Shown here: in pieces, positions 1-64,000 of the stretch
How positions within the stretch are numbered: the stretch's first letter is position 1
How the letters are laid out: every line of letters starts with the position of its first letter
Assembly: GCA_964496095.1 (NCBI GenBank)
Contig: CAZBWU010000005.1
Span: forward strand, 19,704 to 83,703
Direction: 5' to 3'
Length of the DNA stretch: 64,000 bases
Source of the DNA: an uncultured Gammaproteobacteria bacterium
GTDB lineage: Bacteria > Patescibacteriota > Patescibacteriia > Magasanikbacterales > GWA2-37-8
Notes under the pieces: model-generated
Seen by the model: only the letters and a program-made list of their open reading frames with translations
Databases searched by the model: none
What the model was told of the DNA's origin: nothing
Translations under genes and position numbers: made by a program

Positions 1-20
1 CACACTTTGGTGCGCAAGCG

Positions 21-620
21 GTGCAAGTTTTAAATACTCAAGTTTTTTCTAGTGGAGAGAATAAATTTAATGTAGTGGCTGAGCTGGTCAATCCAAACAA
101 ACAGTTTTTGGTTAAGTTCAATTATTATTTTATCGTGAATGATAAAAAAACATCTGCGCAAGCAGGATTCTTGCTTCCAGGCGAGACTAGGCCTGTGGCT
201 GAATTGGGCTTGGCTGATGGTGTTGGTGCTACACCAACCATAGTGTTGGAGAATATAAAATATGAAAGGATTAATAATCGCATGACTCCAGACCCAATGG
301 GCTGGCAAGCTTATAGATTGAATTTTCAAGTGAGTGATTTTGTTTTCTTGAAATCTTTGGCGCAAGAAGGGAATAATGCCGATGCCATTCAATTTAAATT
401 AACCAATGGTAGCCCGTATAGTTATGTGGCTCCGGATTTTTATGTGGCTTTATTGCAAAATGATCAGATGGTTGGTATCCTGCCTTTACATTTAGATTCT
501 ATAAATTCTTTGGAAACAAAAAACATTGACCTTCGCAGTTTGTTGCCGGGGTTAAATGTTAGTGCCATTTCTGTCTATCCGCTGATCAATGTCTATGATA
601 GCGGTGTGTATGTCCCTTAA
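21..620 (+). CDS. hypothetical protein; GTG start at 21 and the frame is open to window position 1, so it may be 5'-truncated
   Basis: 199-aa ORF with no recognisable motifs. No stop in frame upstream of 21. Confidence 0.35.
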   Translation: MQVLNTQVFSSGENKFNVVAELVNPNKQFLVKFNYYFIVNDKKTSAQAGFLLPGETRPVAELGLADGVGATPTIVLENIKYERINNRMTPDPMGWQAYRLNFQVSDFVFLKSLAQEGNNADAIQFKLTNGSPYSYVAPDFYVALLQNDQMVGILPLHLDSINSLETKNIDLRSLLPGLNVSAISVYPLINVYDSGVYVP

Positions 621-626
621 TATAAC

Positions 627-779
627 TGTCATCCCGAGGGATCTCTGTCTCAATTGTCATTCCCGCAACAGCGGGAATCCAGATAATTTAATTGTGTATT
701 TGATCCCCGATCAGGTCGGGTATAACAACGACTGAACGGGACAGAGATTCCTCACCCCGTAAAGGGTTCGGAATGACAA
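627..779. repeat. MITE-like palindromic repeat, copy A (TGTCATCCCGAG...CGGAATGACAA), with a nested inner palindrome TGTCATTCCCGCAACAGCGGGAATC
   Basis: Shares termini and the GGGATCTCTGTC/GACAGAGATTCC core with the copies at 16628, 18927, 53089. Intergenic, no coding capacity. Ends 10 nt before the SEDS gene start. Confidence 0.7.
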
Positions 780-788
780 ATAAAAATT

Positions 789-1883
789 ATGTTCAATTTT
801 GGTAAACTATCACCCCGAACTTTTGATTGGCAGATTTTTATCTGTATAGTTTTTTTGGTTATGATTGGTTTGGTATCTGTTTATAGTGTGGACCTTTCTC
901 GTGGTTCTGAACTTTTTTATTTTAAAAAACAATTATTATCTTTTGGGATTGGTCTGGGGCTTTTTTTTACTGCTAGTCTCAGTCAACATAATCTGTGGCG
1001 CTACTTGGCCAAGTGGTGGTATTTATTTTCTGCGCTTTTACTTTTGGCGGTATTATTTTTGGGTGAGGTTATTAGAGGTACCAGAGGCTGGTTTTCTGTC
1101 GCCGGGTTTTCTTTTCAGCCAGTGGAGATGGCAAAGATCGGACTTATTTTAATGCTTGCCTATATTATTTCTCGTTTTGGTCGCAGGTTTGACCGGCCGT
1201 TATTCTTTTTTGGTACGGGTCTTGTCACTCTGGTTTTGATTGGTCTGGTAATGTTACAGCCAGATTTAGGTTCTGCTTTTTTGTTGGGCGCTATTTGGTT
1301 GGGAATGGTTTGGGCAGTCGGAGCTCGTCGCCTATATTTAGGTGGATTAGTAGTAGCTATGGCAGTATTAGCCGTTGTTGGTTGGTTTTTTTTCTTACAA
1401 GATTATCAAAAAGATCGTCTAGCAAATTTCATTGATCCTGGTCGGGATCCTTTTAATAGTGGTTACAATGTTGCTCAATCAGCGATTGCAATTGGGGCTG
1501 GTCAATTATTTGGTCGGGGGTTAGGTTTTGGTTCGCAGAGTCAGTTGCGATTTTTACCAGAAGCCCAGACAGACTTTGTTTTTTCGGTGATTGGCGAAGA
1601 GCTTGGTTTGGCTGGTGTGCTCGTAATGCTGGTTTTATTTGGTATTTTGTTTTGGCGATTTTTATTGATAATCAGAAAATCTAACGATGATTTTGTGGCT
1701 ACAGCTGCCACCGGTATCTTAATCCTGTTTTTTGTGCAGTTGCTTACTAATGTTGGGGCCAATCTTGGCCTTTTGCCTATCACTGGTGTCACCCTGCCAT
1801 TTGTCAGCTACGGGGGCTCTTCTTTGGTTATAAACCTACTCCTGGTGGGTATTTTGGAGAGTATGATCGTGAAGAATTATTGA
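789..1883 (+). CDS. SEDS-family peptidoglycan glycosyltransferase (FtsW/RodA)
   Basis: Multi-TM protein with PDLGSAFLL and the C-terminal LPFVSYGGSSLV motif typical of FtsW/RodA/SpoVE. Confidence 0.85.
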   Translation: MFNFGKLSPRTFDWQIFICIVFLVMIGLVSVYSVDLSRGSELFYFKKQLLSFGIGLGLFFTASLSQHNLWRYLAKWWYLFSALLLLAVLFLGEVIRGTRGWFSVAGFSFQPVEMAKIGLILMLAYIISRFGRRFDRPLFFFGTGLVTLVLIGLVMLQPDLGSAFLLGAIWLGMVWAVGARRLYLGGLVVAMAVLAVVGWFFFLQDYQKDRLANFIDPGRDPFNSGYNVAQSAIAIGAGQLFGRGLGFGSQSQLRFLPEAQTDFVFSVIGEELGLAGVLVMLVLFGILFWRFLLIIRKSNDDFVATAATGILILFFVQLLTNVGANLGLLPITGVTLPFVSYGGSSLVINLLLVGILESMIVKNY

Positions 1884-1945
1884 TTAGGATAGGTGGGGTT
1901 GACATTTTTTGCAAAATCCTTTAGTATTAGTCCATACAAAAATAT

Positions 1946-2302
1946 ATGTTAGAAAAAGATGGCAAGTCAGATTCTTGGAAAAAAACCTTAAAATTTATCA
2001 GTAATTGCCCAGTCTGCAAAACGGAATATAAACCGGAAGCGGTGAAATTGCTGAACAATGAAAATAATACCCAAAGTCATTTGGGACAGGATGAGTCTAG
2101 ATTTGTGCATTTTACCTGCCATAATTGTAAAACCAATTTTATGGCCATGGTGATGATGATCTCAAAAGGCATCAGCACTGTCGGTATGATTACAGATTTA
2201 AATTTTTCCGATGTTGAGAGGTTATACAAAATGCCACCATTAACAGTAGATGAATTAATAGAAGCAAGACAATTTATAAACAGTAAAAATTTTAAGTTAT
2301 AA
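1946..2302 (+). CDS. small zinc-ribbon-like protein (two CxxC pairs)
   Basis: CPVCKTEY...CHNCKTNF. No family recognised. Confidence 0.4.
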   Translation: MLEKDGKSDSWKKTLKFISNCPVCKTEYKPEAVKLLNNENNTQSHLGQDESRFVHFTCHNCKTNFMAMVMMISKGISTVGMITDLNFSDVERLYKMPPLTVDELIEARQFINSKNFKL

Positions 2303-2306
2303 GTAT

Positions 2307-3020
2307 ATGTCATTTAAACTATCAGCCACCACCCGCAATGTTAAAGGAGAAAAAATCAGAACCAGAACTGCTATTCCGGCTGTTGTTTATGGTATGGGCG
2401 GAAAAGCAACTTCAATCACAATTGGTTACGAAGATTTTGCGAAATTATATCGCGAAGCTGGTGAAGCTAGTTTGATTGATTTGTTTTTGGATGATAAAGA
2501 AGATGGTAAAGTTTTGATTCAAGACATTGCTTACGATCCAGTAAGTGACTTGATGACTCATGCTGATTTGCGCAGAATTGATATGAATAAGACTTTGACT
2601 GCGACTGTGGAGTTGCGATTCATTGGCGAAGCTTCAGTTATTAAGGAACAAGGCGGAACTTTGATGCGCAATCTTACTGAAGTTGAGGTACAATGTTTAC
2701 CAAAGGATTTGATTTCCCATATTGATGTTGATATTTCTGTTCTTAAGACTTTTGATGATTTAATTAAAGTACAAGATTTGCCAGTCCCATCTACTGTTAC
2801 TATTACAAGTCCTAATGCAGAAGATTTGGTAGCCAAAGCCACTCCAGCTATGAGTGAAGAAGAGATGAAGGCTTTGGAAGCGGTAGCTGCTCCAGTTGAC
2901 TTGAGTAAGATTGAATCTGCTGGCAAGAAGAAAGAAGAGGGTGAAGAAGGCGATGAAGCAGAAGCTGGCGCACCTGCTAAAGGCGCTGCCCCTGCTGGTA
3001 AAGATGAGGCTAAGAAATAA
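2307..3020 (+). CDS. rplY: 50S ribosomal protein L25 / general stress protein Ctc with a lysine/glutamate-rich C-terminal tail
   Basis: N-terminus MSFKL..TRNVKGEKIRTRTAIPAVVYG...ITIGYEDF matches the L25/Ctc N-terminal fold. Acidic/lysine tail. Confidence 0.8.
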   Translation: MSFKLSATTRNVKGEKIRTRTAIPAVVYGMGGKATSITIGYEDFAKLYREAGEASLIDLFLDDKEDGKVLIQDIAYDPVSDLMTHADLRRIDMNKTLTATVELRFIGEASVIKEQGGTLMRNLTEVEVQCLPKDLISHIDVDISVLKTFDDLIKVQDLPVPSTVTITSPNAEDLVAKATPAMSEEEMKALEAVAAPVDLSKIESAGKKKEEGEEGDEAEAGAPAKGAAPAGKDEAKK

Positions 3021-3054
3021 AGTTATATATCTAACAACTTTCATTAAATTAAAA

Positions 3055-3086
3055 AACAGGCTACAATGTAAAGAGCCTGTTTTTTA
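3055..3086 (+). terminator. rho-independent terminator after rplY
   Basis: Hairpin CAGGCTACAATGTAAAGAGCCTG followed by TTTTTT. Confidence 0.6.
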
Positions 3087-3101
3087 ATTATTATTAAGTC
3101 T

Positions 3102-4148
3102 ATGCCAAAAAATTATAAACTACTTTCACTGATAGCCGGCCTGCTTACTTTGTCTTGTTTTTTAATTGGTTATTTTATTGTGGGTTATTTTTCTCTTATT
3201 CAATTTTCTCAGGCTATGGCTGATAATGATTTTCTTGTTAGCGCCAAAAGGTATACTAATAGTCTAGATGGACAAGTAGTAAAAACCAAAAATGAAACAG
3301 TTTCGGCTGTGGTAGGGATAATGATTGAAACTCACCCAGATGCCCGTCCAATGATTGGATTCTCCAAAGCCAAGATTGTTTATGAAGCTCCGGTAGAAGG
3401 AAGCTTTACTCGTTATCTAGCCATTTTTGATAGCAAACAAAATGTGCCAAAAATTGGACCAGTGCGTAGTGCTCGGCCATACTTTATAGATTGGTTGCAA
3501 GAATATGGCGCTGGGCTATATATGCATTCAGGTGGTTCGCCAGAGGCTTTGAGTTTAATAAAATCTAGAAATATTTTTGATGCCAATGAATTTTATTGGG
3601 GCCAGTATTATTGGCGTGACCAAGTGAGATTTGCTCCGCACAATCTGTATACAAGTAGTGATAATTGGAGGAAAATTTTGGATAAGTATGGCAATAACAA
3701 AGAACAATTTGGTCCGGCCAAGGCTTGGAAATATACAGCTATCGTGGGTAAGACGATTGCCAGTGACAGTAAGTTAAGTATTGATTTTAATTCAAGCTAT
3801 GGCGTGATGTGGAATTATGATTCGAAGTCCTTGCTTTATGTTCGCAGTGTCAATGGCAACAAAGAAAAAGATGCCGATGGTGCCGGAGTTTTTGCTCGAA
3901 ATGTGATTGTGCAATTTACCGATGTACAGCTAATTGCTGGTGATGATAGTGGTAGAAGAACTGTTCAGACTCTTGGTGGTGGTAAAGCTATGGTTTTAAA
4001 AAAAGGAAGTATTATTAATGGAACTTGGGAGAAGAAAACTTTGACTGACCGTACTAGGTTTTATGATAAAAATCACAGAGAAATTTTACTCGCCCCGGGT
4101 AATACTTGGGTAGAAGTAGTGCCAAATGAGGCCAAAATTTCAGGTTAG
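3102..4148 (+). CDS. exported/membrane-anchored hypothetical protein, possibly DUF3048-like
   Basis: N-terminal TM/signal segment. Family assignment is from memory of DUF3048 proteins common in small-genome bacteria and is low confidence. Confidence 0.45.
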   Translation: MPKNYKLLSLIAGLLTLSCFLIGYFIVGYFSLIQFSQAMADNDFLVSAKRYTNSLDGQVVKTKNETVSAVVGIMIETHPDARPMIGFSKAKIVYEAPVEGSFTRYLAIFDSKQNVPKIGPVRSARPYFIDWLQEYGAGLYMHSGGSPEALSLIKSRNIFDANEFYWGQYYWRDQVRFAPHNLYTSSDNWRKILDKYGNNKEQFGPAKAWKYTAIVGKTIASDSKLSIDFNSSYGVMWNYDSKSLLYVRSVNGNKEKDADGAGVFARNVIVQFTDVQLIAGDDSGRRTVQTLGGGKAMVLKKGSIINGTWEKKTLTDRTRFYDKNHREILLAPGNTWVEVVPNEAKISG

Positions 4149-4993
4149 TCCTTCGTTATTTTAACTAGCCTGTCTAGTCCCGCCAAGTCTTTTTTTATTT
4201 CTATTTTTGCACCAGGTAATATTTGTGCAATTAAGTTTGAGATGGTTTTTGTTTGGGAGGGGTCTATCTCTAAAAGAAGGAGTAGGTTGTGGGGAGGGGG
4301 TAGTAATTTTATTTGTTTTAATAATTCTTCGTATAGGGTTAGGCCTTGTTTGTTTGCTACCAGTGCATTTTTTGGTTCTTTTTGAATAGACGGTTCGTTT
4401 TGAAATTGTTGTTCGGTGATGTAGGGAAGATTGGCACTTATAATAAGCTGATTAGCTTGCAGGTTGTAGTTTTTTAGAATTGGTTCAAGTAAATTGCCTT
4501 GTAAAAAATTTATTTTTACCTCATGTGTTTTTGCATTTTTTTTGGCTACTTGTAGAGCTGGTTTAGATATATCAATCGCAAAAGTTTGGGTAGGTTCTTT
4601 TATATTTTTCAAAATTGAAATTGGAATACAGCCACTGCCTGTGCCAACGTCAATTAAAATATTCTTTTCGTTTTTTGTTTTTAATTCGTTATTCAAAATG
4701 CTTACAACTTCTTCTACCATCATTTCTGTTTCTGGGCGGGGGATTAAGACTTTTTTATTCACAAAAAAATCAAGGCCATAGAATTCTTTGTGGCCAATAA
4801 TAACAGCGACAGAGTAGCCTTTTTTTCGCAGATAAATAAAGTATGCTAAAGAGATCTTTTCTAAAAAAGATAGACTGTATTCTGGATGTATAAGTATGAA
4901 GTTCTTTGGTTTGTGAATGCTTTTGGCAAGGAGAAGTTCTAGGTCTAAGTTGTCTAGAGAGCTATATTTTTTTTGTAATTCACGAATGGTCAT
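4145..4993 (-). CDS. prmC: release-factor glutamine N5-methyltransferase PrmC/HemK
   Basis: EFYGLDFFVNKKVLIPRPETE, VGTGSGCI (SAM motif I), NLPY (NPPY-like). Lies immediately downstream of prfA on the - strand. Confidence 0.85.
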   Translation of the reverse strand: MTIRELQKKYSSLDNLDLELLLAKSIHKPKNFILIHPEYSLSFLEKISLAYFIYLRKKGYSVAVIIGHKEFYGLDFFVNKKVLIPRPETEMMVEEVVSILNNELKTKNEKNILIDVGTGSGCIPISILKNIKEPTQTFAIDISKPALQVAKKNAKTHEVKINFLQGNLLEPILKNYNLQANQLIISANLPYITEQQFQNEPSIQKEPKNALVANKQGLTLYEELLKQIKLLPPPHNLLLLLEIDPSQTKTISNLIAQILPGAKIEIKKDLAGLDRLVKITKD

Positions 4994-5001
4994 AACCCGG
5001 T

Positions 5002-6084
5002 TTATTCGTCATCGTCTTCTGCACCAGCGCTATCAAAGCCTTCGGCTTCAGCCTTGCGAACAGCTTCAATGATTGGTTCCAATTCGCCATTTAAAATTCT
5101 AGGAATACTGTTCCAGTTCTGGTGGATACGATGATCAGTGATGCGATCCTGAGGGAAATTATAAGTACGGATTTTTTCACTGCGATCGCCAGTACCGATC
5201 TGAGATCTGCGTTTTTCAGTAATTGCTTTCATTTTTTCTTCACGTTCGGCTGCGTAGATACGGGCGCGAAGCACGGCCATGGCTTTTTCTTTGTTCGCAG
5301 CTTGAGAGCGTTCGTCTTGGCACTGAACCATTATGTTTGTTGGAATATGGATAATACGCACAGCCGAGTAGGTAGTGTTAACACTTTGACCACCGGCGCC
5401 ACCAGCACAGAAGGTGTCAATGCGTAAATCTTTAGCTTCAATTTTTATTTCAGTTTCTTCGATTTCTGGAAGTACGGCCACGGTAATAGTGGAAGTATGA
5501 ATACGTCCGGCTTTTTCGGTGTCAGGCACTCTTTGGACTCTGTGCACACCCATTTCGTATTTGAGATCTTTGTAAACATTTTTACCTTTGATAGAAAAAA
5601 TAACTTCTTTAAAACCGCCGATACCAATACGGTTAACATCAAGCATTTCGGTTTTCCAACGTCTATTTTCAGCGTAGTGGCAATACATGCGATATACTTC
5701 GGCTGCAAACAAAGCGGATTCATCTCCGCCCACACCGGCTCTGATTTCCATAATCACACTTTTTTTATCAAATGGATCTTGGGGTCTAGTCATTTCGTCT
5801 AGTTCTTTTTCAAGTGATGCTTTTTTGGTTTCCAAATCCGGTAGTTCGGCTTTGGCCATTTCTTTCATTTGTTCGTCTGTTTCATTATCTATAATTGACT
5901 GAGTTTCTGACAGGGCTTTTTCTATTGTGGCTAGTTCATTAATTTTTTCAGCTACGGGCTTGAGTTCGGTATATTCTTGAGATATCTCCTTTATTTTTTT
6001 AGGGTCATTAAGCACAGCCGGATTTTGTAAATCAGCTTCAAGTTGCTGGAATCTATTTTGAGCGTCTATGTATTTTTTTTGCAT
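5002..6084 (-). CDS. prfA: peptide chain release factor 1 with an acidic C-terminal tail
   Basis: GGQSVNTT motif. RF1-type P-x-T tripeptide (PDT) in RVQRVPDTE. Confidence 0.9.
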
Positions 6085-6097
6085 ATTTTTTTGTTAT

Positions 6098-6195
6098 CCC
6101 CTCCTTTCCAAGGAGGGGTAGGGGTGGTTTGCCGAAGTCGCAGTAACGGCAACCACCCCGACCATAAATGGTCGCCCCTCCTTGGAAAGGAGGGG
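6098..6195. repeat. compound palindromic element (four nested hairpins) between rpmE and prfA
   Basis: CCCCTCCTTTCCAAGGAGGGG ... GGGGTGGTTTGCCG/CGGCAACCACCCC ... GACCATAAATGGTC ... CCCCTCCTTGGAAAGGAGGGG. The two end hairpins are exact reverse complements of each other. Confidence 0.6.
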
Positions 6196-6282
6196 ATGCC
6201 GGACAGCTCCCCATTTATACAACTTATTAAAAAAACAGACTAAATCAAAAGTATTATAGTCTGTTTTTAGAAATTTTTATAG

Positions 6283-6579
6283 CTAAGCCTTTTTGTCAGC
6301 AGCTTTCTTTGCAGATTTTTTGTCAGCCGCTCTAGCCTTTTTTACTTTTTGGCCTTTGCGAACAGCAGCCGCGCCTGTTTGTTTGTCAGTGCGTTCTTGG
6401 AATTTCTCTACACGTCTAGCTGTGTCAACAAACTTTTGTTTGCCGGTATAAAAAGGATGACACTTGTTGCAAAGTTCCACGCGGATGGTTTTGAGGGTAC
6501 TTCCAGTGATAAATTTGTTACCACAAGCACAGATTACTTCTGTATCATTGTTATATTGTGGGTGGATATCTTTCTGCAT
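6283..6579 (-). CDS. rpmE: 50S ribosomal protein L31 with a lysine/alanine-rich C-terminal extension
   Basis: MQKDIHPQY...CxC...[10 protein letters not shown] zinc-ribbon L31 signature. Confidence 0.85.
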
Positions 6580-6631
6580 AAGTTTGAAAAAAGTTTTAAT
6601 AATGGTATTATGTTAGCATAATATTTAAAGA

Positions 6632-7237
6632 ATGTCAACTATGAATACCTATAAACGAGATATTGAGTTTCTGTTTGAAGTTGGCTCGATGCGTAATATG
6701 CAAAGAGGTTGGCGACAGCACCTGGCTATGGATTGTGCTAATGACTTAGAGCATACTTATAGAGTCCTTTGGCTAGCCCTAATCATTGCTCGTCATGAAG
6801 GCGTTTCTAATGAGGAAAAAATAATGAAAATGGCTTTAGTTCATGATGTGGCGGAAACCAGGGTAAGCGATTTGAGCTATGTACAGAAAGTTTATGTTGA
6901 GGCTGATGAAAAACGAGCTGGTTTCGATATGTTTCAGGCCACATGTTTAGAGGATTTGTTTAGTAGTACACTTCTCGATTATGAGAAGCGTGATTCAATT
7001 GAAGCAAAAATTGTAAAAGATGCTGATAATTTAGATATTGATTTTGAGTTAAAAGAAATGGCTGAACGTGGCTCAAAGCTACCAGAAAAATGGCAAGGAT
7101 TTAGAGAAATGATAAGAAAGGAAAAACTATATACAGATTCGGCCAAAGAATTGTGGGATTTATTACAGAAAGTTGATGTGGCTGATTGGCATATGACTGC
7201 CAATAAATGGATAAAAATCCCTAAGGCAGGACTTTAA
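6632..7237 (+). CDS. HD-domain phosphohydrolase
   Basis: H...HD motif (ALVHDVAETRVSD), YfbR-like 5'-nucleotidase fold. Confidence 0.65.
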   Translation: MSTMNTYKRDIEFLFEVGSMRNMQRGWRQHLAMDCANDLEHTYRVLWLALIIARHEGVSNEEKIMKMALVHDVAETRVSDLSYVQKVYVEADEKRAGFDMFQATCLEDLFSSTLLDYEKRDSIEAKIVKDADNLDIDFELKEMAERGSKLPEKWQGFREMIRKEKLYTDSAKELWDLLQKVDVADWHMTANKWIKIPKAGL

Positions 7238-7357
7238 CTATTGACTAATCTCGGTCATTCCTATATAATCCACCCATCTTAATTAACTCTCGCCAGCTAT
7301 CTTTTTCCTCCCTTGGACCACTCCGGGGCAAGGCTGGGAGGCAATAATAAGGAAAAT

Positions 7358-8173
7358 ATGTCTAGAAAAATGCCAACATTGTTGGAAATGTTGAAGGCCG
7401 GTGTTCATTTCGGCCATCAAAAATCACGCTGGCACCCCAAGATGGAACAGTTCATCTTTGGTGTTCGCAACGGAGTTCACATTATCGACTTAGAAAAAAC
7501 TCAAGCTCAACTTGAGAAAGCTTTGGATTATACTCGTAACTTGGCCAGCAAAGGTCAGGTAATTTTATTTGTGGGCACAAAACGTCAAGCTCGCGAAGCC
7601 ATCAAAGAAGCTGCTCTATCCTGCGAAATGCCATATTTGGTAGAACGCTGGATTGGTGGACTTCTCACAAACTTCGAAGAAGTAAAACGTCGTTTGAAGA
7701 AATATAAAAATTTGAAAGAACAATTTGCTAGCGGAGAAATTGAGAAGTATACTAAGAAAGAGCAAGTTGTCATGAAAAAACAATTAGAAAAGTTAGATAA
7801 ATATCTTATCGGTTTAACTGCTTTGGAAAGATTGCCAGACGCAGTCTATATTGCCGATATGAGAACCGAAAAAACCGCTTTGGCTGAAACAGAAAGAACT
7901 GAAGTGCCAACCGTAGCTGTTTGCGATACCAACACCAACCCAAATAAAGTTAACTACCCAATTCCTGCTAATGATGATGCGGTTAACTCTATCAAATTGA
8001 TTGCCGACCTTATGGCCGAAGCAGTCAACGAAGGTAGAAAAGAATTTGAAAAGAAAAAACTTGAGAAAGCTAAAGAAGAACCAGCTGTAAAACAAAAAGC
8101 TGCTCAAGAAAAAGAAGAAGCTCCTGCTAGTTCTACAACTAGAAGAGCTCTTAAAAAAGATACTTCTATTTAA
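7358..8173 (+). CDS. rpsB: 30S ribosomal protein S2
   Basis: MLKAGVHFGHQKSRWHPKM... conserved S2 N-terminus. Start chosen at the internal ATG (the ORF track starts at 7313). Confidence 0.9.
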   Translation: MSRKMPTLLEMLKAGVHFGHQKSRWHPKMEQFIFGVRNGVHIIDLEKTQAQLEKALDYTRNLASKGQVILFVGTKRQAREAIKEAALSCEMPYLVERWIGGLLTNFEEVKRRLKKYKNLKEQFASGEIEKYTKKEQVVMKKQLEKLDKYLIGLTALERLPDAVYIADMRTEKTALAETERTEVPTVAVCDTNTNPNKVNYPIPANDDAVNSIKLIADLMAEAVNEGRKEFEKKKLEKAKEEPAVKQKAAQEKEEAPASSTTRRALKKDTSI

Positions 8174-8279
8174 GAATTGCACGAATGTCCTGCCAGACCA
8201 CGAATTCTACAAATTTATTTGTCTGATTCATGGGGCTCAAGCCCATTCGTATTTATTCATCAAATCAAATTAAAAACAT

Positions 8280-9152
8280 ATGTCAATTACAGCCTCAGAC
8301 GTAGCCAAACTCCGATCCCTTACCGGCGCAGGTATGATGGATTGCAAAAAAGCACTGGACGAAGCTGAAGGGGATATGGAAAAGGCTGGAGAAATTTTAC
8401 GTAAAAAAGGTATTATTAAGGCTGCAAAAAGAACAGATAAGGTAGCGGCTGAAGGTACAACCTTGGTAAAAGTAAGCGGTGATACAGCCGTTGTTGTAGA
8501 AGTAAACTCCGAAACAGATTTTGTTGCTCAAAACGAAGACTTCAAGAAATTGGTTGGTGATTTTGCTAGCGCTTTACTAGCTGAAAAACCAGCGAGTGTT
8601 GAGGCAGCAATGAGTGTGGTTTTTGAAGGACAGTCTTTGCAAGATCGCCTAAATAATCTCACTGCCAAAATAGGTGAGAAAATTTCTTTGCGTCGTTTTG
8701 AAGTAGTAGAAAAAACTTCTAGTGATGCCTTTGGTTCTTACTCACACTTGGGTGGAAAAATTTCTGTTTTGATTTTACTGCAAAATACTACTGATGCAAA
8801 CTTGGCTACGGATGTGGCAATGCATGCTGCGGCCAGCAATCCAAAATATGTCAGTCGTGATGAAGTTTCTGCCGAGCTTGTTGAAAAAGAAAAAGAAATC
8901 TATACAGATCAACTTAAGCAACAAGGCAAGCCAGAAGCGGCTATTGCTAACATCTTAAAAGGTAAACTAGATAAATTTTATAGTGAAATTTGTCTATTAG
9001 AACAGCCTTTCATCAAAGATGAAGAAAAGACTATTCAAAAACTTGTTGGTGAAAGTGTGCAGGTAGCCAAGATGGTCCGATTTGAACTTGGTGATGGTAT
9101 TACCAAAGAAACAACAGATTTCGCTGCTGAAGTAGAAGCTCAATTGAAATAA
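8280..9152 (+). CDS. tsf: elongation factor Ts
   Basis: ITASDVAKLRSLTGAGMMDCKKAL UBA-like N-terminus. Sits in the classic rpsB-tsf arrangement. Confidence 0.9.
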   Translation: MSITASDVAKLRSLTGAGMMDCKKALDEAEGDMEKAGEILRKKGIIKAAKRTDKVAAEGTTLVKVSGDTAVVVEVNSETDFVAQNEDFKKLVGDFASALLAEKPASVEAAMSVVFEGQSLQDRLNNLTAKIGEKISLRRFEVVEKTSSDAFGSYSHLGGKISVLILLQNTTDANLATDVAMHAAASNPKYVSRDEVSAELVEKEKEIYTDQLKQQGKPEAAIANILKGKLDKFYSEICLLEQPFIKDEEKTIQKLVGESVQVAKMVRFELGDGITKETTDFAAEVEAQLK

Positions 9153-9174
9153 GAAAATACTCTAAAAAACAAAA

Positions 9175-9206
9175 ATACCCAGCCATTGTGCTGGGTATTT
9201 CTTTTT
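9175..9206 (+). terminator. rho-independent terminator after tsf
   Basis: ACCCAGCCATTGTGCTGGGT hairpin followed by a T-run. Confidence 0.55.
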
Positions 9207-9230
9207 GGTATACTCCTAACATAATTAAAA

Positions 9231-10517
9231 TTGATTTTTATGAACAAATTAGTTGTACAACGACAAAGAGTAGGACCGATCCTTGGCAGACATCCATGGG
9301 TATTTTCTGGTGCCTTGCAACATATTCCCGAAGGCTTAAAAAGTGGCGACGCCGTGATGCTTGTAAATGAAGAGGGAGCTTTTTTGGCTCATGGTTATTT
9401 TAATTCCTATTCACAAATTGCGGTACGTCTTTGGAGCTGGGATGAAAATGAAGTTATAGATGCTAAATTTTTTGAAAAGAGAATTGCGAGTGCTTATGCT
9501 ATCAGAAAAAATCTTGTTGCTAGCCCCAAAACAGACTCTTATCGTTTGGTATATAGTGAAAATGATTTGCTACCAGGACTTATAGTTGATAAATACGCAG
9601 ATTGTCTGGTCTTGCAGTTTCATACCCCAGGCATGGAAGCTTGGAAAGATCAGATTGTTGGCGCATTGAAAAAAATTGTTAAACCAAAAGGTATTTATGA
9701 AAGATCTGATGTGCGGGATCGGCAGCGTCATGTCATTGCGACGCCGAATAATTCGGCGGAAGCAATCCCATCGGATGGTAGTGCTAACAGTTGGATTGCC
9801 GCGTCGTCCCAAACCGTTGGGACTCCTCGCAATGACAAAACCGGCCTGTTATATGGCAAAGTCCCGGAAAGAATAAAAATATCCGAGAATGGTTATAAGT
9901 TTTGGGTAGATGTAATTGGTGGCCAAAAAACCGGATTTTTTCTTGATCAAAGAGATAAGCGTCAGGCGTTGACCAGATATGTCAAAGGCAAAACTGTTGT
10001 GAACTGCTTTTCTTATTCCGGCGGTTTTAGTGTTTATGCTTTGGGCGCTGGCGCCAAAAAAGTTATTAGCGTAGATGCTTCTGAAAGCGCTTTGGAACTA
10101 GCCGTAGCCAATGTAAAACTAAATAAATTTGATACCAAAAAATGCGAGTTTATCGCCGGGGACGTCAAACAATATTTGGCAGATGCTCAAGCTGAAAAGA
10201 AAAAGTTTGATGTGATAATTCTTGACCCACCAGCTTTTGTCAAAGATAGGCATAAGGTAGCCGAAGGTATGATAGGCTATAAAAAAATAAACGAAGCAGC
10301 TCTGCGAATTTTATCACCAGACGGTATTTTAGTCTCTGCTTCTTGTTCAGCTCATGTATCACTCCTTGATTTTCGGCATATGCTGACTGAGTCTGCTGGT
10401 CGCGCTCGCCGGACTTTGCAGGTGCTTGAGACCTATACGCACGGCATAGACCATCCCGAATTGACTGCTTTTACCGAAGGGGAGTACCTGAAGTGTTTGT
10501 TTGCAAAAGTAGCATAA
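9231..10517 (+). CDS. class I SAM-dependent 23S rRNA (m5C) methyltransferase, RlmI/RlmK-like, with an N-terminal PUA-like region
   Basis: PUA-type N-terminus. Rossmann methyltransferase core (VVNCFSYSGGFSV, IILDPPAF). Typical RlmI length. Confidence 0.65.
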   Translation: MIFMNKLVVQRQRVGPILGRHPWVFSGALQHIPEGLKSGDAVMLVNEEGAFLAHGYFNSYSQIAVRLWSWDENEVIDAKFFEKRIASAYAIRKNLVASPKTDSYRLVYSENDLLPGLIVDKYADCLVLQFHTPGMEAWKDQIVGALKKIVKPKGIYERSDVRDRQRHVIATPNNSAEAIPSDGSANSWIAASSQTVGTPRNDKTGLLYGKVPERIKISENGYKFWVDVIGGQKTGFFLDQRDKRQALTRYVKGKTVVNCFSYSGGFSVYALGAGAKKVISVDASESALELAVANVKLNKFDTKKCEFIAGDVKQYLADAQAEKKKFDVIILDPPAFVKDRHKVAEGMIGYKKINEAALRILSPDGILVSASCSAHVSLLDFRHMLTESAGRARRTLQVLETYTHGIDHPELTAFTEGEYLKCLFAKVA

Positions 10518-10558
10518 TTAGGATACAATTTTACTCAGTAGTCATAAAAATTTGTGAG

Positions 10559-11002
10559 ATGAAAAAAATTGCACTTATAGTATATGTGTTAGCATCGTTT
10601 GGTATTGTTGCAACAATGGTTATTGTAATGTCAGCGGTTATTTTTGATAACAGTGAATTGAGACCAAGCAGTGATCATGTAACCGATTATATTTCACCAA
10701 CCAGTCGTTATGCGGTAAGAACTCTCTACGACGATAATGAAAGCCCGATTGACATTGTCATAGTTGATGCTAAGAGTGGTGTGTCTGTTGCGGGTATTAG
10801 TCAGGATGCTTATTCGTACGAGATTAGTGAGATTAGTTCGACTATCAAGTTTATCCTCCGTGATAATGAAGGGGTAGAAACGGGAGTGTATGAATTTGAT
10901 ACAAAAAAAGGTGAGTGGATTAATTTACCTGAAATTAGTGATGAGCCAAGTTCATATAATGAGAAGAAGAATGATAGTATAAATTCAAATATCAAAAAAT
11001 AA
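10559..11002 (+). CDS. hypothetical membrane-anchored protein
   Basis: N-terminal TM helix. No motifs. Start moved to the internal ATG (ORF track 10493). Confidence 0.35.
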   Translation: MKKIALIVYVLASFGIVATMVIVMSAVIFDNSELRPSSDHVTDYISPTSRYAVRTLYDDNESPIDIVIVDAKSGVSVAGISQDAYSYEISEISSTIKFILRDNEGVETGVYEFDTKKGEWINLPEISDEPSSYNEKKNDSINSNIKK

Positions 11003-11028
11003 AATTAATTATTATTTTAATTCTAAGT

Positions 11029-12021
11029 ATGAATATTGCTATAAATGGGTTTGGAAGGATAGGAAGGCAAGCCTTCAAAGTCGCTTTTGCCAAAAAAATT
11101 AAAATCGTCGCAATTAATGATTTGACTGATACCAAAACTTTGGCGCACTTACTCAAGTACGATACTGCTTATGGTAAGTATGAATTGCCAGTTGAATACG
11201 ATGAGAAAAATTTGATTGTCAAAGGTAAAAAAATTCCCGTCTTTGCCGAGAAAGACCCTAGTGTTTTGCCTTGGGGCAAATTAAAAGTAGATGTAGTACT
11301 AGAATGTACTGGCAGATTCACCGACAAGGACGGTGCAAGTTTGCACCTCAAAGCTGGTGCCAAAAAGGTAGTGATTAGCGCCCCAGCCAAGGGTGGCGAT
11401 GTGCCGACTTATGTCCGCGCGGTAAATTGTGCAAAGTGCAAAAAAGAAACTTCACCAGTAATCAATAATGCTTCTTGTACTACTAACAATATTGGACCAG
11501 TCATGGCTGTGCTTAATGAAAAATTCGGCATAGAAAAAGCAATGATGACCACCGCTCACGGCTATACTGCCGATCAAAATTTGCAAGACGGTCCGCATAG
11601 AGATTTGCGTCGTGCTAGAGCCGCGGCCGAAAATATTGTACCAACTACTACTGGTGCTGCTATTGCCGTTACCGAAGTTATTCCAGGATTGGTAGGTGTC
11701 TTTGATGGTTTGTCATTGCGTGTGCCAGTACCAACCGTGTCTGTATCGGATATGACAATCTTGTTGAAAAAAAATGTGACCAGAGATGAGGTAAATAAAG
11801 CGCTCGTTGACGCCTCCAAAACCGAAAGATTTAATGGAGTACTCACAACTACCAACGAACAGCTTGTCTCGTCTGATTTTATCGGTGATACTCACTCTGC
11901 TACAGTTGATTTGAGTCTGACAAATGTAGTAGGTGGAAATTTAGTCAAAGTTGTGGCATGGTATGATAATGAAACTGGTTATGCAAATAGGTTAGTTGAG
12001 ATTGCGGAGTTGTATGTTTAA
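11029..12021 (+). CDS. gap: glyceraldehyde-3-phosphate dehydrogenase
   Basis: NGFGRIGR NAD-binding motif. Catalytic ASCTTN. WYDNE C-terminus. Confidence 0.9.
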   Translation: MNIAINGFGRIGRQAFKVAFAKKIKIVAINDLTDTKTLAHLLKYDTAYGKYELPVEYDEKNLIVKGKKIPVFAEKDPSVLPWGKLKVDVVLECTGRFTDKDGASLHLKAGAKKVVISAPAKGGDVPTYVRAVNCAKCKKETSPVINNASCTTNNIGPVMAVLNEKFGIEKAMMTTAHGYTADQNLQDGPHRDLRRARAAAENIVPTTTGAAIAVTEVIPGLVGVFDGLSLRVPVPTVSVSDMTILLKKNVTRDEVNKALVDASKTERFNGVLTTTNEQLVSSDFIGDTHSATVDLSLTNVVGGNLVKVVAWYDNETGYANRLVEIAELYV

Positions 12022-12030
12022 TATATTTTT

Positions 12031-12531
12031 ATGAAAAAATTAGCGTTGTGGTTATTGCCAGTAATTACCTTACTCATTGGTTTTTACTTAGGTTCAATGA
12101 ATGAAAGTTGGAATATTAGAGCGTCCAATTTAAAATCAGCCAAGGGCTCGCTTGTTATTCAACAAGATGAGCCAATTTTTACTTTTGATATACCTGCAGG
12201 CTATGAAACAACTACCTGGGATGGTACTGTGTTATTATGGAAAAAGGGCAGATCTAAGCCTGGCCAGGACGCCGATGCCCACGCCGATTTATTTGCTTAT
12301 GTAAATAGGACAGGTCAAAGTACCCTGCAGCTTACTTCATCAAACCCGAAGCTGCTTCGATCTTTTAGCGTGAATGGGCATGCTGCCAGTTACTATAAAT
12401 TAGCTGATGAGCAGGCTGGTAATCCGTATTTGGTCATCATTGATCTTAATGGTCCTTTGATTGAAATTGAGAGTGCAGATCAAAAATTATTAGATGACGT
12501 TTTAAAAACGTTTAAAGTAGATAACAATTAA
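12031..12531 (+). CDS. hypothetical exported protein
   Basis: Signal/TM at the N-terminus. No family recognised. Confidence 0.35.
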   Translation: MKKLALWLLPVITLLIGFYLGSMNESWNIRASNLKSAKGSLVIQQDEPIFTFDIPAGYETTTWDGTVLLWKKGRSKPGQDADAHADLFAYVNRTGQSTLQLTSSNPKLLRSFSVNGHAASYYKLADEQAGNPYLVIIDLNGPLIEIESADQKLLDDVLKTFKVDNN

Positions 12532-12535
12532 AATT

Positions 12536-13927
12536 ATGAATCGTATTCTCTCAACAGAAACAGCGGATAAAGTTGGTCAGGAAGTTTTGCTCAAAGGCTG
12601 GGTCAATGCCCGCCGAAATATGGGTAAGATTGTCTTTTTGGATTTGCGTGATCGTGAGGGTATTGTGCAGGTAGTGGGAGTGCCAAGCGAACTGGATGAA
12701 CAGTCTGTGGAGCTTCTCAAAGACGTGCGTCCAGAATGGGTATTAGAAATTCATGGCGTGGTAAATGAACGTGGAGCTAAACAAAAAAATCCAGATATGC
12801 CAACTGGTAATGTGGAAGTATTAATGAAAAAATTAGTGATTCTTAATACTGCCGAAACACCTCCGTTTGAAATAGATAAAGATACAAAGGGGATTGGTGA
12901 AGAACTAAGATTAAAATATCGCTATTTGGATTTACGTTCTCAGAGAATGTTAAAAAATTTAGTTTTACGTGATAAGGTAGAAACTTTTTTCCGCGAATAT
13001 TTGCATGCCAAAAATTTTATCGAAGTGGAAACTCCAAATCTTACCAAAGGCACACCGGAAGGATCGCGCGAGTTTTTGGTTCCGTCTCGTATTCATCCAG
13101 GACAAATGTATGTTTTACCTCAATCACCACAACAATTCAAACAACTTTTGATGGTTGGTGGCGTGGAAAAATATTTTCAAGTAGCTAGATGTTTCCGCGA
13201 TGAAGACCAAAGAGGTGATCGTCAACCAGAATTTACCCAACTTGATTTGGAAATGTCTTTTGTAGAAAGAGAAGATGTTTTGAATTTGGTAGAAAATATG
13301 ATGGTAGAAATGGTAGCCAAAATTGCTCCAGAAAAAAAGATTCAGACTGTTCCGTTTCCACGTATTACCTATAAAGAAGCGATGGAAAAATATAATTCGG
13401 ACAAACCGGATTTACGCGCCGACAAAAATGACCAAAACTCTTTTGCTTTTGAGTGGGTGGTAGATTTTCCAATGTTTGAAAAAGCAGACGACGGTTCGGT
13501 GCAAGCCGTACATCATCCGTTTACTTCTCCTCTACCTGAGGATGCCGAGTTGCTTGCTGTTGATCCGTTCAAGGTTCGTGCTAATGCTTATGACTTGGTT
13601 CTCAATGGTAATGAAATTTTCGGTGGTAGTATCCGTATTCATAAACGAGATTTGCAAAATAAAGTTTTTGAGTTGCTTGGCTTGGATGCAGAAACAATTC
13701 AACAAAGATTTGGTCATATTTTGGAAGCCTTTACTTTTGGCGCGCCTCCTCATGGTGGTATCGCCTCCGGTATAGATAGAATCCTTATGATTCTGGCCAA
13801 CGAAGAAAATATTCGTGAAGTTATTCCTTTCCCAAAGACCGGTGACGCGAGAGATCTGATGATGAATGCACCGTCACCGATGCCAGATAAGGCTTTGAAG
13901 GATGTGCATATAAAAATTGATAAATAA
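12536..13927 (+). CDS. aspS: aspartyl-tRNA synthetase, short bacterial-type lacking the GAD insertion
   Basis: Class II motifs: FRDEDQRGDRQPEFTQLDLEMSF (motif 2) and GGSIRIH...GAPPHGGIASGIDR (motif 3). N-terminal OB fold. Confidence 0.85.
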   Translation: MNRILSTETADKVGQEVLLKGWVNARRNMGKIVFLDLRDREGIVQVVGVPSELDEQSVELLKDVRPEWVLEIHGVVNERGAKQKNPDMPTGNVEVLMKKLVILNTAETPPFEIDKDTKGIGEELRLKYRYLDLRSQRMLKNLVLRDKVETFFREYLHAKNFIEVETPNLTKGTPEGSREFLVPSRIHPGQMYVLPQSPQQFKQLLMVGGVEKYFQVARCFRDEDQRGDRQPEFTQLDLEMSFVEREDVLNLVENMMVEMVAKIAPEKKIQTVPFPRITYKEAMEKYNSDKPDLRADKNDQNSFAFEWVVDFPMFEKADDGSVQAVHHPFTSPLPEDAELLAVDPFKVRANAYDLVLNGNEIFGGSIRIHKRDLQNKVFELLGLDAETIQQRFGHILEAFTFGAPPHGGIASGIDRILMILANEENIREVIPFPKTGDARDLMMNAPSPMPDKALKDVHIKIDK

Positions 13928-13931
13928 AATC

Positions 13932-14627
13932 ATGTCCGCCGAATTAAAATTAGAAAAATTTGAAGGACCTCTGGATTTATTATTGCAACTGATTGATCAA
14001 GAAAAGTTAAGTATTACTGAAGTGGCGATATCCAAAGTCACGGAACAGTTTTTTTTGTATTTAGACAAGTTAGAAGAAGATCGTCCGGAAAAGTTGGCAG
14101 ATTTTTTGGTGGTAGCCACCAAGCTTATCCATCTCAAATCTCATAGTCTATTGCAATACGCCATGCCCGAGACAGAGGATAATGGTCCGGCGCTCGCTGA
14201 TCAATTGAAATTATATAAACAGTATGTAGATGCGAGCCGTACTATTAGCAGTTTCTGGGAAGAGGGCAAGGTCGCTTATGGCAGATTGGAACCGCCGATA
14301 AAAAACAAAGAATTTGTTTTGCCAAGTAATGTCAATCAGGACAATTTATATAAGGCAATGACTGTATTGTTGCGCCGACTAAAGCCGGTTGAGGCTTTAC
14401 CAAAAGTGACAATAGATCATTCGGTGTCTGTCAAACAAAAAATAGATATTATTCGTAATTTATTAAAAGGTAGTAAAGAATTTAGTTTTAATACTTTGCT
14501 ATCATCTGCCCAAAATAAAACTGAAGTAATTATGAATTTTTTGGCCGTGTTGGAACTGTTAAAAGAAAAGTCTATTTTTGTAAAACAAAGCCTGTCATTT
14601 GATGATATGCTAATTGTAAAAAAATAA
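13932..14627 (+). CDS. scpA: segregation and condensation protein A
   Basis: LEKFEGPLDLLLQLI kleisin N-terminus. Followed by scpB. ATG start preferred over the upstream TTG at 13917. Confidence 0.8.
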   Translation: MSAELKLEKFEGPLDLLLQLIDQEKLSITEVAISKVTEQFFLYLDKLEEDRPEKLADFLVVATKLIHLKSHSLLQYAMPETEDNGPALADQLKLYKQYVDASRTISSFWEEGKVAYGRLEPPIKNKEFVLPSNVNQDNLYKAMTVLLRRLKPVEALPKVTIDHSVSVKQKIDIIRNLLKGSKEFSFNTLLSSAQNKTEVIMNFLAVLELLKEKSIFVKQSLSFDDMLIVKK

Positions 14628-14630
14628 ATT

Positions 14631-15167
14631 ATGTCTATCCAATCAAAATTAGAATCAGTTCTCTTTGTTGCTTCCAAGCCAGTCGCTACTAAAAAATTAG
14701 TGAGTGTATTGAAGACAGATGAAAAGGAAGTTTTGGAAGCTTTGCAAACTTTACAAGACAAATATAATCAGCCTGATTTTGGGATTGTGATTCTAAAAAA
14801 TAATGACGAATGGCAGATGGTGGCTAGTCCTGATAATAGAGAAGAAGCCGAAAATTTTATGAAGGCCGAAGTGTCTGGAGAGCTTACTCGTCCTCAGCTA
14901 GAAACTCTGACTGTTATTTCTTATTGTGGACCAATTACCAAGCCAGAACTAGAACAAATCAGAGGTGTGAACTGCGGTCTCATTTTGCGTAATCTGATGT
15001 TGCGCGGATTAGTAAAAGAAAACGAAGACACTTCTAGCTTGTTGCCAGCGTATGAAACTACAATGGAATACCTAAGACACATGGGAATAAACAAGTTGGA
15101 GGATTTGCCAGATTATGCTCAGCTACATAATCATCCTTATATTACGAATTTAAATAATGAACAGTAA
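14631..15167 (+). CDS. scpB: segregation and condensation protein B
   Basis: ScpB winged-helix pattern (LESVLFVASKPV..., LTRPQLETLTVISY). Operonic with scpA. Confidence 0.8.
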   Translation: MSIQSKLESVLFVASKPVATKKLVSVLKTDEKEVLEALQTLQDKYNQPDFGIVILKNNDEWQMVASPDNREEAENFMKAEVSGELTRPQLETLTVISYCGPITKPELEQIRGVNCGLILRNLMLRGLVKENEDTSSLLPAYETTMEYLRHMGINKLEDLPDYAQLHNHPYITNLNNEQ

Positions 15168-16188
15168 GGTTCCTATGCCCACCAAAATCACAGATTTTCT
15201 TTCCTCGTTTGGCATGATGCTTGCCGGTATTTTTTTGCTATTTTTTTCTTCTGTATATTTTTCATCTGATAAAAATCTTTCTTTTTTACATTTACCAACC
15301 AGTGGTAAACGTACCGCCACTGTCGGTGGAGATATTGCTATAGAAAATTTGCCGGTAAGCAAACCAATTGTACCGCTGCCTAAAAATACAGGAATGTTTA
15401 ATAGTCCGCTCACTGCTGTCTCAGCCATAGTACTTGATACCAAAACTAAAACTGTTTTATTTAAAAAAAACACAGATGAAATCAGACCGCTCGCTAGTAT
15501 CACAAAACTCATGTCTGTCATGGTGTTGCTTGATTTGTCGCCAAATTGGAATGCTACCGCCACTATTACCGAAGCCGATTTGGATGCGGATCATCACGTG
15601 GAGGTGGGGGAGACATTTACGCTTGATGATTTATGGCACGCGGTGCTCATCGGATCTTCTAATACGGCTATCAATGCCTTGGTGCGCAGCACCGGTCTGA
15701 CCACTGAACAGTTTGTTTTAAAAATGAATCAGAAAGGGCAGGAGTTACGTTTGAAGTCCGCATTTTTTGATGAGCCGACTGGTTTGTCAGATAAAAATGT
15801 AGCCAGCGCTTTGGATACGGCCAGAATGCTTATTGATGCGCTTAAGTTTGAAAAAATTTATGACACCGTGCAGATAAGCGAATATTATATCCATCCTCTT
15901 CAAAGCAAAAAAGCAAGAAGAATCTGGACCACGAATTGGCTTCTTACTAACTGGGTGCCAAATAATTTTAAAGTAGAAAACATTGCGGGCAAGACTGGCT
16001 ATATCGATAATTCAGGTTATAACTTTGCGGTTAGTTTGGGTGATGACAAGGATCATAATATTACCGTAGTTGTTTTGGGCGCAGCCACCAATGAAGAAAG
16101 ATTTAGCGAGGCTCGCGATTTGGCAAAGTGGACTTTTGATCATTATCTCTGGCCGGATCAGGATGGGTATGAGGGGTTGGTGGAGTAA
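15157..16188 (+). CDS. D-alanyl-D-alanine carboxypeptidase (peptidase S11, PBP5-like)
   Basis: SxxK (SITK), SxN (SSN), KTG (KTGY) active-site triad. N-terminal membrane anchor. Confidence 0.75.
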   Translation: MNSKVPMPTKITDFLSSFGMMLAGIFLLFFSSVYFSSDKNLSFLHLPTSGKRTATVGGDIAIENLPVSKPIVPLPKNTGMFNSPLTAVSAIVLDTKTKTVLFKKNTDEIRPLASITKLMSVMVLLDLSPNWNATATITEADLDADHHVEVGETFTLDDLWHAVLIGSSNTAINALVRSTGLTTEQFVLKMNQKGQELRLKSAFFDEPTGLSDKNVASALDTARMLIDALKFEKIYDTVQISEYYIHPLQSKKARRIWTTNWLLTNWVPNNFKVENIAGKTGYIDNSGYNFAVSLGDDKDHNITVVVLGAATNEERFSEARDLAKWTFDHYLWPDQDGYEGLVE

Positions 16189-16258
16189 AATTAAATTATT
16201 TATGTACAAAAATGGAAGAAAGTGTTAATTTATATATTAATTTACTAATTTTAAACTT

Positions 16259-16549
16259 ATGACAAGAGAATCTATAGGTGAAAAAGTACCAGTTAATGCG
16301 GGTGAAGCAAAAGCAAGCCTGCTTCAGTATTTGGGAGGCTCGGAAAGTGATTTAGATCCTAGAGCACTTAGTTTTTATTTTGGCACTTATGACGTCCCCG
16401 AGGAGGCGATTAAAGATGTGGAAGTCCAAGCTCGGGTCGATCGTTTGCTAACAGAATTTGCTGAACCCACCGAAATAGGTGTAAGTGAATATGCGATAAG
16501 GCAAGAAAAGAAAATAGCGGATCTGCTAACTGGATTATTTAAAGGTTAG
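16259..16549 (+). CDS. hypothetical small protein
   Basis: 96-aa ORF. No motifs. Confidence 0.3.
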   Translation: MTRESIGEKVPVNAGEAKASLLQYLGGSESDLDPRALSFYFGTYDVPEEAIKDVEVQARVDRLLTEFAEPTEIGVSEYAIRQEKKIADLLTGLFKG

Positions 16550-16627
16550 TTTGACAGCATCTTCTCCAAATGTAACAAAAGTAGTATAATTGTATTATCT
16601 ATTATATGTAGTTTTTGTTTTTTAAGT

Positions 16628-16720
16628 TGTCATCCCGAGAGGGGTTAACACCCCCGAGGGATCTCTGTCCGGTTACCGTTGATTGAGACAGAGATTCCTC
16701 CTTCGTCGTCGGAATGACAA
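16628..16720. repeat. MITE-like palindromic repeat, copy B
   Basis: TGTCATCCCGAG-GGGGTTAACACCCCC-GAGGGATCTCTGTC ... GACAGAGATTCCTCC...GGAATGACAA. About 90% identical to copy C. Ends 13 nt before the pgk ATG. Confidence 0.75.
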
Positions 16721-16733
16721 AAACATTTTTAAG

Positions 16734-17900
16734 ATGAAATCCGTTGAACATCTTGGAAAATTAATCGGCAAAACCGTACTCTTGCGAGTTGATTTTAATG
16801 TTCCGCTCAAAGGCAAGAAAGTTTTGGATAATTATAAAATAAAAAAGAGTTTGGGCACTATCAAGTTTTTGGTTGAGCGTGGAGCAAGGGTAATTATTGT
16901 AAGTCATCTAGGTAGACCAGTCGGAGTAGATAAAAAACTGAGTCTCAAGCCGGTTGCTTTAGAACTTGGTAAATTCTTACAGAAAGATGTGCCGTTGCTG
17001 GATGTTTTGAATTTAACAAAAACAAAAATTCAAATTGAAAAATTATCACCTGCGACAGTGGTAATGTTAGAAAATATACGTTTTGTTAAAGGCGAAGAGG
17101 ATAATTCGGATAAGTTTGCCAAGGAGTTAGCTGCGTTGGCAGATATGTTCGTCTTAGACGGATTTGCGGTAGCGCATCGCCAATCTGCGTCTGTCTCAGG
17201 AGTGGCCAAATTTTTACCATCGTATGCCGGTTTACTTTTGGAAGAAGAAATCCAAGGGTTGGATAGAGTGGTCAAGAAACCAAAAAAACCACTGGTGTTA
17301 GTGCTAGGCGGAATCAAGATGGAAACAAAAATAAATGTTTTAAAAAATTTCTTAAAAATTGCCGATTACATCCTCGTGGGCGGGGGAATATTTAATACGT
17401 ATCTCTGGGCCAAGGGCTATAAAATCGGTTCGTCACTAGTTGATAAAAAATTTAAAAAAGAAATTTTGGAATACTGCGCTAAGAAAAAAATTATTCTACC
17501 AGTCGATGTAATTGTTGGTCCGGCTAACGGTAAGAAGGCTAAGGCAGTAGGAGTTAAAGATATTAAGTTAAAGCCGGGTGTTAGTATTTATGATCTCGGT
17601 CCGCAAACAATCAAACTATTTTCTAAATATATCAAAAAAGCGCAAACATTGGTGTGGAATGGGGCGATGGGAAATTTTGAACAGCACCCATACGAATATG
17701 CTACTTATTCAGTAGCGCACCTGATAGCTTCTCAGTCTAAGAGAAAAGCATTTGGAGTGGTAGGTGGAGGAGAGACAATTGAAATATTTAAAAAATTAAA
17801 TCTACTATCTGATATTGATTTGGCTTCTACTGGAGGCGGATCTATGCTAGAATATATCAGTGGAAAGAAATTACCTGGTATCGAAGCGTTAAAGAATTAA
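16734..17900 (+). CDS. pgk: phosphoglycerate kinase
   Basis: LLRVDFNVP N-terminus, GGGETI..., hinge and C-domain motifs. Start at the internal ATG after the repeat. Confidence 0.9.
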   Translation: MKSVEHLGKLIGKTVLLRVDFNVPLKGKKVLDNYKIKKSLGTIKFLVERGARVIIVSHLGRPVGVDKKLSLKPVALELGKFLQKDVPLLDVLNLTKTKIQIEKLSPATVVMLENIRFVKGEEDNSDKFAKELAALADMFVLDGFAVAHRQSASVSGVAKFLPSYAGLLLEEEIQGLDRVVKKPKKPLVLVLGGIKMETKINVLKNFLKIADYILVGGGIFNTYLWAKGYKIGSSLVDKKFKKEILEYCAKKKIILPVDVIVGPANGKKAKAVGVKDIKLKPGVSIYDLGPQTIKLFSKYIKKAQTLVWNGAMGNFEQHPYEYATYSVAHLIASQSKRKAFGVVGGGETIEIFKKLNLLSDIDLASTGGGSMLEYISGKKLPGIEALKN

Positions 17901-17965
17901 AATTTTTATTAATTAATAATCTGAATCGTTTGCTTTACGCAATATGATTCGTAAGGAGATAATTT

Positions 17966-18826
17966 ATGCCTTTACCAACAGGCGGAAATAAGCCGGAACA
18001 AGCAGTCAGTAGTATGAATGTGGGAAGTAGTTGTGGAAAATGTATGGGAGCATGCCATCACCATTTTGGCAAAAAAATAATGTGGACAGTTGTGGGAATT
18101 CTTTTGGTTTATGGAGTTTTTTATGTTGGTACTTTGATTCGAAACAATGTCAAAGAGTATGATTTTATTGGCAAAGCGCCACGCATGGAACGAAGTATTA
18201 ATATAAATGGTTTTGGTAAAGTTACAGGCAATAATGATATTGCCATGACTACAATTGGTTATTCCAACACCAATAAAGATGTAGCTGTAGCTCAAGTAGA
18301 AAACAAGAAAGTAATGGATCAAATTTTCGCGGAACTGAAAAAAATTGGTGTAGATGAAAAAGATTTGCAAAGCAATTACAGTATTTATCCTGAGTATAAT
18401 TACACCCAAGAAAAAGGCCAGGAACTTAAGGGTTATAAAGTTAGTAACAGTTTGACTATCAAGATTCGCGATCTTAATAAAATTAGCAATATCTTAGGTT
18501 TGGCTGGTAAATTTGGCGCTACTGAAGTTAATGGTTTAAACTTTACTATTGATGATACTGAGAATTTGAAAGCTCAAGCTAGAGAAAAAGCTTTGGTTGA
18601 CGCTAGAGCCAAGGCAGAGGTTTTGGCTAGCAAGTTGCATGTGCGTTTAGGTGGATTGATCAGTTATTATGAGAGTGAAGTAATGCCTGATATGTATGCA
18701 GTTAAGAGCTATGACATGGCTATGGGCATGGGAGGCGCACCAATGAATGCTGGTCCGGCCGCCGTTTCTTCTGGTAGTAAAGAAGTTAGTATGAATGTCA
18801 ATGTCATGTACGAAATTTTACAGTAG
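17966..18826 (+). CDS. SIMPL/DUF541-family (YggE-like) protein with an N-terminal Cys/His-rich cytoplasmic segment and one TM helix
   Basis: AAGGAG Shine-Dalgarno 7 nt upstream. CGKCMGACHHHF cluster, then a TM helix. C-terminal region resembles SIMPL proteins (family by recall). Confidence 0.55.
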   Translation: MPLPTGGNKPEQAVSSMNVGSSCGKCMGACHHHFGKKIMWTVVGILLVYGVFYVGTLIRNNVKEYDFIGKAPRMERSININGFGKVTGNNDIAMTTIGYSNTNKDVAVAQVENKKVMDQIFAELKKIGVDEKDLQSNYSIYPEYNYTQEKGQELKGYKVSNSLTIKIRDLNKISNILGLAGKFGATEVNGLNFTIDDTENLKAQAREKALVDARAKAEVLASKLHVRLGGLISYYESEVMPDMYAVKSYDMAMGMGGAPMNAGPAAVSSGSKEVSMNVNVMYEILQ

Positions 18827-18841
18827 TTATAGCCAAAAAAA

Positions 18842-18873
18842 GCCCTGTCCTTATCAAAGGCGGGGCTTTTTTG
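18842..18873 (+). terminator. rho-independent terminator
   Basis: AGCCCTGTCC...GGCGGGGCT imperfect hairpin plus TTTTTTG. Confidence 0.5.
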
Positions 18874-18926
18874 TTTGAAAACATTGTGATATACTAGATT
18901 TAATAAACTAAAGCTTAACTTTTTAT

Positions 18927-19018
18927 TGTCATCCCGAGTGGGGTAAACACCCCCGAGAGATCTCTGTCCGGTTACTGTTGATTGGGACAGAGATTCCTCC
19001 TTTGTTGTCGGAATGACA
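18927..19018. repeat. MITE-like palindromic repeat, copy C
   Basis: Near-identical to copy B. Ends 13 nt before the eno ATG. Confidence 0.75.
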
Positions 19019-19031
19019 GAAATTATTTTGT

Positions 19032-20279
19032 ATGCGCATAAAACAAATCATGGCGAGAGAAATTCTTGATTCCCGTGGTAATCCTACGGTAGAGGCAAAG
19101 GTAGTCTTGGAAAATGGTCTTAGTGCCATTGCCAAAGTGCCGTCAGGGGCTTCTACCGGCACGCACGAAGCCTTAGAGTTACGAGATGGCGGTAAACGTT
19201 ATGGTGGTAAAGGAGTCTTGAGAGCTGTAAAAAATGTTAATACAATTATCGCTAAATCAATTGTTGGGATGGAAGTAGAAGAGATAGAAAAAATAGATGC
19301 CAAGATGTTGTCACTTGATGGTACAAAAAATAAATCCAAACTTGGCGCTAATGCAATTTTGGCAGTATCGCTCTCTGTTGCTCGAGCTGGAGCAATGTCA
19401 GTCAAGTTGCCTTTATATAAGTATATTAGACAAGTTTATAAAATAGATGAAAAGAATTTTCGCCTGCCTGTGCTGGCTATGAATATTATCAATGGTGGCA
19501 GACACGCAGACAACGGCTTGTCTATCCAAGAGTTTATGATTTTACCAAAGCACAAACTTTTGCGAGAGCGAGTGCGTATGGGTTCGCAAATTTTTCATGC
19601 CTTGGCCGGATTGTTGAGTCAAAAAGGTTATGCGACTGGCGTCGGTGATGAGGGTGGTTTTGCGCCTGAATTATTGAATAATGAAAGAGGCTTGCAATTG
19701 ATTATGGAAGCTATTAAATTAGCCGGCTGGGTGCCAGGCAAGGATGTATTTTTAGGGCTTGATATTGCCGCCTCTGAATTTTATCGTCATGGTAATTATT
19801 ATTTCATGAATAAAAAGCAAGGTTGGTCTGCCGGTAAAATGATAGATATTTTCAAACAATGGATTAAGAAGTATCCAATTATTTCTATTGAAGATGGTTT
19901 GTCCGAGGACGATTGGGCAAATTGGCAAATTTTAACAAAAGAGTTGGGCGGTAAATTGGCTTTGGTTGGCGATGATTTATTTGTGACAAATGTCGATAGG
20001 ATTGCTCGAGGTATTAAAGAAGGTGTGGCCAATACGGTTTTAATTAAAGTTAACCAAATTGGTACACTATCTGAAACCATGGCTGCCATCAAATTGGCTC
20101 GTCAAAATAAGTATCAAATTTTTATTTCTCATCGTAGCGGTGAGACCGCCGATACTTTTATTGCCGATTTGGCGGTGGCGGTAAATTCCGAATTTATCAA
20201 AACCGGATCAATGTCCCGTTCCGAAAGAGTCGAAAAATATAACAGATTGATGGAGATAGAAGAAGAACTGGGAATGTAA
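19032..20279 (+). CDS. eno: enolase
   Basis: AREILDSRGNPTVE N-terminus. SHRSGETED-like motif (SHRSGETAD). Length 415 aa. Confidence 0.95.
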   Translation: MRIKQIMAREILDSRGNPTVEAKVVLENGLSAIAKVPSGASTGTHEALELRDGGKRYGGKGVLRAVKNVNTIIAKSIVGMEVEEIEKIDAKMLSLDGTKNKSKLGANAILAVSLSVARAGAMSVKLPLYKYIRQVYKIDEKNFRLPVLAMNIINGGRHADNGLSIQEFMILPKHKLLRERVRMGSQIFHALAGLLSQKGYATGVGDEGGFAPELLNNERGLQLIMEAIKLAGWVPGKDVFLGLDIAASEFYRHGNYYFMNKKQGWSAGKMIDIFKQWIKKYPIISIEDGLSEDDWANWQILTKELGGKLALVGDDLFVTNVDRIARGIKEGVANTVLIKVNQIGTLSETMAAIKLARQNKYQIFISHRSGETADTFIADLAVAVNSEFIKTGSMSRSERVEKYNRLMEIEEELGM

Positions 20280-20282
20280 TGT

Positions 20283-20392
20283 TGTCATCCCGAGCGAGCC
20301 CTTAAGGGCCACGAGGGATCTATCCAAGAAAAATTTTGTTAACAGAAAGATTCTCCGCGGAGTTTGTACCCTTTAGGGTGTTCAGAATGATA
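20283..20392. repeat. MITE-like palindromic repeat, copy D (divergent subfamily)
   Basis: TGTCATCCCGAGCGAGCCCTTAAGGGCCACGAGGGATCT...GGGTGTTCAGAATGATAA. Its reverse-complement-like partner is copy G. Ends 10 nt before the gpmI ATG. Confidence 0.65.
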
Positions 20393-20402
20393 ATTGTAAA
20401 AT

Positions 20403-21953
20403 ATGAATAAATTAAAAACAACTTTGCTTATAATTGTCGATGGTTGGGGAGTTGGTAATACCAAAGACCCAGGCAATCCGGTGACGCCAAAAACCGCGCC
20501 TAATTATTTTGCGTTTCTAAAAAAATATCCAAATTCAAAATTGGAAGCCAGTGGCGAAAGCGTTGGGTTGTTTAAAGGCCAAGAAGGCAATAGCGAAGCT
20601 GGGCATCTTAATTTGGGAGCCGGAAGAGTGGTAAAACAAGATGCTTTATATATCTCCGAGTCAATTAAAGACGGGTCTTTTTTTAAAAATAACGCCTTTC
20701 ATCAAGCAATTCATCATGTCAAAAAATACAAAACCTCGGTGCATCTGATGGGTTTATTATCCAATCATAACAGCGCGCATTCTACGCCGGAGCATCTTTA
20801 TGCTTTGTTAGAATTATTAAATCAAGAAAAAGTAAAAAATGTTTATTTACATTTATTTACTGATGGTCGAGACTCTGGTCAATATGAAGCGAGCAAGCAT
20901 CTTCGTTTATTAGAAAAGCATTTGCATGGTAATGAAAAAATAGCGACAATTATGGGGCGTTTCTATGGTATGGATAGAAATAAAAACTGGGATAGGACCA
21001 AGTCTGCTTATGAAGCGCTAGTTTTGGGCAAAGGATTTAAAGCTATTAGCCCGGCCGAAGTTTTTCGCAATGCCTATAATAAAAAAGACTCCGATGAGTA
21101 TATTGAGCCAAGTATTATTATTGAAAAAGGTAAACCGGTGGCAACAATAAAAAATAACGACGCTGTTTTCTTTTTCAATCTTCGCAGTGACCGCTCTCGT
21201 CAGCTTACCAAAGCTTTTATCCAGCCAAATTTTAAACAAATAAATCAAGGGGCTTTTGTGCGCGCCAAACAGCCAAAAAATATTCGTTTTGTAGCTTTGA
21301 CTGATTTTGGTCCGGATTTGCCAAATATATTGACCGCTTTTCCAAGTCGTGATATCCAAAATGGTTTAGTGCAGACATTATGTCCTAGAAAACAATTGTA
21401 TGTTGCTGAATCCGAAAAATTTGCTCACGTTACTTATTTTTTAAACGGCGGTTATGCCCAGCATTTTTGCGATGAGAATTGGGTTAAGATTGCTTCGCTT
21501 GATGTAAAAAATTATGCGACCAAGCCGGAGATGAGCGCGGACAGATTGGCCGACTATGTAAGCGTGGCTTTAGAGGCCGGACAGTATGATTTTATTGCGA
21601 TGAATTTTGCTAATATGGATATGGTTGGTCACACAGGTGATTTTTCTGCTGGACAAAAAGCAGTGACTGTTGTTGACGCAGCCATTGGTAAAATTGTAAA
21701 ATCCTTATTAAAAAATAAAGGTCAAGGTATTATTACGGCCGATCATGGCAATATTGAAGTAATGATAAATCCGGAAAGCGGAGAGCCAGACACTGAACAT
21801 TCGGTCAATCCTGTGCCATTTATTTTGATTAACAGTTTTGTCAAAACGCCAAAAAAATTACCTGACGGCAAATTGGCCAACGTGGCGCCAACAATTTTGA
21901 AAATGATGGGAATAAAACAGCCTGCTGAAATGACTGCTAAAAGTTTAATTTAA
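20403..21953 (+). CDS. gpmI: 2,3-bisphosphoglycerate-independent phosphoglycerate mutase, paralog 1
   Basis: DGWG, GNSEAGHLN (phospho-Ser), FTDGRD, ADHGN and MVGHTG motifs of the iPGM/alkaline-phosphatase superfamily. Confidence 0.85.
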   Translation: MNKLKTTLLIIVDGWGVGNTKDPGNPVTPKTAPNYFAFLKKYPNSKLEASGESVGLFKGQEGNSEAGHLNLGAGRVVKQDALYISESIKDGSFFKNNAFHQAIHHVKKYKTSVHLMGLLSNHNSAHSTPEHLYALLELLNQEKVKNVYLHLFTDGRDSGQYEASKHLRLLEKHLHGNEKIATIMGRFYGMDRNKNWDRTKSAYEALVLGKGFKAISPAEVFRNAYNKKDSDEYIEPSIIIEKGKPVATIKNNDAVFFFNLRSDRSRQLTKAFIQPNFKQINQGAFVRAKQPKNIRFVALTDFGPDLPNILTAFPSRDIQNGLVQTLCPRKQLYVAESEKFAHVTYFLNGGYAQHFCDENWVKIASLDVKNYATKPEMSADRLADYVSVALEAGQYDFIAMNFANMDMVGHTGDFSAGQKAVTVVDAAIGKIVKSLLKNKGQGIITADHGNIEVMINPESGEPDTEHSVNPVPFILINSFVKTPKKLPDGKLANVAPTILKMMGIKQPAEMTAKSLI

Positions 21954-21958
21954 AATTT

Positions 21959-23536
21959 ATGTCTTATAAACCAGTTGTGCTTGCAATTATGGATGGTTGG
22001 GGAGTAGCGCCAGACTCAGATGGTAATGCCATTACCAAAGCCAGCACACCCAACTTCACCAAGTTTGTTAAAAACTATCCCACCATGACGCTTCATGCTT
22101 CAGGCAATGAGGTGGGTTTGTTATTTGGCGAGATGGGAAACTCGGAAGTTGGACACTTAAATATTGGCGCTGGCCGAGTCTATTATCAAAGTTGTCCGAG
22201 AATTAACATGGCTATTGCTGATGGTAGCTTTTTTGAAAACTCAGCTTTGCTTTCAGCGATAGAAAAAGTAAAAAAAAATAATTCTAGTTTACATTTAGTT
22301 GGATTGATCGGTTCGGGTAATGTGCATGCTAGTAGCGATCATCTTTATGCCTTGCTGGCGTTCTGTAAAAAACAAAATTTAAGCAAAAATGTTTTTATTC
22401 ATGCTATTTTGGATGGGCGTGATGCCTTGTATAATTCCGGTCGTGATTTTGTTTTAGAATTGCAACAAAAAATGACTGAATTAAAAGTTGGTCAGATTGC
22501 ATCTTTGTCTGGTCGTTATTATGCGATGGATAGAGATAATCGTTGGGATAGAGTAGAGAAAGCCTACAGAGCCATTGCCGAGGGTAAGGCCGATAGATAT
22601 AGCGACAATCCTATCCAAGCGATAGACCAATCTTACGAGCAAAAAAATTACGATGAAGAATTTATCCCGACCGTTATTACAAATAAAGACAAGCCTCTAG
22701 CCACTATTGTTGGTCAGGATGCTGTGATTGTCTTTAACTTTCGACCAGATCGCGCGCGTGAATTAACCCAAGCTTTTTCAGTGCCGTCTTTTAATAAATT
22801 TCCTGCTACTTATTTAAAAGATTTATCGGTAGTGACGATGACCGAGTATGCCAAAGATTTGCCAGTGTCAGTCGCTTTTGCGCCGATTGTGGTGCATAAT
22901 TCTTTGGCCGAAGTTATTAGTAAGGCTGGCCTTAAACAAATGCATATTGCCGAAACTGAAAAATACGCTCACGTCACTTTTTTCTTGAATGGCACAGTCG
23001 AAGAACCTTTTGTGGGAGAAGATAGAAAACTCGTGCCATCGCCACGTGTTTCTAGTTATGACCAGCTACCGGAAATGTCTGCATTAGAAATCACCAAAGA
23101 AGCCAAAAAAATAATCGATAGCGGTAAATACGATTTTATAGTTTTAAATTTTGCTAATCCTGATATGGTAGCTCACACCGGCAATTTGACCGCGGGTATC
23201 AAGGCGTGTGAAGTGACTGATAAATGTTTGGGAGAGTTGGCAGATCATACGCTTGCGCAAAATGGTGTGATGCTTGTGACTGCCGACCATGGCAATGCCG
23301 AAGAAATGGCCAATTTGCAAACCACGGAAATGGATAAAGAACACTCAACTAATCCTGTGCCTCTTATTATTGTGGGCAAAGATTTTATGGGGCAAGCTGG
23401 GCTGTCGGGTGATGCGCCTGAAGACGACTTAAGTCTCATTCAGCCAGTGGGAGTGCTTGCAGATGTGGCACCGACAATTTTGAAGCTTTTAGATATTCCA
23501 CAGCCGGAAGATATGACTGGACAGGCTTTGATTTAG
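21959..23536 (+). CDS. gpmI: 2,3-bisphosphoglycerate-independent phosphoglycerate mutase, paralog 2 (tandem duplicate)
   Basis: The same motif set (DGWG, GNSEVGHLN, LDGRD, ADHGN, MVAHTG). Roughly 40% identical to paralog 1 by eye. Confidence 0.8.
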   Translation: MSYKPVVLAIMDGWGVAPDSDGNAITKASTPNFTKFVKNYPTMTLHASGNEVGLLFGEMGNSEVGHLNIGAGRVYYQSCPRINMAIADGSFFENSALLSAIEKVKKNNSSLHLVGLIGSGNVHASSDHLYALLAFCKKQNLSKNVFIHAILDGRDALYNSGRDFVLELQQKMTELKVGQIASLSGRYYAMDRDNRWDRVEKAYRAIAEGKADRYSDNPIQAIDQSYEQKNYDEEFIPTVITNKDKPLATIVGQDAVIVFNFRPDRARELTQAFSVPSFNKFPATYLKDLSVVTMTEYAKDLPVSVAFAPIVVHNSLAEVISKAGLKQMHIAETEKYAHVTFFLNGTVEEPFVGEDRKLVPSPRVSSYDQLPEMSALEITKEAKKIIDSGKYDFIVLNFANPDMVAHTGNLTAGIKACEVTDKCLGELADHTLAQNGVMLVTADHGNAEEMANLQTTEMDKEHSTNPVPLIIVGKDFMGQAGLSGDAPEDDLSLIQPVGVLADVAPTILKLLDIPQPEDMTGQALI

Positions 23537-24681
23537 AGGGAAGCGCCTAATGTTTTTTTAATTTTTCCAATAACTTCAGTTTCAACTTCTTTAATATTTT
23601 TTCCACTTATTACAAAAGAAGCAGTTTTTTTGTTGCCTTCTGGTTGGTAGCCTTGAAGAAGTGCTTTGGCATCATGCTGTTTGCCGGCGCATAAAAATCC
23701 ATGGATTTTATTTTCTCCATGAGTATTTTCGTAGAGTAATAGTACGATTTTTGCTTCCGGTGAATTTTGGATAAGTTCATCAGTAAGATCTTTCAGTTCC
23801 TCTTCGGTAGCGCCAGCTCTGGCAAAATCTTCTCTAGTAATTGTTGTCCAAACGAGTCCTAGCTGTGGATCGTTTTCAATATGAGTCAGCGCTGTGCCCC
23901 AAATACGCATCGAAGCAACCGATTTGGTGCGGTATAAATTTTTGACGATTCTTTCTCTGTCTGCGCCAAGCGTTATTAGTTTGCTGGCAGTGGCGAGTGT
24001 GGTAGGGCTGACATTAGCAGTTTTGAAACTTTGAGTTTGGCTAATCATGCCGGTAAGTAAGAATGTGGCGATGTCAGCATCAATATCAGGTTCGGAAATT
24101 TTTACCATTGCCTTGTAGATGATTTCGGAAATAGAAGTGGCGTTAAGTTCCACAAAATTTACTTGGCCAAAATGTTCGTTGGCTGGGTGGCTATCAAAAT
24201 TGATAACCGGAACTTTGTAAAACAAGTCGGTGTTATTAAAAAAAACATTGCCCAAAGATTCTAAATCTTGAGCGTTAACGGTAATAATCAAATCGTATTT
24301 GAGACCAGACTGAGCCGTGCGGAGTTCATTCTTGGTGATAGTACCTTGCTTGGGAGTGAGGTAAATTGAAAGCCAGTTGTCTTTGATGTCATAACTAAGT
24401 GTATCAATTTTGATATTACTGACATCAACTTTGAGAATGAATTTTTGTAAGTGAGAAAGTTGTGGTTGGATTTCTTCTAGATTTTTGAGGAAGCGGAGAT
24501 TTTTTGGCACAACAAAATTATCAGCAACGACATCAACTTGCTTATGTTTTTTTTCCAGGAATTTCTTCCAGGCCATGGCTCCACAAACTGAATCTGCGTT
24601 TTGGTTGGCGCTTAGTACCAATAAAACATGCCGACTCTGTTCCAAGAGATGGTTGAGTTGTTCGGTTTCGGTAAATGACAT
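23533..24681 (-). CDS. DHH/DHHA1-family phosphoesterase-like protein with degenerate catalytic motifs
   Basis: Collinear with the NrnA at 55195-56157. Motif I is NQNADSV instead of HQNPDGD, motif III is DSHP instead of DHH, and the GGGH region is degenerate. Confidence 0.5.
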   Translation of the reverse strand: MSFTETEQLNHLLEQSRHVLLVLSANQNADSVCGAMAWKKFLEKKHKQVDVVADNFVVPKNLRFLKNLEEIQPQLSHLQKFILKVDVSNIKIDTLSYDIKDNWLSIYLTPKQGTITKNELRTAQSGLKYDLIITVNAQDLESLGNVFFNNTDLFYKVPVINFDSHPANEHFGQVNFVELNATSISEIIYKAMVKISEPDIDADIATFLLTGMISQTQSFKTANVSPTTLATASKLITLGADRERIVKNLYRTKSVASMRIWGTALTHIENDPQLGLVWTTITREDFARAGATEEELKDLTDELIQNSPEAKIVLLLYENTHGENKIHGFLCAGKQHDAKALLQGYQPEGNKKTASFVISGKNIKEVETEVIGKIKKTLGASL

Positions 24682-24857
24682 GAATTTTGACTTGTTCTGT
24701 TAGACAGCTAAAAAATCTGAATAACAGCCTATATTAGCAGTATTTTAAAGGTTTGTCAAATATAGATAGGCAGCCATTTAAAGATGATATTTTCGTCTAA
24801 AAACTCGAACGCCCCGGCTTGTGGCCGGGGCTTCGAGCGTTGTCGTTGCCCCTTCAA

Positions 24858-25283
24858 CTACGGCGGCGGGGATGACCACAGGTCATCCCCAGTTATCGGG
24901 TCCTTCTCCCCGCTCGGGAAGTAGAGGATCTTGCCTGACTTCTCCTCCCGACCACGCCTGGAAGGGAGGGGGCGGAAGATTTCTTGCCGCCCGTGGAGCC
25001 ACTTGCCCGACGGGCAAAGTAGCCCAACGGCAGGACCATTGCAGTTCCCCCGTCGGCTTGTGTCCTCCTTCCCGTCAGGCCCGACCCACTCGCTTCTGCA
25101 GTTGCAGTAGCAGGTGGAGGGCGGGCCGCAGGGCGGCGACAGTACCGGCTCGTGGTCGCGGTGCTTGAAGACGACGATCTCGGTGGGGTTGGCAAGGGCC
25201 TTCTCCTTCGTGGTGTGGCAGTCGTGGACCACCACGCCGACAGTCAGAAGAATAGCCCCGACGATGGCGATGATTTCTTTCAT
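24858..25283 (-). CDS. small Cys-rich protein with an N-terminal signal anchor, encoded in a GC-rich island
   Basis: Only frame in the island with an ATG, a hydrophobic N-terminus (MKEIIAIVGAILLTVGVVV) and a downstream hairpin terminator (GCCCCGGCTTGTGGCCGGGGC at 24808-24832). Frame choice is uncertain because high GC yields long ORFs in several frames. Confidence 0.35.
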   Translation of the reverse strand: MKEIIAIVGAILLTVGVVVHDCHTTKEKALANPTEIVVFKHRDHEPVLSPPCGPPSTCYCNCRSEWVGPDGKEDTSRRGNCNGPAVGLLCPSGKWLHGRQEIFRPLPSRRGREEKSGKILYFPSGEKDPITGDDLWSSPPP

Positions 25284-25664
25284 TGTATCTAGCCTTCCCG
25301 CCTATTGGTGGAGGTGTGAGACACCAACAGGCGTATCAAAAATCGTTAAAATTTCTAATACGCATGTTGATGTCTTTCGCTACCTTTTAACAACGCTCTT
25401 TTGAAATGGGTATCTGCCTATTATATTAGGCTTATTACCACTTTCTCAATCGCCTATATGCCGTAAGCATAAAGACGATTGTTAAAAACAGTAAAATTTG
25501 TTAGTTAATTCAAGACTTTATCATCTTATACGGGATTTGTCAATCTTCTCCTTTTCTGTTATTATTTATCTAAATCTATAACATTTATAGGGGCCTTGCC
25601 CATATAATCTCATTTGCTCGAAAATGTCTCGACAAGTCAGACATTTTACTCACTCATTTCGATT

Positions 25665-28259
25665 ATGCACGAACTACCAAAGGTTTACGAACCTCACAAT
25701 TACGAAGATGAAATCTATAAAAAATGGGAAGAATCAGGGCTTTTTAACCCTGATGTTTGTGTTGAGAAAGGTTTTACCAAAAGTGACGCTGAGCCATTTT
25801 CTATTGTCTTGCCTCCGCCAAACGTCACAGGTACTTTGCATATGGGTCATGCCGCCATGCTGGCCATTGAAGACGTGATGGTGCGCTACCATCGGATGAA
25901 AGGCGACAGGACGCTCTGGGTGCCTGGTACTGACCATGCGGCTATTGCAACTCAGTCTAAGGTAGAAAAATTGGTCATGGAGAAAGAAGGTAAAAGTAAA
26001 TATGATTTGGGCAGGTCCGAATTTCTCAAACGAGTAGAAAAATTTGCTCAGGAAAGTCATGACACAATAGTTAATCAATGTAAAAAAATGGGTGCTTCTT
26101 TGGATTGGAGTCGAGAAGCCTATACGCTGGATGAAAAAAGAAATTTGGCTGTCCGCACCGTGTTTAAAAAAATGTATGATGACGGACTGATTTATCGTGG
26201 ACACAGAATTGTAAACTGGGATCCAAAAGGTCAGACTGTAATTTCGGATGACGAATTAGTTTATGAAGAAAGAAAAGCAAAATTTTATACTTTTAAGTAT
26301 GGTCCTTTTGAAATAGGCACTGCTAGACCGGAAACAAAATTTGGCGATAAGTATGTGGTCATGCATCCAGAGGACAAACGTTATAAAAAATGGAAGCACA
26401 TGCAAAAAATAACTGTCGAGTGGATTAACGGTCCGATTGAGGCGACTGTTATTAAAGACCCAATGATTGATATGGAATTTGGGACGGGTGTGATGACCAT
26501 TACTCCTTGGCATTCCCATGAAGATTTTGCCTTGGCTGAAAAATATAAATTAGACAAAGAACAAATTATTGATAAATCTGGAAAGTTGCTTGAAGTCGCG
26601 CAAGAATTTGCGGGGATGGAAATCGGCAAAGCGCGGGACAAGATAGTACAAAAATTAAACGCCAAAGGCCTGCTTGTCTCAGTTGATGAAAATTATGTAA
26701 ATCGGATTGCGACGGCTGAAAGAACTGGTGGAGTTATTGAGCCACAGATAATGGAACAATGGTTTATAAATGTAAATAAGCCGATTGAAGCTCGGGATGG
26801 AAAAACTTTGAAAGAGTTGATGCAAGATGTGGTAAAAAATAAACAAATAGAAATAGTTCCTGATCGATTTGAAAAAACTTATTTTCATTGGATAGATAAT
26901 TTGCGAGATTGGTGTATTAGCCGCCAGATTTGGTTTGGGCATCGGATTCCGGTTTGGTATAAAGGTGAAGAGATTCATGCTGGTATTGAACCACCAACTG
27001 GTGAGGGTTGGACTCAAGACTCAGACACTCTAGATACTTGGTTTAGTGCTGGACTTTGGACATTCTCTACTTTAGGTTATCCCGATCTTAACGCCGAAGA
27101 TTTGAAAAAGTACCATCCAACTTCTGTGCTTGAAACCGGTTATGATATTTTATTTTTCTGGGTAGCGAGAATGATTCTAATGACTACTTACACTCTTGGT
27201 GAAGTGCCGTTTAAGACGGTTTACTTGCACGGACTTGTACGTGATGAGCAGGGGAGAAAGATGAGCAAGTCTTTGGATAATATTATCAATCCGCTTGATA
27301 TGATTGCTAAGTATGGCACAGATGCGACGCGTTTGTCGTTGCTCTTGGGCAATACGCCGGGCAATGATATGAAATTATCCGAAGAAAAAATTGCCGGCTT
27401 TAGAAACTTTACCAATAAGCTTTGGAATATTTCGAGGTTTATTTTATCTCAGGTAGATGATAAAGAGCCAGTTATGACAATGGCCGATTCTTGGATTGTA
27501 GGCAGGATGGCGAAGTCGTTCGGAGAGTTCAGAGAAAGCATGGAAAAGAATCAGTTTTCAGTCGCAGGAGAAAGCCTACGTGATTTTACCTGGAATGATT
27601 TAGCGGATTGGTATTTGGAAATTTCCAAGATTGAAGGAAATAAGTCAGGAGTTTTAATGCTTATTTTAGATTTTATTTTAAAAGCATGGCATCCGTTTAT
27701 GCCTTTTGTGACTGAGGCTATCTGGCAAGAAATACATGAGGGTGGAAAAATGCTCATGGTAGAAAATTTTAAAATTTCAGAAGGCCTTTTGGAAGCATCT
27801 CCTAAAAAAACCTCAGTAAAAAACGAAGAAACAGCTTGGTTAGATTTCGAAGTTGTGCGAAACGCGGTAGTTGCTATCAGATCTTTGCGCGCCGAATATA
27901 AAATAGAACCTGTTAAAAAAATCACGGTAAAAATTAATTTTGGAAAACAGGAGAGCATAATAAGAGAAAACGAACATATAATTAAAGGATTAGCTCGTTT
28001 AGAAAAAATAGAATTTGTAGAGTCTGGCGCAGAAATTTCTTTGGATTTGACTGGTGCAATAGATGTAGAAAAAGAAAAACCAAGGCTAGAAAAAGAAATA
28101 GCTGAAATTAAAAAATATGTTTCTGGTTTGGAAAATAAATTATCCAATCAAGAATTTGTCACCAATGCCCCTCCAGCAGTAGTGGAAAAAGAAAAGGCAA
28201 AGTTGAGTGAAGCACAGGGGAAGTTGGAAAAGTTACAAGAACAATTAAATAAGATGTAA
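25665..28259 (+). CDS. valS: valyl-tRNA synthetase
   Basis: PPPNVTGTLHMGHA (HIGH) and KMSKS. Editing domain and C-terminal coiled coil. Start at the internal ATG. Confidence 0.9.
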   Translation: MHELPKVYEPHNYEDEIYKKWEESGLFNPDVCVEKGFTKSDAEPFSIVLPPPNVTGTLHMGHAAMLAIEDVMVRYHRMKGDRTLWVPGTDHAAIATQSKVEKLVMEKEGKSKYDLGRSEFLKRVEKFAQESHDTIVNQCKKMGASLDWSREAYTLDEKRNLAVRTVFKKMYDDGLIYRGHRIVNWDPKGQTVISDDELVYEERKAKFYTFKYGPFEIGTARPETKFGDKYVVMHPEDKRYKKWKHMQKITVEWINGPIEATVIKDPMIDMEFGTGVMTITPWHSHEDFALAEKYKLDKEQIIDKSGKLLEVAQEFAGMEIGKARDKIVQKLNAKGLLVSVDENYVNRIATAERTGGVIEPQIMEQWFINVNKPIEARDGKTLKELMQDVVKNKQIEIVPDRFEKTYFHWIDNLRDWCISRQIWFGHRIPVWYKGEEIHAGIEPPTGEGWTQDSDTLDTWFSAGLWTFSTLGYPDLNAEDLKKYHPTSVLETGYDILFFWVARMILMTTYTLGEVPFKTVYLHGLVRDEQGRKMSKSLDNIINPLDMIAKYGTDATRLSLLLGNTPGNDMKLSEEKIAGFRNFTNKLWNISRFILSQVDDKEPVMTMADSWIVGRMAKSFGEFRESMEKNQFSVAGESLRDFTWNDLADWYLEISKIEGNKSGVLMLILDFILKAWHPFMPFVTEAIWQEIHEGGKMLMVENFKISEGLLEASPKKTSVKNEETAWLDFEVVRNAVVAIRSLRAEYKIEPVKKITVKINFGKQESIIRENEHIIKGLARLEKIEFVESGAEISLDLTGAIDVEKEKPRLEKEIAEIKKYVSGLENKLSNQEFVTNAPPAVVEKEKAKLSEAQGKLEKLQEQLNKM

Positions 28260-28265
28260 GAAAAT

Positions 28266-29045
28266 ATGCTTGATGCAGCCCACGCGCCCATTGGAGAAGC
28301 GGTCTTGTCAGATATGGATCGTCGTAAAAAGGAGAGAGCTGAAATAAATGATGCCGCTTTAAAAGTCCAGACAGCGCCAGATGACGAAACAAAAAAAATA
28401 GCTGTGGATGAGCTATGGCTTAAAGTAGAGTCTAGTATAGAATCTTTTCTTAGAGAGAGGGCAAAAGAAAATACTAAAGATATTGTACAGGAATTTTATA
28501 CAAAGTTATCGTACGTCGCTTGTAAATGGAGAAGCGAAGAGGGAGATTTTTTGTCGTATTGCTTTACGGCAGTTCGTAATTCGTTTCTGACATATTTGGA
28601 AAAAAAAAGAACCTACAGTAGATATAAAGATAAATTTGAAGATTCAGTTCGTGGAAATGTTGCAGAGCCTGATGGTAGTTATTTTACCGAGAATAACTTT
28701 TCTATTGAAGATAAAATAGCAATTGGGCAAATAAAGTCTAAAATCTTAGGGTGGATTAGAGGAGGCTATATTAGTCCAGTCGAGGGAATGGCGGTAGTTT
28801 TAAAATACGGACTCGGTAAAGATATGGTGATTGCAATTTTATCTGACTTTGATGGTAGGGCTAAAGAAGGGCCAAGGGCCGATAATTTTAAAAAATTAAG
28901 AAATTTAAATTTGGACAATATAGATTTTGATTCCGGAATGGTTGATATGAAAATTGCGTCCCTATTAAGAAAAAGAAATGGTTCGGTAGAAGAATTTGTA
29001 AATGGGGCATTAAATAAAATAAAAGTTCAGTTGAGGGTAGAATAA
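28266..29045 (+). CDS. hypothetical protein with weak sigma-70 region 2 / region 4-like segments
   Basis: VQEFYTKLSYVACKW...GDFLSYCFTAVRNSFLTYLEKKR resembles sigma region 2.1-2.3. SPVEGMAVVLKYGLG resembles the start of region 4. No clear HTH. Confidence 0.3.
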   Translation: MLDAAHAPIGEAVLSDMDRRKKERAEINDAALKVQTAPDDETKKIAVDELWLKVESSIESFLRERAKENTKDIVQEFYTKLSYVACKWRSEEGDFLSYCFTAVRNSFLTYLEKKRTYSRYKDKFEDSVRGNVAEPDGSYFTENNFSIEDKIAIGQIKSKILGWIRGGYISPVEGMAVVLKYGLGKDMVIAILSDFDGRAKEGPRADNFKKLRNLNLDNIDFDSGMVDMKIASLLRKRNGSVEEFVNGALNKIKVQLRVE

Positions 29046-29067
29046 ATTATAGTTTACTTTCTTAAAT

Positions 29068-30252
29068 ATGAAAACAAATACCGACCCACAAAAAATAGAA
29101 GAACTGTTAAGTCGAGGCGTGGAAAATATTTACCCTAAACGGGAATTTTTGGAAGCACAACTTAAATCCGGCAAACAGCTTACGCTCTATACTGGCTATG
29201 ATCCAACTGCGCCAACGTTGCATATCGGTCATGGTATCACTATGCTCAAGCTTCGTCAGTTCCAGGAATTGGGGCATAAAGTAATAATGCTTATTGGTGA
29301 TTTTACCGGTATGATTGGCGACCCGACTGACAAAACTTCTGCTAGACAAAAACTGACCCGCAAGCAGGTTTTGGAAAATTGTAAGAATTATAAAAAACAA
29401 GCAGGAGCTATTTTGAATTTAACTGGCAAGAATCCTGTGCAGGTAAAATTTAATAGTAAATGGTTGGCTAAAATGAGCTTTGCCGATGTAGTGGAGCTAT
29501 CTTCGCACTTTACAGTACAGAGAATGATGGAGCGGGATATGTTCCAAAATAGAATTAAAGAAGAGAAGCCGATTTACCTTCATGAATTTTTGTATCCGCT
29601 TATGCAAGGCTATGATAGTGTGGCGATGGATGTGGACGGAGAGGTGGGCGGAAATGATCAGACATTTAATATGTTGGCTGGCCGAACACTCATGAAAGAT
29701 TTGAAGAATAAAGAAAAATTTGTTTTGACAAGCAAATTGCTTGTTGATTCTAGTGGTAAGAAGATGGGAAAGACCGAAGGAAATATGGTGGCCTTTTCCG
29801 ATACGCCGGAAGATATGTTTGGTAAAGTGATGAGTTGGACAGACGGGATGATCAAAAACGGCTTTGATTTGTGCACGACCATGCCAGTTGTTGAAATAGA
29901 AAAATATTTAAAAGAAATTCCAAATCCTCGCGACCAAAAGCTACTTCTCGGATATGAAATCGTAAAAACATTTTTGGGAGAACCAGAAGCTCTTAAGGCG
30001 CAACAAAATTTTATTAGAAAATTTTCTGAAAAAGAAACTCCAGATGATATTCCCGAACTCAAACCAACTGCTTTAGATATTATTACCGTGTTAGTAGAAG
30101 CAAAAATTTGTAAAAGTAAATCCGAAGCTAGACAAGTAATATCTCAAGGTGGTGTAAAAATAAATGATAAGAAAGTAGAAGGTTTTGAAATGCAAGTAAA
30201 AGCAGGGGATGTAGTGCAAAAAGGAAGTCGTTTCTTTGTAAAAATAAAATAA
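29068..30252 (+). CDS. tyrS: tyrosyl-tRNA synthetase
   Basis: TGYDPTAPTLHIGHG (HIGH), KMGKT (KMSKS). C-terminal S4 domain. Confidence 0.9.
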   Translation: MKTNTDPQKIEELLSRGVENIYPKREFLEAQLKSGKQLTLYTGYDPTAPTLHIGHGITMLKLRQFQELGHKVIMLIGDFTGMIGDPTDKTSARQKLTRKQVLENCKNYKKQAGAILNLTGKNPVQVKFNSKWLAKMSFADVVELSSHFTVQRMMERDMFQNRIKEEKPIYLHEFLYPLMQGYDSVAMDVDGEVGGNDQTFNMLAGRTLMKDLKNKEKFVLTSKLLVDSSGKKMGKTEGNMVAFSDTPEDMFGKVMSWTDGMIKNGFDLCTTMPVVEIEKYLKEIPNPRDQKLLLGYEIVKTFLGEPEALKAQQNFIRKFSEKETPDDIPELKPTALDIITVLVEAKICKSKSEARQVISQGGVKINDKKVEGFEMQVKAGDVVQKGSRFFVKIK

Positions 30253-30294
30253 CTTTACCTATACTTTTTGTCACCAAAAAGTATCAAAAAAGTG

Positions 30295-30385
30295 TTGGGG
30301 TGGCAGAACTCCCGCCAGAGGCGGGCAGGCGCCTTTGTACTAAAGCTCCTTGTCTGCCTTGGGCGGAAAACAGCTGCCACCCCAA
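30295..30385. repeat. long palindromic element between tyrS and argS
   Basis: TTGGGGTGGCAG...CCCGCCAGAGGCGGG...CTGCCACCCCAA. Outer 12-bp stem enclosing an inner hairpin. Confidence 0.5.
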
Positions 30386-30419
30386 ACCCCACGTACCGTT
30401 TTCAAAGTATAATTAAACT

Positions 30420-32123
30420 ATGACACTTACGATAAAAGAAAATATTTTTAAATTGTTGAAATCCGCTGGAGTGGAAGGGGAGATAGAATTGACCTCTCCG
30501 CCAAATCCAGAAATGGGTGATTTTGCTTTTGCTTGTTTTGGTGTGGCTAAATTTTGGCAGATGAATCCAGCGGAAGCGGCAAAAAAAATCAGTTCTCAGT
30601 TCGAAGTCCACAGCTCCCAGATGATTGAAAAAGTGGTTGCCCTTGGTCCTTATGTAAATTTTTATCTTAACTCTGGTAAAGTAGCGGATCTCATTATAAA
30701 AGAAATTTTAAAAAAAGGAAAAAAATATGGCATAAATAATTCCGGCAAAGGTAAGAAAGTTTTGATTGAGTATCCTTCTAATAATACTCATAAAGAATTT
30801 CATATCGGCCATTTCCGTAATGTTTGTATGGGCAATGCTTTGGTTAATCTGTACGAACAAAATGGTTATAAAGTTTATCCGGTAAATTATCTCAATGATT
30901 TTGGAAATCACGTGGCCAAGTGTTTGTGGGGTTTACAAAAATTTCATAAAGATGAAAAGCCTCCAGCCAATCAGCAAAAATGGTTGGGTGAGATTTATGC
31001 GGAAGCGAGCGCGAAACTAAAAGAAAATCCTGATTTTGCGCCAGAGGTAGCTGATGTGCAAAGACAATTAGAAAGCCATGATAAAAAATTATGGCCATTG
31101 TTTATCAAAACCAGGCAGTGGAGTATATATCAGTTTGCTAAAATTTTTAAAGATCTGGGTGTCAAACACAAAGCGGTTTTTTATGAAAAAGATCTCAAAG
31201 CCAAAGGCCAGAAAATGGTGGATGAGTTGCTCAAAAAAGGTATAGCCACAGTCGGTGAGGGTGGAGCGATTATTATTGATTTGAGTCAGTATAATTTAGA
31301 TGTGGCGTTGTTGCGAAAATCAAACGGCGCTGGTTTGTATCTGACGAGCGATTTGCCGCTCGCGACGGAGAAATTCAAAAAATGCAATGCGGATGAAAGT
31401 ATTGTTATTACCGGTATTGAGCAAAATTTATATTTTAAACAACTATATAAAATTTTGGAGTTAATGGGTTTCAAGAAAAAATTAACTCATATTGGGTATG
31501 GGCTCATAAATCTCAAAGAAGGTAAGATGGGCTCAAGGTTTGGCAATGTGATTTTGTATGAAGATTTGTATGCGGATATTTATGAAAGCCTAAAAGCCGA
31601 ATCTGTAGAGAGGCATGTTGACTGGAGTGATAAAAAAATTAGCGCCAATGCGAAAATTTTGGCTTTAGCTGCCCTGAAGTTTGATATGCAAAAACATGAG
31701 GCTAATAAAAATATTGTTTTTGATGCGAAAGAGGCGACTTCGGTTGAAGGTTTTAGCGGACCATATGTTTTGTATGTGGTCGCGCGAATAAACAGCATGC
31801 TCAGTAAAGCAAGTAGCAAATCGCAAATAGTAAAAAGCAAATTTTCGTTACTGGATAAGCCGGAAGAAAAGCGGTTGGTTTTGTGGCTGGGCAAGTATGA
31901 AGAAACTGTGGAAAAAGCTTTAGCAGAATATAATCCATCTGTAATGACTCGTTATTGTTTTGATCTGGCACAGGCGTTTAATAATTTTTATAATAATTGC
32001 AGTATTTTAAAAGCGGAAACCAAAGATTTAATGTCTGCCAGACTATCGTTGTCTGTGGCCACAAAAAATGTTTTGGAAAGCGCTTTAGGGCTTCTTACTA
32101 TTGACACGGTTGAGGAGATGTAA
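30420..32123 (+). CDS. argS: arginyl-tRNA synthetase
   Basis: HIGH-type motif FHIGHFRN, class I core, DALR anticodon-binding C-terminus. 567 aa. Confidence 0.9.
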   Translation: MTLTIKENIFKLLKSAGVEGEIELTSPPNPEMGDFAFACFGVAKFWQMNPAEAAKKISSQFEVHSSQMIEKVVALGPYVNFYLNSGKVADLIIKEILKKGKKYGINNSGKGKKVLIEYPSNNTHKEFHIGHFRNVCMGNALVNLYEQNGYKVYPVNYLNDFGNHVAKCLWGLQKFHKDEKPPANQQKWLGEIYAEASAKLKENPDFAPEVADVQRQLESHDKKLWPLFIKTRQWSIYQFAKIFKDLGVKHKAVFYEKDLKAKGQKMVDELLKKGIATVGEGGAIIIDLSQYNLDVALLRKSNGAGLYLTSDLPLATEKFKKCNADESIVITGIEQNLYFKQLYKILELMGFKKKLTHIGYGLINLKEGKMGSRFGNVILYEDLYADIYESLKAESVERHVDWSDKKISANAKILALAALKFDMQKHEANKNIVFDAKEATSVEGFSGPYVLYVVARINSMLSKASSKSQIVKSKFSLLDKPEEKRLVLWLGKYEETVEKALAEYNPSVMTRYCFDLAQAFNNFYNNCSILKAETKDLMSARLSLSVATKNVLESALGLLTIDTVEEM

Positions 32124-32220
32124 TACTTTCATATTGGCTGCATGTTTGTTCTCGCCAAATTTTGGTTGTGAGCAGTGCAAGCCACGAATATAAACAATCT
32201 CAAAGAAAAAGAGGTGTGGC

Positions 32221-33235
32221 TATGGACGCCTTGAAGATCTGGTTCTGGAATAAGGGACGGCAGTTTGGTTTGATTCTGCTGGAATTTCTCTGGAAGTTGG
32301 TTGTCCGGTTTTTTTATCAGCCGGATTTCATTTTCCTGGTCTACGGCCAGTTGCGCCACAAGCGCGCTTGCTGGTCTGAGAGAACGGAGAAGCGTATCGG
32401 TCTCTGTGGTTTGATCAGCTTCATCAGATGGAAGAAGGACGGTGTTCGGTTTCGTGGTTTGGTGATAGCTTCCACGGTGAGTATGGAAGAATTTAGCGAG
32501 CGACCCGAACTCGCTTTGAGAGTTGTTGAAGAAGTGAAAAAGCGCTTTCCTAAGGTGAAGGCAATTGCTTTGGCCGGGCAGCTTCCTGGATGGATTGCTC
32601 GTGCATCGGGACAAGCCCCAGTCACACCTTGTGTTGGTGGAAGTCTTGGAACTTGCTTTGCTGTAGGGCGGGCGGTATTTGAACTCTCTTCTTCTTTGAG
32701 GGGTGTGTCGGATCAACATGTTGTTGTGGTGGGTGGAGCTGGTCATACCGGTTCTCAGGTGGTTGAGGTCTTGTCGGTCGCAAATCGATTTAGAATCACT
32801 GCCTTTGATCGCCGTTTGTCAGAAAATGTCACAGGCAATGTTCGTCAAACCAGTGACCCTGTTTGTTTGGAGAGCGCCTCTCTAGTGGTGGTGCTTACTG
32901 CCCAAGGAGATGAAGTTAGATCTCTTGTTCCAAACATTAGGCGGGGAACGATTGTTGCTGATGACACGCACCCCATGATTGGTTCGCGCGTGCGCAAGGC
33001 GCTTTTTGACCAGGGTGCAAAGCTCGCCAAGATCACGATGACTGCAAATCCCTCCTTGAGGATGTTTCCGCGTCTTCCCGACTTCAAGTCGGATGATATT
33101 CCCGGGTGCCTTCTTGAGGCTTTGGTGGTTTCTGTGAGGGGGCGTGAAGTTCTCTCTAGCCAGTCAAGATTTGATGCGGAAGCTGAGCGTTTGGGGTTCA
33201 AGCCTAAGTTGGGGGATCACCCAACGTATTCGTAG
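32221..33235 (+). CDS. NAD(P)-binding Rossmann-fold protein of unknown function in a moderately GC-enriched segment
   Basis: AAGAGG Shine-Dalgarno before ATG 32221 (ORF track starts at TTG 32162). VVVVGGAGHTGSQVV GxGxxG dinucleotide-binding motif. Local GC is clearly above the flanks. Confidence 0.45.
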
Positions 33236-33270
33236 TTGACTTCGCGAGCTTGTTGAAAGACAGTCTCGCG

Positions 33271-33318
33271 AAAAAACAAAGCATTCAATTATTTTTTTTG
33301 AATGCTTTGTTTTTTAAT
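33271..33318. terminator. strong bidirectional rho-independent terminator
   Basis: Perfect 15-bp stem AAACAAAGCATTCAA/TTGAATGCTTTGTTT with a T-rich loop and T-runs on both sides. Confidence 0.65.
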
Positions 33319-33326
33319 AGAAAAAA

Positions 33327-34952
33327 GTGTATAATATTTTTATGTTTGAATTAGATTTTATAAATATTATTGTTGCAGTTTCGCTTGTCATACACGCTGT
33401 GTTGTTGTGGCTTTTATATCGTTATGGTCGCACAACTCCCGGAGGTAAAGCATATTCAGTTGCAATTTTAGCTATCGCCGGTTGGATTTTACCGATGGTA
33501 TTTTATCGGAGTCATATTTTTGGAGAAGTTATTTTGTGGGCGCGCATGCTTTATATTATGGCGTCTTTTACTTCTACCAGCTTTTTTTTATTTACCTTCG
33601 TATTTCCTGATAATAAAAAACCGCCACTGTGGGTTGAATTGGGGCTTCTTATAGAAAATATTTTAATAATTCTACTTTGTCTTCATCCGACCCTTATGAT
33701 TAGAGGTGTTTCTTTTGTTGATAAAGGTGAAGATATTATTTTGTGGGGACCGTTGTATTTTGTGTATTCCTTGCATATCAGTACTTTTTTTATTTTGGGT
33801 TTTGTTAATCTTTTTATTAAAATGCGTCGTTCGGTAGGTGTGGTGCGTAGTCATATTTTATATATTCTCATCGGTTATTTTTTTGCTTCCAATTTAGCGA
33901 TGGCTACAAATCTGATTTTGCCATGGTTTGGGTATTTTGAATTAAATTGGATGGGGCAATTTTTTTCAACTATTATTGCCATCTTTACTACTTACGCTAT
34001 TTTGAAGCATCAGCTACTGAGTATAAAAGTTATTGCTACTGAGGGTTTTTTAATGATCTTGAATTTTCTTTTAATTTTACGTCTTATTATTTCCGAGTCC
34101 TATCAGCAGTTTATTATTAATTTCTTTTTAGCTTTAGTTGTTTTATTTATTTCTTATTTACTAATAAAAAGCGTATCAAGCGAAGTGAAAAGACGCGAAG
34201 AAACTGCCAAACTTGCCGATTCTCTAGAACGCGCCAATATTCAGCTCCAGGAACTTGATAAACAAAAAACTGAATTTTTATCTATTGCCTCGCACCAGCT
34301 ACGTACGCCATTATCAATTTTAAAAGGTTATATAGAATTAATTATTGATGGCGCCTATGGCAAGGTAGAAAAAAAAACAGTTAAGATTTTGCAAGACATG
34401 GATCTAAACAATGAACATTTAATCAAGCTGGTAGATGAATTTTTAAATATTTCTCGCATTGAGCAGGGGAGAGCCAAGTATAATTTTAGCTTAGTAGATA
34501 TAATTGGTATCACCGAAAGTGTAGTTAAAGATTTCAAAATCAAAGCCAAAGAAAAAAAGATAAAAATTTTATGGGATAAACCAAAAAATATACCGCAGGT
34601 TGATTGTGATCAAGAAAAAATTCATCATGTGGTATTTAATTTTGTTGACAACGCTTTGAAGTATAGCGAAGAAGGTGAGATAAAAGTTTTATTAACTCAA
34701 GAAGAAAAAGGAATTAGTATTCGTGTTCAAGACAATGGTATTGGATTTAATAAAACAGATGAGGTTAATTTTTATCAGAAATTTTATCGAGGTGAAAATG
34801 TAAAAGGGTCTAATGTGACTGGCACTGGCCTGGGTCTTTTTGTCTGCCGTAAGTTCATTGAGGCACACAATGGTCGGATTTGGGCTCGTAGCTCCGGCTT
34901 GGGCAAGGGCAGTGAATTTGGTTTTTGGATTCCTTTGAAACATGTGATATAA
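33327..34952 (+). CDS. sensor histidine kinase with a multi-TM N-terminal domain
   Basis: HisKA H-box (ASHQLRTPLS). HATPase_c N, G1, G2 boxes (NALKYS, DNGIGF, GTGLGL). At least six N-terminal TM helices. Confidence 0.8.
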   Translation: MYNIFMFELDFINIIVAVSLVIHAVLLWLLYRYGRTTPGGKAYSVAILAIAGWILPMVFYRSHIFGEVILWARMLYIMASFTSTSFFLFTFVFPDNKKPPLWVELGLLIENILIILLCLHPTLMIRGVSFVDKGEDIILWGPLYFVYSLHISTFFILGFVNLFIKMRRSVGVVRSHILYILIGYFFASNLAMATNLILPWFGYFELNWMGQFFSTIIAIFTTYAILKHQLLSIKVIATEGFLMILNFLLILRLIISESYQQFIINFFLALVVLFISYLLIKSVSSEVKRREETAKLADSLERANIQLQELDKQKTEFLSIASHQLRTPLSILKGYIELIIDGAYGKVEKKTVKILQDMDLNNEHLIKLVDEFLNISRIEQGRAKYNFSLVDIIGITESVVKDFKIKAKEKKIKILWDKPKNIPQVDCDQEKIHHVVFNFVDNALKYSEEGEIKVLLTQEEKGISIRVQDNGIGFNKTDEVNFYQKFYRGENVKGSNVTGTGLGLFVCRKFIEAHNGRIWARSSGLGKGSEFGFWIPLKHVI

Positions 34953-34990
34953 TTAAATTCTTAAAATAATCTAACTTTTTTATCAAACAT

Positions 34991-35470
34991 ATGATATTCC
35001 AAAGACAACAGCCAAAAATCCTTGAAGAAATTAATGAGGTAGAAATTGAAGAAATGCCTAGTCATAATGTTCAGGATGAAGTAGAAACAGTGGTTGGCCC
35101 TTCGGTCAACGTAGAAGGGGATTTTGCTTCTGAAGGAAATATCGTAGTCAAAGGAACTGTCTCTGGGAGTGTCTTTACCAGCAAGCATTTGACCGTTGAG
35201 CGTGGCGCCAAAATTATTGCCAATGTACGAGCGGGGAGCGCTACTATTTCTGGTGAAGTAAAAGGCAATATGAAGATAAAAGGAGCTTTGGAATTAACTT
35301 CTACTGCCAAAGTTACGGGTGATATCGATGCTCAAAATTTAAAAATCGAATCAGGCGCGATGCTCTATGGTAAGGTGACTATGCCGGGAATGGAAGTGGG
35401 AGAAAAAAATAGCCGACAAAAAAGTTCTTCAAAGAAAATAGACGAAGCCGAATCTCAGTTCCTGTCTTAG
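34991..35470 (+). CDS. bactofilin-family cytoskeletal protein
   Basis: Repetitive beta-helical segment (VEGDFASEGNIVVKGTVSGSVFTS...ISGEVKGNMKIKG...VTGDIDAQNLKIESGA) typical of bactofilin/DUF583. Confidence 0.65.
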   Translation: MIFQRQQPKILEEINEVEIEEMPSHNVQDEVETVVGPSVNVEGDFASEGNIVVKGTVSGSVFTSKHLTVERGAKIIANVRAGSATISGEVKGNMKIKGALELTSTAKVTGDIDAQNLKIESGAMLYGKVTMPGMEVGEKNSRQKSSSKKIDEAESQFLS

Positions 35471-35482
35471 TGTGTCTAGTTT

Positions 35483-36256
35483 TTGGTAAATATGTATGTT
35501 TATATCTACGACAATTTTTTACGTCAAAAAAATTTCCTCTCTATCGTCCATACCATGGAGGTTATTCTTACCGACTATGGTATAGCCGGTAAAATTTTGC
35601 GTTTACAAAACTATACAGACTCCAAAACAATTATAGAAGACGAAATCAAGCGTGGTGCCAAGACGATTGTGATTGTCGGCAATGATGCTACTTTTGGTCA
35701 AGTCTTGTCTCGCAGTGCTACCAGCAACTGCACCTTTGGTTTTCTTCCCGTTGGCCCAAACAATACCATTGCGGAAGTTTTGGGTATCCCTGTCGGGGTG
35801 GAAGCCTGCACCGTCTTGTCCCGCCGTCGCAAAGAGTTTCTGGATGTGGGTTGGATGAATAATCGCTATTTTGTGTCTCAGCTCAAAGTAATGCCAGCCA
35901 AGTTGGAGGTAGTTTATGATGAGCGTTTCAAGGTGACGGCTACCGATAAAATGGAGGTAATTGTTTGTAATTTACAACCATTTTTTTGGAAAAAAGACAA
36001 AAGAGATAAAGAAGCGCACGTTGTCCATCCCCAAGATGGCAAGCTAGAAGCGTTTATCAGACCATTGACAAAGAGTGGCTGGTGGGGTTATAAATACGAA
36101 GACCCAAGTATCTTTCCTTTTGAAGAAATGACTATTACCGGCAAAGAAGCCTTTACTGTTGAGGCTGATGGTAAGATTTCCAAAGAAGTAAAAGTAAAAA
36201 TAAAATTGGCTCATAGTAAGGTAGAGATGATTGTGGGTAGGGACAGAAAGTTTTAG
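35483..36256 (+). CDS. DAGK_cat/YegS-family lipid kinase-like protein (GGDGT motif degenerated to GNDAT)
   Basis: IVIVGNDATFGQVL...FGFLPVGPNNTIAEVLGIP matches the GGDGT...LGxLPxGTxNDFA..GIP pattern of the diacylglycerol kinase catalytic family. Confidence 0.5.
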   Translation: MVNMYVYIYDNFLRQKNFLSIVHTMEVILTDYGIAGKILRLQNYTDSKTIIEDEIKRGAKTIVIVGNDATFGQVLSRSATSNCTFGFLPVGPNNTIAEVLGIPVGVEACTVLSRRRKEFLDVGWMNNRYFVSQLKVMPAKLEVVYDERFKVTATDKMEVIVCNLQPFFWKKDKRDKEAHVVHPQDGKLEAFIRPLTKSGWWGYKYEDPSIFPFEEMTITGKEAFTVEADGKISKEVKVKIKLAHSKVEMIVGRDRKF

Positions 36257-36257
36257 T

Positions 36258-36911
36258 ATGAAACCGCAGGGAAAGGTAAAAATAAAATGGTCGCCAGAGT
36301 TCGCATATGCAATAGGGTTAATTACATCGGATGGTAGTTTATCAAAAGACGGCAGGCATATATCATTTGTTTCAAAAGATATAGAAATGATAAAAAATTT
36401 TCAGAGAAGCTTGGATTTTTCATGTAAAGTTGGTAAAAAATCGAGCGGTTCAAATAAGAATAAAATTTACAAATTTGTTCAGATAGGCGATGTAAGTTTT
36501 TATAATTTTCTTATTTCAATAGGTTTAATGCCTAATAAAAGCAAGGTAGTAGGAAGTGTCAAAGTTCCAAAAAAATATTTTTTTCATTTTTTAAGAGGTT
36601 GTTTTGATGGAGACGGGAGTTTTTATTCTTATTATGATAAACGATGGAAGTCTAGTTTAATGTTTTATGTAAGCCTTGCCTCAGCAAGTAAAACACATAT
36701 TTTGTGGTTAAGGGCCGAAATTTTAAAGAGATTAAAAATTAAAGGGCATATAGCAAAGAGCTTGCAAAGTTCTGCTTATCAGCTAAGATATGCAAAACAA
36801 GAGTCCCTTAAATTATTGTCTAGTTTATATTTAGATGATACAGTTAGCCTGTCTAGAAAGAAGTTAAAAATACTGAAAGTTATAAAAAGTAAAAAAGCGC
36901 GGGTGGTGTAA
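36258..36911 (+). CDS. LAGLIDADG-family homing endonuclease (two-motif, single-chain type), free-standing
   Basis: Two LAGLIDADG motifs about 100 aa apart: YAIGLITSDGSL and FLRGCFDGDGSF. The last 15 nt overlap the 5' end of tRNA-Leu. Confidence 0.8.
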   Translation: MKPQGKVKIKWSPEFAYAIGLITSDGSLSKDGRHISFVSKDIEMIKNFQRSLDFSCKVGKKSSGSNKNKIYKFVQIGDVSFYNFLISIGLMPNKSKVVGSVKVPKKYFFHFLRGCFDGDGSFYSYYDKRWKSSLMFYVSLASASKTHILWLRAEILKRLKIKGHIAKSLQSSAYQLRYAKQESLKLLSSLYLDDTVSLSRKKLKILKVIKSKKARVV

Positions 36912-36979
36912 TGGTAGCCACGCAGCCTTGAGGTGGCTGTGCCCGCAAGGGCATGGAGGTTCAAGTCCTCTCCCGCGCA
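36897..36979 (+). tRNA. tRNA-Leu (anticodon GAG), class II with a long variable arm; CCA not encoded
   Basis: Acceptor stem GCGCGGG/CCCGCGC. Anticodon stem CAGCC/GGCTG with loop TTGAGGT. 15-nt variable arm. T-loop TTCAAGT. Discriminator A. Confidence 0.85.
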
Positions 36980-37073
36980 CTAGTTAAATATCGAATTGTG
37001 GTTTGATATTTTATAATTTATAGAATTTTCTAAATTTTATAAATAATCTTCAGGTTATTTTGTGAAATAATTT

Positions 37074-39047
37074 ATGAAACGAGAATATTATTCTAATTCG
37101 ATTGCTCTTTTCATAAAGTCTGATGTAGATGAGATACTTGGTAAATTGACACGAAATAGCGACTTTGATTTAGGGCAAAATCAGCGAGACGCATGGGTAG
37201 AAGAAATTAATATTTTGCAAAAAGTTTTAGCTTCTTATTCTGGCTCAATTTGCTTTGAATATTCTATTCCCAGAATGGGAAAGAGAATTGACACAGTTTT
37301 AATTATTGGGCCAGCTATTTTTATTCTTGAATTTAAGGTTGGAGATAAAGAATTTTCTTCCAGTGCGCTAGATCAGGTTTGGGATTATGCTCTGGATTTA
37401 AAAAATTTCCACAGCTCAAGTCATAATCATTTTATAGTACCTGTTCTTATTGCAACAAATGCAAAAAATATTTCTCCTGTTATTTCGTTAACTCCAAAGA
37501 GCGACAAGGTTCTTTTTCCTATAAAATCAAACCTGGAAACATTAAAGATTGTTTTAGATAATTCCTTGGCTTTATTAGACGGGAATAGTATTGATGTTGC
37601 AGAATGGGAAAAAGGAAGATACTGTCCTACCCCGACTATTGTTGAAGCGGCTATGGCTTTATATAGGGGGCATTCTGTTGAAAATATTTCGCGAAATGAT
37701 GCTGGGGCAATTAATTTGACCCAAACATCTGAGGTTGTGTCAGAAATAATCAGGTCTTCACGAGATAAATCACAAAAATCAATTTGCTTTGTTACTGGTG
37801 TGCCTGGTGCTGGAAAGACGTTAGTTGGGTTAAATATCGCAAATAAACATATTGATAAAGAAAATGATTTGTACAGTGTCTTTCTTTCTGGAAACGGACC
37901 GCTTGTAGCAATTCTGCGAGAAGCATTGACTCGTGATAGGGTGTTCCATGAGAAAGAAAAAGGAAATAAAATTACCAAAGGTGACGCCATGCGAAATGTT
38001 AAATTATTTATTCAAAATGTTCATAATTTTCGGGATGATTGTTTGAAGGATGAAAAACCACCAATTGAACATGTTGCTCTTTTTGATGAAGCACAGCGAG
38101 CTTGGAATTTAGAACAAACAGCTAATTTCATGCAGAGGAAAAAAGGTAAGCCAGATTTTAATCAATCTGAGCCAGAGTTTCTTATTTCTTGTCTTGATCG
38201 TCATAAGGACTGGGCAGTTGTTGTTTGTTTAGTTGGTGGAGGTCAAGAAATAAATACGGGGGAGGCGGGAATTAGCGAATGGATTAAATGTTTAAATAGT
38301 TCATTTCCAGATTGGAATGTTTATGTGTCTTCTAGGTTAACTGATAGTGAATATGGAGCAGGAAAAATTCTAGACCAAATCAAGGCTCATAAAAATGTAT
38401 TTATGAAAGATGAACTACATTTGTCTGTTTCGATGCGTTCATTTCGTGCTGAGCATGTTTCGTTGCTTATAAAACAAGTTCTTGATATAGATTTAGCAGA
38501 AGCGCAAAAAACATTAACACAGGTAAAATTACAATATCCAATTGTAATTACTCGTGATATTGTAAAAGCAAAGGAATGGTTAAAAAAACAAGCTCGTGGT
38601 TCCGAACGTTATGGAATGGTTGTTTCTTCACAGGCAGAGAGATTAAAACCTCATGCAGTGTTTGTAAAGTCAGCCATGGACCCTATTCATTGGTTTCTTG
38701 ATGGTAAGGAAGATGTTCGCTCGTCGTATTACCTTGAAGATGTAGCAACAGAATTTGATATTCAAGGGTTGGAATTAGATTGGTCATGTGTAGTTTGGGA
38801 TGCTGATTTTAGGTATACAGTGACTGGTTGGGACTGCAGATCATTTGTTGGTAGTAAGTGGAATTATATTAAAAAATTTGAGAGGCAAATGTATTTAAAA
38901 AATGCATATCGTGTTTTACTCACTCGAGCCAGGCAAGGAATGGTTATTGTTATTCCACCTGGTGATCCTTTAGACCCCACTCGTAATCCAGATTTTTATA
39001 ATCCTATTTTCAATTACCTTAAAGATGTCGGCTTCGAAGAGATTTAG
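37074..39047 (+). CDS. PD-(D/E)xK nuclease plus SF1-helicase-like ATPase fusion (DUF2075-like)
   Basis: N-terminal nuclease-type D...ExK (IDTVLI ... ILEFK). Walker A GVPGAGKT. Walker B / DExQ (LFDEAQRAW). SF1 motif VI ([11 protein letters not shown]). Confidence 0.65.
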
Positions 39048-39128
39048 AATATTGACCAAGACGGTCTCTTCTTTCAATTTCCCTCAAAAAATGCTAAAAT
39101 TCCTTTAGTATTTTTTTATTATATTTCT

Positions 39129-39371
39129 ATGCGCTATTTTATCGGTATTGTCCTAGTCTTAATCGGTGTGGCTTTAGTTCTCAAAACTGAATGGTTTCTT
39201 CAAAACTTTGGTAGTAATGCTTGGGCAGAAGAAAAATTTGGCACTGCGGGCGGTTCGCGTTTAATGTACAAGCTTATTGGTATTGCCTTTATTTTTTTTG
39301 GGTTTCTCTCTATAACCAATATGATTAATGGTTTCTTGATGGGAACGTTGGGTAAAATTTTTATTAGATAG
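39129..39371 (+). CDS. small two-TM membrane protein
   Basis: 80 aa with two hydrophobic helices. Confidence 0.35.
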   Translation: MRYFIGIVLVLIGVALVLKTEWFLQNFGSNAWAEEKFGTAGGSRLMYKLIGIAFIFFGFLSITNMINGFLMGTLGKIFIR

Positions 39372-39376
39372 TTTCT

Positions 39377-39925
39377 ATGTCTCACTCTGGTACGGCGCTT
39401 ATCGATCCATACAAAATATTTGAAAGAATTTCATTGTCAGCCGGACAACGGGTGGCTGATTTGGGTTGCGGTCGCACCGGTCATTTTGTTTTTCCAGCAG
39501 TTAAAGTCGTGGGTGATAAGGGTGTGGTCTATGCGGTTGATGTAGTCAAAAATATTTTGGAGAGCATAAAAAGCATGGCGCGAAGCGAAGGTTTTGATAA
39601 TGTGCAGACAGTTTGGTCTGATATTGAGATGCCCGGTAAAACGCCTATTCCTGAGGGGTCACTTGACGCTTGTTTTTATATTAATGTATTATTCCAGCTG
39701 AAAAATAAAGATAGCGCTTTGCAAGAGGCGGTGCGGATGCTCAAAAAAGGTGGGTATCTAGTAGCGGTTGATTGGGCAAGGAAACTAGGGGCGCTAGGTC
39801 CGTCAGAAAACCTAATGCTTAAACCAGACGAGCTGATGCGTTTGGCAAGTAGTCAAGGTTTAAAATTTATCGACAAGATTTTACCAGGCGATTATCATTA
39901 TTCATTAATTTTTGAGAAAATTTAA
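39377..39925 (+). CDS. class I SAM-dependent methyltransferase (small-molecule type)
   Basis: Motif I VADLGCGRTGHF. Motif post-II LKKGGYLV. Confidence 0.65.
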   Translation: MSHSGTALIDPYKIFERISLSAGQRVADLGCGRTGHFVFPAVKVVGDKGVVYAVDVVKNILESIKSMARSEGFDNVQTVWSDIEMPGKTPIPEGSLDACFYINVLFQLKNKDSALQEAVRMLKKGGYLVAVDWARKLGALGPSENLMLKPDELMRLASSQGLKFIDKILPGDYHYSLIFEKI

Positions 39926-40343
39926 TTATTCTACTATGAGTTTCGCGAATCTCTTCCACCTAGATTATTGGTTCAGCCAGCCGTTTATCGCCAGAGGCAA
40001 TTCTTTGAAATTAATTGTTGGCGCTTTTTTACTTTTTATCGTAGTAGGTTTGGTTTGTAGAATTCTTTCTCAGTATAAAGAAGAAAAATACAAAAAAATT
40101 ATTTTGAAAAGATTTGGAAATTTGGGAATGACTGTGGGTTTTTTGGGGATGGTCTGGATGTTTTTCCGCCAGGAAGGTGTTATGTATTTATCATATCGTG
40201 TTTGGTTGTTACCCGTAGCTGTCTATGCAGTCTGGTCTCTATATAAAACTTACAAATACATGACTTCTCGAGTTCCTCAAATAAAAGAGGAAGAAGACAG
40301 ACGTGCTAGAATAGAAAAATATTTACCTCATCAAAAAAAATAA
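39912..40343 (+). CDS. hypothetical membrane protein
   Basis: Three predicted TM helices. No motifs. Confidence 0.35.
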   Translation: MRKFNYSTMSFANLFHLDYWFSQPFIARGNSLKLIVGAFLLFIVVGLVCRILSQYKEEKYKKIILKRFGNLGMTVGFLGMVWMFFRQEGVMYLSYRVWLLPVAVYAVWSLYKTYKYMTSRVPQIKEEEDRRARIEKYLPHQKK

Positions 40344-40344
40344 T

Positions 40345-40701
40345 GTGACTCGCCATAATAAAAATTTAGGCGATTGGGGAGAAGAACAAGCCTGTAATTT
40401 TTTAAAACGACACGAATTTAAAATTGTTGAACGGAATTTTCATACAACCATGGGTGAAATTGATATCATCGCTGTCAAAGGCGATGATTATTATTTTATA
40501 GAGGTAAAGACAAGAAAAGATAGAGAGTTGGCCAACGACGATTCTATTACTTATTTCAAGAAATTAAAGCTTCAAAAAACGGTCAGAGCGTATTGTTATG
40601 CGAGAAGTATAAAGGACAAATCCATTATTTTGGCTGGGTTAATTGTAAAAGTAAATGAACTTGAGAAAAAGGCTAGTTTTCGGTTTTGTGTTATCTATTG
40701 A
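40345..40701 (+). CDS. YraN/UPF0102-family endonuclease-like protein
   Basis: GDWGEE...EIDIIA...FIEVKTRK, the restriction-endonuclease-like fold signature of UPF0102. Confidence 0.7.
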   Translation: MTRHNKNLGDWGEEQACNFLKRHEFKIVERNFHTTMGEIDIIAVKGDDYYFIEVKTRKDRELANDDSITYFKKLKLQKTVRAYCYARSIKDKSIILAGLIVKVNELEKKASFRFCVIY

Positions 40702-41846
40702 CCCTGTTAAATCCGACTAAGGTCGGTCTGCCGCAAGGCAGGAAATAATCAAGTTAAGCTGGAACCACTTTCTGCATAACTTCGTTAGGGGTTTTATACC
40801 CCAAACACTTCCGTGGTCTGTTATTCAATTTTTCCTGTATCTCATAAATATCTCTATCAGTCAGTTTGTCCAAGTCTGTGCTTCTAGGTAAGTAGTGTCG
40901 TATTAACTTATTAGCATTCTCAACCCCTCCCTTTTGCCACGAGGCAAAAGGATCACAGAAGTATGTTGTAATACCATACTCTTTTTGTATCTCCATATGT
41001 TTGGCACCTTCGGTGCCATTATCAAAGGTAATGGTTTTAAACAATTCACCTGGCAATGATTCGATACTTCTGATTAAAGCATACTTAGTCTCTTCAGCGG
41101 TCTTGTTTATCACCTTATGTATTCGTATTAGTTTAGACTTTCTCTCTGATTGGACTGACAAGATGTTCTTTTGTTTAGAGAAGATAACACTGTCACTTTC
41201 CCAATCGCCATACCTTATTCTAGCACCAACGACCTCTGGTCGTTGGTGAATGGATTTTCGCTCAGGTATGCGTAATTTACCGCTTTTTCTAGTATGCTTT
41301 TTCTGTCTTTTTGTCTTACCTTGCCTTAGGTATTTGTATAACCCTTCATACCGACCGTCCTTGTTATATATGTAATGATAGATACTTTCATGGCTGATGG
41401 TTTGTTTATGACCACTCTCCTTCAAATTACCGGCAATCACATTTGTTTATGACCACTCTCCTTCAACTTACCGGCAATTACATCTGGACTCCATTCTTTT
41501 ACCAACCCCTCAATCACTGTTTGTTTTAACTGTGGGTATTTATCTAACTTACCTCTACGTTGTTTGTGTTGTCTTCTTTCAAACATCCACTGTGCTGTAT
41601 CGGCTCGGTATCTCTTTCTATCACCACTACCATTTTTAGTGATTTCTTTGCTCAACGCACCGTGAGTTCTCCTCATTATTTTGGCTATATCTCGAAGGCT
41701 CATCTTAGTTCTAAGCCAATATTCCAGCATCTGTCTCTCGTAAAACCTAAAGTCATTTGACATATGTACCACCTTTATGGATAAAGCCGTATTTTACCAT
41801 TAGGGTGGTTCTAGTAGTTTAGATTATTGCCAGAATTTAACAGGGT
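40702..41846 (-). mobile_element. IS30-family insertion sequence (about 1.15 kb) with 12-bp terminal inverted repeats ACCCTGTTAAAT / ATTTAACAGGGT
   Basis: IRs at 40702-40713 and 41835-41846 bracket an IS30-type transposase (N-terminal HTH, C-terminal DDE with the ...WQKGGVENANKLIR... block). Confidence 0.75.
40754..41772 (-). pseudogene. IS30-family transposase split into two ORFs (41437-41772 and 40754-41440) by a 41-bp tandem duplication
   Basis: Imperfect direct duplication TTGTTTATGACCACTCTCCTTCAA(A/C)TTACCGGCAAT(C/T)ACAT at 41402-41442 and 41443-41483. The peptide IAGKLKESGHKQ is encoded at the end of the upstream ORF and again at the start of the downstream ORF. Confidence 0.75.
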
Positions 41847-41981
41847 TGACCAATTCTTTGTTTTGTACTAGAATTACCCCAATTATATTCTTATTAACTA
41901 ATAAATCCCGATTTTGCTTTGGCAAAGTCGAGGATCCACGACTTTTTCTCGTAAAAAAGTCGGGACTAATCATTTAAGCGT

Positions 41982-42584
41982 ATGACACATCCTTCCAAAG
42001 AAAGAACATTTGTCATCATCAAACCTGACGGCGTTCAACGTGGTCTAGTTGGTGAAATTTTGAAACGCATTGAGCGAGTAGGTTTGAAGGTTAGCGCTCT
42101 CAAAATGGTAGTGCCTACTGAAGAACAATGCTGGACACACTATAACAAAGATGAAGCCTGGTTTTTGAAAAAAGGCGAGCGCACTATTAATGATCGTACC
42201 GCTGCCGGGTTAGTAGTAGACAAAGAACCAATAGAATATGGTAAAGACATTGTCCGTGCTTTGGTAAAATTTATGACTTCTGGACCGGTAGTAGCAATGG
42301 TTTTATCTGGCAATCAAGCCGTAGGAATCATTCAAAAATTAGTTGGTGGCACTGAGCCTCTTACTTCTGATGTTGGTACTATTCGCGGTGATTTTACTTT
42401 GGATTCATACGCTCTCTCCGGTCAAGATGAAAGAGCTGTTAGAAACCTGATCCACTCTTCTGATAAGCCAGAAGAAGCGGAAAGAGAAATAAAAATTTGG
42501 TTCAAACCGGAAGAAATTATCGGCTATCGCCAGTTGAATGAAGAAATTCTCTACGATGTAAATTTGGATGGAATCTTAGAATAA
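41982..42584 (+). CDS. ndk: nucleoside diphosphate kinase (long form with insertions)
   Basis: ERTFVIIKPDGVQRGLVGEIL N-terminus. NLIHSSD active-site His motif. Confidence 0.8.
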   Translation: MTHPSKERTFVIIKPDGVQRGLVGEILKRIERVGLKVSALKMVVPTEEQCWTHYNKDEAWFLKKGERTINDRTAAGLVVDKEPIEYGKDIVRALVKFMTSGPVVAMVLSGNQAVGIIQKLVGGTEPLTSDVGTIRGDFTLDSYALSGQDERAVRNLIHSSDKPEEAEREIKIWFKPEEIIGYRQLNEEILYDVNLDGILE

Positions 42585-42609
42585 AAAATTATTTAAATTA
42601 TCAACAAGA

Positions 42610-42633
42610 TTGCCCTAAGTAGGGCTTTTTTGT
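42610..42633 (+). terminator. rho-independent terminator after ndk
   Basis: GCCCTAAGTAGGGC hairpin followed by TTTTTTG. Confidence 0.55.
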
Positions 42634-42676
42634 TCGTTGATTTTTGATAGGAATAAATATATAATTAAGCGGGCGG

Positions 42677-42777
42677 TGTCATTCCGACCGAAGTGGAGGA
42701 ATCCCTTAAACACGGTATTTGCAATTACATAGTTTAAGGGATCCCTCGACTCGGGAAAAGCCTCGCTCGGGATGACA
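42677..42777. repeat. MITE-like palindromic repeat, copy E (inverted orientation, variant core)
   Basis: TGTCATTCCGACCGAAG...GGAGGAATCCCTTAAAC...GTTTAAGGGATCCCTCG...CTCGGGATGACA. Ends 23 nt before the gpsA ATG. Confidence 0.7.
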
Positions 42778-42800
42778 GATGAAAACATTAAATAATTCAT

Positions 42801-43802
42801 ATGTCAAAAAAAGAACAAGTAGCAATTCTGGGAGCGGGCAATATGGGCACGGCCTTGGCGCAGGTGGTTGCTTCTAATGGCTTTGTCGTTAAGCTTTGGA
42901 ATCACGCCGGAGATTTGGAGCCATTACAGCAAATTACAGAGACTAGAGAAAATCAAAAATATCTTCCTGGCATAAAATTATCTGCTAATATAGAGAGTGA
43001 GGCGGATATTGAAAAGGCGCTTTTTGGGGCAGATGTGGTATTTGTAGTTGTACCGAGTGTGTTTGTACAAAAGATTATTAAAAGTGGAGCGTCGTATATT
43101 TCTAAAAAAGCAATTTGTGTGGATGTTTCCAAGGGCTTGGATTTTACAGATAAATCTTATGCGCTTACAACTGATGTCTTGCAAAAATTATTGCCAAAAA
43201 ATAAAATCGCTTCTATTTCCGGTCCGGCTATTGCTGGACAGATGGCCTTGGGTAAGTTTACCGCCATGAATGTTGTTTCAAAAGATAAAAACGTCATTAA
43301 GGTTATTAAAAAAATAATAGAAAATAAAAACTTAAGATTGATACCGACTAGCGACATAATAGGAGTAGAAACATCTGGGTCTTTCAAAAATGTCTATGCC
43401 ATTGCCTTGGGTATGTGTGATGGTATGCAAATTACAACTAATACCAAAGCAGTGCTATTTACAGTTGCTTTGCGCGAGATGGCGCAACTGGTTAAAAAAA
43501 TGGGTGGCAAATCTGAAACAGTCTATGGTTTGGCTGGGCTGGGTGATTTGTTTGGTACTGGACTGGCCACAGTTAGTCGTAATCGAAAATTTGGTGAGTT
43601 TGTCGGTAGCGGTCTAAACACCGAACATGCTTTGGCTAAAGTCGGACAAGTGGTAGAAGGCGTGCCGGCCACCAAAGCTTTGCACCATTTGTCTAAAAAA
43701 TTTAAATTAAAAATGCCGTTAGCTAGTTTGGTTTATAAAATTGTTTATGAACAATCTAATCCTCAGGCAGAAATAGAAGACTTTTTAAATAATTTAGAGT
43801 AA
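42801..43802 (+). CDS. gpsA: NAD(P)H-dependent glycerol-3-phosphate dehydrogenase
   Basis: VAILGAGNMGTALA Rossmann N-terminus. GpsA-type C-terminal domain. Confidence 0.85.
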   Translation: MSKKEQVAILGAGNMGTALAQVVASNGFVVKLWNHAGDLEPLQQITETRENQKYLPGIKLSANIESEADIEKALFGADVVFVVVPSVFVQKIIKSGASYISKKAICVDVSKGLDFTDKSYALTTDVLQKLLPKNKIASISGPAIAGQMALGKFTAMNVVSKDKNVIKVIKKIIENKNLRLIPTSDIIGVETSGSFKNVYAIALGMCDGMQITTNTKAVLFTVALREMAQLVKKMGGKSETVYGLAGLGDLFGTGLATVSRNRKFGEFVGSGLNTEHALAKVGQVVEGVPATKALHHLSKKFKLKMPLASLVYKIVYEQSNPQAEIEDFLNNLE

Positions 43803-43823
43803 GTACGTTATTTATATAACCTC

Positions 43824-45560
43824 ATGCCTCAACATAAAGACAAAGATACTGACAAATCACTTCGTATAATTTCTGTTCTAACTTTGCTAGGGGCTTTTAT
43901 TATAATCGGCCGTCTTTTTGTATTGCAGATTTTTGATCATTCATATTATACAGCCATGGCGCTTAGTAATCATGAGATCTATAAGCAGCTTTATCCGCAT
44001 CGGGGCAGTATTTTTTTGCAAGACACTCGTACGAGTGGCAAAGAATATCCGGTTGCCGTTAATCGTGAGTATTATTCTTTGTATGCTGTACCTCGGGATG
44101 TGCCAGATGACCAGGTTGGCGCTATAGCTGATTTTATTTCCAAAATGCTTGGTTATTCGGATGTAGAAAAAACCAATTTGATTGCCAAACTTTCAAAGAA
44201 AAATGATCCGTACGAACCGATTGCCAAAAAAATTTCAGATGAATTTAAAGATAAAATAGACGCGCAAAAATTTGTTGGTATCTATACTACTGGTCAAGAA
44301 TTTCGCTATTATCCAGAGGCGAGTCTGGCAGCCAGTGTTTTGGGTTTTACAAGTCAGAACGAAAAAGGGCAATTGGTAGGTCGTTATGGTATAGAAGGTT
44401 TTTTGGATAATGTGTTGACTGGTCGTAGTGGTTTTTTGGCGGGAGAGAAAGGAGCTCTTGGAAGCATTATTCCGATGGCGGACAGGACAGTTAAGCAAGC
44501 CGAAGATGGAGCGAATTTACTTTTGACCATAGATAGAAATTTACAATACAAAGCCTGTGAAAGATTAAGGCAGGGCTTTGATCAGTATCAAGCCAAGAGT
44601 GCCTCTCTAATTTTGATGGATCCAAAAACCGGCGCCATTTTGGCTATGTGTAGTTTACCGGATTTTAACCCCAATGATTTGTCTGGTGTTAAAGATGTCA
44701 GTGTTTTTAATAATACAAATATTTTTACTGCCTATGAGCCTGGTTCGGTTTTCAAACCGATTACGATGGCGACTGGTTTAGATTTGGGTTTGGTTTCACC
44801 ATTTACCACCTATATTGATACTGGTGAGAAAATAATTAAAGGCAGTAAACCTATTCATAATGCCCTGAATAAAGTTTATGGTCTGGCGACGATGACAAAT
44901 GTTTTGGAAAATTCTATCAATACCGGCATGATTTTTGTGGTAGAAAAAATTGGCAGAGAAACGTTTAAAGAGTATGTAGAAAAATTTGGGTTTGGACAGA
45001 AAACGGGAATTAATTTGGACACTGAAGTATCTGGTGAGATTGATTCGCTTAGCAAAAAATCTCCAATTTATATAGCTAATGGTTCTTTTGGTCAAGGTTT
45101 AACGGCGACGCCTTTACAGGTGGCAACAGCGTATGCGGGTTTAGCAAATGGAGGAAAAATGCCAACACCCTTTATAGTGGATGAAATTCGCCATGTTAAT
45201 GGCCAAATAGACAAAACCGAACCGGAAACTAAGCTTGTAATTTCTCCAAATACTGCTAAACTTATCACAGCTATGTTAATTTCAGTGGTAGAGAAAACAT
45301 ATCATAAAGCAGTTGGTTTGAAAGATTATTATATTGCTGGCAAAACTGGCACTGCCCAAATCGCATCTAAAGGTGGTTATGATGCCGATAAAACTAATCA
45401 TACTTTTGTTGGATTTTTTCCAGCCACAGATCCGAAATTCGTCCTACTAGTAAAATACGAAGAGCCACAACGAAACTGGGCAGAATCAACCGCTGCGCCG
45501 GTCTTCAAAGATGTTGCGCAGTTTGTTTTGGAATATCGAGGTGTTCCTGGAGATAAATAA
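43824..45560 (+). CDS. ftsI: class B penicillin-binding protein (transpeptidase; FtsI/PBP2-like)
   Basis: N-terminal TM anchor and dimerisation domain. SxxK (SVFK), SxN (SIN), KTG (KTGTA). Assigned ftsI rather than mrdA only because of the nearby murF. Confidence 0.8.
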   Translation: MPQHKDKDTDKSLRIISVLTLLGAFIIIGRLFVLQIFDHSYYTAMALSNHEIYKQLYPHRGSIFLQDTRTSGKEYPVAVNREYYSLYAVPRDVPDDQVGAIADFISKMLGYSDVEKTNLIAKLSKKNDPYEPIAKKISDEFKDKIDAQKFVGIYTTGQEFRYYPEASLAASVLGFTSQNEKGQLVGRYGIEGFLDNVLTGRSGFLAGEKGALGSIIPMADRTVKQAEDGANLLLTIDRNLQYKACERLRQGFDQYQAKSASLILMDPKTGAILAMCSLPDFNPNDLSGVKDVSVFNNTNIFTAYEPGSVFKPITMATGLDLGLVSPFTTYIDTGEKIIKGSKPIHNALNKVYGLATMTNVLENSINTGMIFVVEKIGRETFKEYVEKFGFGQKTGINLDTEVSGEIDSLSKKSPIYIANGSFGQGLTATPLQVATAYAGLANGGKMPTPFIVDEIRHVNGQIDKTEPETKLVISPNTAKLITAMLISVVEKTYHKAVGLKDYYIAGKTGTAQIASKGGYDADKTNHTFVGFFPATDPKFVLLVKYEEPQRNWAESTAAPVFKDVAQFVLEYRGVPGDK

Positions 45561-45583
45561 TTTTTTATTTTTATTTAAGTCAT

Positions 45584-46657
45584 ATGGAAAATTTAGAGTC
45601 AAGCCAAGCCCAAGATGTAATAGAGCCCGAGGTTAAGGTGTCGGTGCAAAAACCACAAAAAACTTGGATAATTATTTTGGTTCTGCTATTTCTAGGAGTT
45701 GTTGGCGCAGGTAGTGTCTTGGCTTATAATAAATATACGGATTCCGTAGAAACTAAAATAAAAAAATCCTTTGCAAAAATGTCAGAAATTAACTCATTTG
45801 TCTATGAAGGATCGGTTAACCTTGATGTTTCCAAGTCAGAGTATAAAAATTATCTAAATACAGGCGATGGTAGTGTAAATAATGTTGAAATCAGTTTTAG
45901 CGGAGCGCAAGAAAATTTTGGCAAAGCCAATGAAAAAAATAAGTTCTCTTTTTTAATTAAAACCTTGCCAGGGGATAGTGGCATGTCTCTTGGGTTTGAT
46001 ACGATTTTGCAAGATAAAAGATTTTACGCTAGGTTATCTGGCACCAAAAATTTGCCACTTGATGTTGGTCAGTATAAAGACAAATGGATAAAAGTAGATT
46101 TAGACAATTATTTAGATGCGCTAGGATTAAAAACTGCTGTTTTAGCCACGGGGACGACCTCTGGTAATATCGAAACCTTAGATGACATTAACAATAAAAA
46201 AGTTGAAGAAATGATTTTAAGTGCTGACTTATTAAAGGTAAATAATAAATCCACCCGAAAAATCGATGGTCTCTCATATATTGTTTATAACGTTACGGTT
46301 CAAAAAGAAAATCTAAAAAAATTAGTTTTAGATATTTTTGTGTTTGAAAATAAACGCATTACCGAAAAGCAGTTGGCTTCATTTGAAAAGGGTATGGAGT
46401 CGGTTAAAGATGTCACTGGAGAAATTTGGATTGGTAAAAAAGACAGTCTCATTTATAAGTTAAATTTTAATATAACTGGTAACGACGGATCCAAAGCATT
46501 GTTTAGACTATCCTTTAAAGATTTTGATAATAAAATGGTGATAGATGAACCTGCCAACTTCATTCCTTTGGAAGAATTACTTAAAGAGTTATTTAGTGGC
46601 TTAGGCTTGTCGTCTACCTCCTCAGCATCTCTATTTAATCCTGGCAGTAATTTATAA
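45584..46657 (+). CDS. hypothetical membrane-anchored exported protein (paralog 1 of a tandem pair)
   Basis: N-terminal TM. Shares a conserved C-terminal block with the next ORF (GEIWIGKKDSLIYKLNFNITGN vs GQIWIGKKDGYPYRLSMNIIGN). Confidence 0.45.
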   Translation: MENLESSQAQDVIEPEVKVSVQKPQKTWIIILVLLFLGVVGAGSVLAYNKYTDSVETKIKKSFAKMSEINSFVYEGSVNLDVSKSEYKNYLNTGDGSVNNVEISFSGAQENFGKANEKNKFSFLIKTLPGDSGMSLGFDTILQDKRFYARLSGTKNLPLDVGQYKDKWIKVDLDNYLDALGLKTAVLATGTTSGNIETLDDINNKKVEEMILSADLLKVNNKSTRKIDGLSYIVYNVTVQKENLKKLVLDIFVFENKRITEKQLASFEKGMESVKDVTGEIWIGKKDSLIYKLNFNITGNDGSKALFRLSFKDFDNKMVIDEPANFIPLEELLKELFSGLGLSSTSSASLFNPGSNL

Positions 46658-46689
46658 TATAAATTTTAAATAATTCATAACACGAAAAT

Positions 46690-47709
46690 ATGTTGCGTAA
46701 AATTTTATCTATGCGGAGTTTAGTTTTTTTATTTGTGGCGACTGGAGTTTTAGTTGGTACGAGTGCGCAAGCTCTTGTTATGACTCGTGAGCAGAAAGTT
46801 TGGACTGCTCTGTCAAAATTAGAAGAAATCCAATCTGTTTCATTTGATGGATCGGTCAATTATTTTGGCAAAGTGAATACAAAATATAAAGACCTTTTGT
46901 TGGAGACTGTTCCCAGTAAAAAATCTGTTGCTAACTATGAAAGTTTAACAGTTGAGTTTAAAGGAGGCAGGCAAACTTTTACACCCACAGAGAGCCAATC
47001 TTGGGTTGCTTTTTCTGCTAGATCTGCCGATAAGAAGGCGCCAGCTATGGGTATAGAACTAAGATCAGTGGGTGGCAATAACTTTGCGGCTCTAACCACT
47101 CTCGATAATATGCCTGCAGGTGTAGACACCTACAAGTACATATGGGTCAAATTAGATTTTAAATCCCTATTAAAGGGCTTTGACCTTGATGCTATATTAG
47201 ATAAGGAATCCGTAGCACAAGATATATATAATAAAGAGGAGCTCAAAAATACCAGGGACTTGATTTTAAAATCAAAAATTCTAAACATTAGAAGCGTTTC
47301 TGTAAAAAAATTAAACGGCCTTTCATTTGATGTTTATAATTTTTCTGTTAATCAGAAGAATTTAAAAAACCTCATCGCCGTCAGCATGGCTTTAAACGGT
47401 CGGATGCTTGCTACGCAAGAGCTTGCTACATTAAACAAAGAAATGACAGATGCCAAATCTGTTTCAGGACAGATCTGGATTGGCAAAAAAGACGGCTACC
47501 CATATCGTTTAAGCATGAATATAATTGGTAATCAGCCCAAAGAAAAAACATCTATAAATTTAAACTTTAAAAACTTTAATCAGCCCGTCACTGTCTCTGA
47601 ACCAACTTCATATATCACTACACAAGAATTGATGAATAAACTTTTTCCTGGCTTGTCTCAGTTCTTAACTAATACCAGCACCACTACGACTGTGCCGGCA
47701 ATGTGGTAA
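46690..47709 (+). CDS. hypothetical exported protein (paralog 2 of the tandem pair)
   Basis: Signal peptide. Paralogous to 45584-46657. Confidence 0.45.
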   Translation: MLRKILSMRSLVFLFVATGVLVGTSAQALVMTREQKVWTALSKLEEIQSVSFDGSVNYFGKVNTKYKDLLLETVPSKKSVANYESLTVEFKGGRQTFTPTESQSWVAFSARSADKKAPAMGIELRSVGGNNFAALTTLDNMPAGVDTYKYIWVKLDFKSLLKGFDLDAILDKESVAQDIYNKEELKNTRDLILKSKILNIRSVSVKKLNGLSFDVYNFSVNQKNLKNLIAVSMALNGRMLATQELATLNKEMTDAKSVSGQIWIGKKDGYPYRLSMNIIGNQPKEKTSINLNFKNFNQPVTVSEPTSYITTQELMNKLFPGLSQFLTNTSTTTTVPAMW

Positions 47710-49016
47710 ATAAAGTAATTATGTTAAAAAATCTTATCCAAACAATTATTAGAGATTTGGCCAAAAGAATCTTGGCCAAGTATAAACCCGATGTGATTGG
47801 TATTACGGGTTCGGTTGGTAAGACTTCCAGCAAAGAAGCCATTGCTTATGTTTTGCAGAGTAAATTTTCTGTGCGTCGCACTCTCAAAAATTATAACAAT
47901 GAAATTGGTCTGCCCCTCACAATTTTCGGCATAGAAAAATCTCCAGGGAAATCAATTCTTGGTTGGTTGGGAGTAATTTGGAAAGCCAAAAAATTACTTT
48001 TAGCTAGAGATAATAATTATCCGGAAGTTTTGGTTTTAGAAATGGGTGCTGATAAGCCAGGGGATATAGAGTATCTAACCGAGATTGCGCCGTGTAAAGT
48101 CGGCGTGCTGACTTTTATTTCTCACGCTCATACTGAATTTTTCAAAACCATTAAAAAAATCTCACAAGAAAAAAGAATTATTATCTCTCATCTTAAACAG
48201 GATGGTTTTGCCGTGATGAATTTTGACAATGAAATGGTTATGCAAAATATCGGTGCGACCAAAGCCGAAGTTCTTACCTATGGTTTCAAAGACGGGGCTG
48301 ATTTGCGAGCAACAGATGTAAACCTAATCAAAGACGCTCAGACCGGCTGGCCATCAGGCTTGAATTTTAAAGTTCTATACAAAGGCAATGTGGTGCCGGT
48401 ATTTTTGCCAGGTGTAATTTCTAAGTCTTCTATTTCGGCAGCTTTAGCCGGGTTGGCTGTTGGTACTATTTTTGGGGTAAATCTGGTAGAGGGGTCTCAA
48501 GCGCTTAGTAAGTTACAGCGTCTTCCTGGCCGTATGCGCCTCATTGAGGGTGTTAAGCACACGCTGGTGGTAGATGACTCGTATAGTTCTAGTCCAGAGG
48601 CAGCCAAGACCGCTCTAGAGGCTCTAGTGCAGATTGAGGTCAGACCGGAGTCTCGTCGTTATGCGGTTTTGGGTGATATGTTAGAGTTAGGTACAGAGAC
48701 CGAAAACGCCCATCGTGAGCTCGGTTTTAAAGTCGCTGAATTAGGGCTTGATTTTCTTATTACTGTCGGCGAGGCGGCCAAGCATATTGCTCAAGCTGCC
48801 AAAGAAGCGGGGATGGAAGAAAATAAGATCGCCTCTTTTGCTAACGGTGGTGAAGCGGGCAGATTTTTGCAAGAAAAAATAAAAGAGGGGGATTTAGTTC
48901 TTGTTAAAGGTTCTCAAGGTATTCGTTTAGAGAGAGTGGTTAAAGAAATAATGGCCGAACCTTTGCAAGCTTCCAACCTTTTGTGTCGTCAAGAACAGTC
49001 TTGGCTTGAAAAATAA
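47703..49016 (+). CDS. murF: UDP-N-acetylmuramoyl-tripeptide--D-alanyl-D-alanine ligase
   Basis: Mur ligase P-loop IGITGSVGKTSSKE. Middle and C-terminal Mur ligase domains. MurF-like N-terminus. Confidence 0.8.
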   Translation: MVNKVIMLKNLIQTIIRDLAKRILAKYKPDVIGITGSVGKTSSKEAIAYVLQSKFSVRRTLKNYNNEIGLPLTIFGIEKSPGKSILGWLGVIWKAKKLLLARDNNYPEVLVLEMGADKPGDIEYLTEIAPCKVGVLTFISHAHTEFFKTIKKISQEKRIIISHLKQDGFAVMNFDNEMVMQNIGATKAEVLTYGFKDGADLRATDVNLIKDAQTGWPSGLNFKVLYKGNVVPVFLPGVISKSSISAALAGLAVGTIFGVNLVEGSQALSKLQRLPGRMRLIEGVKHTLVVDDSYSSSPEAAKTALEALVQIEVRPESRRYAVLGDMLELGTETENAHRELGFKVAELGLDFLITVGEAAKHIAQAAKEAGMEENKIASFANGGEAGRFLQEKIKEGDLVLVKGSQGIRLERVVKEIMAEPLQASNLLCRQEQSWLEK

Positions 49017-49021
49017 TAAGT

Positions 49022-49894
49022 ATGCCAGAATTACCAGAGGTAGAAACGATTAGACAAGATTTGATTAAAGTTCTTGTTGGGAGAAGGATTGTTGATGTTG
49101 AAATTATAAATAAAAAAGCAATCAAAAGTAGTCCGACAAGTTTTAAAAAATTATTACTAAATAAAAAAATAAAAAACATAGATCGGATTGGCAAGCTCAT
49201 GATGATAGATTTGGAAGGTAAAGATTTTTTGTTAGTACACTTAAAGATGACCGGTCAGTTAATCTATCGTCGCAAAGATAAGATTATAGAAGGAGGCCAC
49301 AGTCTGTCAGTTGCGCTCACTCGAGATTTTCCGCCAAAGTATACTTGGGTGATTTGGAGTTTTGATGATGGCGCCAAACTTTGTTTTAGTGATATGCGCA
49401 AGTTTGGTTATCTCAAAATTGTTGATGCTAGAGCTAAAGATAAAATTGTAGCGAAGTATGGTCCAGAACCGTTAACCAAAAATTTTACCTATCTTAATTT
49501 TATTAAGGCTTTAGGCAAAAGAACGGCACCGATAAAATCATTATTACTTAATCAAGCGCTGATTGCGGGGATTGGTAATATCTATGCTGATGAAGCTTGT
49601 TTTGAAGCCAAAATATTTCCGGGCACGCCCGCCAACAAATTAACTGAACCAGAAAAGAAAAATTTGTTTACGGCTATAAATTTTATTCTCAAAAAAGCAA
49701 TCAAACATAAGGGAACTACTTTTAAAGATTATCTTAGTCCGCATGGTAAAAAAGGAAACTTCTCGGATTTCTTGCAAGTCTATAAAAGGGATAAGCAGAA
49801 ATGTTTCCGTTGTGAGAAGGGTGTTATTGCCAACAAAAAAATCGGCGGTCGCAGTTCTCGGTATTGTCCGGTGTGTCAAAAAATGTTAAAGTAG
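49022..49894 (+). CDS. mutM: formamidopyrimidine-DNA glycosylase
   Basis: MPELPEVE catalytic N-terminus (Pro2, Glu3). H2TH. C-terminal CxxC...CxxC zinc finger. Confidence 0.85.
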   Translation: MPELPEVETIRQDLIKVLVGRRIVDVEIINKKAIKSSPTSFKKLLLNKKIKNIDRIGKLMMIDLEGKDFLLVHLKMTGQLIYRRKDKIIEGGHSLSVALTRDFPPKYTWVIWSFDDGAKLCFSDMRKFGYLKIVDARAKDKIVAKYGPEPLTKNFTYLNFIKALGKRTAPIKSLLLNQALIAGIGNIYADEACFEAKIFPGTPANKLTEPEKKNLFTAINFILKKAIKHKGTTFKDYLSPHGKKGNFSDFLQVYKRDKQKCFRCEKGVIANKKIGGRSSRYCPVCQKMLK

Positions 49895-49929
49895 ATTCAG
49901 AAATAAAATAAATAACTTTAGTTTGATTT

Positions 49930-50700
49930 ATGGCTGAACGTCAATTAAAACGGGGCTTTAGAGATTTACAAGAGATACACTTAAAGAACGCAAGAGATTT
50001 AACTTTAAATCCTGAAGAAAGTGAGAGGTATGCTTGTTTAGATACTGGATTAGAGAAGTATGAAAAAGATCTATTGGAAGGTAATCGTTTAATGGATTTT
50101 GTTGAACAGGCCTTTAATAAAGACAAAAAAGATCAGCCAGTGCGTATTCTTGATTATGGTTGTGGGCATAACGTAGCGTTACGAGAATTAGTAGCAGATA
50201 ATAATAATCCCGAAATTAAAATTGAGGCAACAGGAGTAAGTGCTGGCGATCCTCGAACTCTAGAAGAAAAGGAAGTTGATGAAAGTTGTAATATAAAGTT
50301 CATTGATCAGACAGGTATTTTTCTCAAACTTCCGATAAATACATATGATATAATTATAAGTAGGTTTGCTTTTTTTCATTTGCCAAATCCGTTAGAAACA
50401 CTTCGGACCTTGTATAAATCTCTTAAGATTGGTGGAATTATGCGAATTCATCTTAGAACATATACAGGGGCAGGATTAGCAGATAAGTTTTTTAATGATA
50501 AAGTTAGTCAAGAAGATGCAAGTAAAATTGAAGACAGGTTGATTAATGATTTAAAAAAATCAGGTATCGATTTAGAGTTAAACGGTCGAATATTATCAGT
50601 TAAAAAAAATGATGTGAATATGAGGTTCCCAAACGTGGGTTTATCTACTTCCTTCACAGATGGTCTTAAAAAGACTGGCGTGTATGTTTATAAAGACTAG
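49930..50700 (+). CDS. SAM-dependent methyltransferase-like protein
   Basis: Motif I ILDYGCGHN. Otherwise uncharacterised. Confidence 0.5.
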   Translation: MAERQLKRGFRDLQEIHLKNARDLTLNPEESERYACLDTGLEKYEKDLLEGNRLMDFVEQAFNKDKKDQPVRILDYGCGHNVALRELVADNNNPEIKIEATGVSAGDPRTLEEKEVDESCNIKFIDQTGIFLKLPINTYDIIISRFAFFHLPNPLETLRTLYKSLKIGGIMRIHLRTYTGAGLADKFFNDKVSQEDASKIEDRLINDLKKSGIDLELNGRILSVKKNDVNMRFPNVGLSTSFTDGLKKTGVYVYKD

Positions 50701-50714
50701 GGTTATAATGATTT

Positions 50715-51143
50715 ATGTTCAACGACCCCATCAAAAAAATTACATTTGACTTAGGCTCAGAAAATGATAGTATAGATTTTTCGTACCTCAAAAATCAAGA
50801 AATTTTACATACCCCCGAAGGTCAATTGGCTGTAGATGTGGCTCAAACTGCCGACGAACTCATTGTGGTAGCCGCCATGGCTGGGACGAGGCCAGAGAAT
50901 ATTGAATTGCATTTACACAACGATTTGCTTACCATTCGTGGTGAACGAGTTTCGCCGGTGTCACTTTCGGACGAGCACTTCTACCAAGAATGTTATTGGG
51001 GTAAGTTTTCTCGTAGTATTATTTTGCCGGTAAATGTTAAGGCAGAAGCAGTGCAAGCGCAGTATAGTCACGGAGTGTTGACTATTAGATTGCCAAAAGT
51101 TAACCGTGGCAATGATATTCCAATTATGGTAGTAGAAGAATAA
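50715..51143 (+). CDS. Hsp20/alpha-crystallin family small heat-shock protein
   Basis: Alpha-crystallin domain (LLTIRGER ... GVLTIRLPK). Confidence 0.75.
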   Translation: MFNDPIKKITFDLGSENDSIDFSYLKNQEILHTPEGQLAVDVAQTADELIVVAAMAGTRPENIELHLHNDLLTIRGERVSPVSLSDEHFYQECYWGKFSRSIILPVNVKAEAVQAQYSHGVLTIRLPKVNRGNDIPIMVVEE

Positions 51144-51147
51144 AAAT

Positions 51148-53073
51148 ATGTCAGACGAAGAAAAAGTACAACCAAATTTGGTTGGTGCTAAGAAAAATTA
51201 TATAAAGAAAGCGCTTGTGGCTATTGGCGCTATTTTGATTTTAGTAGCTGTATTTTTTGGCGTTTCGTTTGTTTACGGTAAAGTCTATAAGGATAAAGTT
51301 TTCCCCGGAGTTTATTTGGGACAGTATCATGTAGGTGGAATGACTCAGATAGAAGTCCGAGACATGGTTGAGAATTTTAATAATAGAATTGCCAAAGAAA
51401 GTTTGGATTTTAATTTCAAAAAAGATGATCAGTCTATTAGTTTTAAACTGGATGTTATTTCAGCTGAGGATAGTTCTGTAGAAATGGTAAAAGTAAACAG
51501 TGAGACTACTGCCGCCAAACTCTTGGCTGTAGGCCGACAGGATGGTTTTTGGAACAGTTTATGGCAACCGTTATATTATCGTTTGATTTCTAATCGTTTT
51601 GATTCGGCTGATGTTGTTCTTGAAGACAAGCTTATCTCAAACTTGCAGAATTATATGTTGGCTTTTGGCAATCCGCCTCGCAATGCCAATATTAAAATTA
51701 CCGACTTGATGCCGCTGTCTTATACTATAGAATCGGAAAAAAGTGGTTTTATTTTTGACTACGATGAATTAAAAAATAAAATAGTAAGTCAAATCTCAGA
51801 ATTATCGCTCAAGCCAATTGCTATAACTAAAAAAGAATTTAAACCGGATGTTGTGGTGTCTGATTTAGAACCACTCAAAAGCAAGTTGGCTGAAGTTTTA
51901 AATTATGGCAATTTAGGATTAAATTATACTGATCCTCAAACAGCGGTAAAACGTGACTGGAGCATTGGTCCAACTATTTATACCGATTGGCTGGAAGTGC
52001 GAAAAGAAAACGGTGAGCCGATTTTTGCCTTAAACAAAGAAAAAGTAAAAACCTATTTAGAAACCATAGCTCCATTTGTAAATACTCCAGCCAAAGACGC
52101 AAAGTTTGTGATGGAAGGGGAAAAAGTCAAAGAGTTTCAAGCAAACCAGTCAGGGTTAAGTTTGAATGAAGAAAAGACCTACCAGGATCTTGATTCTGTT
52201 TTTAGAGATAGAAATTATCGTCCGGCTGATTTGGCCAAAACAGTCACTGTCTCTGTAGATATTGTTGAGCCAAATATTGTCATGGCTAATATCAATAATC
52301 TCGGTATTATGGAAAAAATAGGTACAGGCTACTCTACCTTTAAAGATAGTCACACCAATAGAATCAAAAATATTGCTAATGCTGTAAAAAGATTAAATGG
52401 TGTTTTGATAAAACCAGGTGAAGAATTTTCTGCCAATAAATATGCTGGTCCATATACCAAAGAAAATGGATTTTTACCGGAACAAGTAATCAAAGGCAAT
52501 GAAATAAAGCCAGAAATTGGTGGGGGTATGTGTCAGATTGGGACGACTTTGTTTAGGACCGCGATGAATTCCGGTATGCCCATTACCGAACGTCGTAATC
52601 ATTCCTTGGTAGTTGGTTACTATGCCGATCCAGTTAACGGTAATCCTGGCACGGACTCTACGCTTTACGAGCCAAGCGTCGATTTTAAATTTATGAATGA
52701 TACCGGTAATTACTTGCTTTTACAGACTTCAATTGATTATGCAAAACAACAATTGGTGTTTACCTTGTGGGGTAAAAGCGATGGTCGTAGTGGATCCTAT
52801 ACTCATCCAATTGTCAGTAAATGGATACCAGCAGGCGAACCTCAAAATATTGTCTCCAATACTTTGAAACCAGGAGAAACAAAATGTCAGGCTGCATTCC
52901 GTGGGGCGGTTGCTTCTTTTGTCTATACTCGTTTTACTTCTACGACTGAAAAAATAGAAAGAGTCTTCGATAGTTATTATAGGCCGTTGCCAAAAATTTG
53001 TATGGTCGGCGCTTCTGCATCTACCAGTACTCCTGGTTCTGATGTGCCTTTGGACTTGGGAGAAGGGAATTAG
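51148..53073 (+). CDS. VanW domain-containing protein with an N-terminal TM anchor
   Basis: VanW core GGGMCQIGTTLFRTAMNSGMPITERRNHS. Confidence 0.7.
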   Translation: MSDEEKVQPNLVGAKKNYIKKALVAIGAILILVAVFFGVSFVYGKVYKDKVFPGVYLGQYHVGGMTQIEVRDMVENFNNRIAKESLDFNFKKDDQSISFKLDVISAEDSSVEMVKVNSETTAAKLLAVGRQDGFWNSLWQPLYYRLISNRFDSADVVLEDKLISNLQNYMLAFGNPPRNANIKITDLMPLSYTIESEKSGFIFDYDELKNKIVSQISELSLKPIAITKKEFKPDVVVSDLEPLKSKLAEVLNYGNLGLNYTDPQTAVKRDWSIGPTIYTDWLEVRKENGEPIFALNKEKVKTYLETIAPFVNTPAKDAKFVMEGEKVKEFQANQSGLSLNEEKTYQDLDSVFRDRNYRPADLAKTVTVSVDIVEPNIVMANINNLGIMEKIGTGYSTFKDSHTNRIKNIANAVKRLNGVLIKPGEEFSANKYAGPYTKENGFLPEQVIKGNEIKPEIGGGMCQIGTTLFRTAMNSGMPITERRNHSLVVGYYADPVNGNPGTDSTLYEPSVDFKFMNDTGNYLLLQTSIDYAKQQLVFTLWGKSDGRSGSYTHPIVSKWIPAGEPQNIVSNTLKPGETKCQAAFRGAVASFVYTRFTSTTEKIERVFDSYYRPLPKICMVGASASTSTPGSDVPLDLGEGN

Positions 53074-53088
53074 TTGACCATTATCATT

Positions 53089-53260
53089 TGTCATCCTGAG
53101 TGGGGTTAACACCCCCGAAGGATCTCTGTCTGTTTTGTTCGTTGTCATTCCGAACGAAGGAGTTTTTACGACGGAGTGGAGGAATCCCTTAAACTTGGTT
53201 TTTGCAATTATGATGTGTAAGGGATCCTTCGACTCCGCTACGGCTCCGCTCAGGATGACA
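53089..53260. repeat. MITE-like repeat, composite copy F: left half of a B-type copy (53089-53130) joined head-to-head to a full inverted E-type copy (53144-53260)
   Basis: TGTCATCCTGAGTGGGGTTAACACCCCCGAAGGATCTCTGTC, then TGTCATTCCGAACGAAGG...GGAGGAATCCCTTAAAC...GTAAGGGATCC...CTCAGGATGACA. Confidence 0.7.
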
Positions 53261-53900
53261 GAAAAAAATCCACCCCCACCTCAGTAAAGAGATGGGGGTG
53301 GTTTAATTTTATTGGAGGAAAGAAACTTCCCTCCTGAACCGCACCCAAGAAGATGTATTAAAGATGAAAACGAGCCGAAGCCTGTTTGTCCCTCTAACAC
53401 ATCTCCATGCTTGTCGTGGATACGGGATGATACATGTTAGTCTTACTAGTAACTCTATCATGCACTACCCGTTTCCAGACTTGCTAATGTGCGCTTGTGT
53501 CTAATTATTAAAGTATTGTATTTTTGCCTCGTAGTAGTACCGTTTTAGGGGTTCATAACTCTTGTGGCGACTTTGCTTTTTAGACAACTGCGAATTATAC
53601 TATAAATTAATAAATTTGTCAAGGGTATGGAGGGGATAAGACCATTTTTTTGGCTAATTTAAGCGGAAATAGTACTAAAGAATATTATTGACAAAGCTTA
53701 ATTTTTATGACATACTCTGTTATTCGATAATTAAGCGAATAAATAGCTCTTTAAAATTCGATATGGTTCTTCGGTGCGAATAGAGCTTCGTTTATCATTT
53801 GAATATGGTAGTAGGAGTTCTATTCGCACTATAATTACAATCTCTCCTCGGGTATGCCGAAGAGGGATCTCACCCGAATTGAAAAACTGGAGGAGGTCGT

Positions 53901-54224
53901 ATGAGCAACAAGGAAGGGCCGCCTAAAGGGTGGAAAGAGGGTGTCTTCGAGCAAATCGATGCCGAGGAGGAAGATGATGCGCTGGATCGATGGGACAGAG
54001 GCCTGCCGCTTACAGCAGCACAAGAGGCCATTGTCCAGCGGTATAGGACTATGGTGCACAGGATGAGAAGTCTCCCCCCTGTGGAACCGCCTGTTGGATG
54101 GGAGGCGCGCGCTCGCGCCCGGTTCCGCAACGCTCGTGCCCGCGAGCGCCGCCGCATGCTGGCCGTGTGCGCTGTTCTCGTCTTCATCGCCGTTGCGGCG
54201 GCATTCGTGGTGGTCGGCCGTTAG
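53901..54224 (+). CDS. small tail-anchored membrane protein encoded in a GC-rich island
   Basis: GGAGGAGG Shine-Dalgarno 4 nt upstream. Acidic N-terminal domain, an RARARFRNARARERRR basic stretch, then C-terminal TM MLAVCAVLVFIAVAAAFVVVG. GC-rich codon usage unlike neighbouring genes. Confidence 0.4.
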   Translation: MSNKEGPPKGWKEGVFEQIDAEEEDDALDRWDRGLPLTAAQEAIVQRYRTMVHRMRSLPPVEPPVGWEARARARFRNARARERRRMLAVCAVLVFIAVAAAFVVVGR

Positions 54225-54377
54225 ATCGTCGTCACGACGGGAATCGGAGAATCATGTCCACGCTGGGCCACCACGGTCGTGAGATCGAGCTGGCCTGCGT
54301 CCGAAGAGGCGTTGCACTTGCTCAGTGCGCGCCTCACTCCGAATATTTTTTGTACTTTGTAAAAAAGATTGAGGAAT

Positions 54378-54410
54378 AAAAAACTATCCTTCTGTGGATA
54401 GTTTTTTATT
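54378..54410. terminator. bidirectional rho-independent terminator between the GC island and clpP
   Basis: AAAAAACTATCC-TTCTGT-GGATAGTTTTTT. Confidence 0.6.
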
Positions 54411-54423
54411 TTGTAGTTTGTTT

Positions 54424-55023
54424 TTATTTTTCAATCACCTTATCAATCAATCCGTAAGCCAAAGCTTCCTCGGCGCTCATAAAGTTGTCTCTATCAGTAT
54501 CTTTTTCTACCTGCTCAAGCTTTTTGCCAGAATGTTTGGACATTATTTTATTTAAATTATCTTTTATTTTTAAGATTCTTTCCGCGCGGATTTTAATATC
54601 ACTCGCTTGTCCTTCCATTCCACCCATTACTTGGTGGATCATAATTTCGGCATTAGGCAAAGCAAAACGTTTTCCTTTAGCGCCGGCATTAAGTAGAAAC
54701 GCGCCCATGCTAGCAGCCATACCAATACAAATAGTACTGACATCTGGTTTGATATATTGCATGGTGTCATATATTGCCATACCAGCAGTTACTGATCCGC
54801 CAGGGGAGTTGATGTACAACTTGATATCTTTTTCTGGGTTTTGGTTTTCCAAGAATAACAATTGGGCGATAATAACATTGGCGACATTATCATCTACTTG
54901 TGTACCCAAAAATATAATTCGATCTTGGAGTAAGCGAGAATAAATATCATAAGCGCGTTCACCGAAGGTAGTTTTTTCGATGACGGTTGGGATGAGGTAT
55001 TGGGATTTGATTTCTTCTTTCAT
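54424..55023 (-). CDS. clpP: ATP-dependent Clp protease proteolytic subunit
   Basis: [15 protein letters not shown]. Catalytic Ser in GMAASMG. His in MIHQ. 199 aa. Confidence 0.9.
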
Positions 55024-55060
55024 ATTGTTATTATTAAGAATTTAGAATATAGGTTACAAC

Positions 55061-55171
55061 TGTCATTCTGAACACCCTAAAGGGTATAAACTCCGTGAAG
55101 AATATTTCCGTTAGCAAAACTTTTTCTCGGAAAGATCCCTTGTCGCCCTTGAGGGCTCGCTCAGGATGACA
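55061..55171. repeat. MITE-like palindromic repeat, copy G (D-type subfamily, oriented toward clpP on the - strand)
   Basis: CTGTCATTCTGAACACCCTAAAGGG...GGGCTCGCTCAGGATGACA. Lies in the clpP 5' region, 38 nt from the start codon. Confidence 0.65.
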
Positions 55172-55194
55172 TTGCAGTTTTTTTATTCTACCAT

Positions 55195-56157
55195 TTACTT
55201 TTTACTCTGTAAATCTACCACGCGTTGCACAATACTTTCAATACTGCCTTCAGCTGTAAATCCAGCTGCCTTTTTATGCCCACCACCGCCAAGTTTTTTG
55301 GCCAGAGCTGCTACGTCTACACCTTCGTGGGTGGTGCGGAAACTGCCTTTAATTTTTCCATCTTCGGTTTCTCGCATAAAGAGAGAAATGGTCGAGTCGT
55401 TAAGTTTATTTAAAAAATTGGAAATGCCTTCGGCGTCAGCATCGCTCGCATTGTATTTTTTTAGATCTTGATTGGTGAGATATGTATAAGCCAATCCGAT
55501 TTCTTCTTTCTTTTTTAATCGCCCCAATACTACTCCCCAAAGCTTGAACAGATTAATAGATTTGTTTTGCATGAGCGATCGATTGATGATAATCCAATTA
55601 GCTCCGAGGCGTAATAATTCTCCAGAAGCGGTCAGGGCGGTATATGAGGTTGCGGAGTTAGTAAAATTATCGGTGTCGGTGATTAGACCCATCAGGAGAG
55701 CGGTGGCCATAGTAGGAGTAATGCGAATAGTGTTGGCTTTGAAATAATTATAGACAATTTCGGTAGCGGAGGCAGATTTGTCATTAACTAGATTAAACAA
55801 GCCGTATTTTTCATTGGTAGCGTGGTGATCAATATTAACAATGCTTGCCGGGTGGTCTTTGATAATCTCGGCTACACCAGCATAGCGTAAGTCGCCACAG
55901 TCCACAACCATGATTACATCAGCGTCTTTAAATATTTTTGGGTCGTTGCTTACGAGATTAATATTGTGCAAGAAGTTGAATTTTTCAGGTACAAGACTTA
56001 GGCAAAAAATTTGTACGGTTTTATTCATTGCTATTAGATATTCTGCCAAAGATAAGGACGAGCCCAAAGTATCACCATCAGGATTTTGATGCGACACAAG
56101 CACGATTTTATTGGCAGTTTGGACATGCCGGTGAATTTGTTGGGCAGTTCTATGCAT
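55195..56157 (-). CDS. nrnA: DHH/DHHA1 bifunctional oligoribonuclease / pAp phosphatase NrnA
   Basis: HQNPDGDTLGS, VVDCGD, NIDHH, GLITDT, GGGHKKAAG. Full canonical motif set. Confidence 0.8.
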   Translation of the reverse strand: MHRTAQQIHRHVQTANKIVLVSHQNPDGDTLGSSLSLAEYLIAMNKTVQIFCLSLVPEKFNFLHNINLVSNDPKIFKDADVIMVVDCGDLRYAGVAEIIKDHPASIVNIDHHATNEKYGLFNLVNDKSASATEIVYNYFKANTIRITPTMATALLMGLITDTDNFTNSATSYTALTASGELLRLGANWIIINRSLMQNKSINLFKLWGVVLGRLKKKEEIGLAYTYLTNQDLKKYNASDADAEGISNFLNKLNDSTISLFMRETEDGKIKGSFRTTHEGVDVAALAKKLGGGGHKKAAGFTAEGSIESIVQRVVDLQSKK

Positions 56158-56276
56158 ATTTTAGTTAACGGACAATTATATAGTGATTATACACCTTTGT
56201 CAACCCTAGCGGTTGTATGGTACAATCTTTGTAGTTATTTTCCTAAAAAGCTAACTAGCTAAGAAGCTACAAGCTT

Positions 56277-59200
56277 TTGGTTATGCATCTTAAGCGTTTA
56301 GAAATAAAAGGTTTTAAATCATTTGCCGAAAAGACTGTTTTGGATTTTTTGTCGTACAAAAATAATCGTTATAGCATTACTGCCATTGTTGGTCCAAATG
56401 GATCAGGCAAATCAAATGTGGCTGACGCTATTCGTTGGGTAATGGGTGAGCAGAGTGTCAAAAATTTGCGCGGTAAAAAAACCGAAGATGTTATTTTTAA
56501 TGGTTCCGAAGTAAAGGGTCAGCTCAGCGCCGCCGAAGTGACCATGGTTTTAGATAATAATTTGGGAGCTAGCGGATCTGCTCAAACCAAAGTCATGCAA
56601 GATTATCCAGAGATTACGGTTTCACGTCGTTTGTATCGATCAGGAGAGAGTGAATATTTGATAAATAATAATCCAGTTCGTCTTTTGGATATCCACATGT
56701 TTTTGGCGCAAGCGCAATTTGCTCAGCATTCATATAGTGTGATTGGCCAGGGAACTATAGATAAATTATTGACCGTCAGTCCAGCCGAACGTAAAGATTT
56801 TTTGGATGAAGCCTCTGGTATAAAAGAATTTCAAATCAAACAGCATCAGTCAAGTCTCAAAATGGCGCGTACTAGAGAAAATTTGGAACAAGCGGAGAGA
56901 TTAGTACAAGAAGTAGAACCCCGCCTCAAAATTTTGGCTCGGCAAGTAAAAAAATTGGAACAGCGCCAAGAGGTAGAAATTGAGCTTCGGGAAAATCAGC
57001 AAAAATATTTTACTTCAGTTTATCTGGCTAATAAGTCGGAATTAGATAAATTTAATCTTACCCTTTCAGGTGTGGAGGTAAATTATCGCCAGACATTTCA
57101 AGAATTAAATGAAGTGCAAACCGAACTTTCTGTTTTGGCTAGAGCTTCTACTAGGCAAGAAATTTTTAATGATTTACAGGCCAAGTTTCAGTTATTGGTT
57201 CATGAAAAAAATGATTTGGAAAGACAGTTGGCTATCAAAGATGGTCAGATGAAAACGGAATACAATAAAGAAGGCAAGCAAAATATTGGTTGGTTGGAAG
57301 AAAAAATAGGCACTTTAAAATTACAACATGATTCTCTTCTTAACCAGATTAGTTTAGCGCAGACTGAAATGGAGCAATCCGCTGATTTTGTGGCTGAACA
57401 GAAAAATTTATTATCACAGATTACCCAAGAAAAGACCGAATCCCAAATAAAATTATCAGCCTTGGATAAACAAGTTTTTCAAGATCAATCAGAGCAAAAT
57501 TATCGCCAGTTGAGCGGTTTGTTTGCGGTGCAATCAGTTTTAGAAAACAAAGACAAATTTGGCACTGTGCATGGCCTGGTGGCTGAGTTGGGTGAAGTAG
57601 AAGAAAAGTTTCGTTTGGCTTTGGAGGTGGCAGCCGGTTCTTATCTTTCGGCGCTGGTAGTAGCCGACGAAGAAGTGGCCAGACTAGGGATTGAATTTTT
57701 GCGTAATAACAGATTAGGTGTCGCTACGTTTTTGCCACTTAGTAAAATTAGACCTAGATTTGTAGATCAGGAAGTGAGCTCCGTTTTGTCTTTGCCGGGA
57801 GTGGTAGGATTGGCTACTGATATTGTGAAGTATGATAATAAATTTTCTAATATTTTTTCTTTTGTTTTTGGTCAAACTGTAGTGGTAGAAGATTTGGTTG
57901 TTGCCAAAAAGATTGGTGTTGGTCGAGTGCGGATGGTGACTTTGACAGGTGATATGGTAGAAAAAAACGGGGTTATGAAAGGTGGCTTCAAGCAAATTAA
58001 AAAAGATGCTTTAGGCTTCTCAACACGGTTGCGTTGGAAAGGAGACAATTTGGCTGAGTCTCAAGCGCAGATTAGTTTGGTCAAACAAAAAATTAATGAT
58101 TTGGACGCTGATTACGAAAAAATAAAAATAAAACTTTTAGAATTTGAATCCAAAAAAGAAATTACCGGTTCTAAGTTTAATCTTTTACAAGAAGAGATTA
58201 AGCGAGTTGGTCAAGAAAAAGGCAGCCTGGAACACGAACTGGCTTTGTATAATTCAGATCCAAAAGATATCGGTCTTTTGTTGTCTGGTTTGGCAGAAGA
58301 AAAAGAACGTCTGCTGGCGCAGATAGAGACCAAAGCAAAAGAAGCGCAAGAATATTCTCAAAAAATAGACAGTTTCAACAAAGACGAAGAAGCTAAGAAA
58401 CAAAAAGTTTTTGCGTTGCAAGATGCCATGCAGAAAAAACAGAATTTGCTCAATGAAATTTTGTCAAAGAGAAATGATCTAAAAATTGAAGTGGCAAAGC
58501 TAGAGACAAAGCAGGAGGCTTTGGCGGAAGAAGTCAGAATCGAACTTGGTATTTCTATAGAATCTTTATTGGAAAAAAATGCGACTGCCGTTGGTTTGGA
58601 AAATATCACTCAGGTCATGGATGAGATTCAAAAATTAAAATATCAACTTAGTTTGATCGGTGGAATTGATAAAGAAGTAGTAGGGGAATACCAACAAAGT
58701 AAAGAGAGGTATGATTTTCTGTCAGATCAGATTAATGATTTGCGCACAGCTATGACTGATCTAGAAAAAATGATTTTGGAGTTGGATGAAATTATGAAAA
58801 AGAAACGATCTGCTTCGTTTAAAAAAATTAGAAAAGAATTCGATCGTTATATTAAAATATTATTTGCCGGCGGTGATGGGGATATATTTGAAATTTATGG
58901 AGAAGAAAAAGAAGAGAATGATGAGGCTGGTTCAGTTGATGGAGTTATATCAGCAGAAGAAGCAATAAAAAATAAAGATAAAGTTTTGATGGGTATAGAT
59001 ATTTCTATCAACCCTCCCGGCAAAAAAGTAAAAAATATCAGCATGCTTTCCGGTGGTGAGCGCACTCTTGCCTCAATCGCTCTTATTTGCGCAATATTAA
59101 GTTATAATCCATCCCCGTTTGTGGTGCTTGATGAAGTTGAGGCGGCTCTTGATGAGGCCAATACTAGGAGGTTTGCCGAGATTGTCGCCGAACTATCATC

Positions 59201-59360
59201 GCAGTCTCAGTTTATTATTATTACCCATAATCGGGTAACTATGCACGCCGCCGATGCTTTGTATGGGGTAGTGATGAACAATGATGGTATTTCCAAATTG
59301 TTAAGCGTAAAATTGGAAGAAGTGCCAAAATATTCTGAAGATAATACAATTATTAAATAA
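56277..59360 (+). CDS. smc: chromosome segregation protein SMC (compact, 1027 aa)
   Basis: Walker A GPNGSGKSN. Long coiled coils. Hinge (GTVHGLVAELGEVEEKFRLALEVAAG). Signature LSGGERTLASIAL. Walker B VVLDEVEAALD. Confidence 0.85.
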   Translation: MVMHLKRLEIKGFKSFAEKTVLDFLSYKNNRYSITAIVGPNGSGKSNVADAIRWVMGEQSVKNLRGKKTEDVIFNGSEVKGQLSAAEVTMVLDNNLGASGSAQTKVMQDYPEITVSRRLYRSGESEYLINNNPVRLLDIHMFLAQAQFAQHSYSVIGQGTIDKLLTVSPAERKDFLDEASGIKEFQIKQHQSSLKMARTRENLEQAERLVQEVEPRLKILARQVKKLEQRQEVEIELRENQQKYFTSVYLANKSELDKFNLTLSGVEVNYRQTFQELNEVQTELSVLARASTRQEIFNDLQAKFQLLVHEKNDLERQLAIKDGQMKTEYNKEGKQNIGWLEEKIGTLKLQHDSLLNQISLAQTEMEQSADFVAEQKNLLSQITQEKTESQIKLSALDKQVFQDQSEQNYRQLSGLFAVQSVLENKDKFGTVHGLVAELGEVEEKFRLALEVAAGSYLSALVVADEEVARLGIEFLRNNRLGVATFLPLSKIRPRFVDQEVSSVLSLPGVVGLATDIVKYDNKFSNIFSFVFGQTVVVEDLVVAKKIGVGRVRMVTLTGDMVEKNGVMKGGFKQIKKDALGFSTRLRWKGDNLAESQAQISLVKQKINDLDADYEKIKIKLLEFESKKEITGSKFNLLQEEIKRVGQEKGSLEHELALYNSDPKDIGLLLSGLAEEKERLLAQIETKAKEAQEYSQKIDSFNKDEEAKKQKVFALQDAMQKKQNLLNEILSKRNDLKIEVAKLETKQEALAEEVRIELGISIESLLEKNATAVGLENITQVMDEIQKLKYQLSLIGGIDKEVVGEYQQSKERYDFLSDQINDLRTAMTDLEKMILELDEIMKKKRSASFKKIRKEFDRYIKILFAGGDGDIFEIYGEEKEENDEAGSVDGVISAEEAIKNKDKVLMGIDISINPPGKKVKNISMLSGGERTLASIALICAILSYNPSPFVVLDEVEAALDEANTRRFAEIVAELSSQSQFIIITHNRVTMHAADALYGVVMNNDGISKLLSVKLEEVPKYSEDNTIIK

Positions 59361-59366
59361 TGCAAT

Positions 59367-59735
59367 ATGAAAATAAATTTTTCTTTTTTTAAAAAATACT
59401 ATGGCAGTATAATTGGTATGATTATTGGGTTTTTGTTGCTAGGTACATACTATTATTTTTCTGAATTTCATACTCCAGTAGGAATGTCTATGTTGCGAGT
59501 ATCTGAAACGGTTGAGACATTAGTGCTTCCTATTTTGACATTAGTTACAATCATAACTGGTCCATTGGCTATAGTCCTTTGGCTATTAGGGAGTATTGGA
59601 GTTTATATACTTCTTACTTTTCATTCTATTGTGACTATCTTGGTGTATGGTTTTATAGGGTTTGGCATCCATTATTTATTTCTTAAAGCTGAGAGGCCTG
59701 GTCGGGTAATAATTGACAAGAATAAGAAAATATAG
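59367..59735 (+). CDS. hypothetical membrane protein
   Basis: Three or four TM helices. No motifs. Confidence 0.35.
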   Translation: MKINFSFFKKYYGSIIGMIIGFLLLGTYYYFSEFHTPVGMSMLRVSETVETLVLPILTLVTIITGPLAIVLWLLGSIGVYILLTFHSIVTILVYGFIGFGIHYLFLKAERPGRVIIDKNKKI

Positions 59736-59862
59736 TATATTTAGCCTGCTCTAATCGTCACTTTTTTTAAACTAAGTTCTCAGTTCTCTGTTATCAGTTC
59801 TCGGATTTTTTTCCGTAGTCTGTGAACTATGAACTGTGAACAGAGAACTATTAAAATTTATG

Positions 59863-60225
59863 TTAACTATTCGCTTACAAAGAATTGGAAAAAAGAACAA
59901 CGCCACCTATCGTTTGGTACTTGCTGAAAAAGGCAGAGATACCCAAGGCAGAAACTTGGAAATTTTAGGTACCTATAATCCTCGCACTAAGGTTAATGGC
60001 TTTTTGCCAAAAGCCGAGCGTGTTAAGTATTGGTTAGAAAAAGGTGCTCAAGCTTCAAACACTATCCACAACTTGCTTTTGAAAGCTGGTCTTATCACCG
60101 ATCAAAAGAAAAAGAAATCAGTATATATTTCTACTAAGCGCGCTGCAAAGATTGCTGAAAAAAAGAAATCAGCCAAACCTGCTGAAGCTCCAGTCGCTCC
60201 AGTTGAACCAACTCCAGCTGCCTAA
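59863..60225 (+). CDS. rpsP: 30S ribosomal protein S16 with a lysine/alanine/proline-rich C-terminal tail
   Basis: MLTIRLQRIGKKNNATYRLV...GTYNP. Start at the internal ATG. Confidence 0.9.
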   Translation, partial: LTIRLQRIGKKNNATYRLVLAEKGRDTQGRNLEILGTYNPRTKVNGFLPKAERVKYWLEKGAQASNTIHNLLLKAGLITDQKKKKSVYISTKRAAKIAEKKKSAKPAEAPVAPVEPTPAA

Positions 60226-60368
60226 CTTTATTCTTGCACAGTTTTTTCAGATTTGATATTATATAGAAAGCAGAACTGGAGGGTTCCGACTAAAACGGGA
60301 TCAGGGTCGACCGGCTGCAGTAAAGCAAAATTGAAAGTTGATAATATAATTTACCTTATTGAAAACAT

Positions 60369-60707
60369 ATGGAAGCAGATCAACAGTTTGTAGAAACACT
60401 TGTCAGATCAATCGTTAATAATCCTGGAGATGTAAAGACTACTCGCACAATTGACGAAAGAGGAGTTTTGATCACTTTGGATGTGAACCCAGCTGATATG
60501 GGTTATGTCATCGGTCGCCAAGGCCAAACCGCTCGTTCTATTCGCACTTTGCTCAAAATCGTTGGTGCTAAGCACAATGCTCGCGTGAACCTAAAGATTA
60601 ATGAGCCAGTCGGAGGCAGAGCCCCTCGCCCAGTCACTCAAATGGAAAGCCAACCTATGGACAACCAAATGATTGATACAAGCGCTGTGGACAATTTGAA
60701 CATCTAA
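60369..60707 (+). CDS. KH-domain RNA-binding protein (YlqC/UPF0109 family) with a C-terminal extension
   Basis: VIGRQGQTARSIRTL GXXG KH loop. Conserved position after rpsP. Confidence 0.75.
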   Translation: MEADQQFVETLVRSIVNNPGDVKTTRTIDERGVLITLDVNPADMGYVIGRQGQTARSIRTLLKIVGAKHNARVNLKINEPVGGRAPRPVTQMESQPMDNQMIDTSAVDNLNI

Positions 60708-60820
60708 GACAAAAGTTATACTAAAATTAAAGCCACCTGAAAGGGTGGTTTTAAAATCCTTAATCCTTGCCTGCTGATATTATTCGTAGTATATTAGAAG
60801 TCATAAATTAAAGTAATTAT

Positions 60821-61363
60821 ATGGTTTTTAAAATTATAAATAAGCGAGAAATTTTAAAAGGCAAATTCACCAATCTTTGGGAAACAATTTTTTTGGATAA
60901 AGAAGGTAATGAGCAGACTTGGAGATGGCTTGAAAAAAAAGATGTGGTAATGGTATTTGCCATTACTAAAGATAATAATGTAGTTTTAATAAAAAATTTT
61001 CGAGTACCATTAGAAAAATACGTTATTGAGCTACCGGCAGGCCTGTTAGATAAAAAAGGAGAAAATACAGAAGAAGCAATACGCCGAGAGTTGCTTGAAG
61101 AAACAGGTTATGCCGTAGAAGCCTTACACGCACTTCCGCCAGACCCTTTTTCAGCTAGTATAAGTAATAATATACGTCATTGCTATATTGCTACGGGCGC
61201 AATTAAAGCATCTGATGCTCATGGCGATGCAGCAGAAGATATTACTGTCATGGAAGTGCCACCTCATGAACTAGTAGATTTTTATCTTAATGGCACAGAA
61301 TTATTTAATATGCATATTTTAGCCTTATATCAAGTGGCCTTATCAAAGGGGTTAATTAAATAG
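60821..61363 (+). CDS. NUDIX hydrolase (ADP-ribose pyrophosphatase-like)
   Basis: Nudix box GLLDKKGENTEEAIRRELLEETG. Confidence 0.7.
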   Translation: MVFKIINKREILKGKFTNLWETIFLDKEGNEQTWRWLEKKDVVMVFAITKDNNVVLIKNFRVPLEKYVIELPAGLLDKKGENTEEAIRRELLEETGYAVEALHALPPDPFSASISNNIRHCYIATGAIKASDAHGDAAEDITVMEVPPHELVDFYLNGTELFNMHILALYQVALSKGLIK

Positions 61364-61370
61364 AATATTT

Positions 61371-62099
61371 GTGAAATTCAACATCATTACAATTTTCCCG
61401 AAATTTTTTGAAAGTTTTAAAAATGAAGCTTTAATTAATCGCGCGCAAAAAAAACCCGCCCGACCGGACGCCTCCGGTCGTTCGGGCGGGGGATTAATTT
61501 CTATTAATATTCACAATCTGCGAGACTTCGCCGATGATAAGAGGGGAACCGTAGATGATCGGCCGTATGGTGGTGGCGCGGGCATGGTCTTGATGTTTCC
61601 TCCGATTTATAAAGCAGTGAAGTCTATAAAGTCGAAAGTCAAAAGTCAAAAGTCAAAAGTTAAAGTAATTGTTTTTAATCCAAAAGGCAAAAAGTTTACC
61701 CAAGAAATGGCGCGCGAATGGAGTAAGTTAGATCAGCTGGTAATGATCTGTGGTCGCTACGAAGGCATAGACGAGCGTGTCATGACTGAAGTGGCTGATG
61801 AAGAAATCTCTATTGGTGATTATGTTTTGTTTGGTGGGGAAGTGCCAGCTATGGTGGTGATGGAAGCGATTACCAGGCTACTTCCTGGCGCCATTGGCGC
61901 GCAAGAATCTCTCAAAGATGAATCATTTAATGATGCTGGAGAAATGGGTAAAAAACAGCTTACACAATTTCTTGAATATCCACATTATACTAGACCAGAA
62001 ACAGTAGTTGTAAAAAGAAAAAAAATAAATGTGCCTGAAGTTTTGCTTTCCGGTGATCATAAAAAGATAGAGGAGTGGAGAAAAGAGCAGAGTAAATAG
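61371..62099 (+). CDS. trmD: tRNA (guanine37-N1)-methyltransferase with two internal insertions
   Basis: MKFNIITIFP..F N-terminus. DDRPYGGGAGMV SAM-binding loop. CGRYEGIDERV. See the findings for the insertions. Confidence 0.85.
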   Translation: MKFNIITIFPKFFESFKNEALINRAQKKPARPDASGRSGGGLISINIHNLRDFADDKRGTVDDRPYGGGAGMVLMFPPIYKAVKSIKSKVKSQKSKVKVIVFNPKGKKFTQEMAREWSKLDQLVMICGRYEGIDERVMTEVADEEISIGDYVLFGGEVPAMVVMEAITRLLPGAIGAQESLKDESFNDAGEMGKKQLTQFLEYPHYTRPETVVVKRKKINVPEVLLSGDHKKIEEWRKEQSK

Positions 62100-62167
62100 T
62101 CTTTTTGCCTTATTTTTTAGGTATAAAATGGCTAATTTTATCCCCAACTTACGCACAATATAAGCCC

Positions 62168-62196
62168 TTGACATTAATTTTACATAGTGTTAATAT
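62168..62196 (+). promoter_or_regulatory. candidate sigma70-type rRNA promoter
   Basis: TTGACA (62168-62173), a 17-nt spacer, then TAATAT (62191-62196). Lies about 390 nt upstream of the 16S 5' end, followed by leader hairpins including a processing-stem-like TTGTTCATCAGCCC...GGGTGAACAA. Confidence 0.45.
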
Positions 62197-62583
62197 GTAA
62201 AAGCTTAAAAAACTAATAAAACTCCCGCAAAAAAATTTCATTAAAAATTAATATTCTCGGGCAAGTCCGCTGTGGAAACTGTCTGCCTCATTTTGAGGGA
62301 AAGAAAAAAGAGCAATCAAGATTTGATTTCTCTTTTTTCTTTCTAACCTGTCATTAGGTAAGGTCAGGTAATAGATTGAAAAAAGTATTTCGTTCCGCTA
62401 CGGTGGAAAACGAAAAAGTACATTGACAACACAAATGTGACAAAGACCACAAAAAAAGTCTATCCGAAAAAACTCGGGTTATTCCGAGTCTAAATAATAA
62501 ATAAATCCAAAAATGATAACTTGTTCATCAGCCCTTACAGCTTCGGCTGTGTAGGGTGAACAAAAATCAAATCTCTTTTTTTA

Positions 62584-64000
<1,417 letters not shown>

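What the first reader, a model, noticed from the sequence alone, without database searches (positions are those of the whole stretch)
37074..41846. tRNA-Leu-adjacent accessory island: nuclease-helicase fusion, methyltransferase, small membrane proteins, YraN, capped by an IS30 remnant
Directly downstream of tRNA-Leu lies a 657-aa protein combining an N-terminal PD-(D/E)xK-type motif (D...ExK), Walker A GVPGAGKT, a DEAQ box and the SF1 motif [10 protein letters not shown]. This is the architecture of DUF2075-type nuclease-helicases, which are often found in defence islands. It is followed by a 2-TM peptide, a SAM methyltransferase, a 3-TM protein and YraN, and the island ends at an IS30-family element. 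tRNA-anchored, IS-bounded islands commonly carry anti-phage or anti-plasmid functions. Which of these genes, if any, cooperate is unknown.
Basis: partly seen in the sequence, partly recalled or inferred. Interest (0 to 1): 0.65.

Follow-up and report, generated by a model that had tools for sequence, protein, structure and literature searches.

The report
Lone nuclease-helicase gene, not an island
Only the large nuclease-helicase gene next to tRNA-Leu is foreign, and it belongs to an untested candidate anti-phage family, while the methyltransferase, the membrane proteins and YraN are ordinary conserved genes and the IS30 element is a separate insertion.

Summary
The "island" is not. In 15 or more other Magasanikbacteria (CPR) species the order DAGK, tRNA-Leu(GAG), 80-aa TM protein, methyltransferase, 143-aa TM protein, YraN, NDK is conserved core synteny. 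None of them has the 657-aa gene, the IS30 or the upstream LAGLIDADG ORF.

The region is therefore a core backbone with three independent insertions.
- **A ~2.07-kb single-gene cassette (36981 to about 39068).** The 657-aa protein matches PADLOC candidate family PDC-S41 end to end (E = 3.8e-288). It has a conserved N-terminal PD-(D/E)xK nuclease (E62, D73, E86-x-K88) and a DUF2075/SLFN-type SF1B helicase, the same architecture as Nhi and Nhi-like. Homologues 75-92% identical sit alone in unrelated contexts in several phyla. Some more distant ones lie beside HNH, Mrr, NgoFVII or R-M genes. The 70 nt upstream are the decayed tail of an XRE regulator gene that precedes the closest homologues.
- **A full-length IS30 element.** Its transposase is split by a 41-nt tandem duplication.
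- **A LAGLIDADG gene abutting the 5' end of the tRNA.**

The most likely function is stand-alone nucleic-acid immunity, which is inferred and untested. It is a new member of a known candidate family, of modest interest.

The parts
36258..36911 (+). Free-standing LAGLIDADG endonuclease gene (217 aa counted from ATG 36258). This is an independent insertion that fills the 2-nt spacer between DAGK and tRNA-Leu. Its stop codon lies inside the tRNA.
   Evidence: Pfam LAGLIDADG_3, E = 6.3e-11. The junctions were defined by alignment to the empty site in L008. It is absent in all relatives. Homologues in L124 and L125-128 also end 2-22 nt before a tRNA-Leu(GAG).
36897..36980 (+). tRNA-Leu (anticodon GAG). 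It is part of the core backbone and follows DAGK in all relatives.
   Evidence: ARAGORN.
36981..39068 (+). Inserted single-gene cassette of about 2.07 kb. It is absent from the orthologous site of the closest relative L008, where the spacer between tRNA-Leu and the 80-aa gene is 72 bp. The right edge is approximate (about 39065-39075).
   Evidence: Junction alignments and synteny. There is no att-like repeat and no terminal repeats.
37001..37070 (+). Degenerate 3' tail (last ~24 codons, with two in-frame stops) of an XRE/HTH_3 regulator gene. In the closest homologues that gene lies 4 nt upstream of the nuclease-helicase gene.
   Evidence: DNA alignments to L001, L005, L118 and L119. The translated remnant FDIL*FIEFSKFYK*SSGYFVK* matches RRFDVLQLKEFAKLYKKPFDYFVK*.
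37074..39047 (+). 657-aa nuclease-helicase of PADLOC candidate family PDC-S41. Residues ~1-200 form a PD-(D/E)xK nuclease (E62, D73, E86, K88). Residues 235-628 form a DUF2075/SLFN-type SF1B helicase (Walker A 242-249, DEAQ 338-341, motif VI 613-620).
39129..39371 (+). 80-aa protein with two hydrophobic segments. It is a core backbone gene and not part of the insertion.
   Evidence: Syntenic in L008-L022 at 66-94% identity. Hydropathy. Only a sub-threshold Imm17 hit.
39377..39925 (+). Class-I SAM-dependent methyltransferase of the small-molecule UbiE/ArsM-like type. Core backbone gene.
   Evidence: Pfam Methyltransf_31/11/25. NCBIfam hits are all far below cut-offs. Syntenic at 60-96% identity in 15 or more species.
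39912..40343 (+). 143-aa hydrophobic protein (a public gene call starts at 39936, giving 135 aa). Core backbone gene.
40345..40701 (+). YraN/UPF0102 small PD-(D/E)xK protein. Core backbone gene.
   Evidence: Pfam UPF0102, E = 2e-18. NCBIfam YraN models. Syntenic in relatives.
40707..41840 (-). IS30-family insertion sequence, single copy in the window, inserted in the loop of the terminator hairpin downstream of YraN. Its transposase is split into 111-aa and 228-aa ORFs.
   Evidence: NCBIfam transpos_IS30, 221.5 bits against a cut-off of 80. Empty-site comparison with L008 and flanking 12-nt inverted repeat. Single copy.
41401..41482 (-). 41-nt tandem duplication (two copies, 95% identical) that frameshifts the IS30 transposase.
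   Evidence: the repeat finder family D1. Removing one copy gives a single long transposase ORF (332-codon stop-free stretch).
41982..42584 (+). Nucleoside diphosphate kinase. It is the right-hand continuation of the conserved backbone.
   Evidence: Pfam NDK. Synteny.

Best explanation
The region is a conserved Magasanikbacteria backbone: DAGK, tRNA-Leu(GAG), 80-aa TM protein, methyltransferase, 143-aa TM protein, YraN, NDK. Three unrelated insertions have landed in it.
1. A LAGLIDADG endonuclease gene at the 5' edge of the tRNA.
2. A ~2.07-kb cassette directly 3' of the tRNA. It holds one gene and the decayed tail of its former XRE regulator.
3. An IS30 element with a frameshifted transposase, inside the YraN terminator.

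Only the cassette gene is a candidate defence function. Its product is a one-polypeptide nuclease-helicase of PADLOC family PDC-S41, with the same domain plan as Nhi and Nhi-like.

**Proposed mechanism (inferred by analogy with Nhi and from the conserved catalytic residues).** The SF1B (DUF2075/Schlafen-type) motor uses ATP to load on and translocate along single-stranded or branched intermediates of invading DNA. The N-terminal PD-(D/E)xK domain nicks or degrades that DNA, which blocks accumulation of the phage genome. In ancestral cassettes an XRE repressor probably controlled expression. Here that gene is lost, so expression must come from read-through or from a promoter in the AT-rich remnant.

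**Shown:** the anatomy, conservation of the catalytic residues, the folds, the accessory and horizontally transferred distribution, and the defence-gene neighbours of some relatives.

**Inferred:** anti-phage activity, the substrate, and the regulation.
For: - **Backbone versus insertions.** tblastn and tRNA mapping on 22 relatives' loci and junction alignments to the empty site in L008.
- **Family.** PDC-S41 matches the full length, E = 3.8e-288. The same is true for family members of 29-92% identity. Pfam gives PF09848.
- **Catalytic residues.** E62, D73, E86, K88, Q101, the Walker A residues, D338, E339, Q341, R613, R618 and R620 are invariant in 55 sequences.
- **Mobility.** Homologues of 75-92% identity are solitary genes in unrelated contexts, including Nitrospirae (accD, gene, folC) and several CPR lineages.
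- **XRE remnant.**
- **Literature.** The Nhi architecture and activities come from 10.1101/776245. Nhi-like comes from 10.1101/2022.05.11.491447.
Against: - No member of PDC-S41 has a published phage-challenge result in the searchable library.
- PDC families are only "guilt-by-embedding" candidates (PMC12881386). About half of those tested in that paper gave no protection.
- Sequence similarity to the PADLOC Nhi model is limited to the P-loop (E = 1e-5, about 50 residues).
- In this window the gene has no defence neighbours at all.
- Most relatives' neighbours are ordinary genes, and I have no background rate for the 10/80 HNH figure.
- The lost regulator and the lack of a promoter hit leave open that the gene is poorly expressed.
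- The mechanism of insertion is unknown: no integrase, no att repeat, no terminal repeats.
Confidence: 0.68

Rival explanations
1. The genes from the nuclease-helicase to YraN form one tRNA-anchored, IS-bounded accessory defence island, and some of its members cooperate, for example the methyltransferase as a modification partner and YraN as a second nuclease.
For: The genes are adjacent, on the same strand and tightly packed. YraN gives weak NERD and HEC-02B hits, and the methyltransferase gives a weak mad2 hit in PADLOC.
Against: - The block from the 80-aa protein to YraN is present in the same order, without the nuclease-helicase or the IS30, in 15 or more species.
- None of the 12 or more other contexts of close nuclease-helicase homologues contains these genes.
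- The methyltransferase is of the small-molecule class and far below every curated cut-off.
- The PADLOC hits cover only generic domains.
Confidence: 0.04
2. The cassette is the last remnant of a decayed prophage or integrative element. On this view the nuclease-helicase served the element itself, in replication, recombination or superinfection exclusion, and not the host.
For: - XRE and LexA-like (CI/Cro-style) regulators flank the closest homologues.
- The gene lies beside a tRNA gene.
- One IMG/VR contig and one GenBank "Bacteriophage sp." contig carry homologues of 49-51% identity.
- The family occurs on Persicobacter and Bacillus plasmids.
Against: - No phage structural, integrase or replication genes lie next to any homologue examined.
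- Only 1 locus was found in 2.9 million viral contigs and 1 record in 50,697 phage records.
- There is no duplicated tRNA end.
Confidence: 0.13
3. The gene is a silent or decaying relic. It would have been acquired with its regulator and would now be unexpressed after loss of the XRE gene and its promoter.
For: The XRE gene is reduced to a 70-nt tail with stop codons. No sigma-70-like promoter was called upstream. The neighbouring IS30 is itself inactivated.
Against: - The 1974-nt ORF is intact and keeps every family-invariant residue.
- The same truncated-XRE arrangement occurs in L119 in front of an intact gene.
- The remnant contains a perfect TATAAT at 37012-37017 (read from the sequence).
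- Read-through from the tRNA is possible.
Confidence: 0.1
4. The 657-aa protein is a housekeeping DNA repair or recombination helicase-nuclease of the RecD, AddA or Dna2 kind.
For: Foldseek matches RecD and Upf1. The combination of a PD-(D/E)xK nuclease with an SF1 helicase also occurs in AddAB and Dna2 (established knowledge).
Against: No NCBIfam family matches. The gene is absent from this site in every relative that covers the site. Its distribution is patchy, with 75-92% identity across phyla. It matches a PADLOC candidate-defence model over its full length.
Confidence: 0.05

Closest known systems
PADLOC candidate family PDC-S41 (model PDLC05014)
   Same: End-to-end HMM match (1-657 against 1-653/657, E = 3.8e-288, 955 bits). 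Relatives down to 29% identity hit the same model. It is a single-gene system.
   Different: PDC-S41 is only a bioinformatic candidate. I found no experimental test or mechanism in the literature. This copy lies among core genes and not inside a defence locus.
Nhi (SERP2475, Staphylococcus epidermidis; Bari et al., 10.1101/776245) and Nhi-like (Millman et al., 10.1101/2022.05.11.491447)
   Different: Similarity to the PADLOC Nhi model is confined to about 50 residues around the P-loop (E = 1e-5). It is therefore a separate family. The nuclease and helicase activities, the role of phage SSB (Nhi) and the escape through loss of a phage DNA methylase (Nhi-like, 10.1101/2022.08.27.505566) have not been tested for this family.
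Schlafen group III helicase domain (SLFN11, SLFN14, SLFN5; Pfam PF09848)
   Same: The helicase part belongs to the same Pfam family (E = 2e-84). SLFN11 (7zel) is the best Foldseek match.
   Different: The N-terminal domain here is a PD-(D/E)xK nuclease and not the Schlafen/AlbA_2 tRNA nuclease. Identity to SLFN11 is 13%.
Other single-polypeptide nuclease-helicase defences (Hna, Upx, DdmD)
   Different: Those use SF2 motors, some with the opposite domain order (Hna and DdmD carry the nuclease at the C-terminus). There is no sequence-level relationship.
tRNA-anchored genomic islands
   Same: Accessory DNA lies directly 3' of a tRNA gene. The same spacer holds different cargo in 7 of 16 related species.
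   Different: There is no integrase and no direct repeat of the tRNA 3' end. The cargo is a single gene. The cargo in relatives is not defence-related.

Membership tests
PADLOC PDC-S41 | Full-length match to the family HMM PDLC05014 | tested here: met
   E = 3.8e-288, 955.3 bits, residues 1-657 against profile 1-653/657.
PADLOC PDC-S41 | Recurrent embedding in or next to known defence loci, the basis on which PDC families were defined | tested here: inconclusive
PADLOC PDC-S41 | Protection against phage when expressed | not testable with these tools
   No paper in the library mentions PDC-S41.
Nhi / Nhi-like nuclease-helicase immunity | N-terminal PD-(D/E)xK nuclease domain with conserved catalytic residues | tested here: met
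Nhi / Nhi-like nuclease-helicase immunity | DUF2075 (PF09848) SF1 helicase with intact Walker A, Walker B and motif VI | tested here: met
   PF09848, E = 2e-84. GxPGxGKT, DEAQ and R613/R618/R620 are invariant. Structural matches are SF1B helicases.
Nhi / Nhi-like nuclease-helicase immunity | Sequence homology to Nhi (PADLOC model PDLC02372) | tested here: not met
   Only residues 219-269 match, at E = 1.1e-5. The same holds for seven other family members.
Nhi / Nhi-like nuclease-helicase immunity | Nuclease and helicase activities required for blocking phage DNA accumulation | not testable with these tools
   Known for SERP2475 only (10.1101/776245).
Integrase-mediated tRNA-anchored genomic island | Tyrosine or serine integrase at one end | tested here: not met
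   No such ORF lies between 36200 and 42600. The only recombinase is the IS30 DDE transposase, and it is a separate insertion.
Integrase-mediated tRNA-anchored genomic island | Direct repeat of the tRNA 3' end (attL/attR) bounding the island | tested here: not met
   The 22-nt tRNA 3' end occurs once in the 64 kb even with 3 mismatches allowed. No flanking repeats were found.
Integrase-mediated tRNA-anchored genomic island | Whole segment variably present among relatives | tested here: not met
   Only 36981 to about 39068 and 40707-41840 are variable. 39129-40701 is conserved in 15 or more species.
IS30 family insertion sequence | DDE transposase matching NF033563 | tested here: met
   221.5 bits against a cut-off of 80 for the C-terminal ORF. 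The N-terminal ORF matches profile positions 3-68.
IS30 family insertion sequence | Single intact transposase ORF | tested here: not met
   A 41-nt tandem duplication causes a frameshift. Removing one copy restores one long transposase reading frame (332-codon stop-free stretch).
IS30 family insertion sequence | Terminal inverted repeats and a short target duplication | tested here: inconclusive
   A 12-nt perfect inverted repeat lies at 40701-40712 and 41835-41846. Six of those nucleotides are the host terminator stem seen in L008, which leaves TTAAAT/ATTTAA as the possible element ends.
Housekeeping SF1 helicases (RecD, PcrA/UvrD) | Match to curated equivalog models and universal presence in the clade | tested here: not met
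   NCBIfam gives 0 families. The gene is absent at this site in all relatives.

The most novel reading that the evidence does not exclude
Two linked possibilities are not excluded by the evidence.

1. **A sweeping single-gene immunity cassette.** PDC-S41 could be an unusually constrained, self-sufficient immunity cassette: many members are exactly 657 aa, and identity is 75-92% across CPR, Nitrospirae and other phyla. It would be spreading through uncultivated groundwater and sediment bacteria without any visible mobility gene. The recurrent left breakpoint inside the XRE tail (window and L119, within about 10 nt of each other) might mark its minimal transferable or expressible unit.

2. **A homing-endonuclease-driven hotspot.** The tRNA-Leu(GAG) locus may be a recombination hotspot because a large CPR family of free-standing LAGLIDADG endonucleases homes to the 5' edge of this tRNA gene. 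Repair of the resulting breaks could promote capture of foreign genes next to the tRNA.
Probability: 0.15. Interest if true: 0.6.

Novelty: new member of a known kind. Interest (0 to 1): 0.3.

Why it matters
- **It removes a false lead.** The methyltransferase, the membrane proteins and YraN are ordinary lineage-conserved genes and should not be tested as defence partners.
- **It identifies a candidate worth testing.** This is an intact member of an untested PADLOC candidate family in a CPR bacterium, a group thought to be poor in known defence systems. The family is very large: 1171 clusters at 50% identity with E ≤ 1e-30. It is also strikingly conserved, and it has the Nhi-type domain plan. 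One phage-challenge experiment on any member would annotate thousands of genes.
- **The side observation could matter separately.** If the LAGLIDADG gene family really sits 5' of tRNA-Leu(GAG) in different CPR classes, it would be a rare case of a free-standing bacterial homing endonuclease that targets a tRNA gene.

Tried and rejected
- **att sites and terminal repeats around the cassette.** I searched for the tRNA 3' end with up to 3 mismatches and for direct and inverted repeats. Nothing turned up.
- **A shared 3' flank among cassettes.** Homology stops at the stop codon.
- **XRE as a general partner.** An XRE-like gene lies upstream in only 1 of 74 more distant loci. XRE is specific to the closest subclade.
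- **Phage carriage.** The single-protein scan of IMG/VR found nothing. The profile scan found one locus and INPHARED gave one record. Both look like bacterial defence islands.
- **Sequence search against PDB.** The full protein gave only a P-loop hit to zeta toxin. The N-terminal profile gave a non-significant hit to 3dnx (E = 1.5) across the E...D...ExK motif.
- **Rfam.** There is no RNA family in the region. Rfam found only the 16S rRNA at 62577-64000.
- **Composition as evidence of foreign origin.** There is no GC deviation.
- **Promoter scan.** No site was called upstream of the gene, and the number of hits was no higher than in shuffled sequence.
- **Cys-rich hotspot cargo of L013 and L017 as relatives of the high-GC ORF at 32162-33235.** No similarity.
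- **LAGLIDADG relatives in viral contigs.** They are only 27-33% identical and have no adjacent tRNA.

Full report
**1. What is in the sequence**

- tRNA-Leu(GAG) lies at 36897-36980.
- A 657-aa ORF lies at 37074-39047.
- An 80-aa protein with two hydrophobic segments lies at 39129-39371.
- A 182-aa class-I SAM methyltransferase lies at 39377-39925.
- A 143-aa hydrophobic protein lies at 39912-40343.
- YraN/UPF0102 lies at 40345-40701.
- Two minus-strand ORFs at 40754-41440 and 41437-41772 together match the IS30 transposase model. The C-terminal ORF scores 221.5 bits against a cut-off of 80.

Pfam places residues 235-628 of the large protein in PF09848 (DUF2075 / Schlafen group 3 helicase, E = 2e-84). 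NCBIfam has no model for it, so it is not a curated housekeeping helicase. The window is a low-GC CPR genome. Relatives are named Magasanikbacteria, and a 16S rRNA gene starts at 62577. GC content across the region is no different from the flanks.

**2. The "island" is a conserved backbone with three separate insertions**

I searched one genome per species with the methyltransferase and obtained 22 loci. Mapping all window proteins and the tRNA onto them showed one conserved order in 15 or more species:

histidine kinase, bactofilin-like protein, DAGK, tRNA-Leu(GAG), 80-aa protein, methyltransferase, 143-aa protein, YraN, NDK, (GpsA), PBP.

Amino-acid identities range from 45% to 96%. None of these loci has the 657-aa gene, the IS30 or the LAGLIDADG ORF.

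In the closest relative (L008, 92-97% protein identity) the tRNA is followed after 72 bp by the 80-aa gene. Aligning the junctions places the foreign segment between 36981 and about 39068. Beyond that point the promoter region of the 80-aa gene resumes.

The IS30 is a separate event. In L008 the YraN gene is followed by a hairpin, CCCCG-loop-CGGGG. In the window the element (40707-41840) sits in that loop. Its transposase is split by a 41-nt tandem duplication (41401-41482). Deleting one copy restores one long transposase reading frame (332-codon stop-free stretch). It is the only copy in the window.

A third insertion is a LAGLIDADG gene at 36258-36911. It fills the 2-nt gap between the DAGK stop codon and the tRNA.

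**3. Is the tRNA flank a hotspot?**

Yes, but not a defence hotspot. In 7 of 16 relatives the spacer between tRNA-Leu and the 80-aa gene holds 0.7-4.9 kb of differing cargo:
- a GT2 glycosyltransferase, a PMT-like protein and a carbamoyltransferase;
- Cys-rich proteins with hydrophobic N-termini;
- small charged proteins;
- a PP2C phosphatase;
- pyrD with a neighbouring ORF of no Pfam family.

The window has no integrase, no second copy of the tRNA 3' end and no terminal repeats around the insert.

**4. The cassette and its history**

Homologues of the 657-aa protein are numerous and remarkably conserved. The 120 best hits are 74-100% identical, and most are exactly 657 aa. An exhaustive search of representatives clustered at 50% identity found 1171 clusters with E ≤ 1e-30.

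I examined twelve contexts of homologues that are 75-92% identical.
- The gene is always solitary and lies among unrelated genes. In a Nitrospirae genome it sits between accD and folC-lptD.
- None of these contexts is at a tRNA-Leu.
- None contains the window's methyltransferase or YraN block.

In the closest subclade (L001-L005, L118) a 73-81-aa XRE/HTH_3 gene ends 4 nt before the start codon. A LexA-like gene often converges from downstream.

Nucleotide similarity between the window and these cassettes starts 72 nt upstream of the ATG and ends at the stop codon. Window 37001-37070 is therefore the decayed tail of the XRE gene. It reads FDIL\*FIEFSKFYK\*SSGYFVK\*, against RRFDVLQLKEFAKLYKKPFDYFVK\* in the intact genes.

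In L119 the same tail, broken within about 10 nt of the window's breakpoint, is fused to an unrelated N-terminus. XRE is not a general partner: only 1 of 74 more distant loci has one.

**5. What the protein is**

PADLOC's candidate family PDC-S41 matches it end to end (E = 3.8e-288). It also matches every relative I tested, from 29% to 92% identity. The Nhi and AbiO models touch only the P-loop.

In a 55-sequence alignment (35-91% identity) the following are invariant:
- in the N-terminal domain, W41, E62, D73, E86, K88, Q101 and Y105;
- in the helicase, Walker A (G242, P244, G245, G247, K248, T249), DEAQ (338-341) and R613, R618, R620.

AlphaFold2 gave a confident model (pLDDT 88.8, pTM 0.84). 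Foldseek against the PDB ranked SLFN11, RecD, SLFN14, Upf1 and nsp13 first, all SF1B-type motors.

**6. Defence association**

PDC families were defined by being embedded in known defence loci and are unvalidated as a class (PMC12881386). I found no paper that mentions PDC-S41.

In 80 metagenomic loci of relatives with 53-84% identity, the only recurrent nearest neighbour is a ~306-aa HNH_2 endonuclease, present in 10 loci. Occasional C5-methylase plus HpaII, PIN and PDC-S07 genes also occur.

This supports, but does not prove, a defence role for the family. I could not compute a background rate.

**7. Mechanism**

The closest characterised analogue is Nhi of S. epidermidis. It is an N-terminal PD-(D/E)xK nuclease fused to a DUF2075 SF1 helicase, it needs both activities, and it blocks phage DNA accumulation (10.1101/776245). 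"Nhi-like" shares that plan without sequence identity (10.1101/2022.05.11.491447). Phages escape Nhi-like by losing a DNA methylase (10.1101/2022.08.27.505566).

By analogy I propose ATP-driven loading and translocation on intermediates of foreign DNA, coupled to PD-(D/E)xK cleavage. The HNH and Mrr-type neighbours in relatives hint that modified DNA may be relevant. All of this is inference.

**8. Verdict**

The gene is a new member of a known but untested candidate family. Interest is modest.

**9. Noted in passing**

The LAGLIDADG family is large in CPR (3669 hits). In the only other contexts I could fetch, from Minisyncoccia and Kaiserbacteria, its members also end 2-22 nt before a tRNA-Leu(GAG), although the upstream gene there is rplS. 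This suggests a free-standing homing endonuclease that targets the 5' edge of this tRNA gene. Only two independent contexts were seen, because the context look-ups were exhausted.

Noticed in passing
window 36258-36911 (plus L124 2501-3269, L125 2501-3272): A free-standing LAGLIDADG endonuclease gene fills the DAGK|tRNA-Leu(GAG) spacer, and its stop codon lies inside the tRNA. It is absent from 16 related species. Homologues of 60-63% identity in Minisyncoccia and Kaiserbacteria also end 2-22 nt before a tRNA-Leu(GAG), behind a different upstream gene (rplS). The family has about 3,700 members, mostly in CPR. It may be a tRNA-targeted homing endonuclease.
   Followed up: partly
window 36897-36980 versus L008 777-858: The tRNA-Leu is only 87% identical to that of the closest relative, although the flanking proteins are 92-97% identical. 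There are compensatory changes in the anticodon stem, and the variable arm is 2 nt longer (CCCGCAAGGG), as in L013, L124 and L125. Co-conversion during homing or cassette insertion is possible but unproven.
   Followed up: partly
window 41401-41482: A 41-nt tandem duplication (two copies, 2 mismatches) inside the IS30 transposase gene causes the frameshift. The same structure is present in an independent Logan assembly of run SRR10036081 (L030).
   Followed up: yes
window 37001-37070 and L119 5806-5997: The XRE tail is retained with nearly the same breakpoint in two unrelated genomic contexts. In L119 it is fused in frame to an unrelated 39-aa N-terminus. The window remnant has acquired a perfect TATAAT at 37012-37017, where intact XRE genes read TTTTACAG.
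   Followed up: partly
window 32000-33250: A segment with GC 0.51 sits in a genome of about 37% GC. It contains a 357-aa ORF (32162-33235) with no Pfam family and no similarity to the Cys-rich hotspot proteins of L013 and L017.
   Followed up: partly
L009 4826-9684; L013 7727-9733; L017 8076-9665; L018 7748-9757; L026 892-3162; L015 and L016: The spacer between tRNA-Leu and the 80-aa gene is a variable spot in Magasanikbacteria. The cargo differs between species. Some of it has much higher GC (0.46-0.50), including ~430-aa Cys-rich proteins with hydrophobic N-termini and no Pfam family.
   Followed up: partly
L121 3648-5972: A 774-aa protein that fuses a DUF2075 helicase to a C-terminal S24 (LexA-like) peptidase lies directly upstream of a PDC-S41 homologue of 90% identity.
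   Followed up: no
L042, L055, L063, L068, L081, L083 and others (about 300-aa ORF next to the PDC-S41 gene): A recurrent ~306-aa protein is the nearest neighbour of PDC-S41 genes in 10 of 80 metagenomic loci. It has a C-terminal HNH_2 domain (PADLOC HNH model PDLC04132, best E = 3.8e-50) and an unassigned N-terminal domain. It may be a functional partner in a subclade.
   Followed up: partly

Follow-up and report, generated by a model that had tools for sequence, protein, structure and literature searches.

The gap between clpP and vanW in the window (the whole 64,000-nucleotide stretch of DNA analyzed here) contains a gene for a structured noncoding RNA (ncRNA) on the minus strand. The gene has its own promoter and terminator, is conserved in relatives, has a conserved secondary structure, and is absent from Rfam. 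It is a new family of bacterial structured ncRNA, with unusually deep conservation for a CPR lineage and with phage-borne copies. No description of such an RNA was found in the literature searched, and there is no Rfam 15 match. On balance, we consider it probable that 53262-53666 (minus strand) is a single-copy gene for a structured ncRNA of about 327 nt that is modular and acts in trans, with an unpaired bulge as its docking site, and that 53678-53834 is an unrelated insertion.

CPR/Patescibacteria represent a large share of bacterial diversity, and they have tiny genomes and few known regulators. To our knowledge, almost no lineage-specific ncRNAs have been described for them, and none were found in the literature searched. 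The RNA has stayed at one locus over deep divergence, its sequence is better conserved than that of clpP, its promoter matches the consensus, and two phage lineages have copied it; it is therefore likely important to the cell. Its covariance model, its invariant 10-nt element, and its phage counterparts provide a testable handle on regulation by RNA and on the interplay of phages and hosts among organisms that so far cannot be cultured alone.

An earlier note on 53261-53834 described this stretch as AT-rich and ORF-free, and proposed that it could be an ncRNA, a decayed gene, or the junction of a foreign island. The stretch is two unrelated things, an RNA gene on the left and the left end of an island on the right. 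Because the island is missing in sister contigs, the left ~400 bp can be recognized as an independent gene and the right ~160 bp as the AT-rich leader of the island. The ncRNA proposal was correct for 53262-53622, except that the minus strand encodes the RNA and that the reported TTGACA is not its promoter. A foreign-island junction describes only ~53678-53834, which is absent from the sister strain and is part of the island; it does not describe the RNA gene. The stretch is AT-rich between 53500 and 53800 (27-35% G+C), but 53261-53450 has 42-46% G+C compared to ~38% for the window. There is indeed no ORF of 60 or more amino acids within 53261-53834; the longest have 50.

RNA Gene and Transcription Signals

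The promoter of the RNA gene matches the sigma-70 consensus at every position (Table 1). A perfect TTGACA-N17-TATAAT is expected by chance about 1e-3 to 1e-4 times per 1.6 kb, and the arrangement of TTGACA, a 16- to 18-nt spacer, and TAnnnT followed by ...GUU is found in every one of the 35 homologues whose upstream sequence is available. Both this promoter and the role of the first hairpin as a minus-strand terminator were overlooked in the earlier note, although the hairpin itself (53270-53301) had been reported and is genuine, with 13 pairs of which nine are G-C. The promoter and intrinsic terminator of the RNA, conserved in relatives, are those of an independent ncRNA gene. Transcript start and end are predictions from promoter and terminator. 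The predicted 327-nt transcript has a minimum free energy (MFE) of -116 kcal/mol compared to -74 +/- 4.7 in dinucleotide shuffles (z = -8.8). One copy of the RNA is present in the 64-kb window (covariance model R1, 139 bits).

Two conserved motifs are located upstream of the promoter. In relatives, the more distal element has a palindrome-like version, TTGGCTAAAATTAGCCAAAAA. The other motif resembles a DnaA box and reads TTATCC(C/A)C in most homologues; it is an exact TTATCCACA in L118 and L120 and is inverted in L134. Its spacing to the -35 hexamer is fixed, at 9-10 nt in most relatives. The palindrome-like element may serve as an operator or UP element, and DnaA, or another factor, may bind the DnaA-box-like motif. 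Together, the two motifs suggest transcription-factor control.

Table 1. Features of the RNA gene and the adjacent island (window positions; hairpin numbers follow the earlier note).
Feature	Position	Strand	Description
Upstream conserved element	53644..53666	-	Half-palindrome and A-tract CGCTTAAATTAGCCAAAAAAA; from alignment of the upstream regions of 36 homologues
DnaA-box-like motif	53631..53639	-	TTATCCCCT; 8 nt upstream of the -35 hexamer
Sigma-70 promoter	53594..53622	-	TTGACA-17 nt-TATAAT, 12/12 consensus; from sequence
Predicted ncRNA transcript	53262..53588	-	~327 nt; start taken as G53588 (GUUGUC...), end as the U-run
Variable 5' domain	53497..53588	-	Closed by helix P1 (GUUGUCUAA / UUAGACAC); MFE folds of 35 homologues
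Variable middle hairpin	53427..53465	-	Preceded by semi-conserved GGRUNU
H1, 5' strand	53417..53425	-	CCGUAUCCA; RNAalifold
Invariant 10-nt bulge	53407..53416	-	CGACAAGCAU; faces single U53348
Long hairpin Pb	53349..53406	-	Base GGAG/CUUC, apex GGC-UUCG-GCU
H1, 3' strand	53339..53347	-	UGGGUGCGG; RNAalifold; consensus partner UGGRURCGG
Hairpin Pc (hairpin 2)	53314..53334	-	All 35 tails have it; stem sequences vary widely
A-rich single-stranded linker	53302..53313	-	AAUAAAAUUAAA; 9-13-nt A-rich spacer in homologues
Intrinsic terminator (hairpin 1) and U7	53262..53301	-	Stem sequence differs in homologues, pairing kept
Strain-specific island	53678..54372	+	~700 bp, between clpP and the RNA gene; outside the RNA gene
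Island promoter-like site	53688-53716	+	TTGACA-17-CATACT
Island 5'-UTR hairpin (hairpin 3)	53774-53829	+	
G+C-rich orphan ORF	53901-54224	+	107 aa, C-terminal hydrophobic stretch

Between the vanW stop and the RNA terminator (53080-53260) are composite inverted repeats of the GTCATCCTGAG...GAAGGATCTC type, and a partial unit of this type occurs again inside the adjacent island (53840-53871). Similar repeat units are found beside the RNA gene in relatives, downstream of it in L107 and upstream in L111 and L132. Contigs L002 and L003 end exactly at composite inverted repeats.

Synteny and Conservation

By the names of its ClpP relatives, the window belongs to Candidatus Magasanikbacteria (Patescibacteria/CPR). 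Loci of relatives were fetched via ClpP variants (82-95% identity). Every one of these that reaches the site has the gene order SMC, DHH, ClpP, a gene-free gap of 430-600 bp, convergent VanW, and HSP20, and in each of them nhmmer detects the RNA in this gap (E 1e-14 to 1e-89). Comparison of the syntenic site in related genomes, which the earlier note had suggested, located a conserved RNA and no protein gene. A metagenome scan with the most conserved 22-mer identified 26 further contigs with the same synteny wherever flanks are present, and the synteny holds down to 32% VanW identity. In total there are 36 distinct versions of the RNA, ranging from 220 to 450 nt, plus one distant version (L016). 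Two much longer members, L106 and L130, reach about 445 nt; in L106 the CCCGUAUUCC segment occurs twice, the second time in degenerate form, suggestive of an internal duplication.

The RNA is conserved beyond the level of its neighbor. Sister contigs L002 and L003, from two other samples, are 100% identical to the window over 53262-53622 compared to 97% for clpP DNA. Identities of the 92-nt core and of clpP coding DNA were 98.9 vs. 85.2%, 97.8 vs. 78.5%, and 86.7 vs. 73.8%. A ClpP-based scan of species genomes led mostly to other phyla. Among 80 ClpP loci of other taxa, one further true homologue was detected, L016 (R1, 51.8 bits), and here the copy is again between clpP and a convergent vanW gene. 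The RNA gene is vertically inherited at a fixed locus (clpP and the RNA gene converging on vanW and hsp20) in Magasanikbacteria and related CPR.

The L016 contig (CAYPWV010000020.1) belongs to a MAG labelled "uncultured Gammaproteobacteria" and carries the CPR-type arrangement of clpP, RNA, vanW, and hsp20 together with the RNA itself; the taxonomic label of this MAG is probably wrong. In this contig the RNA promoter sits within the loop of the clpP terminator.

Secondary Structure and Covariation

The RNA combines variable and strongly constrained parts. The 5' domain ranges from 77 to about 290 nt among homologues and has clade-specific insertions. The sequence of its closing helix, P1, is clade-specific with pairing kept, for example GUUAUC/GGAUAAC and GUUACCU/GGGUAAU. 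At the 3' end, Pc, an A-rich spacer of 9-13 nt, and a G+C-rich terminator follow one another in 31 of the 35 tails, and their stems differ widely. Hairpin 2, here Pc, had been reported previously and is also genuine, with the extent given in Table 1.

H1, the bulge, and Pb were obtained by RNAalifold from a plain MAFFT alignment of the 3' cores without prior structural input, and covariance model R1 was built on the RNAalifold 3'-core alignment. In a 38-sequence alignment, 96.9% of the H1 and Pb cells form a standard pair, compared to 42-52% when the 3' partners are slid by 1-3 columns. Both sides have changed in 19 of the 31 pairs (shuffled mean 7.9), and none of 500 shuffles reach the observed values. 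Double or compensatory changes affect five of nine pairs in H1 and 14 of 22 in Pb. Within the Magasanikbacteria set, the H1 3' strand varies only by R opposite U. L016 differs in both partners of five of the nine H1 pairs, all of which remain Watson-Crick; the bulge and its GG.G/CUUC-U-UG flanks are unchanged. The 5' and 3' flanks of this copy lengthen H1 into a rod. Covarying secondary structure in the absence of a conserved reading frame is as expected for an ncRNA gene.

The bulge and its flanking pairs are the only universally fixed part, and they are located between two helices that are free to covary. The bulge CGACAAGCAU does not vary among cellular and phage homologues, apart from the deletion of one C in L107. 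The invariance of block A among the 26 metagenome sequences is partly built in, since this pattern was the bait for their retrieval; it played no such part for L016, the phage copies, and the loci obtained via ClpP. No conserved intramolecular partner of the bulge was found across the family. A pseudoknot between the bulge and upstream sequence was considered and rejected, as CUUGUCG or AUGCUUG occurs only in some clades and z is near 0 in many members, including the window. The upstream GGRUNU was likewise set aside as an alternative H1 partner, being compatible over just 3-4 nt.

Phage Copies of the Core Module

Phage copies of the core were obtained from pattern scans of IMG/VR filtered with R1. 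Real R1 matches occur in two phage lineages only (41.7-45.6 bits, E about 1e-10). One lineage consists of L201, L258, and L259 (45.6 bits, 36% G+C) from three samples, and the other is L257 (41.7 bits, 50% G+C). Looser viral patterns gave only chance matches beyond these two lineages, and annotated GenBank phages gave no real match. Both lineages are genuine phage genomes encoding a DnaD-like loader, DnaB, HNH, a lysozyme-like protein, small and large terminase, and portal. In both, H1 covaries, the bulge is exact, and the module is located at the 5' start of the late operon.

The two lineages differ in arrangement. In L257 the module is followed by a 65-aa ORF, GroES, GroEL, and, further on, large terminase and portal; in L258 a 93-aa ORF precedes the module, which is followed by ORFs of 165 and 332 aa and, further on, small and large terminase. 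The L201-type copy has neither promoter nor 5' domain and extends from H1 through Pc-like and terminator-like hairpins, whereas the L257 copy is without Pc and without terminator. No integrase was identified near the phage copies by Pfam or PHROGs.

L257 encodes its own GroES and a short GroEL of 522 aa (2605-4638), and its hosts are probably CPR bacteria. Among cellular proteins, this GroEL is closest to the GroELs of Patescibacteria; relatives with 56-79% identity are present on other phage-like contigs of ~30-40 kb with terminase genes. A heat-shock cis element, as the position of the module before groESL in L257 might indicate, was rejected. Three related phage groESL loci do not have the module, and the chaperonin link is therefore not general.

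Comparison With Known RNA Families

At the gathering threshold, Rfam 15 identified only 16S rRNA in the whole window. An Rfam scan had been proposed as a check in the earlier note, and it returned no family at the stretch. With permissive E-value cutoffs (10 for 52900-54500, 1 for nine homologue loci), no family was matched, including riboswitches and leaders. ARAGORN found no tmRNA, and the previous statement that tmRNA, RNase P, and SRP RNA are absent was borne out by Rfam and ARAGORN. A small protein is excluded because the small ORFs are interrupted by a 1-nt indel in relatives and no reading frame is conserved; the 50-aa ORF has no Pfam match, and the short ORFs are unconserved.

The RNA shares features with several known classes. 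Like 6S RNA, CsrB, RsmZ, and Ms1, it is encoded by a separate gene that is present once and has a very strong promoter of the housekeeping type, and like 6S-type RNAs it has a long irregular hairpin with a conserved unpaired element on the 5' strand between two helices. Docking of a global factor, the logic favored here, would be a further similarity. However, the Rfam models of 6S and Ms1 do not match, the loop is 10 nt against 1 nt, and most members have extra domains and their own terminator. The fold is not the rod with a large central bubble, unpaired on both strands, of 6S RNA, which binds the sigma-70 RNA polymerase holoenzyme and templates a product RNA; the consensus is a 10-nt 5' bulge against a single U, and only L016 is rod-like. 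The repeated GGA loops of CsrB are absent. H1 resembles group II intron domain V (CCGUAU...RUACGG), a 34-nt hairpin with an AGC triad, a 2-nt bulge, and a GNRA loop, but this assignment was rejected, as there is no Rfam match, H1 encloses a 70-nt insert, and the sequence is not kept in L016 and the phages. Type III toxin-antitoxin RNA (ToxI-like) was set aside because the RNA has no tandem repeats and no downstream co-oriented gene.

With Hfq/ProQ-type sRNAs of Proteobacteria, the RNA shares the possession of its own promoter, its size (220-450 nt), an unpaired element that is conserved, and a 3' module. An Hfq-type 3' module (hairpin, A/U-rich spacer, and terminator with U-tail) was found in 31 of 35 tails. 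Unlike the 5' or loop seeds of these sRNAs, the bulge is clamped between helices. The search of the window and flanks gave no target, and conservation of this depth and the presence in phages are atypical. As with raiA, OLE, ROOL, GOLLD, and HEARO, the RNA was recognized from a conserved, covarying, ORF-free intergenic region, and ROOL and GOLLD occur in phages too. It differs from these orphan ncRNAs in sequence and fold, has no Rfam match, is located at a fixed chromosomal locus, and is confined, as sampled, to CPR bacteria and their phages. Phage leaders acting on the transcription machinery, such as HK022 put and nut-type sites, resemble the module in its position at the start of the late operon in two phage lineages, but in the cellular form a terminator follows directly, contrary to what an antiterminator would achieve. 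A riboswitch or cis leader with a co-oriented gene was rejected for the cellular loci, where the terminator is followed by convergent vanW or hsp20; only in L257 does the module precede a co-oriented gene.

Proposed Function

A fixed bulge between covarying helices is a pattern typical of a specific docking site. Because no conserved intramolecular partner of the bulge was found, and no complementary site in the window or in about 200 kb of flanks, this pattern favors a docking RNA that acts in trans. In the reading we consider probable, a fast-evolving 5' domain is joined to a constrained 3' core (H1, bulge, Pb, Pc, A-rich linker, and terminator), and the RNA would act in trans as an abundant, stable molecule. 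H1 and Pb would expose the bulge so that a conserved partner in the cell could dock there. This partner is most likely a protein, and the RNA would then titrate it or serve as a scaffold, with the logic of 6S or CsrB; no RNA-binding protein gene is linked to the RNA. Phages would place the docking module in cis on late transcripts, which fits a host factor that is recruited or competed for.

The main rival is a trans-acting sRNA that works by base pairing, which we regard as possible but doubtful. The bulge and its flanks, CCACGACAAGCAUGGAG, would be the seed for mRNA sites like AUGCUUGUCG, for example at a start codon, and Pc, the A-rich linker, and the terminator would form a chaperone-binding module. 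The seed-like element is single-stranded and invariant, its complement contains AUG, and the hairpin, A-rich 9-13-nt spacer, and U-tailed terminator in 31 of 35 tails form a 3' module that we take to resemble the Hfq-type sRNA layout; Pc, the A/U-rich spacer, and the terminator tail fit this reading as well as docking. However, complementary sites are absent from the 64-kb window, and no recurrent site occurs in about 200 kb of sequence flanking 24 loci, counting the window along with 23 relatives. Seeds are rarely located between two long helices with invariant flanking pairs, and conservation this deep, extending to phages, is unusual for an sRNA. Complementarity to 16S rRNA is within chance. 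The match in question is between the bulge (53407-53417) and the universal 16S segment CAUGCAAGUCG (62629-62641; E. coli ~50-62), which are complementary save for two central A.A mismatches. A likeness of the bulge to the Ser-Met codons of clpP is also within chance.

The phage copies allow two further readings, both of which we consider very unlikely. In one, H1, the bulge, and Pb would be a sensor or cis element (a riboswitch-like aptamer, an RNA polymerase- or ribosome-modifying leader, or a put-type antiterminator), and the cellular gene would be a stand-alone derivative. The L257 module as a 5' leader also fits a cis-regulatory element; the module is at the 5' start of the late operon in both phage lineages, and in L257 it is directly before the 65-aa ORF, groES, and groEL. 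Aptamers are commonly built as a hairpin with a single conserved internal loop. Against this, all 37 cellular versions lead into their own terminator and then a convergent gene, so there is nothing downstream to regulate. There is also no conserved alternative antiterminator or anti-sequestor pairing, related phage groESL loci are without the module, and no Rfam riboswitch or leader is matched. In the other reading, the phage copies would be attachment sites, with integration into the RNA gene and a 3' part carried to rebuild it, as with tRNA and tmRNA genes, and they would then be uninformative on function. An attP overlapping the 3' part of an RNA gene has the layout of the L201-type copy, which starts at H1 without promoter and 5' domain and runs to a terminator-like hairpin. 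The absence of an integrase near either copy by Pfam and PHROGs argues against attachment sites, as does the L257 copy, which has no Pc or terminator, and a split or duplicated copy beside a prophage was seen in no cellular locus. A non-functional spacer, a decayed gene, or a mere scar of island insertion is hardly credible, even though the stretch has no ORF and has repeats at one end and a foreign island at the other. The stretch is more conserved than clpP, its promoter and terminator are kept, its helices covary, a 1-nt indel in relatives breaks its small ORFs, and strains lacking the island have the element too. This explanation is refuted for 53262-53666 and is correct only for ~53678-53834 as part of the island.

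A more far-reaching version of trans-acting docking is speculative, and we consider it unlikely. H1, the bulge, and Pb would be the recognition element of a CPR-specific RNP or of a polymerase- or ribosome-docking system, and the RNA would be an abundant housekeeping RNA, possibly under DnaA-box control, that CPR phages have captured for late operons under or beyond that control. If true, ultra-small bacteria and their viruses would have in common a regulatory RNA of a new class, with an essential or global role.

Adjacent Genomic Island

The right part of the stretch belongs to an island located between clpP and the RNA gene. In L002 and L003 the island is absent, and the clpP terminator abuts the RNA promoter region. 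Its absence from these contigs marks it as a strain-specific and recent insertion; it is present in two further assemblies. The plus-strand TTGACA of the earlier note is genuine and is located at 53688-53693, followed by 17 nt and CATACT. The third hairpin reported there was also recovered, with arms at 53774-53798 and 53805-53829 that are 76% complementary.

G+C content of the island is up to 75% in a genome of 38% G+C, and the predicted island transcript folds at z = -5.6. The island ORF has no homologue among 5.8 billion proteins, and the island DNA has no blastn match with plasmids or phages. The ORF could be an orphan gene, or it could be not coding at all. Other local G+C peaks (0.44-0.48 compared to 0.38) are located at 25001-26000, 32001-33000, and 48001-49000; none matches Rfam at the gathering threshold. 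At 54373-54412, a perfect 15-bp A/T-rich palindromic terminator is common to the clpP and island transcripts, and the sister strain has a different stem at this site.

What the first reader, a model, noticed from the sequence alone, without database searches (positions are those of the whole stretch)
53835..54345. GC-rich island 2: a foreign-looking mini-cassette encoding a tail-anchored basic protein
About 500 bp whose GC content is far above the flanks, with a strong GGAGGAGG SD and an ORF (53901-54224) using GC-rich codons. The protein has an acidic N-terminal domain, an Arg-rich stretch and a C-terminal TM anchor, a topology reminiscent of membrane-anchored anti-sigma or regulator proteins. 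The cassette ends at a bidirectional terminator (54378-54410). The composition suggests recent acquisition from a high-GC donor. Actinobacteria are documented hosts of episymbiotic Saccharibacteria, so host-to-symbiont transfer is a possibility, but this is inference. A misassembly chimera is the null hypothesis.
Basis: partly seen in the sequence, partly recalled or inferred. Interest (0 to 1): 0.6.

Follow-up and report, generated by a model that had tools for sequence, protein, structure and literature searches.

The report
Borrowed anti-sigma gene fragment, strain-variable
A roughly 726-base insert, present in some strains of a tiny-genome Magasanikbacteria-like bacterium and absent in others, carries the front half of a membrane anti-sigma-factor gene taken from a GC-rich bacterium; it is real horizontally acquired DNA and not an assembly error, but it is most likely an orphan remnant and not a working regulator.

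Summary
The GC-rich island is real: up to 0.69 GC in 200-nt windows against a window mean of 0.39, which is 5.1 sd. ORF107 (53901-54224) is a true homologue (E 1e-13, 55% identity) of the N-terminal domain plus TM helix of about 220-aa membrane proteins. All four looked-up homologues sit directly downstream of an ECF sigma gene, on contigs of 66-74% GC. ORF107 therefore looks like an anti-sigma factor cut off one residue after its TM helix, with no sigma gene beside it.

Near-identical strains (95-98% nt identity) show an empty site. The unit is a 726-bp module (53675-54400) with its own AT-rich promoter and its own terminator, and it replaced the native clpP terminator.

A more distant relative (L006) has a different GC-rich ORF at the same spot. 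That ORF is weakly homologous to the C-terminal half of the same anti-sigma family. It is followed by a 100-nt 3' element that is 91% identical to the window's; clpP coding DNA is only 81% identical.

The host genome is Magasanikbacteria-like, not Saccharibacteria. The donor taxon is undetermined. Misassembly is effectively excluded.

Best reading: an orphan remnant of foreign DNA in a recombination hotspot that spread laterally among CPR lineages. This is moderately interesting and belongs to a known kind.

The parts
53675..54400 (.). Strain-variable accessory module of about 726 bp. It replaces 27 nt, including the native clpP terminator, that are found at the empty site.
   Evidence: Logan contigs L040 and L041 come from other runs, encode an identical ClpP protein, and are 95-98% nt identical to the flanks. 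They run from window 55090..54401 straight to 53674..53262. The empty site is homologous to that of L003.
53688..53716 (+). Sigma-70-like promoter inside the module: TTGACA-17-CATACT with a TG extension.
   Evidence: L006 has an equivalent site, TTGACA-16-TATACT with TG, at 4786-4813. This is a consensus match only.
53774..53829 (+). 25-bp imperfect hairpin in the AT-rich 5' leader.
   Evidence: Inverted repeat I3. The leader 53717-53910 folds with z = -5.8, and the SD is partly paired in the MFE structure. The L002 contig starts at 53829.
53835..54345 (+).
53889..53896 (+). GGAGGAGG Shine-Dalgarno-like motif. It is atypical for this genome.
   Evidence: Sequence. Native genes lack SD motifs.
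53901..54224 (+). ORF107, a truncated anti-sigma-like protein. Aa 20-66 form the helical cytoplasmic domain, aa 70-85 are Arg-rich (nt 54108-54155), aa 86-106 form the TM helix (nt 54156-54218), and the stop comes one residue later.
   Evidence: phmmer gives E 1.1e-13 and 55% identity to P0002, with aa 21-104 aligned to 12-96 of 229. See alignment A4. The AF2 model has pLDDT 88 with helices 21-32, 39-57 and 67-106. The gene was called in two other assemblies.
54245..54343 (+). Conserved GC-rich 3' element. The predicted fold is a closing stem (CGGAG/CUCCG) around two hairpins.
   Evidence: It is 91% identical to L006 5440-5538, while clpP coding DNA is 81% identical. RNAfold gives z = -4.3 and -3.8 with the same fold in both sequences. 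Six of 9 substitutions fall in unpaired columns, 2 are wobble-compatible and 1 breaks a pair, P = 0.037. There is no compensatory double change.
54254..54379 (+). Conserved 41-aa ORF that overlaps the 3' element and is preceded by GGAG. Its coding status is doubtful.
   Evidence: It is open in both the window and L006. Codon changes are 2 synonymous and 7 non-synonymous. No homologue was found.
54375..54410 (.). The module's own bidirectional intrinsic terminator. It now also ends clpP.
   Evidence: The arms are shared with L006. It differs from the native terminator at the empty site.
53262..53592 (-). Left neighbour (context only): a conserved ncRNA-like gene whose promoter abuts the module.
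   Evidence: No Rfam match.
54424..55023 (-). Right neighbour (context only): clpP.

Best explanation
The island is the GC-rich core of a 726-bp accessory module (53675-54400). The module sits in a variable intergenic hotspot between a conserved ncRNA gene and clpP in a Magasanikbacteria-like (CPR) genome. Its core descends from an ECF sigma/anti-sigma locus of a high-GC bacterium. ORF107 keeps the cytoplasmic, presumed sigma-binding, helical domain, the Arg-rich juxtamembrane stretch and the TM helix of the anti-sigma factor. It ends one residue after the TM, so the whole extracytoplasmic domain is missing. No cognate ECF sigma gene lies beside it. If the module's own promoter (53688-53716) drives transcription through to the module's terminator (54375-54410), the product would be an N-in, tail-anchored, sensor-less anti-sigma stub with nothing obvious to bind. 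I therefore read it as an orphan, dispensable remnant of acquired DNA and not as a working regulator. The history has two steps. An older transfer moved the DNA from a high-GC donor into some CPR lineage. More recently the module spread between Magasanikbacteria lineages by recombination at this hotspot, overwriting the native clpP terminator. Shown: the composition, the homology, the truncation point, the empty site, and the shared right end. Inferred: the anti-sigma function of the family (from gene context), the lack of function here, the direction and order of the transfers, and the recombination mechanism.
For: Homology: an exhaustive phmmer search against 1.84 billion representative proteins found 29 hits. 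The best was P0002 (E 1.1e-13, 55% identity), and ORF107 aa 20-104 always match the first ~100 residues of proteins 213-245 aa long. Context: P0002, P0003, P0014 and P0018 each start 5 nt after, or 4 nt inside, the end of a Sigma70_r2/r4_2 gene and lie next to CHAT-domain genes. Their contigs are 66.4-73.5% GC. All family members have GARP 0.33-0.53 and FYMINK 0.04-0.18, against about 0.2 and 0.3 for native proteins. Truncation: ORF107 stops at the conserved post-TM Arg in alignment A4. No sigma-like sequence appears anywhere in the 64-kb window by tblastn. Dispensability and recent gain: L040 and L041 (same ClpP protein, 95-98% nt identity) lack 53675-54400 and keep a native terminator that is homologous to L003's. 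L003, L005, L007, L011 and L016 also lack any island. Lateral spread: L006 (VanW 66% aa, clpP 81% nt) carries a different GC-rich ORF at the same spot. It shares the last ~150 nt of the module at 91-100% identity, including a 42-nt identical run and the terminator arms. L006 ORF151 is colinearly, though weakly, homologous to the TM plus C-terminal domain of the same anti-sigma family: hhalign P 0.006, HMM score above all 2000 shuffles, and phmmer E 2.4e-4 against the second anti-sigma gene of donor contig L025. Foreign translation signal: SD motifs are not used by native genes. GC3 is 0.67, against 0.76-0.93 in the homologues and 0.31 in native genes, which fits partial amelioration.
Against: The ORF is intact, with a start codon, an SD-like motif, a plausible promoter and a terminator, so expression and function cannot be excluded. 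All available copies of ORF107 are 100% identical, so no test for selection is possible. I could search only 64 kb of the genome for a partner sigma. The anti-sigma function of the family rests on gene context and architecture. No curated model reaches its threshold, and no solved anti-sigma domain was recovered by sequence or fold search. The homology of L006 ORF151 is weak. The 91% conservation of the 3' element, higher than that of clpP coding DNA, is not what a decaying remnant predicts, unless the modules share a younger ancestor than their host genomes do.
Confidence: 0.55

Rival explanations
1. ORF107 is a functional, domesticated regulator. In this reading it is a constitutive, sensor-less tail-anchored anti-sigma that sequesters a sigma-70-family factor at the membrane, either one of the CPR cell itself or, more speculatively, one of a partner cell.
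For: The ORF is intact, with a promoter-like site and a terminator. All conserved positions of the family's N-terminal domain are retained: D32, E42, Y48, P63, G66, W67, R70, R74. The helical model is confident, with pLDDT 88. The cut lies exactly after the TM, leaving a clean tail-anchored topology.
Against: There is no sigma gene next to it or anywhere in the 64-kb window. It is absent from near-identical strains and from the closest species. The genome does not use SD-led initiation, and the SD is partly paired in the predicted leader structure. The related module in L006 kept the opposite half of the protein, which argues that neither half is specifically retained.
Confidence: 0.15
2. The selected part of the module is RNA. 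In this reading the conserved 100-nt GC-rich 3' element, with the AU hairpin and terminator, is a structured sRNA or 3'-UTR element transcribed from the module's promoter. The anti-sigma ORF fragments are passenger or spacer DNA.
For: The element is 91% identical between lineages whose clpP coding DNA is 81% identical, while the 5' halves of the two modules are unalignable. Folding z-scores are -4.3 and -3.8, with the same architecture predicted independently in both sequences. Substitutions avoid paired positions, P = 0.037. C54272U together with C54290G turns a C.C mismatch into a U.G pair. No reading frame shows an excess of synonymous changes.
Against: Only two sequences exist. There is no compensatory double substitution, no Rfam family, and no further copy in 312 kb of related or donor DNA by covariance-model search. 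GC-rich foreign DNA folds stably in any case. The high identity could simply reflect a young common ancestor of the two modules' right ends.
Confidence: 0.15
3. This is the first reader's version: a recent, direct transfer from an actinobacterial host into an episymbiotic Saccharibacterium.
For: The composition and codon usage are foreign. The homologues occur only on high-GC contigs. Weak sub-threshold hits go to actinobacterial-type NCBIfam families such as SepX/GlpR, SCO2400 and PRK13920.
Against: The host genome is Magasanikbacteria-like. The module includes an AT-rich promoter and a right end shared with another CPR lineage, so the last donor was probably a CPR genome. GC3 is already well below the donor range. 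The donor taxon could not be assigned: there were no plasmid hits and the tblastn result for neighbouring genes was uninformative. The ECF/CHAT/CBASS context recalls Myxococcus DdvS/DdvA as much as it recalls Actinobacteria (PMC11506125).
Confidence: 0.05
4. The island is an assembly chimera that joins high-GC reads to a CPR contig.
For: One contig, L002, begins exactly at the left edge, window 53829. All island-bearing contigs are 100% identical and may come from related samples.
Against: L001 spans both junctions. L006, a MAG from another study and another species, has the same junction from the GC-rich element through the AT tail and terminator into clpP, and has its own AT-to-GC left junction. 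The break in L002 coincides with the end of a 25-bp hairpin.
Confidence: 0.02

Closest known systems
Single-pass membrane anti-sigma factors of ECF sigma factors (class I anti-sigma domain, e.g. RsiW, RslA, RseA; DdvA of Myxococcus xanthus, PMC11506125)
   Same: The topology is N-in with a small helical cytoplasmic domain, a positively charged juxtamembrane stretch and one TM helix. The homologues of ORF107 are encoded directly after an ECF sigma gene, often overlapping it by 4 nt, and lie next to CHAT-domain genes. In one case CBASS genes are also adjacent, a theme described for DdvS/DdvA.
   Different: ORF107 has no cognate sigma beside it and no extracytoplasmic domain. It has no HxxxCxxC zinc motif. 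No curated anti-sigma model reaches its threshold. Fold search recovers no solved anti-sigma domain. DdvA is far larger, has a fused TPR-CHAT domain, and shows no sequence similarity.
The uncharacterised ~215-245-aa sigma-adjacent membrane protein family found here (P0002, P0003, P0005 and others; metagenome-only, 'hypothetical protein')
   Same: Homology over the whole N-terminal domain and TM is significant (E 1e-13 to 1e-4, 29 hits), and the conserved residues are retained.
   Different: ORF107 lacks the ~120-aa C-terminal domain with the LRVY...CPGxxxC...YRV motif, has a 20-aa N-terminal extension, sits in a 39% GC genome, and has no sigma or CHAT neighbours.
Small horizontally acquired genomic islets and strain-variable intergenic hotspots
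   Same: The composition is atypical. The island is present or absent among near-identical strains, and homologues occur only in distant taxa. The same intergenic spot holds other small accessory genes in relatives L008, L009 and L010.
   Different: No integrase, transposase, tRNA/tmRNA target or target-site duplication was found. The module replaces 27 nt of native DNA instead of being inserted cleanly.
Integron gene cassettes (ORF plus attC)
   Same: In two genomes, different ORFs are followed immediately by the same ~100-nt structured element and are expressed from an upstream promoter.
   Different: No integrase is nearby. The neighbours are HSP20, VanW, clpP, a DHH-family gene and SMC. 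The element folds as two hairpins in a closing stem, not as a single attC bulged hairpin. There is only one cassette per site. The two ORFs appear to be halves of one gene family, not unrelated cargo.

Membership tests
ECF anti-sigma factor (class I ASD / ZAS) | Match to a curated anti-sigma model above its threshold | tested here: not met
   Pfam gave no anti-sigma family. NCBIfam NF010501 scored 18.7 bits against a cutoff of 225, and NF052375 scored 12.4 against a cutoff of 100. The best family member, P0006, reached 27 bits.
ECF anti-sigma factor (class I ASD / ZAS) | HxxxCxxC zinc-binding motif (ZAS subclass only) | tested here: not met
   The ORF107 sequence has one His (aa 53) and one Cys (aa 90, in the TM) and no such motif. 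The second anti-sigma gene of the donor arrays does have the motif.
ECF anti-sigma factor (class I ASD / ZAS) | N-in single-pass topology with a small helical cytoplasmic domain | tested here: met
   An Arg-rich stretch (aa 70-85) precedes the hydrophobic helix (aa 86-106). The AF2 model has helices at 21-32, 39-57 and 67-106 with pLDDT 88.
ECF anti-sigma factor (class I ASD / ZAS) | Gene adjacent to, and co-transcribed with, its ECF sigma gene | tested here: not met
   For ORF107 the neighbours are an ncRNA-like gene and clpP, and no sigma-like sequence appears in the 64 kb. The feature is met for 4 of 4 homologues examined.
ECF anti-sigma factor (class I ASD / ZAS) | Fold similarity to solved anti-sigma domains | tested here: inconclusive
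ECF anti-sigma factor (class I ASD / ZAS) | Binds the sigma2 and sigma4 domains of a partner sigma | not testable with these tools
   This needs a complex prediction or a binding assay.
P0002-like sigma-adjacent membrane protein family | Significant sequence homology over the N-terminal domain and TM | tested here: met
   E is 1.1e-13 in a search of 1.84 billion representative proteins, 29 hits have E <= 1e-3, and the alignment is colinear.
P0002-like sigma-adjacent membrane protein family | C-terminal ~120-aa extracytoplasmic domain (LRVY..CPGxxxC..YRV) | tested here: not met
   ORF107 stops one residue after the TM. tblastn of family members finds no C-terminal-domain match downstream.
Integron gene cassette | IntI integrase and attI next to the array | tested here: not met
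   Genes within about 10 kb were identified as PBP, Mur ligase, Fpg, a methyltransferase, HSP20, VanW, clpP, a DHH-family gene and SMC.
Integron gene cassette | attC: a single imperfect hairpin with R''/L''-L'/R' core sites | tested here: not met
   The predicted fold is a closing stem around two hairpins. I made no systematic search for attC core sites.
Horizontally acquired genomic islet | Atypical composition, absence from close relatives, homologues in distant taxa | tested here: met
   composition; absence; homologues on high-GC contigs only.
Horizontally acquired genomic islet | Mobility gene, tRNA/tmRNA target or target-site duplication | tested here: not met
   The nearest tRNA is at 36897. 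No tmRNA or Rfam family is present. The module is a replacement without a clean duplication.
Assembly chimera | Junctions not supported by independent data | tested here: not met
   L001 spans both junctions. L006 shares the right junction independently. No read-level check was possible.

The most novel reading that the evidence does not exclude
The promoter, the conserved structured 3' element and the terminator together form a transferable expression cassette ('landing pad') at the ncRNA-clpP hotspot of Magasanikbacteria. In this reading the cassette repeatedly captures and expresses fragments of membrane-protein genes from a high-GC partner organism. The captured ECF anti-sigma fragments would then point to the still unknown host lineage of these episymbionts, and the 3' element would be a new functional RNA or recombination site.
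Probability: 0.08. Interest if true: 0.7.

Novelty: new member of a known kind. Interest (0 to 1): 0.4.

Why it matters
Hosts of Magasanikbacteria and of most non-Saccharibacteria CPR lineages are unknown. A clean, recent, strain-variable piece of DNA whose only relatives are on 66-74% GC contigs is a concrete lead to a donor, and possibly to a host, once the anti-sigma family is placed taxonomically. The locus also gives base-pair resolution of how accessory DNA enters a minimal CPR genome: by replacement at an intergenic hotspot, with no mobility gene, and bringing its own promoter and terminator. It further exposes an unannotated family of ECF-sigma-associated membrane proteins linked to CHAT and CBASS genes. 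Otherwise it is an ordinary case of horizontal acquisition followed by decay.

Tried and rejected
- Known structured RNA in or near the island: Rfam at gathering threshold and at E <= 10 found nothing credible.
- DNA similarity of the island to plasmids and phages: only chance matches of 23-40 nt.
- Word-indexed protein search with ORF107: found only itself. The same search with L006 ORF151 and with the translated 3' element found nothing.
- Curated protein libraries: Pfam, NCBIfam and PADLOC gave no above-threshold family for ORF107, family members, ORF151 or island-1 ORF141.
- Remnant of a sigma gene upstream of ORF107, or any sigma gene in the window: none found.
- 3' element as the 5' end of a following ECF sigma gene: the HHGR..C.R resemblance to the L024 sigma N-terminus scores only 3.8 bits. 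I treat this as an unproven lead.
- 3' element as a remnant of the family's C-terminal domain: no match.
- 41-aa ORF as a conserved small protein: 2 synonymous against 7 non-synonymous codon changes, so there is no support.
- More copies of the 3' element: exact-pattern scans of viral contigs gave only chance 17-mers. A covariance model over 312 kb of related and donor loci found only the two known copies.
- More island-bearing relatives: a VanW-based metagenome scan gave 8 loci, none with an island.
- Donor taxonomy through plasmid tblastn of family and neighbouring proteins: no hit or uninformative hits.
- Repeat family or MITE for the module's 5' part: no other copy.
Full report
OBSERVATION. 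The island exists as described. GC in 200-nt windows climbs from 0.30-0.38 to 0.50-0.69 between 53800 and 54299 and drops to 0.31-0.37 afterwards. In 50-nt windows it reaches 0.82. Against the whole window (mean 0.387, sd 0.059) the peak lies 5.1 sd out. ORF 53901-54224 (107 aa) is preceded by GGAGGAGG. Its GC by codon position is 0.72/0.49/0.67, against about 0.48/0.33/0.31 for native genes. Its Leu, Arg, Glu and Val codon choices follow those of its high-GC homologues. The terminator at 54375-54410 has perfect 15-nt arms flanked by A and T runs.

WHOSE GENOME. The gene order HSP20 - VanW-domain protein - gap - clpP(-) - DHH(-) - SMC recurs in a dozen species-representative genomes. Those with meaningful titles are Candidatus Magasanikbacteria, Magasanikiibacteriota, Parcubacteria or Patescibacteria MAGs. 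The host is therefore a CPR bacterium of that group and not a Saccharibacterium. Some TPA MAG titles say 'uncultured Gammaproteobacteria', which conflicts with their synteny and identity to the Magasanikbacteria MAGs.

WHAT ORF107 IS. The word-indexed search found only ORF107 itself. An exhaustive phmmer search of 1.84 billion representatives found 29 relatives. The best, P0002, scores E 1.1e-13 at 55% identity. In every case ORF107 aa 20-104 align with the first ~100 residues of proteins that are mostly 213-245 aa long. Alignment A4 shows a conserved LDRLDxGxP...EEA..RAPYERL....R.L....PP.GWE.RA motif, an Arg run and a TM helix. A ~120-aa C-terminal domain (LRVY..CPGxxxC..YRV) follows, and ORF107 lacks it. 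ORF107 stops at the conserved Arg just after the TM.

I looked up four family members. Each lies 5 nt after, or 4 nt inside, the end of a Sigma70_r2/r4_2 gene and next to a CHAT-domain gene. One is also followed by SMODS and SAVED-CHAT (CBASS) genes. Two sit in tandem sigma/anti-sigma arrays. Those contigs are 66-74% GC. All 29 relatives have a GC-rich-type amino-acid composition. Architecture plus context therefore mark the family as membrane anti-sigma factors of ECF sigmas. This is an inference. No curated model reaches its threshold, and no solved anti-sigma domain was recovered. The nearest published theme is DdvS/DdvA of Myxococcus (PMC11506125), but DdvA is a much larger ZAS/TPR-CHAT protein with no detectable sequence similarity. 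The AF2 model of ORF107 is confident (pLDDT 88) and shows two short helices plus one long helix that runs into the TM.

THE REAL UNIT AND ITS HISTORY. The exact ClpP protein of the window also occurs on two Logan contigs from other sequencing runs, L040 and L041. They are 95-98% identical to the window's flanks. They pass from clpP (window 54401) to the ncRNA promoter region (window 53674) with only 27 nt in between. Those 27 nt form a native terminator homologous to that of the next-closest species, L003.

The empty site is therefore the ancestral state for this clade. The window strain gained a 726-bp module (53675-54400) that overwrote the native terminator. No clean target-site duplication or mobility gene is visible.

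The module is not all GC-rich. Its first 160 nt are AT-rich and contain a TTGACA-17-CATACT(TG) promoter-like site and a 25-bp hairpin. Its last 55 nt are AT-rich and carry its own terminator. Other relatives (L005, L007, L011, L016) have a short gap with no island. L008, L009 and L010 hold other small genes at this spot, so it is a hotspot.

THE L006 PARALLEL. L006 is more distant, with VanW 66% aa and clpP 81% nt identity to the window. At the same position it has a promoter-like site (TTGACA-16-TATACT, TG), a structured AT-rich leader, a 58-62% GC region with a different ORF (151 aa, lipoprotein-like N-terminus), and then a right end that matches the window. Window 54245-54344 is 91% identical to L006, a following 42-nt run is 100% identical, and the terminator arms are identical. 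The 5' parts are unalignable.

ORF151 is colinearly, though weakly, related to the TM plus C-terminal domain of the same anti-sigma family. hhalign gives P 0.006. An HMM score of 7.9 bits exceeds all 2000 shuffles. phmmer gives E 2.4e-4, and blastp gives 25% identity over 130 aa, against the second anti-sigma of donor contig L025.

Two CPR lineages thus carry complementary halves of anti-sigma genes of the same family in front of the same 3' end. The simplest account is one older acquisition of a sigma/anti-sigma segment, followed by different internal deletions and lateral spread of the module between lineages. Spread is indicated because the shared end is more similar than clpP coding DNA, and because much closer relatives lack the module. 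This part is inference.

THE 3' ELEMENT. Both copies fold independently into the same shape, a CGGAG/CUCCG closing stem around two hairpins, with z-scores of -4.3 and -3.8. I scored the nine substitutions against the window-only MFE structure. Six fall in unpaired columns, two are C-to-U changes opposite G, and one breaks a pair (P = 0.037). There is no compensatory double change and no statistical power with only two sequences. The overlapping 41-aa ORF shows 2 synonymous against 7 non-synonymous changes and has no homologue. No further copy was found. The element may be a functional RNA, or it may simply be young shared DNA. I cannot decide between these.

IS IT EXPRESSED OR FUNCTIONAL? Native genes here lack SD motifs: 4 of 54 long ORFs carry one, which is below the background rate. 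The GGAGGAGG is therefore imported baggage and not evidence of native translation, and it is partly paired in the predicted leader. No sigma-like gene lies in the 64 kb. The module is dispensable at strain level. I therefore favour an orphan remnant (0.55) over a domesticated sensor-less anti-sigma (0.15) or an RNA-centred module (0.15).

MISASSEMBLY. One contig spans both junctions. The independent L006 MAG reproduces the right junction and the general architecture. The L002 contig break at 53829 coincides with a long hairpin. Chimerism is very unlikely (0.02), though I could not inspect reads.

VERDICT. The anti-sigma and foreign-origin ideas are supported and sharpened. The Saccharibacteria/Actinobacteria framing is not supported. 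This is a new member of a known kind: an HGT-derived gene fragment in a strain-variable hotspot. It leaves two loose ends worth following, the donor taxonomy as a clue to the host and the conserved 3' element.

Noticed in passing
window 53262-53592 (- strand); promoter 53622..53594, terminator 53301..53270: A conserved ncRNA-like gene of about 320 nt lies next to the module. It has a perfect TTGACA-17-TATAAT promoter and an intrinsic terminator. A ~130-nt core (53296-53426) is 74-94% identical in all Magasanikbacteria-like loci and forms a long conserved hairpin. It matches no Rfam family at E <= 10.
   Followed up: partly
window 53075-53269: A MITE-like element with nested inverted repeats of the GTCATCCTGAGCG...GAAGGATC type lies between the VanW gene and the ncRNA terminator. 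A 77% identical copy sits at a different place in L003 (8970-9066).
   Followed up: no
window 24745-25357 (ORF 24858-25283, - strand): A second GC-rich island (up to 0.68 GC) encodes a 141-aa protein with an N-terminal TM or signal helix and many cysteines. It ends at a GC-rich hairpin. It has no Pfam or PADLOC match and no similarity to island 2 or to the donor contigs.
   Followed up: partly
whole window: Native genes essentially lack Shine-Dalgarno motifs. Only 4 of 54 ORFs of 150 aa or more have a 4-mer SD-like motif at -20..-4, against a 9.7% background. This lineage therefore probably uses SD-independent initiation.
   Followed up: partly
L008 8290-8650; L009 8660-8800; L010 7846-10088: The same intergenic spot between the ncRNA promoter and clpP holds other small accessory genes in other Magasanikbacteria-like genomes. 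L008 has a ~95-aa ORF with its own promoter and SD. L009 has a ~50-aa TM peptide on the minus strand. L010 has a 2.2-kb insert. The spot is a general hotspot.
   Followed up: no
L015, L024, L025, L026/L027 (donor-type contigs): An unannotated family of ~220-aa membrane proteins always follows an ECF sigma gene and neighbours a CHAT-domain protein. In L024 the pair is followed by SMODS and SAVED-CHAT (CBASS) genes. L015 and L025 have tandem arrays of sigma1, anti-sigma1, sigma2 and a ZAS-type anti-sigma2 that shares the same C-terminal domain. This looks like a defence-linked ECF module related in theme to DdvS/DdvA.
   Followed up: partly
L002 (GCA_013565595.1 contig JACCDK011422310.1) = window 53829-54746: This 918-bp contig begins exactly at the end of the 25-bp hairpin at 53774-53829, the left edge of the GC-rich core. 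The break is probably an assembly break caused by the hairpin.
   Followed up: no
L003, L004, L006, L008 record titles: TPA MAG records titled 'uncultured Gammaproteobacteria bacterium' share synteny and 56-87% VanW identity with Magasanikbacteria/Patescibacteria MAGs. The taxonomic labels look wrong.
   Followed up: no
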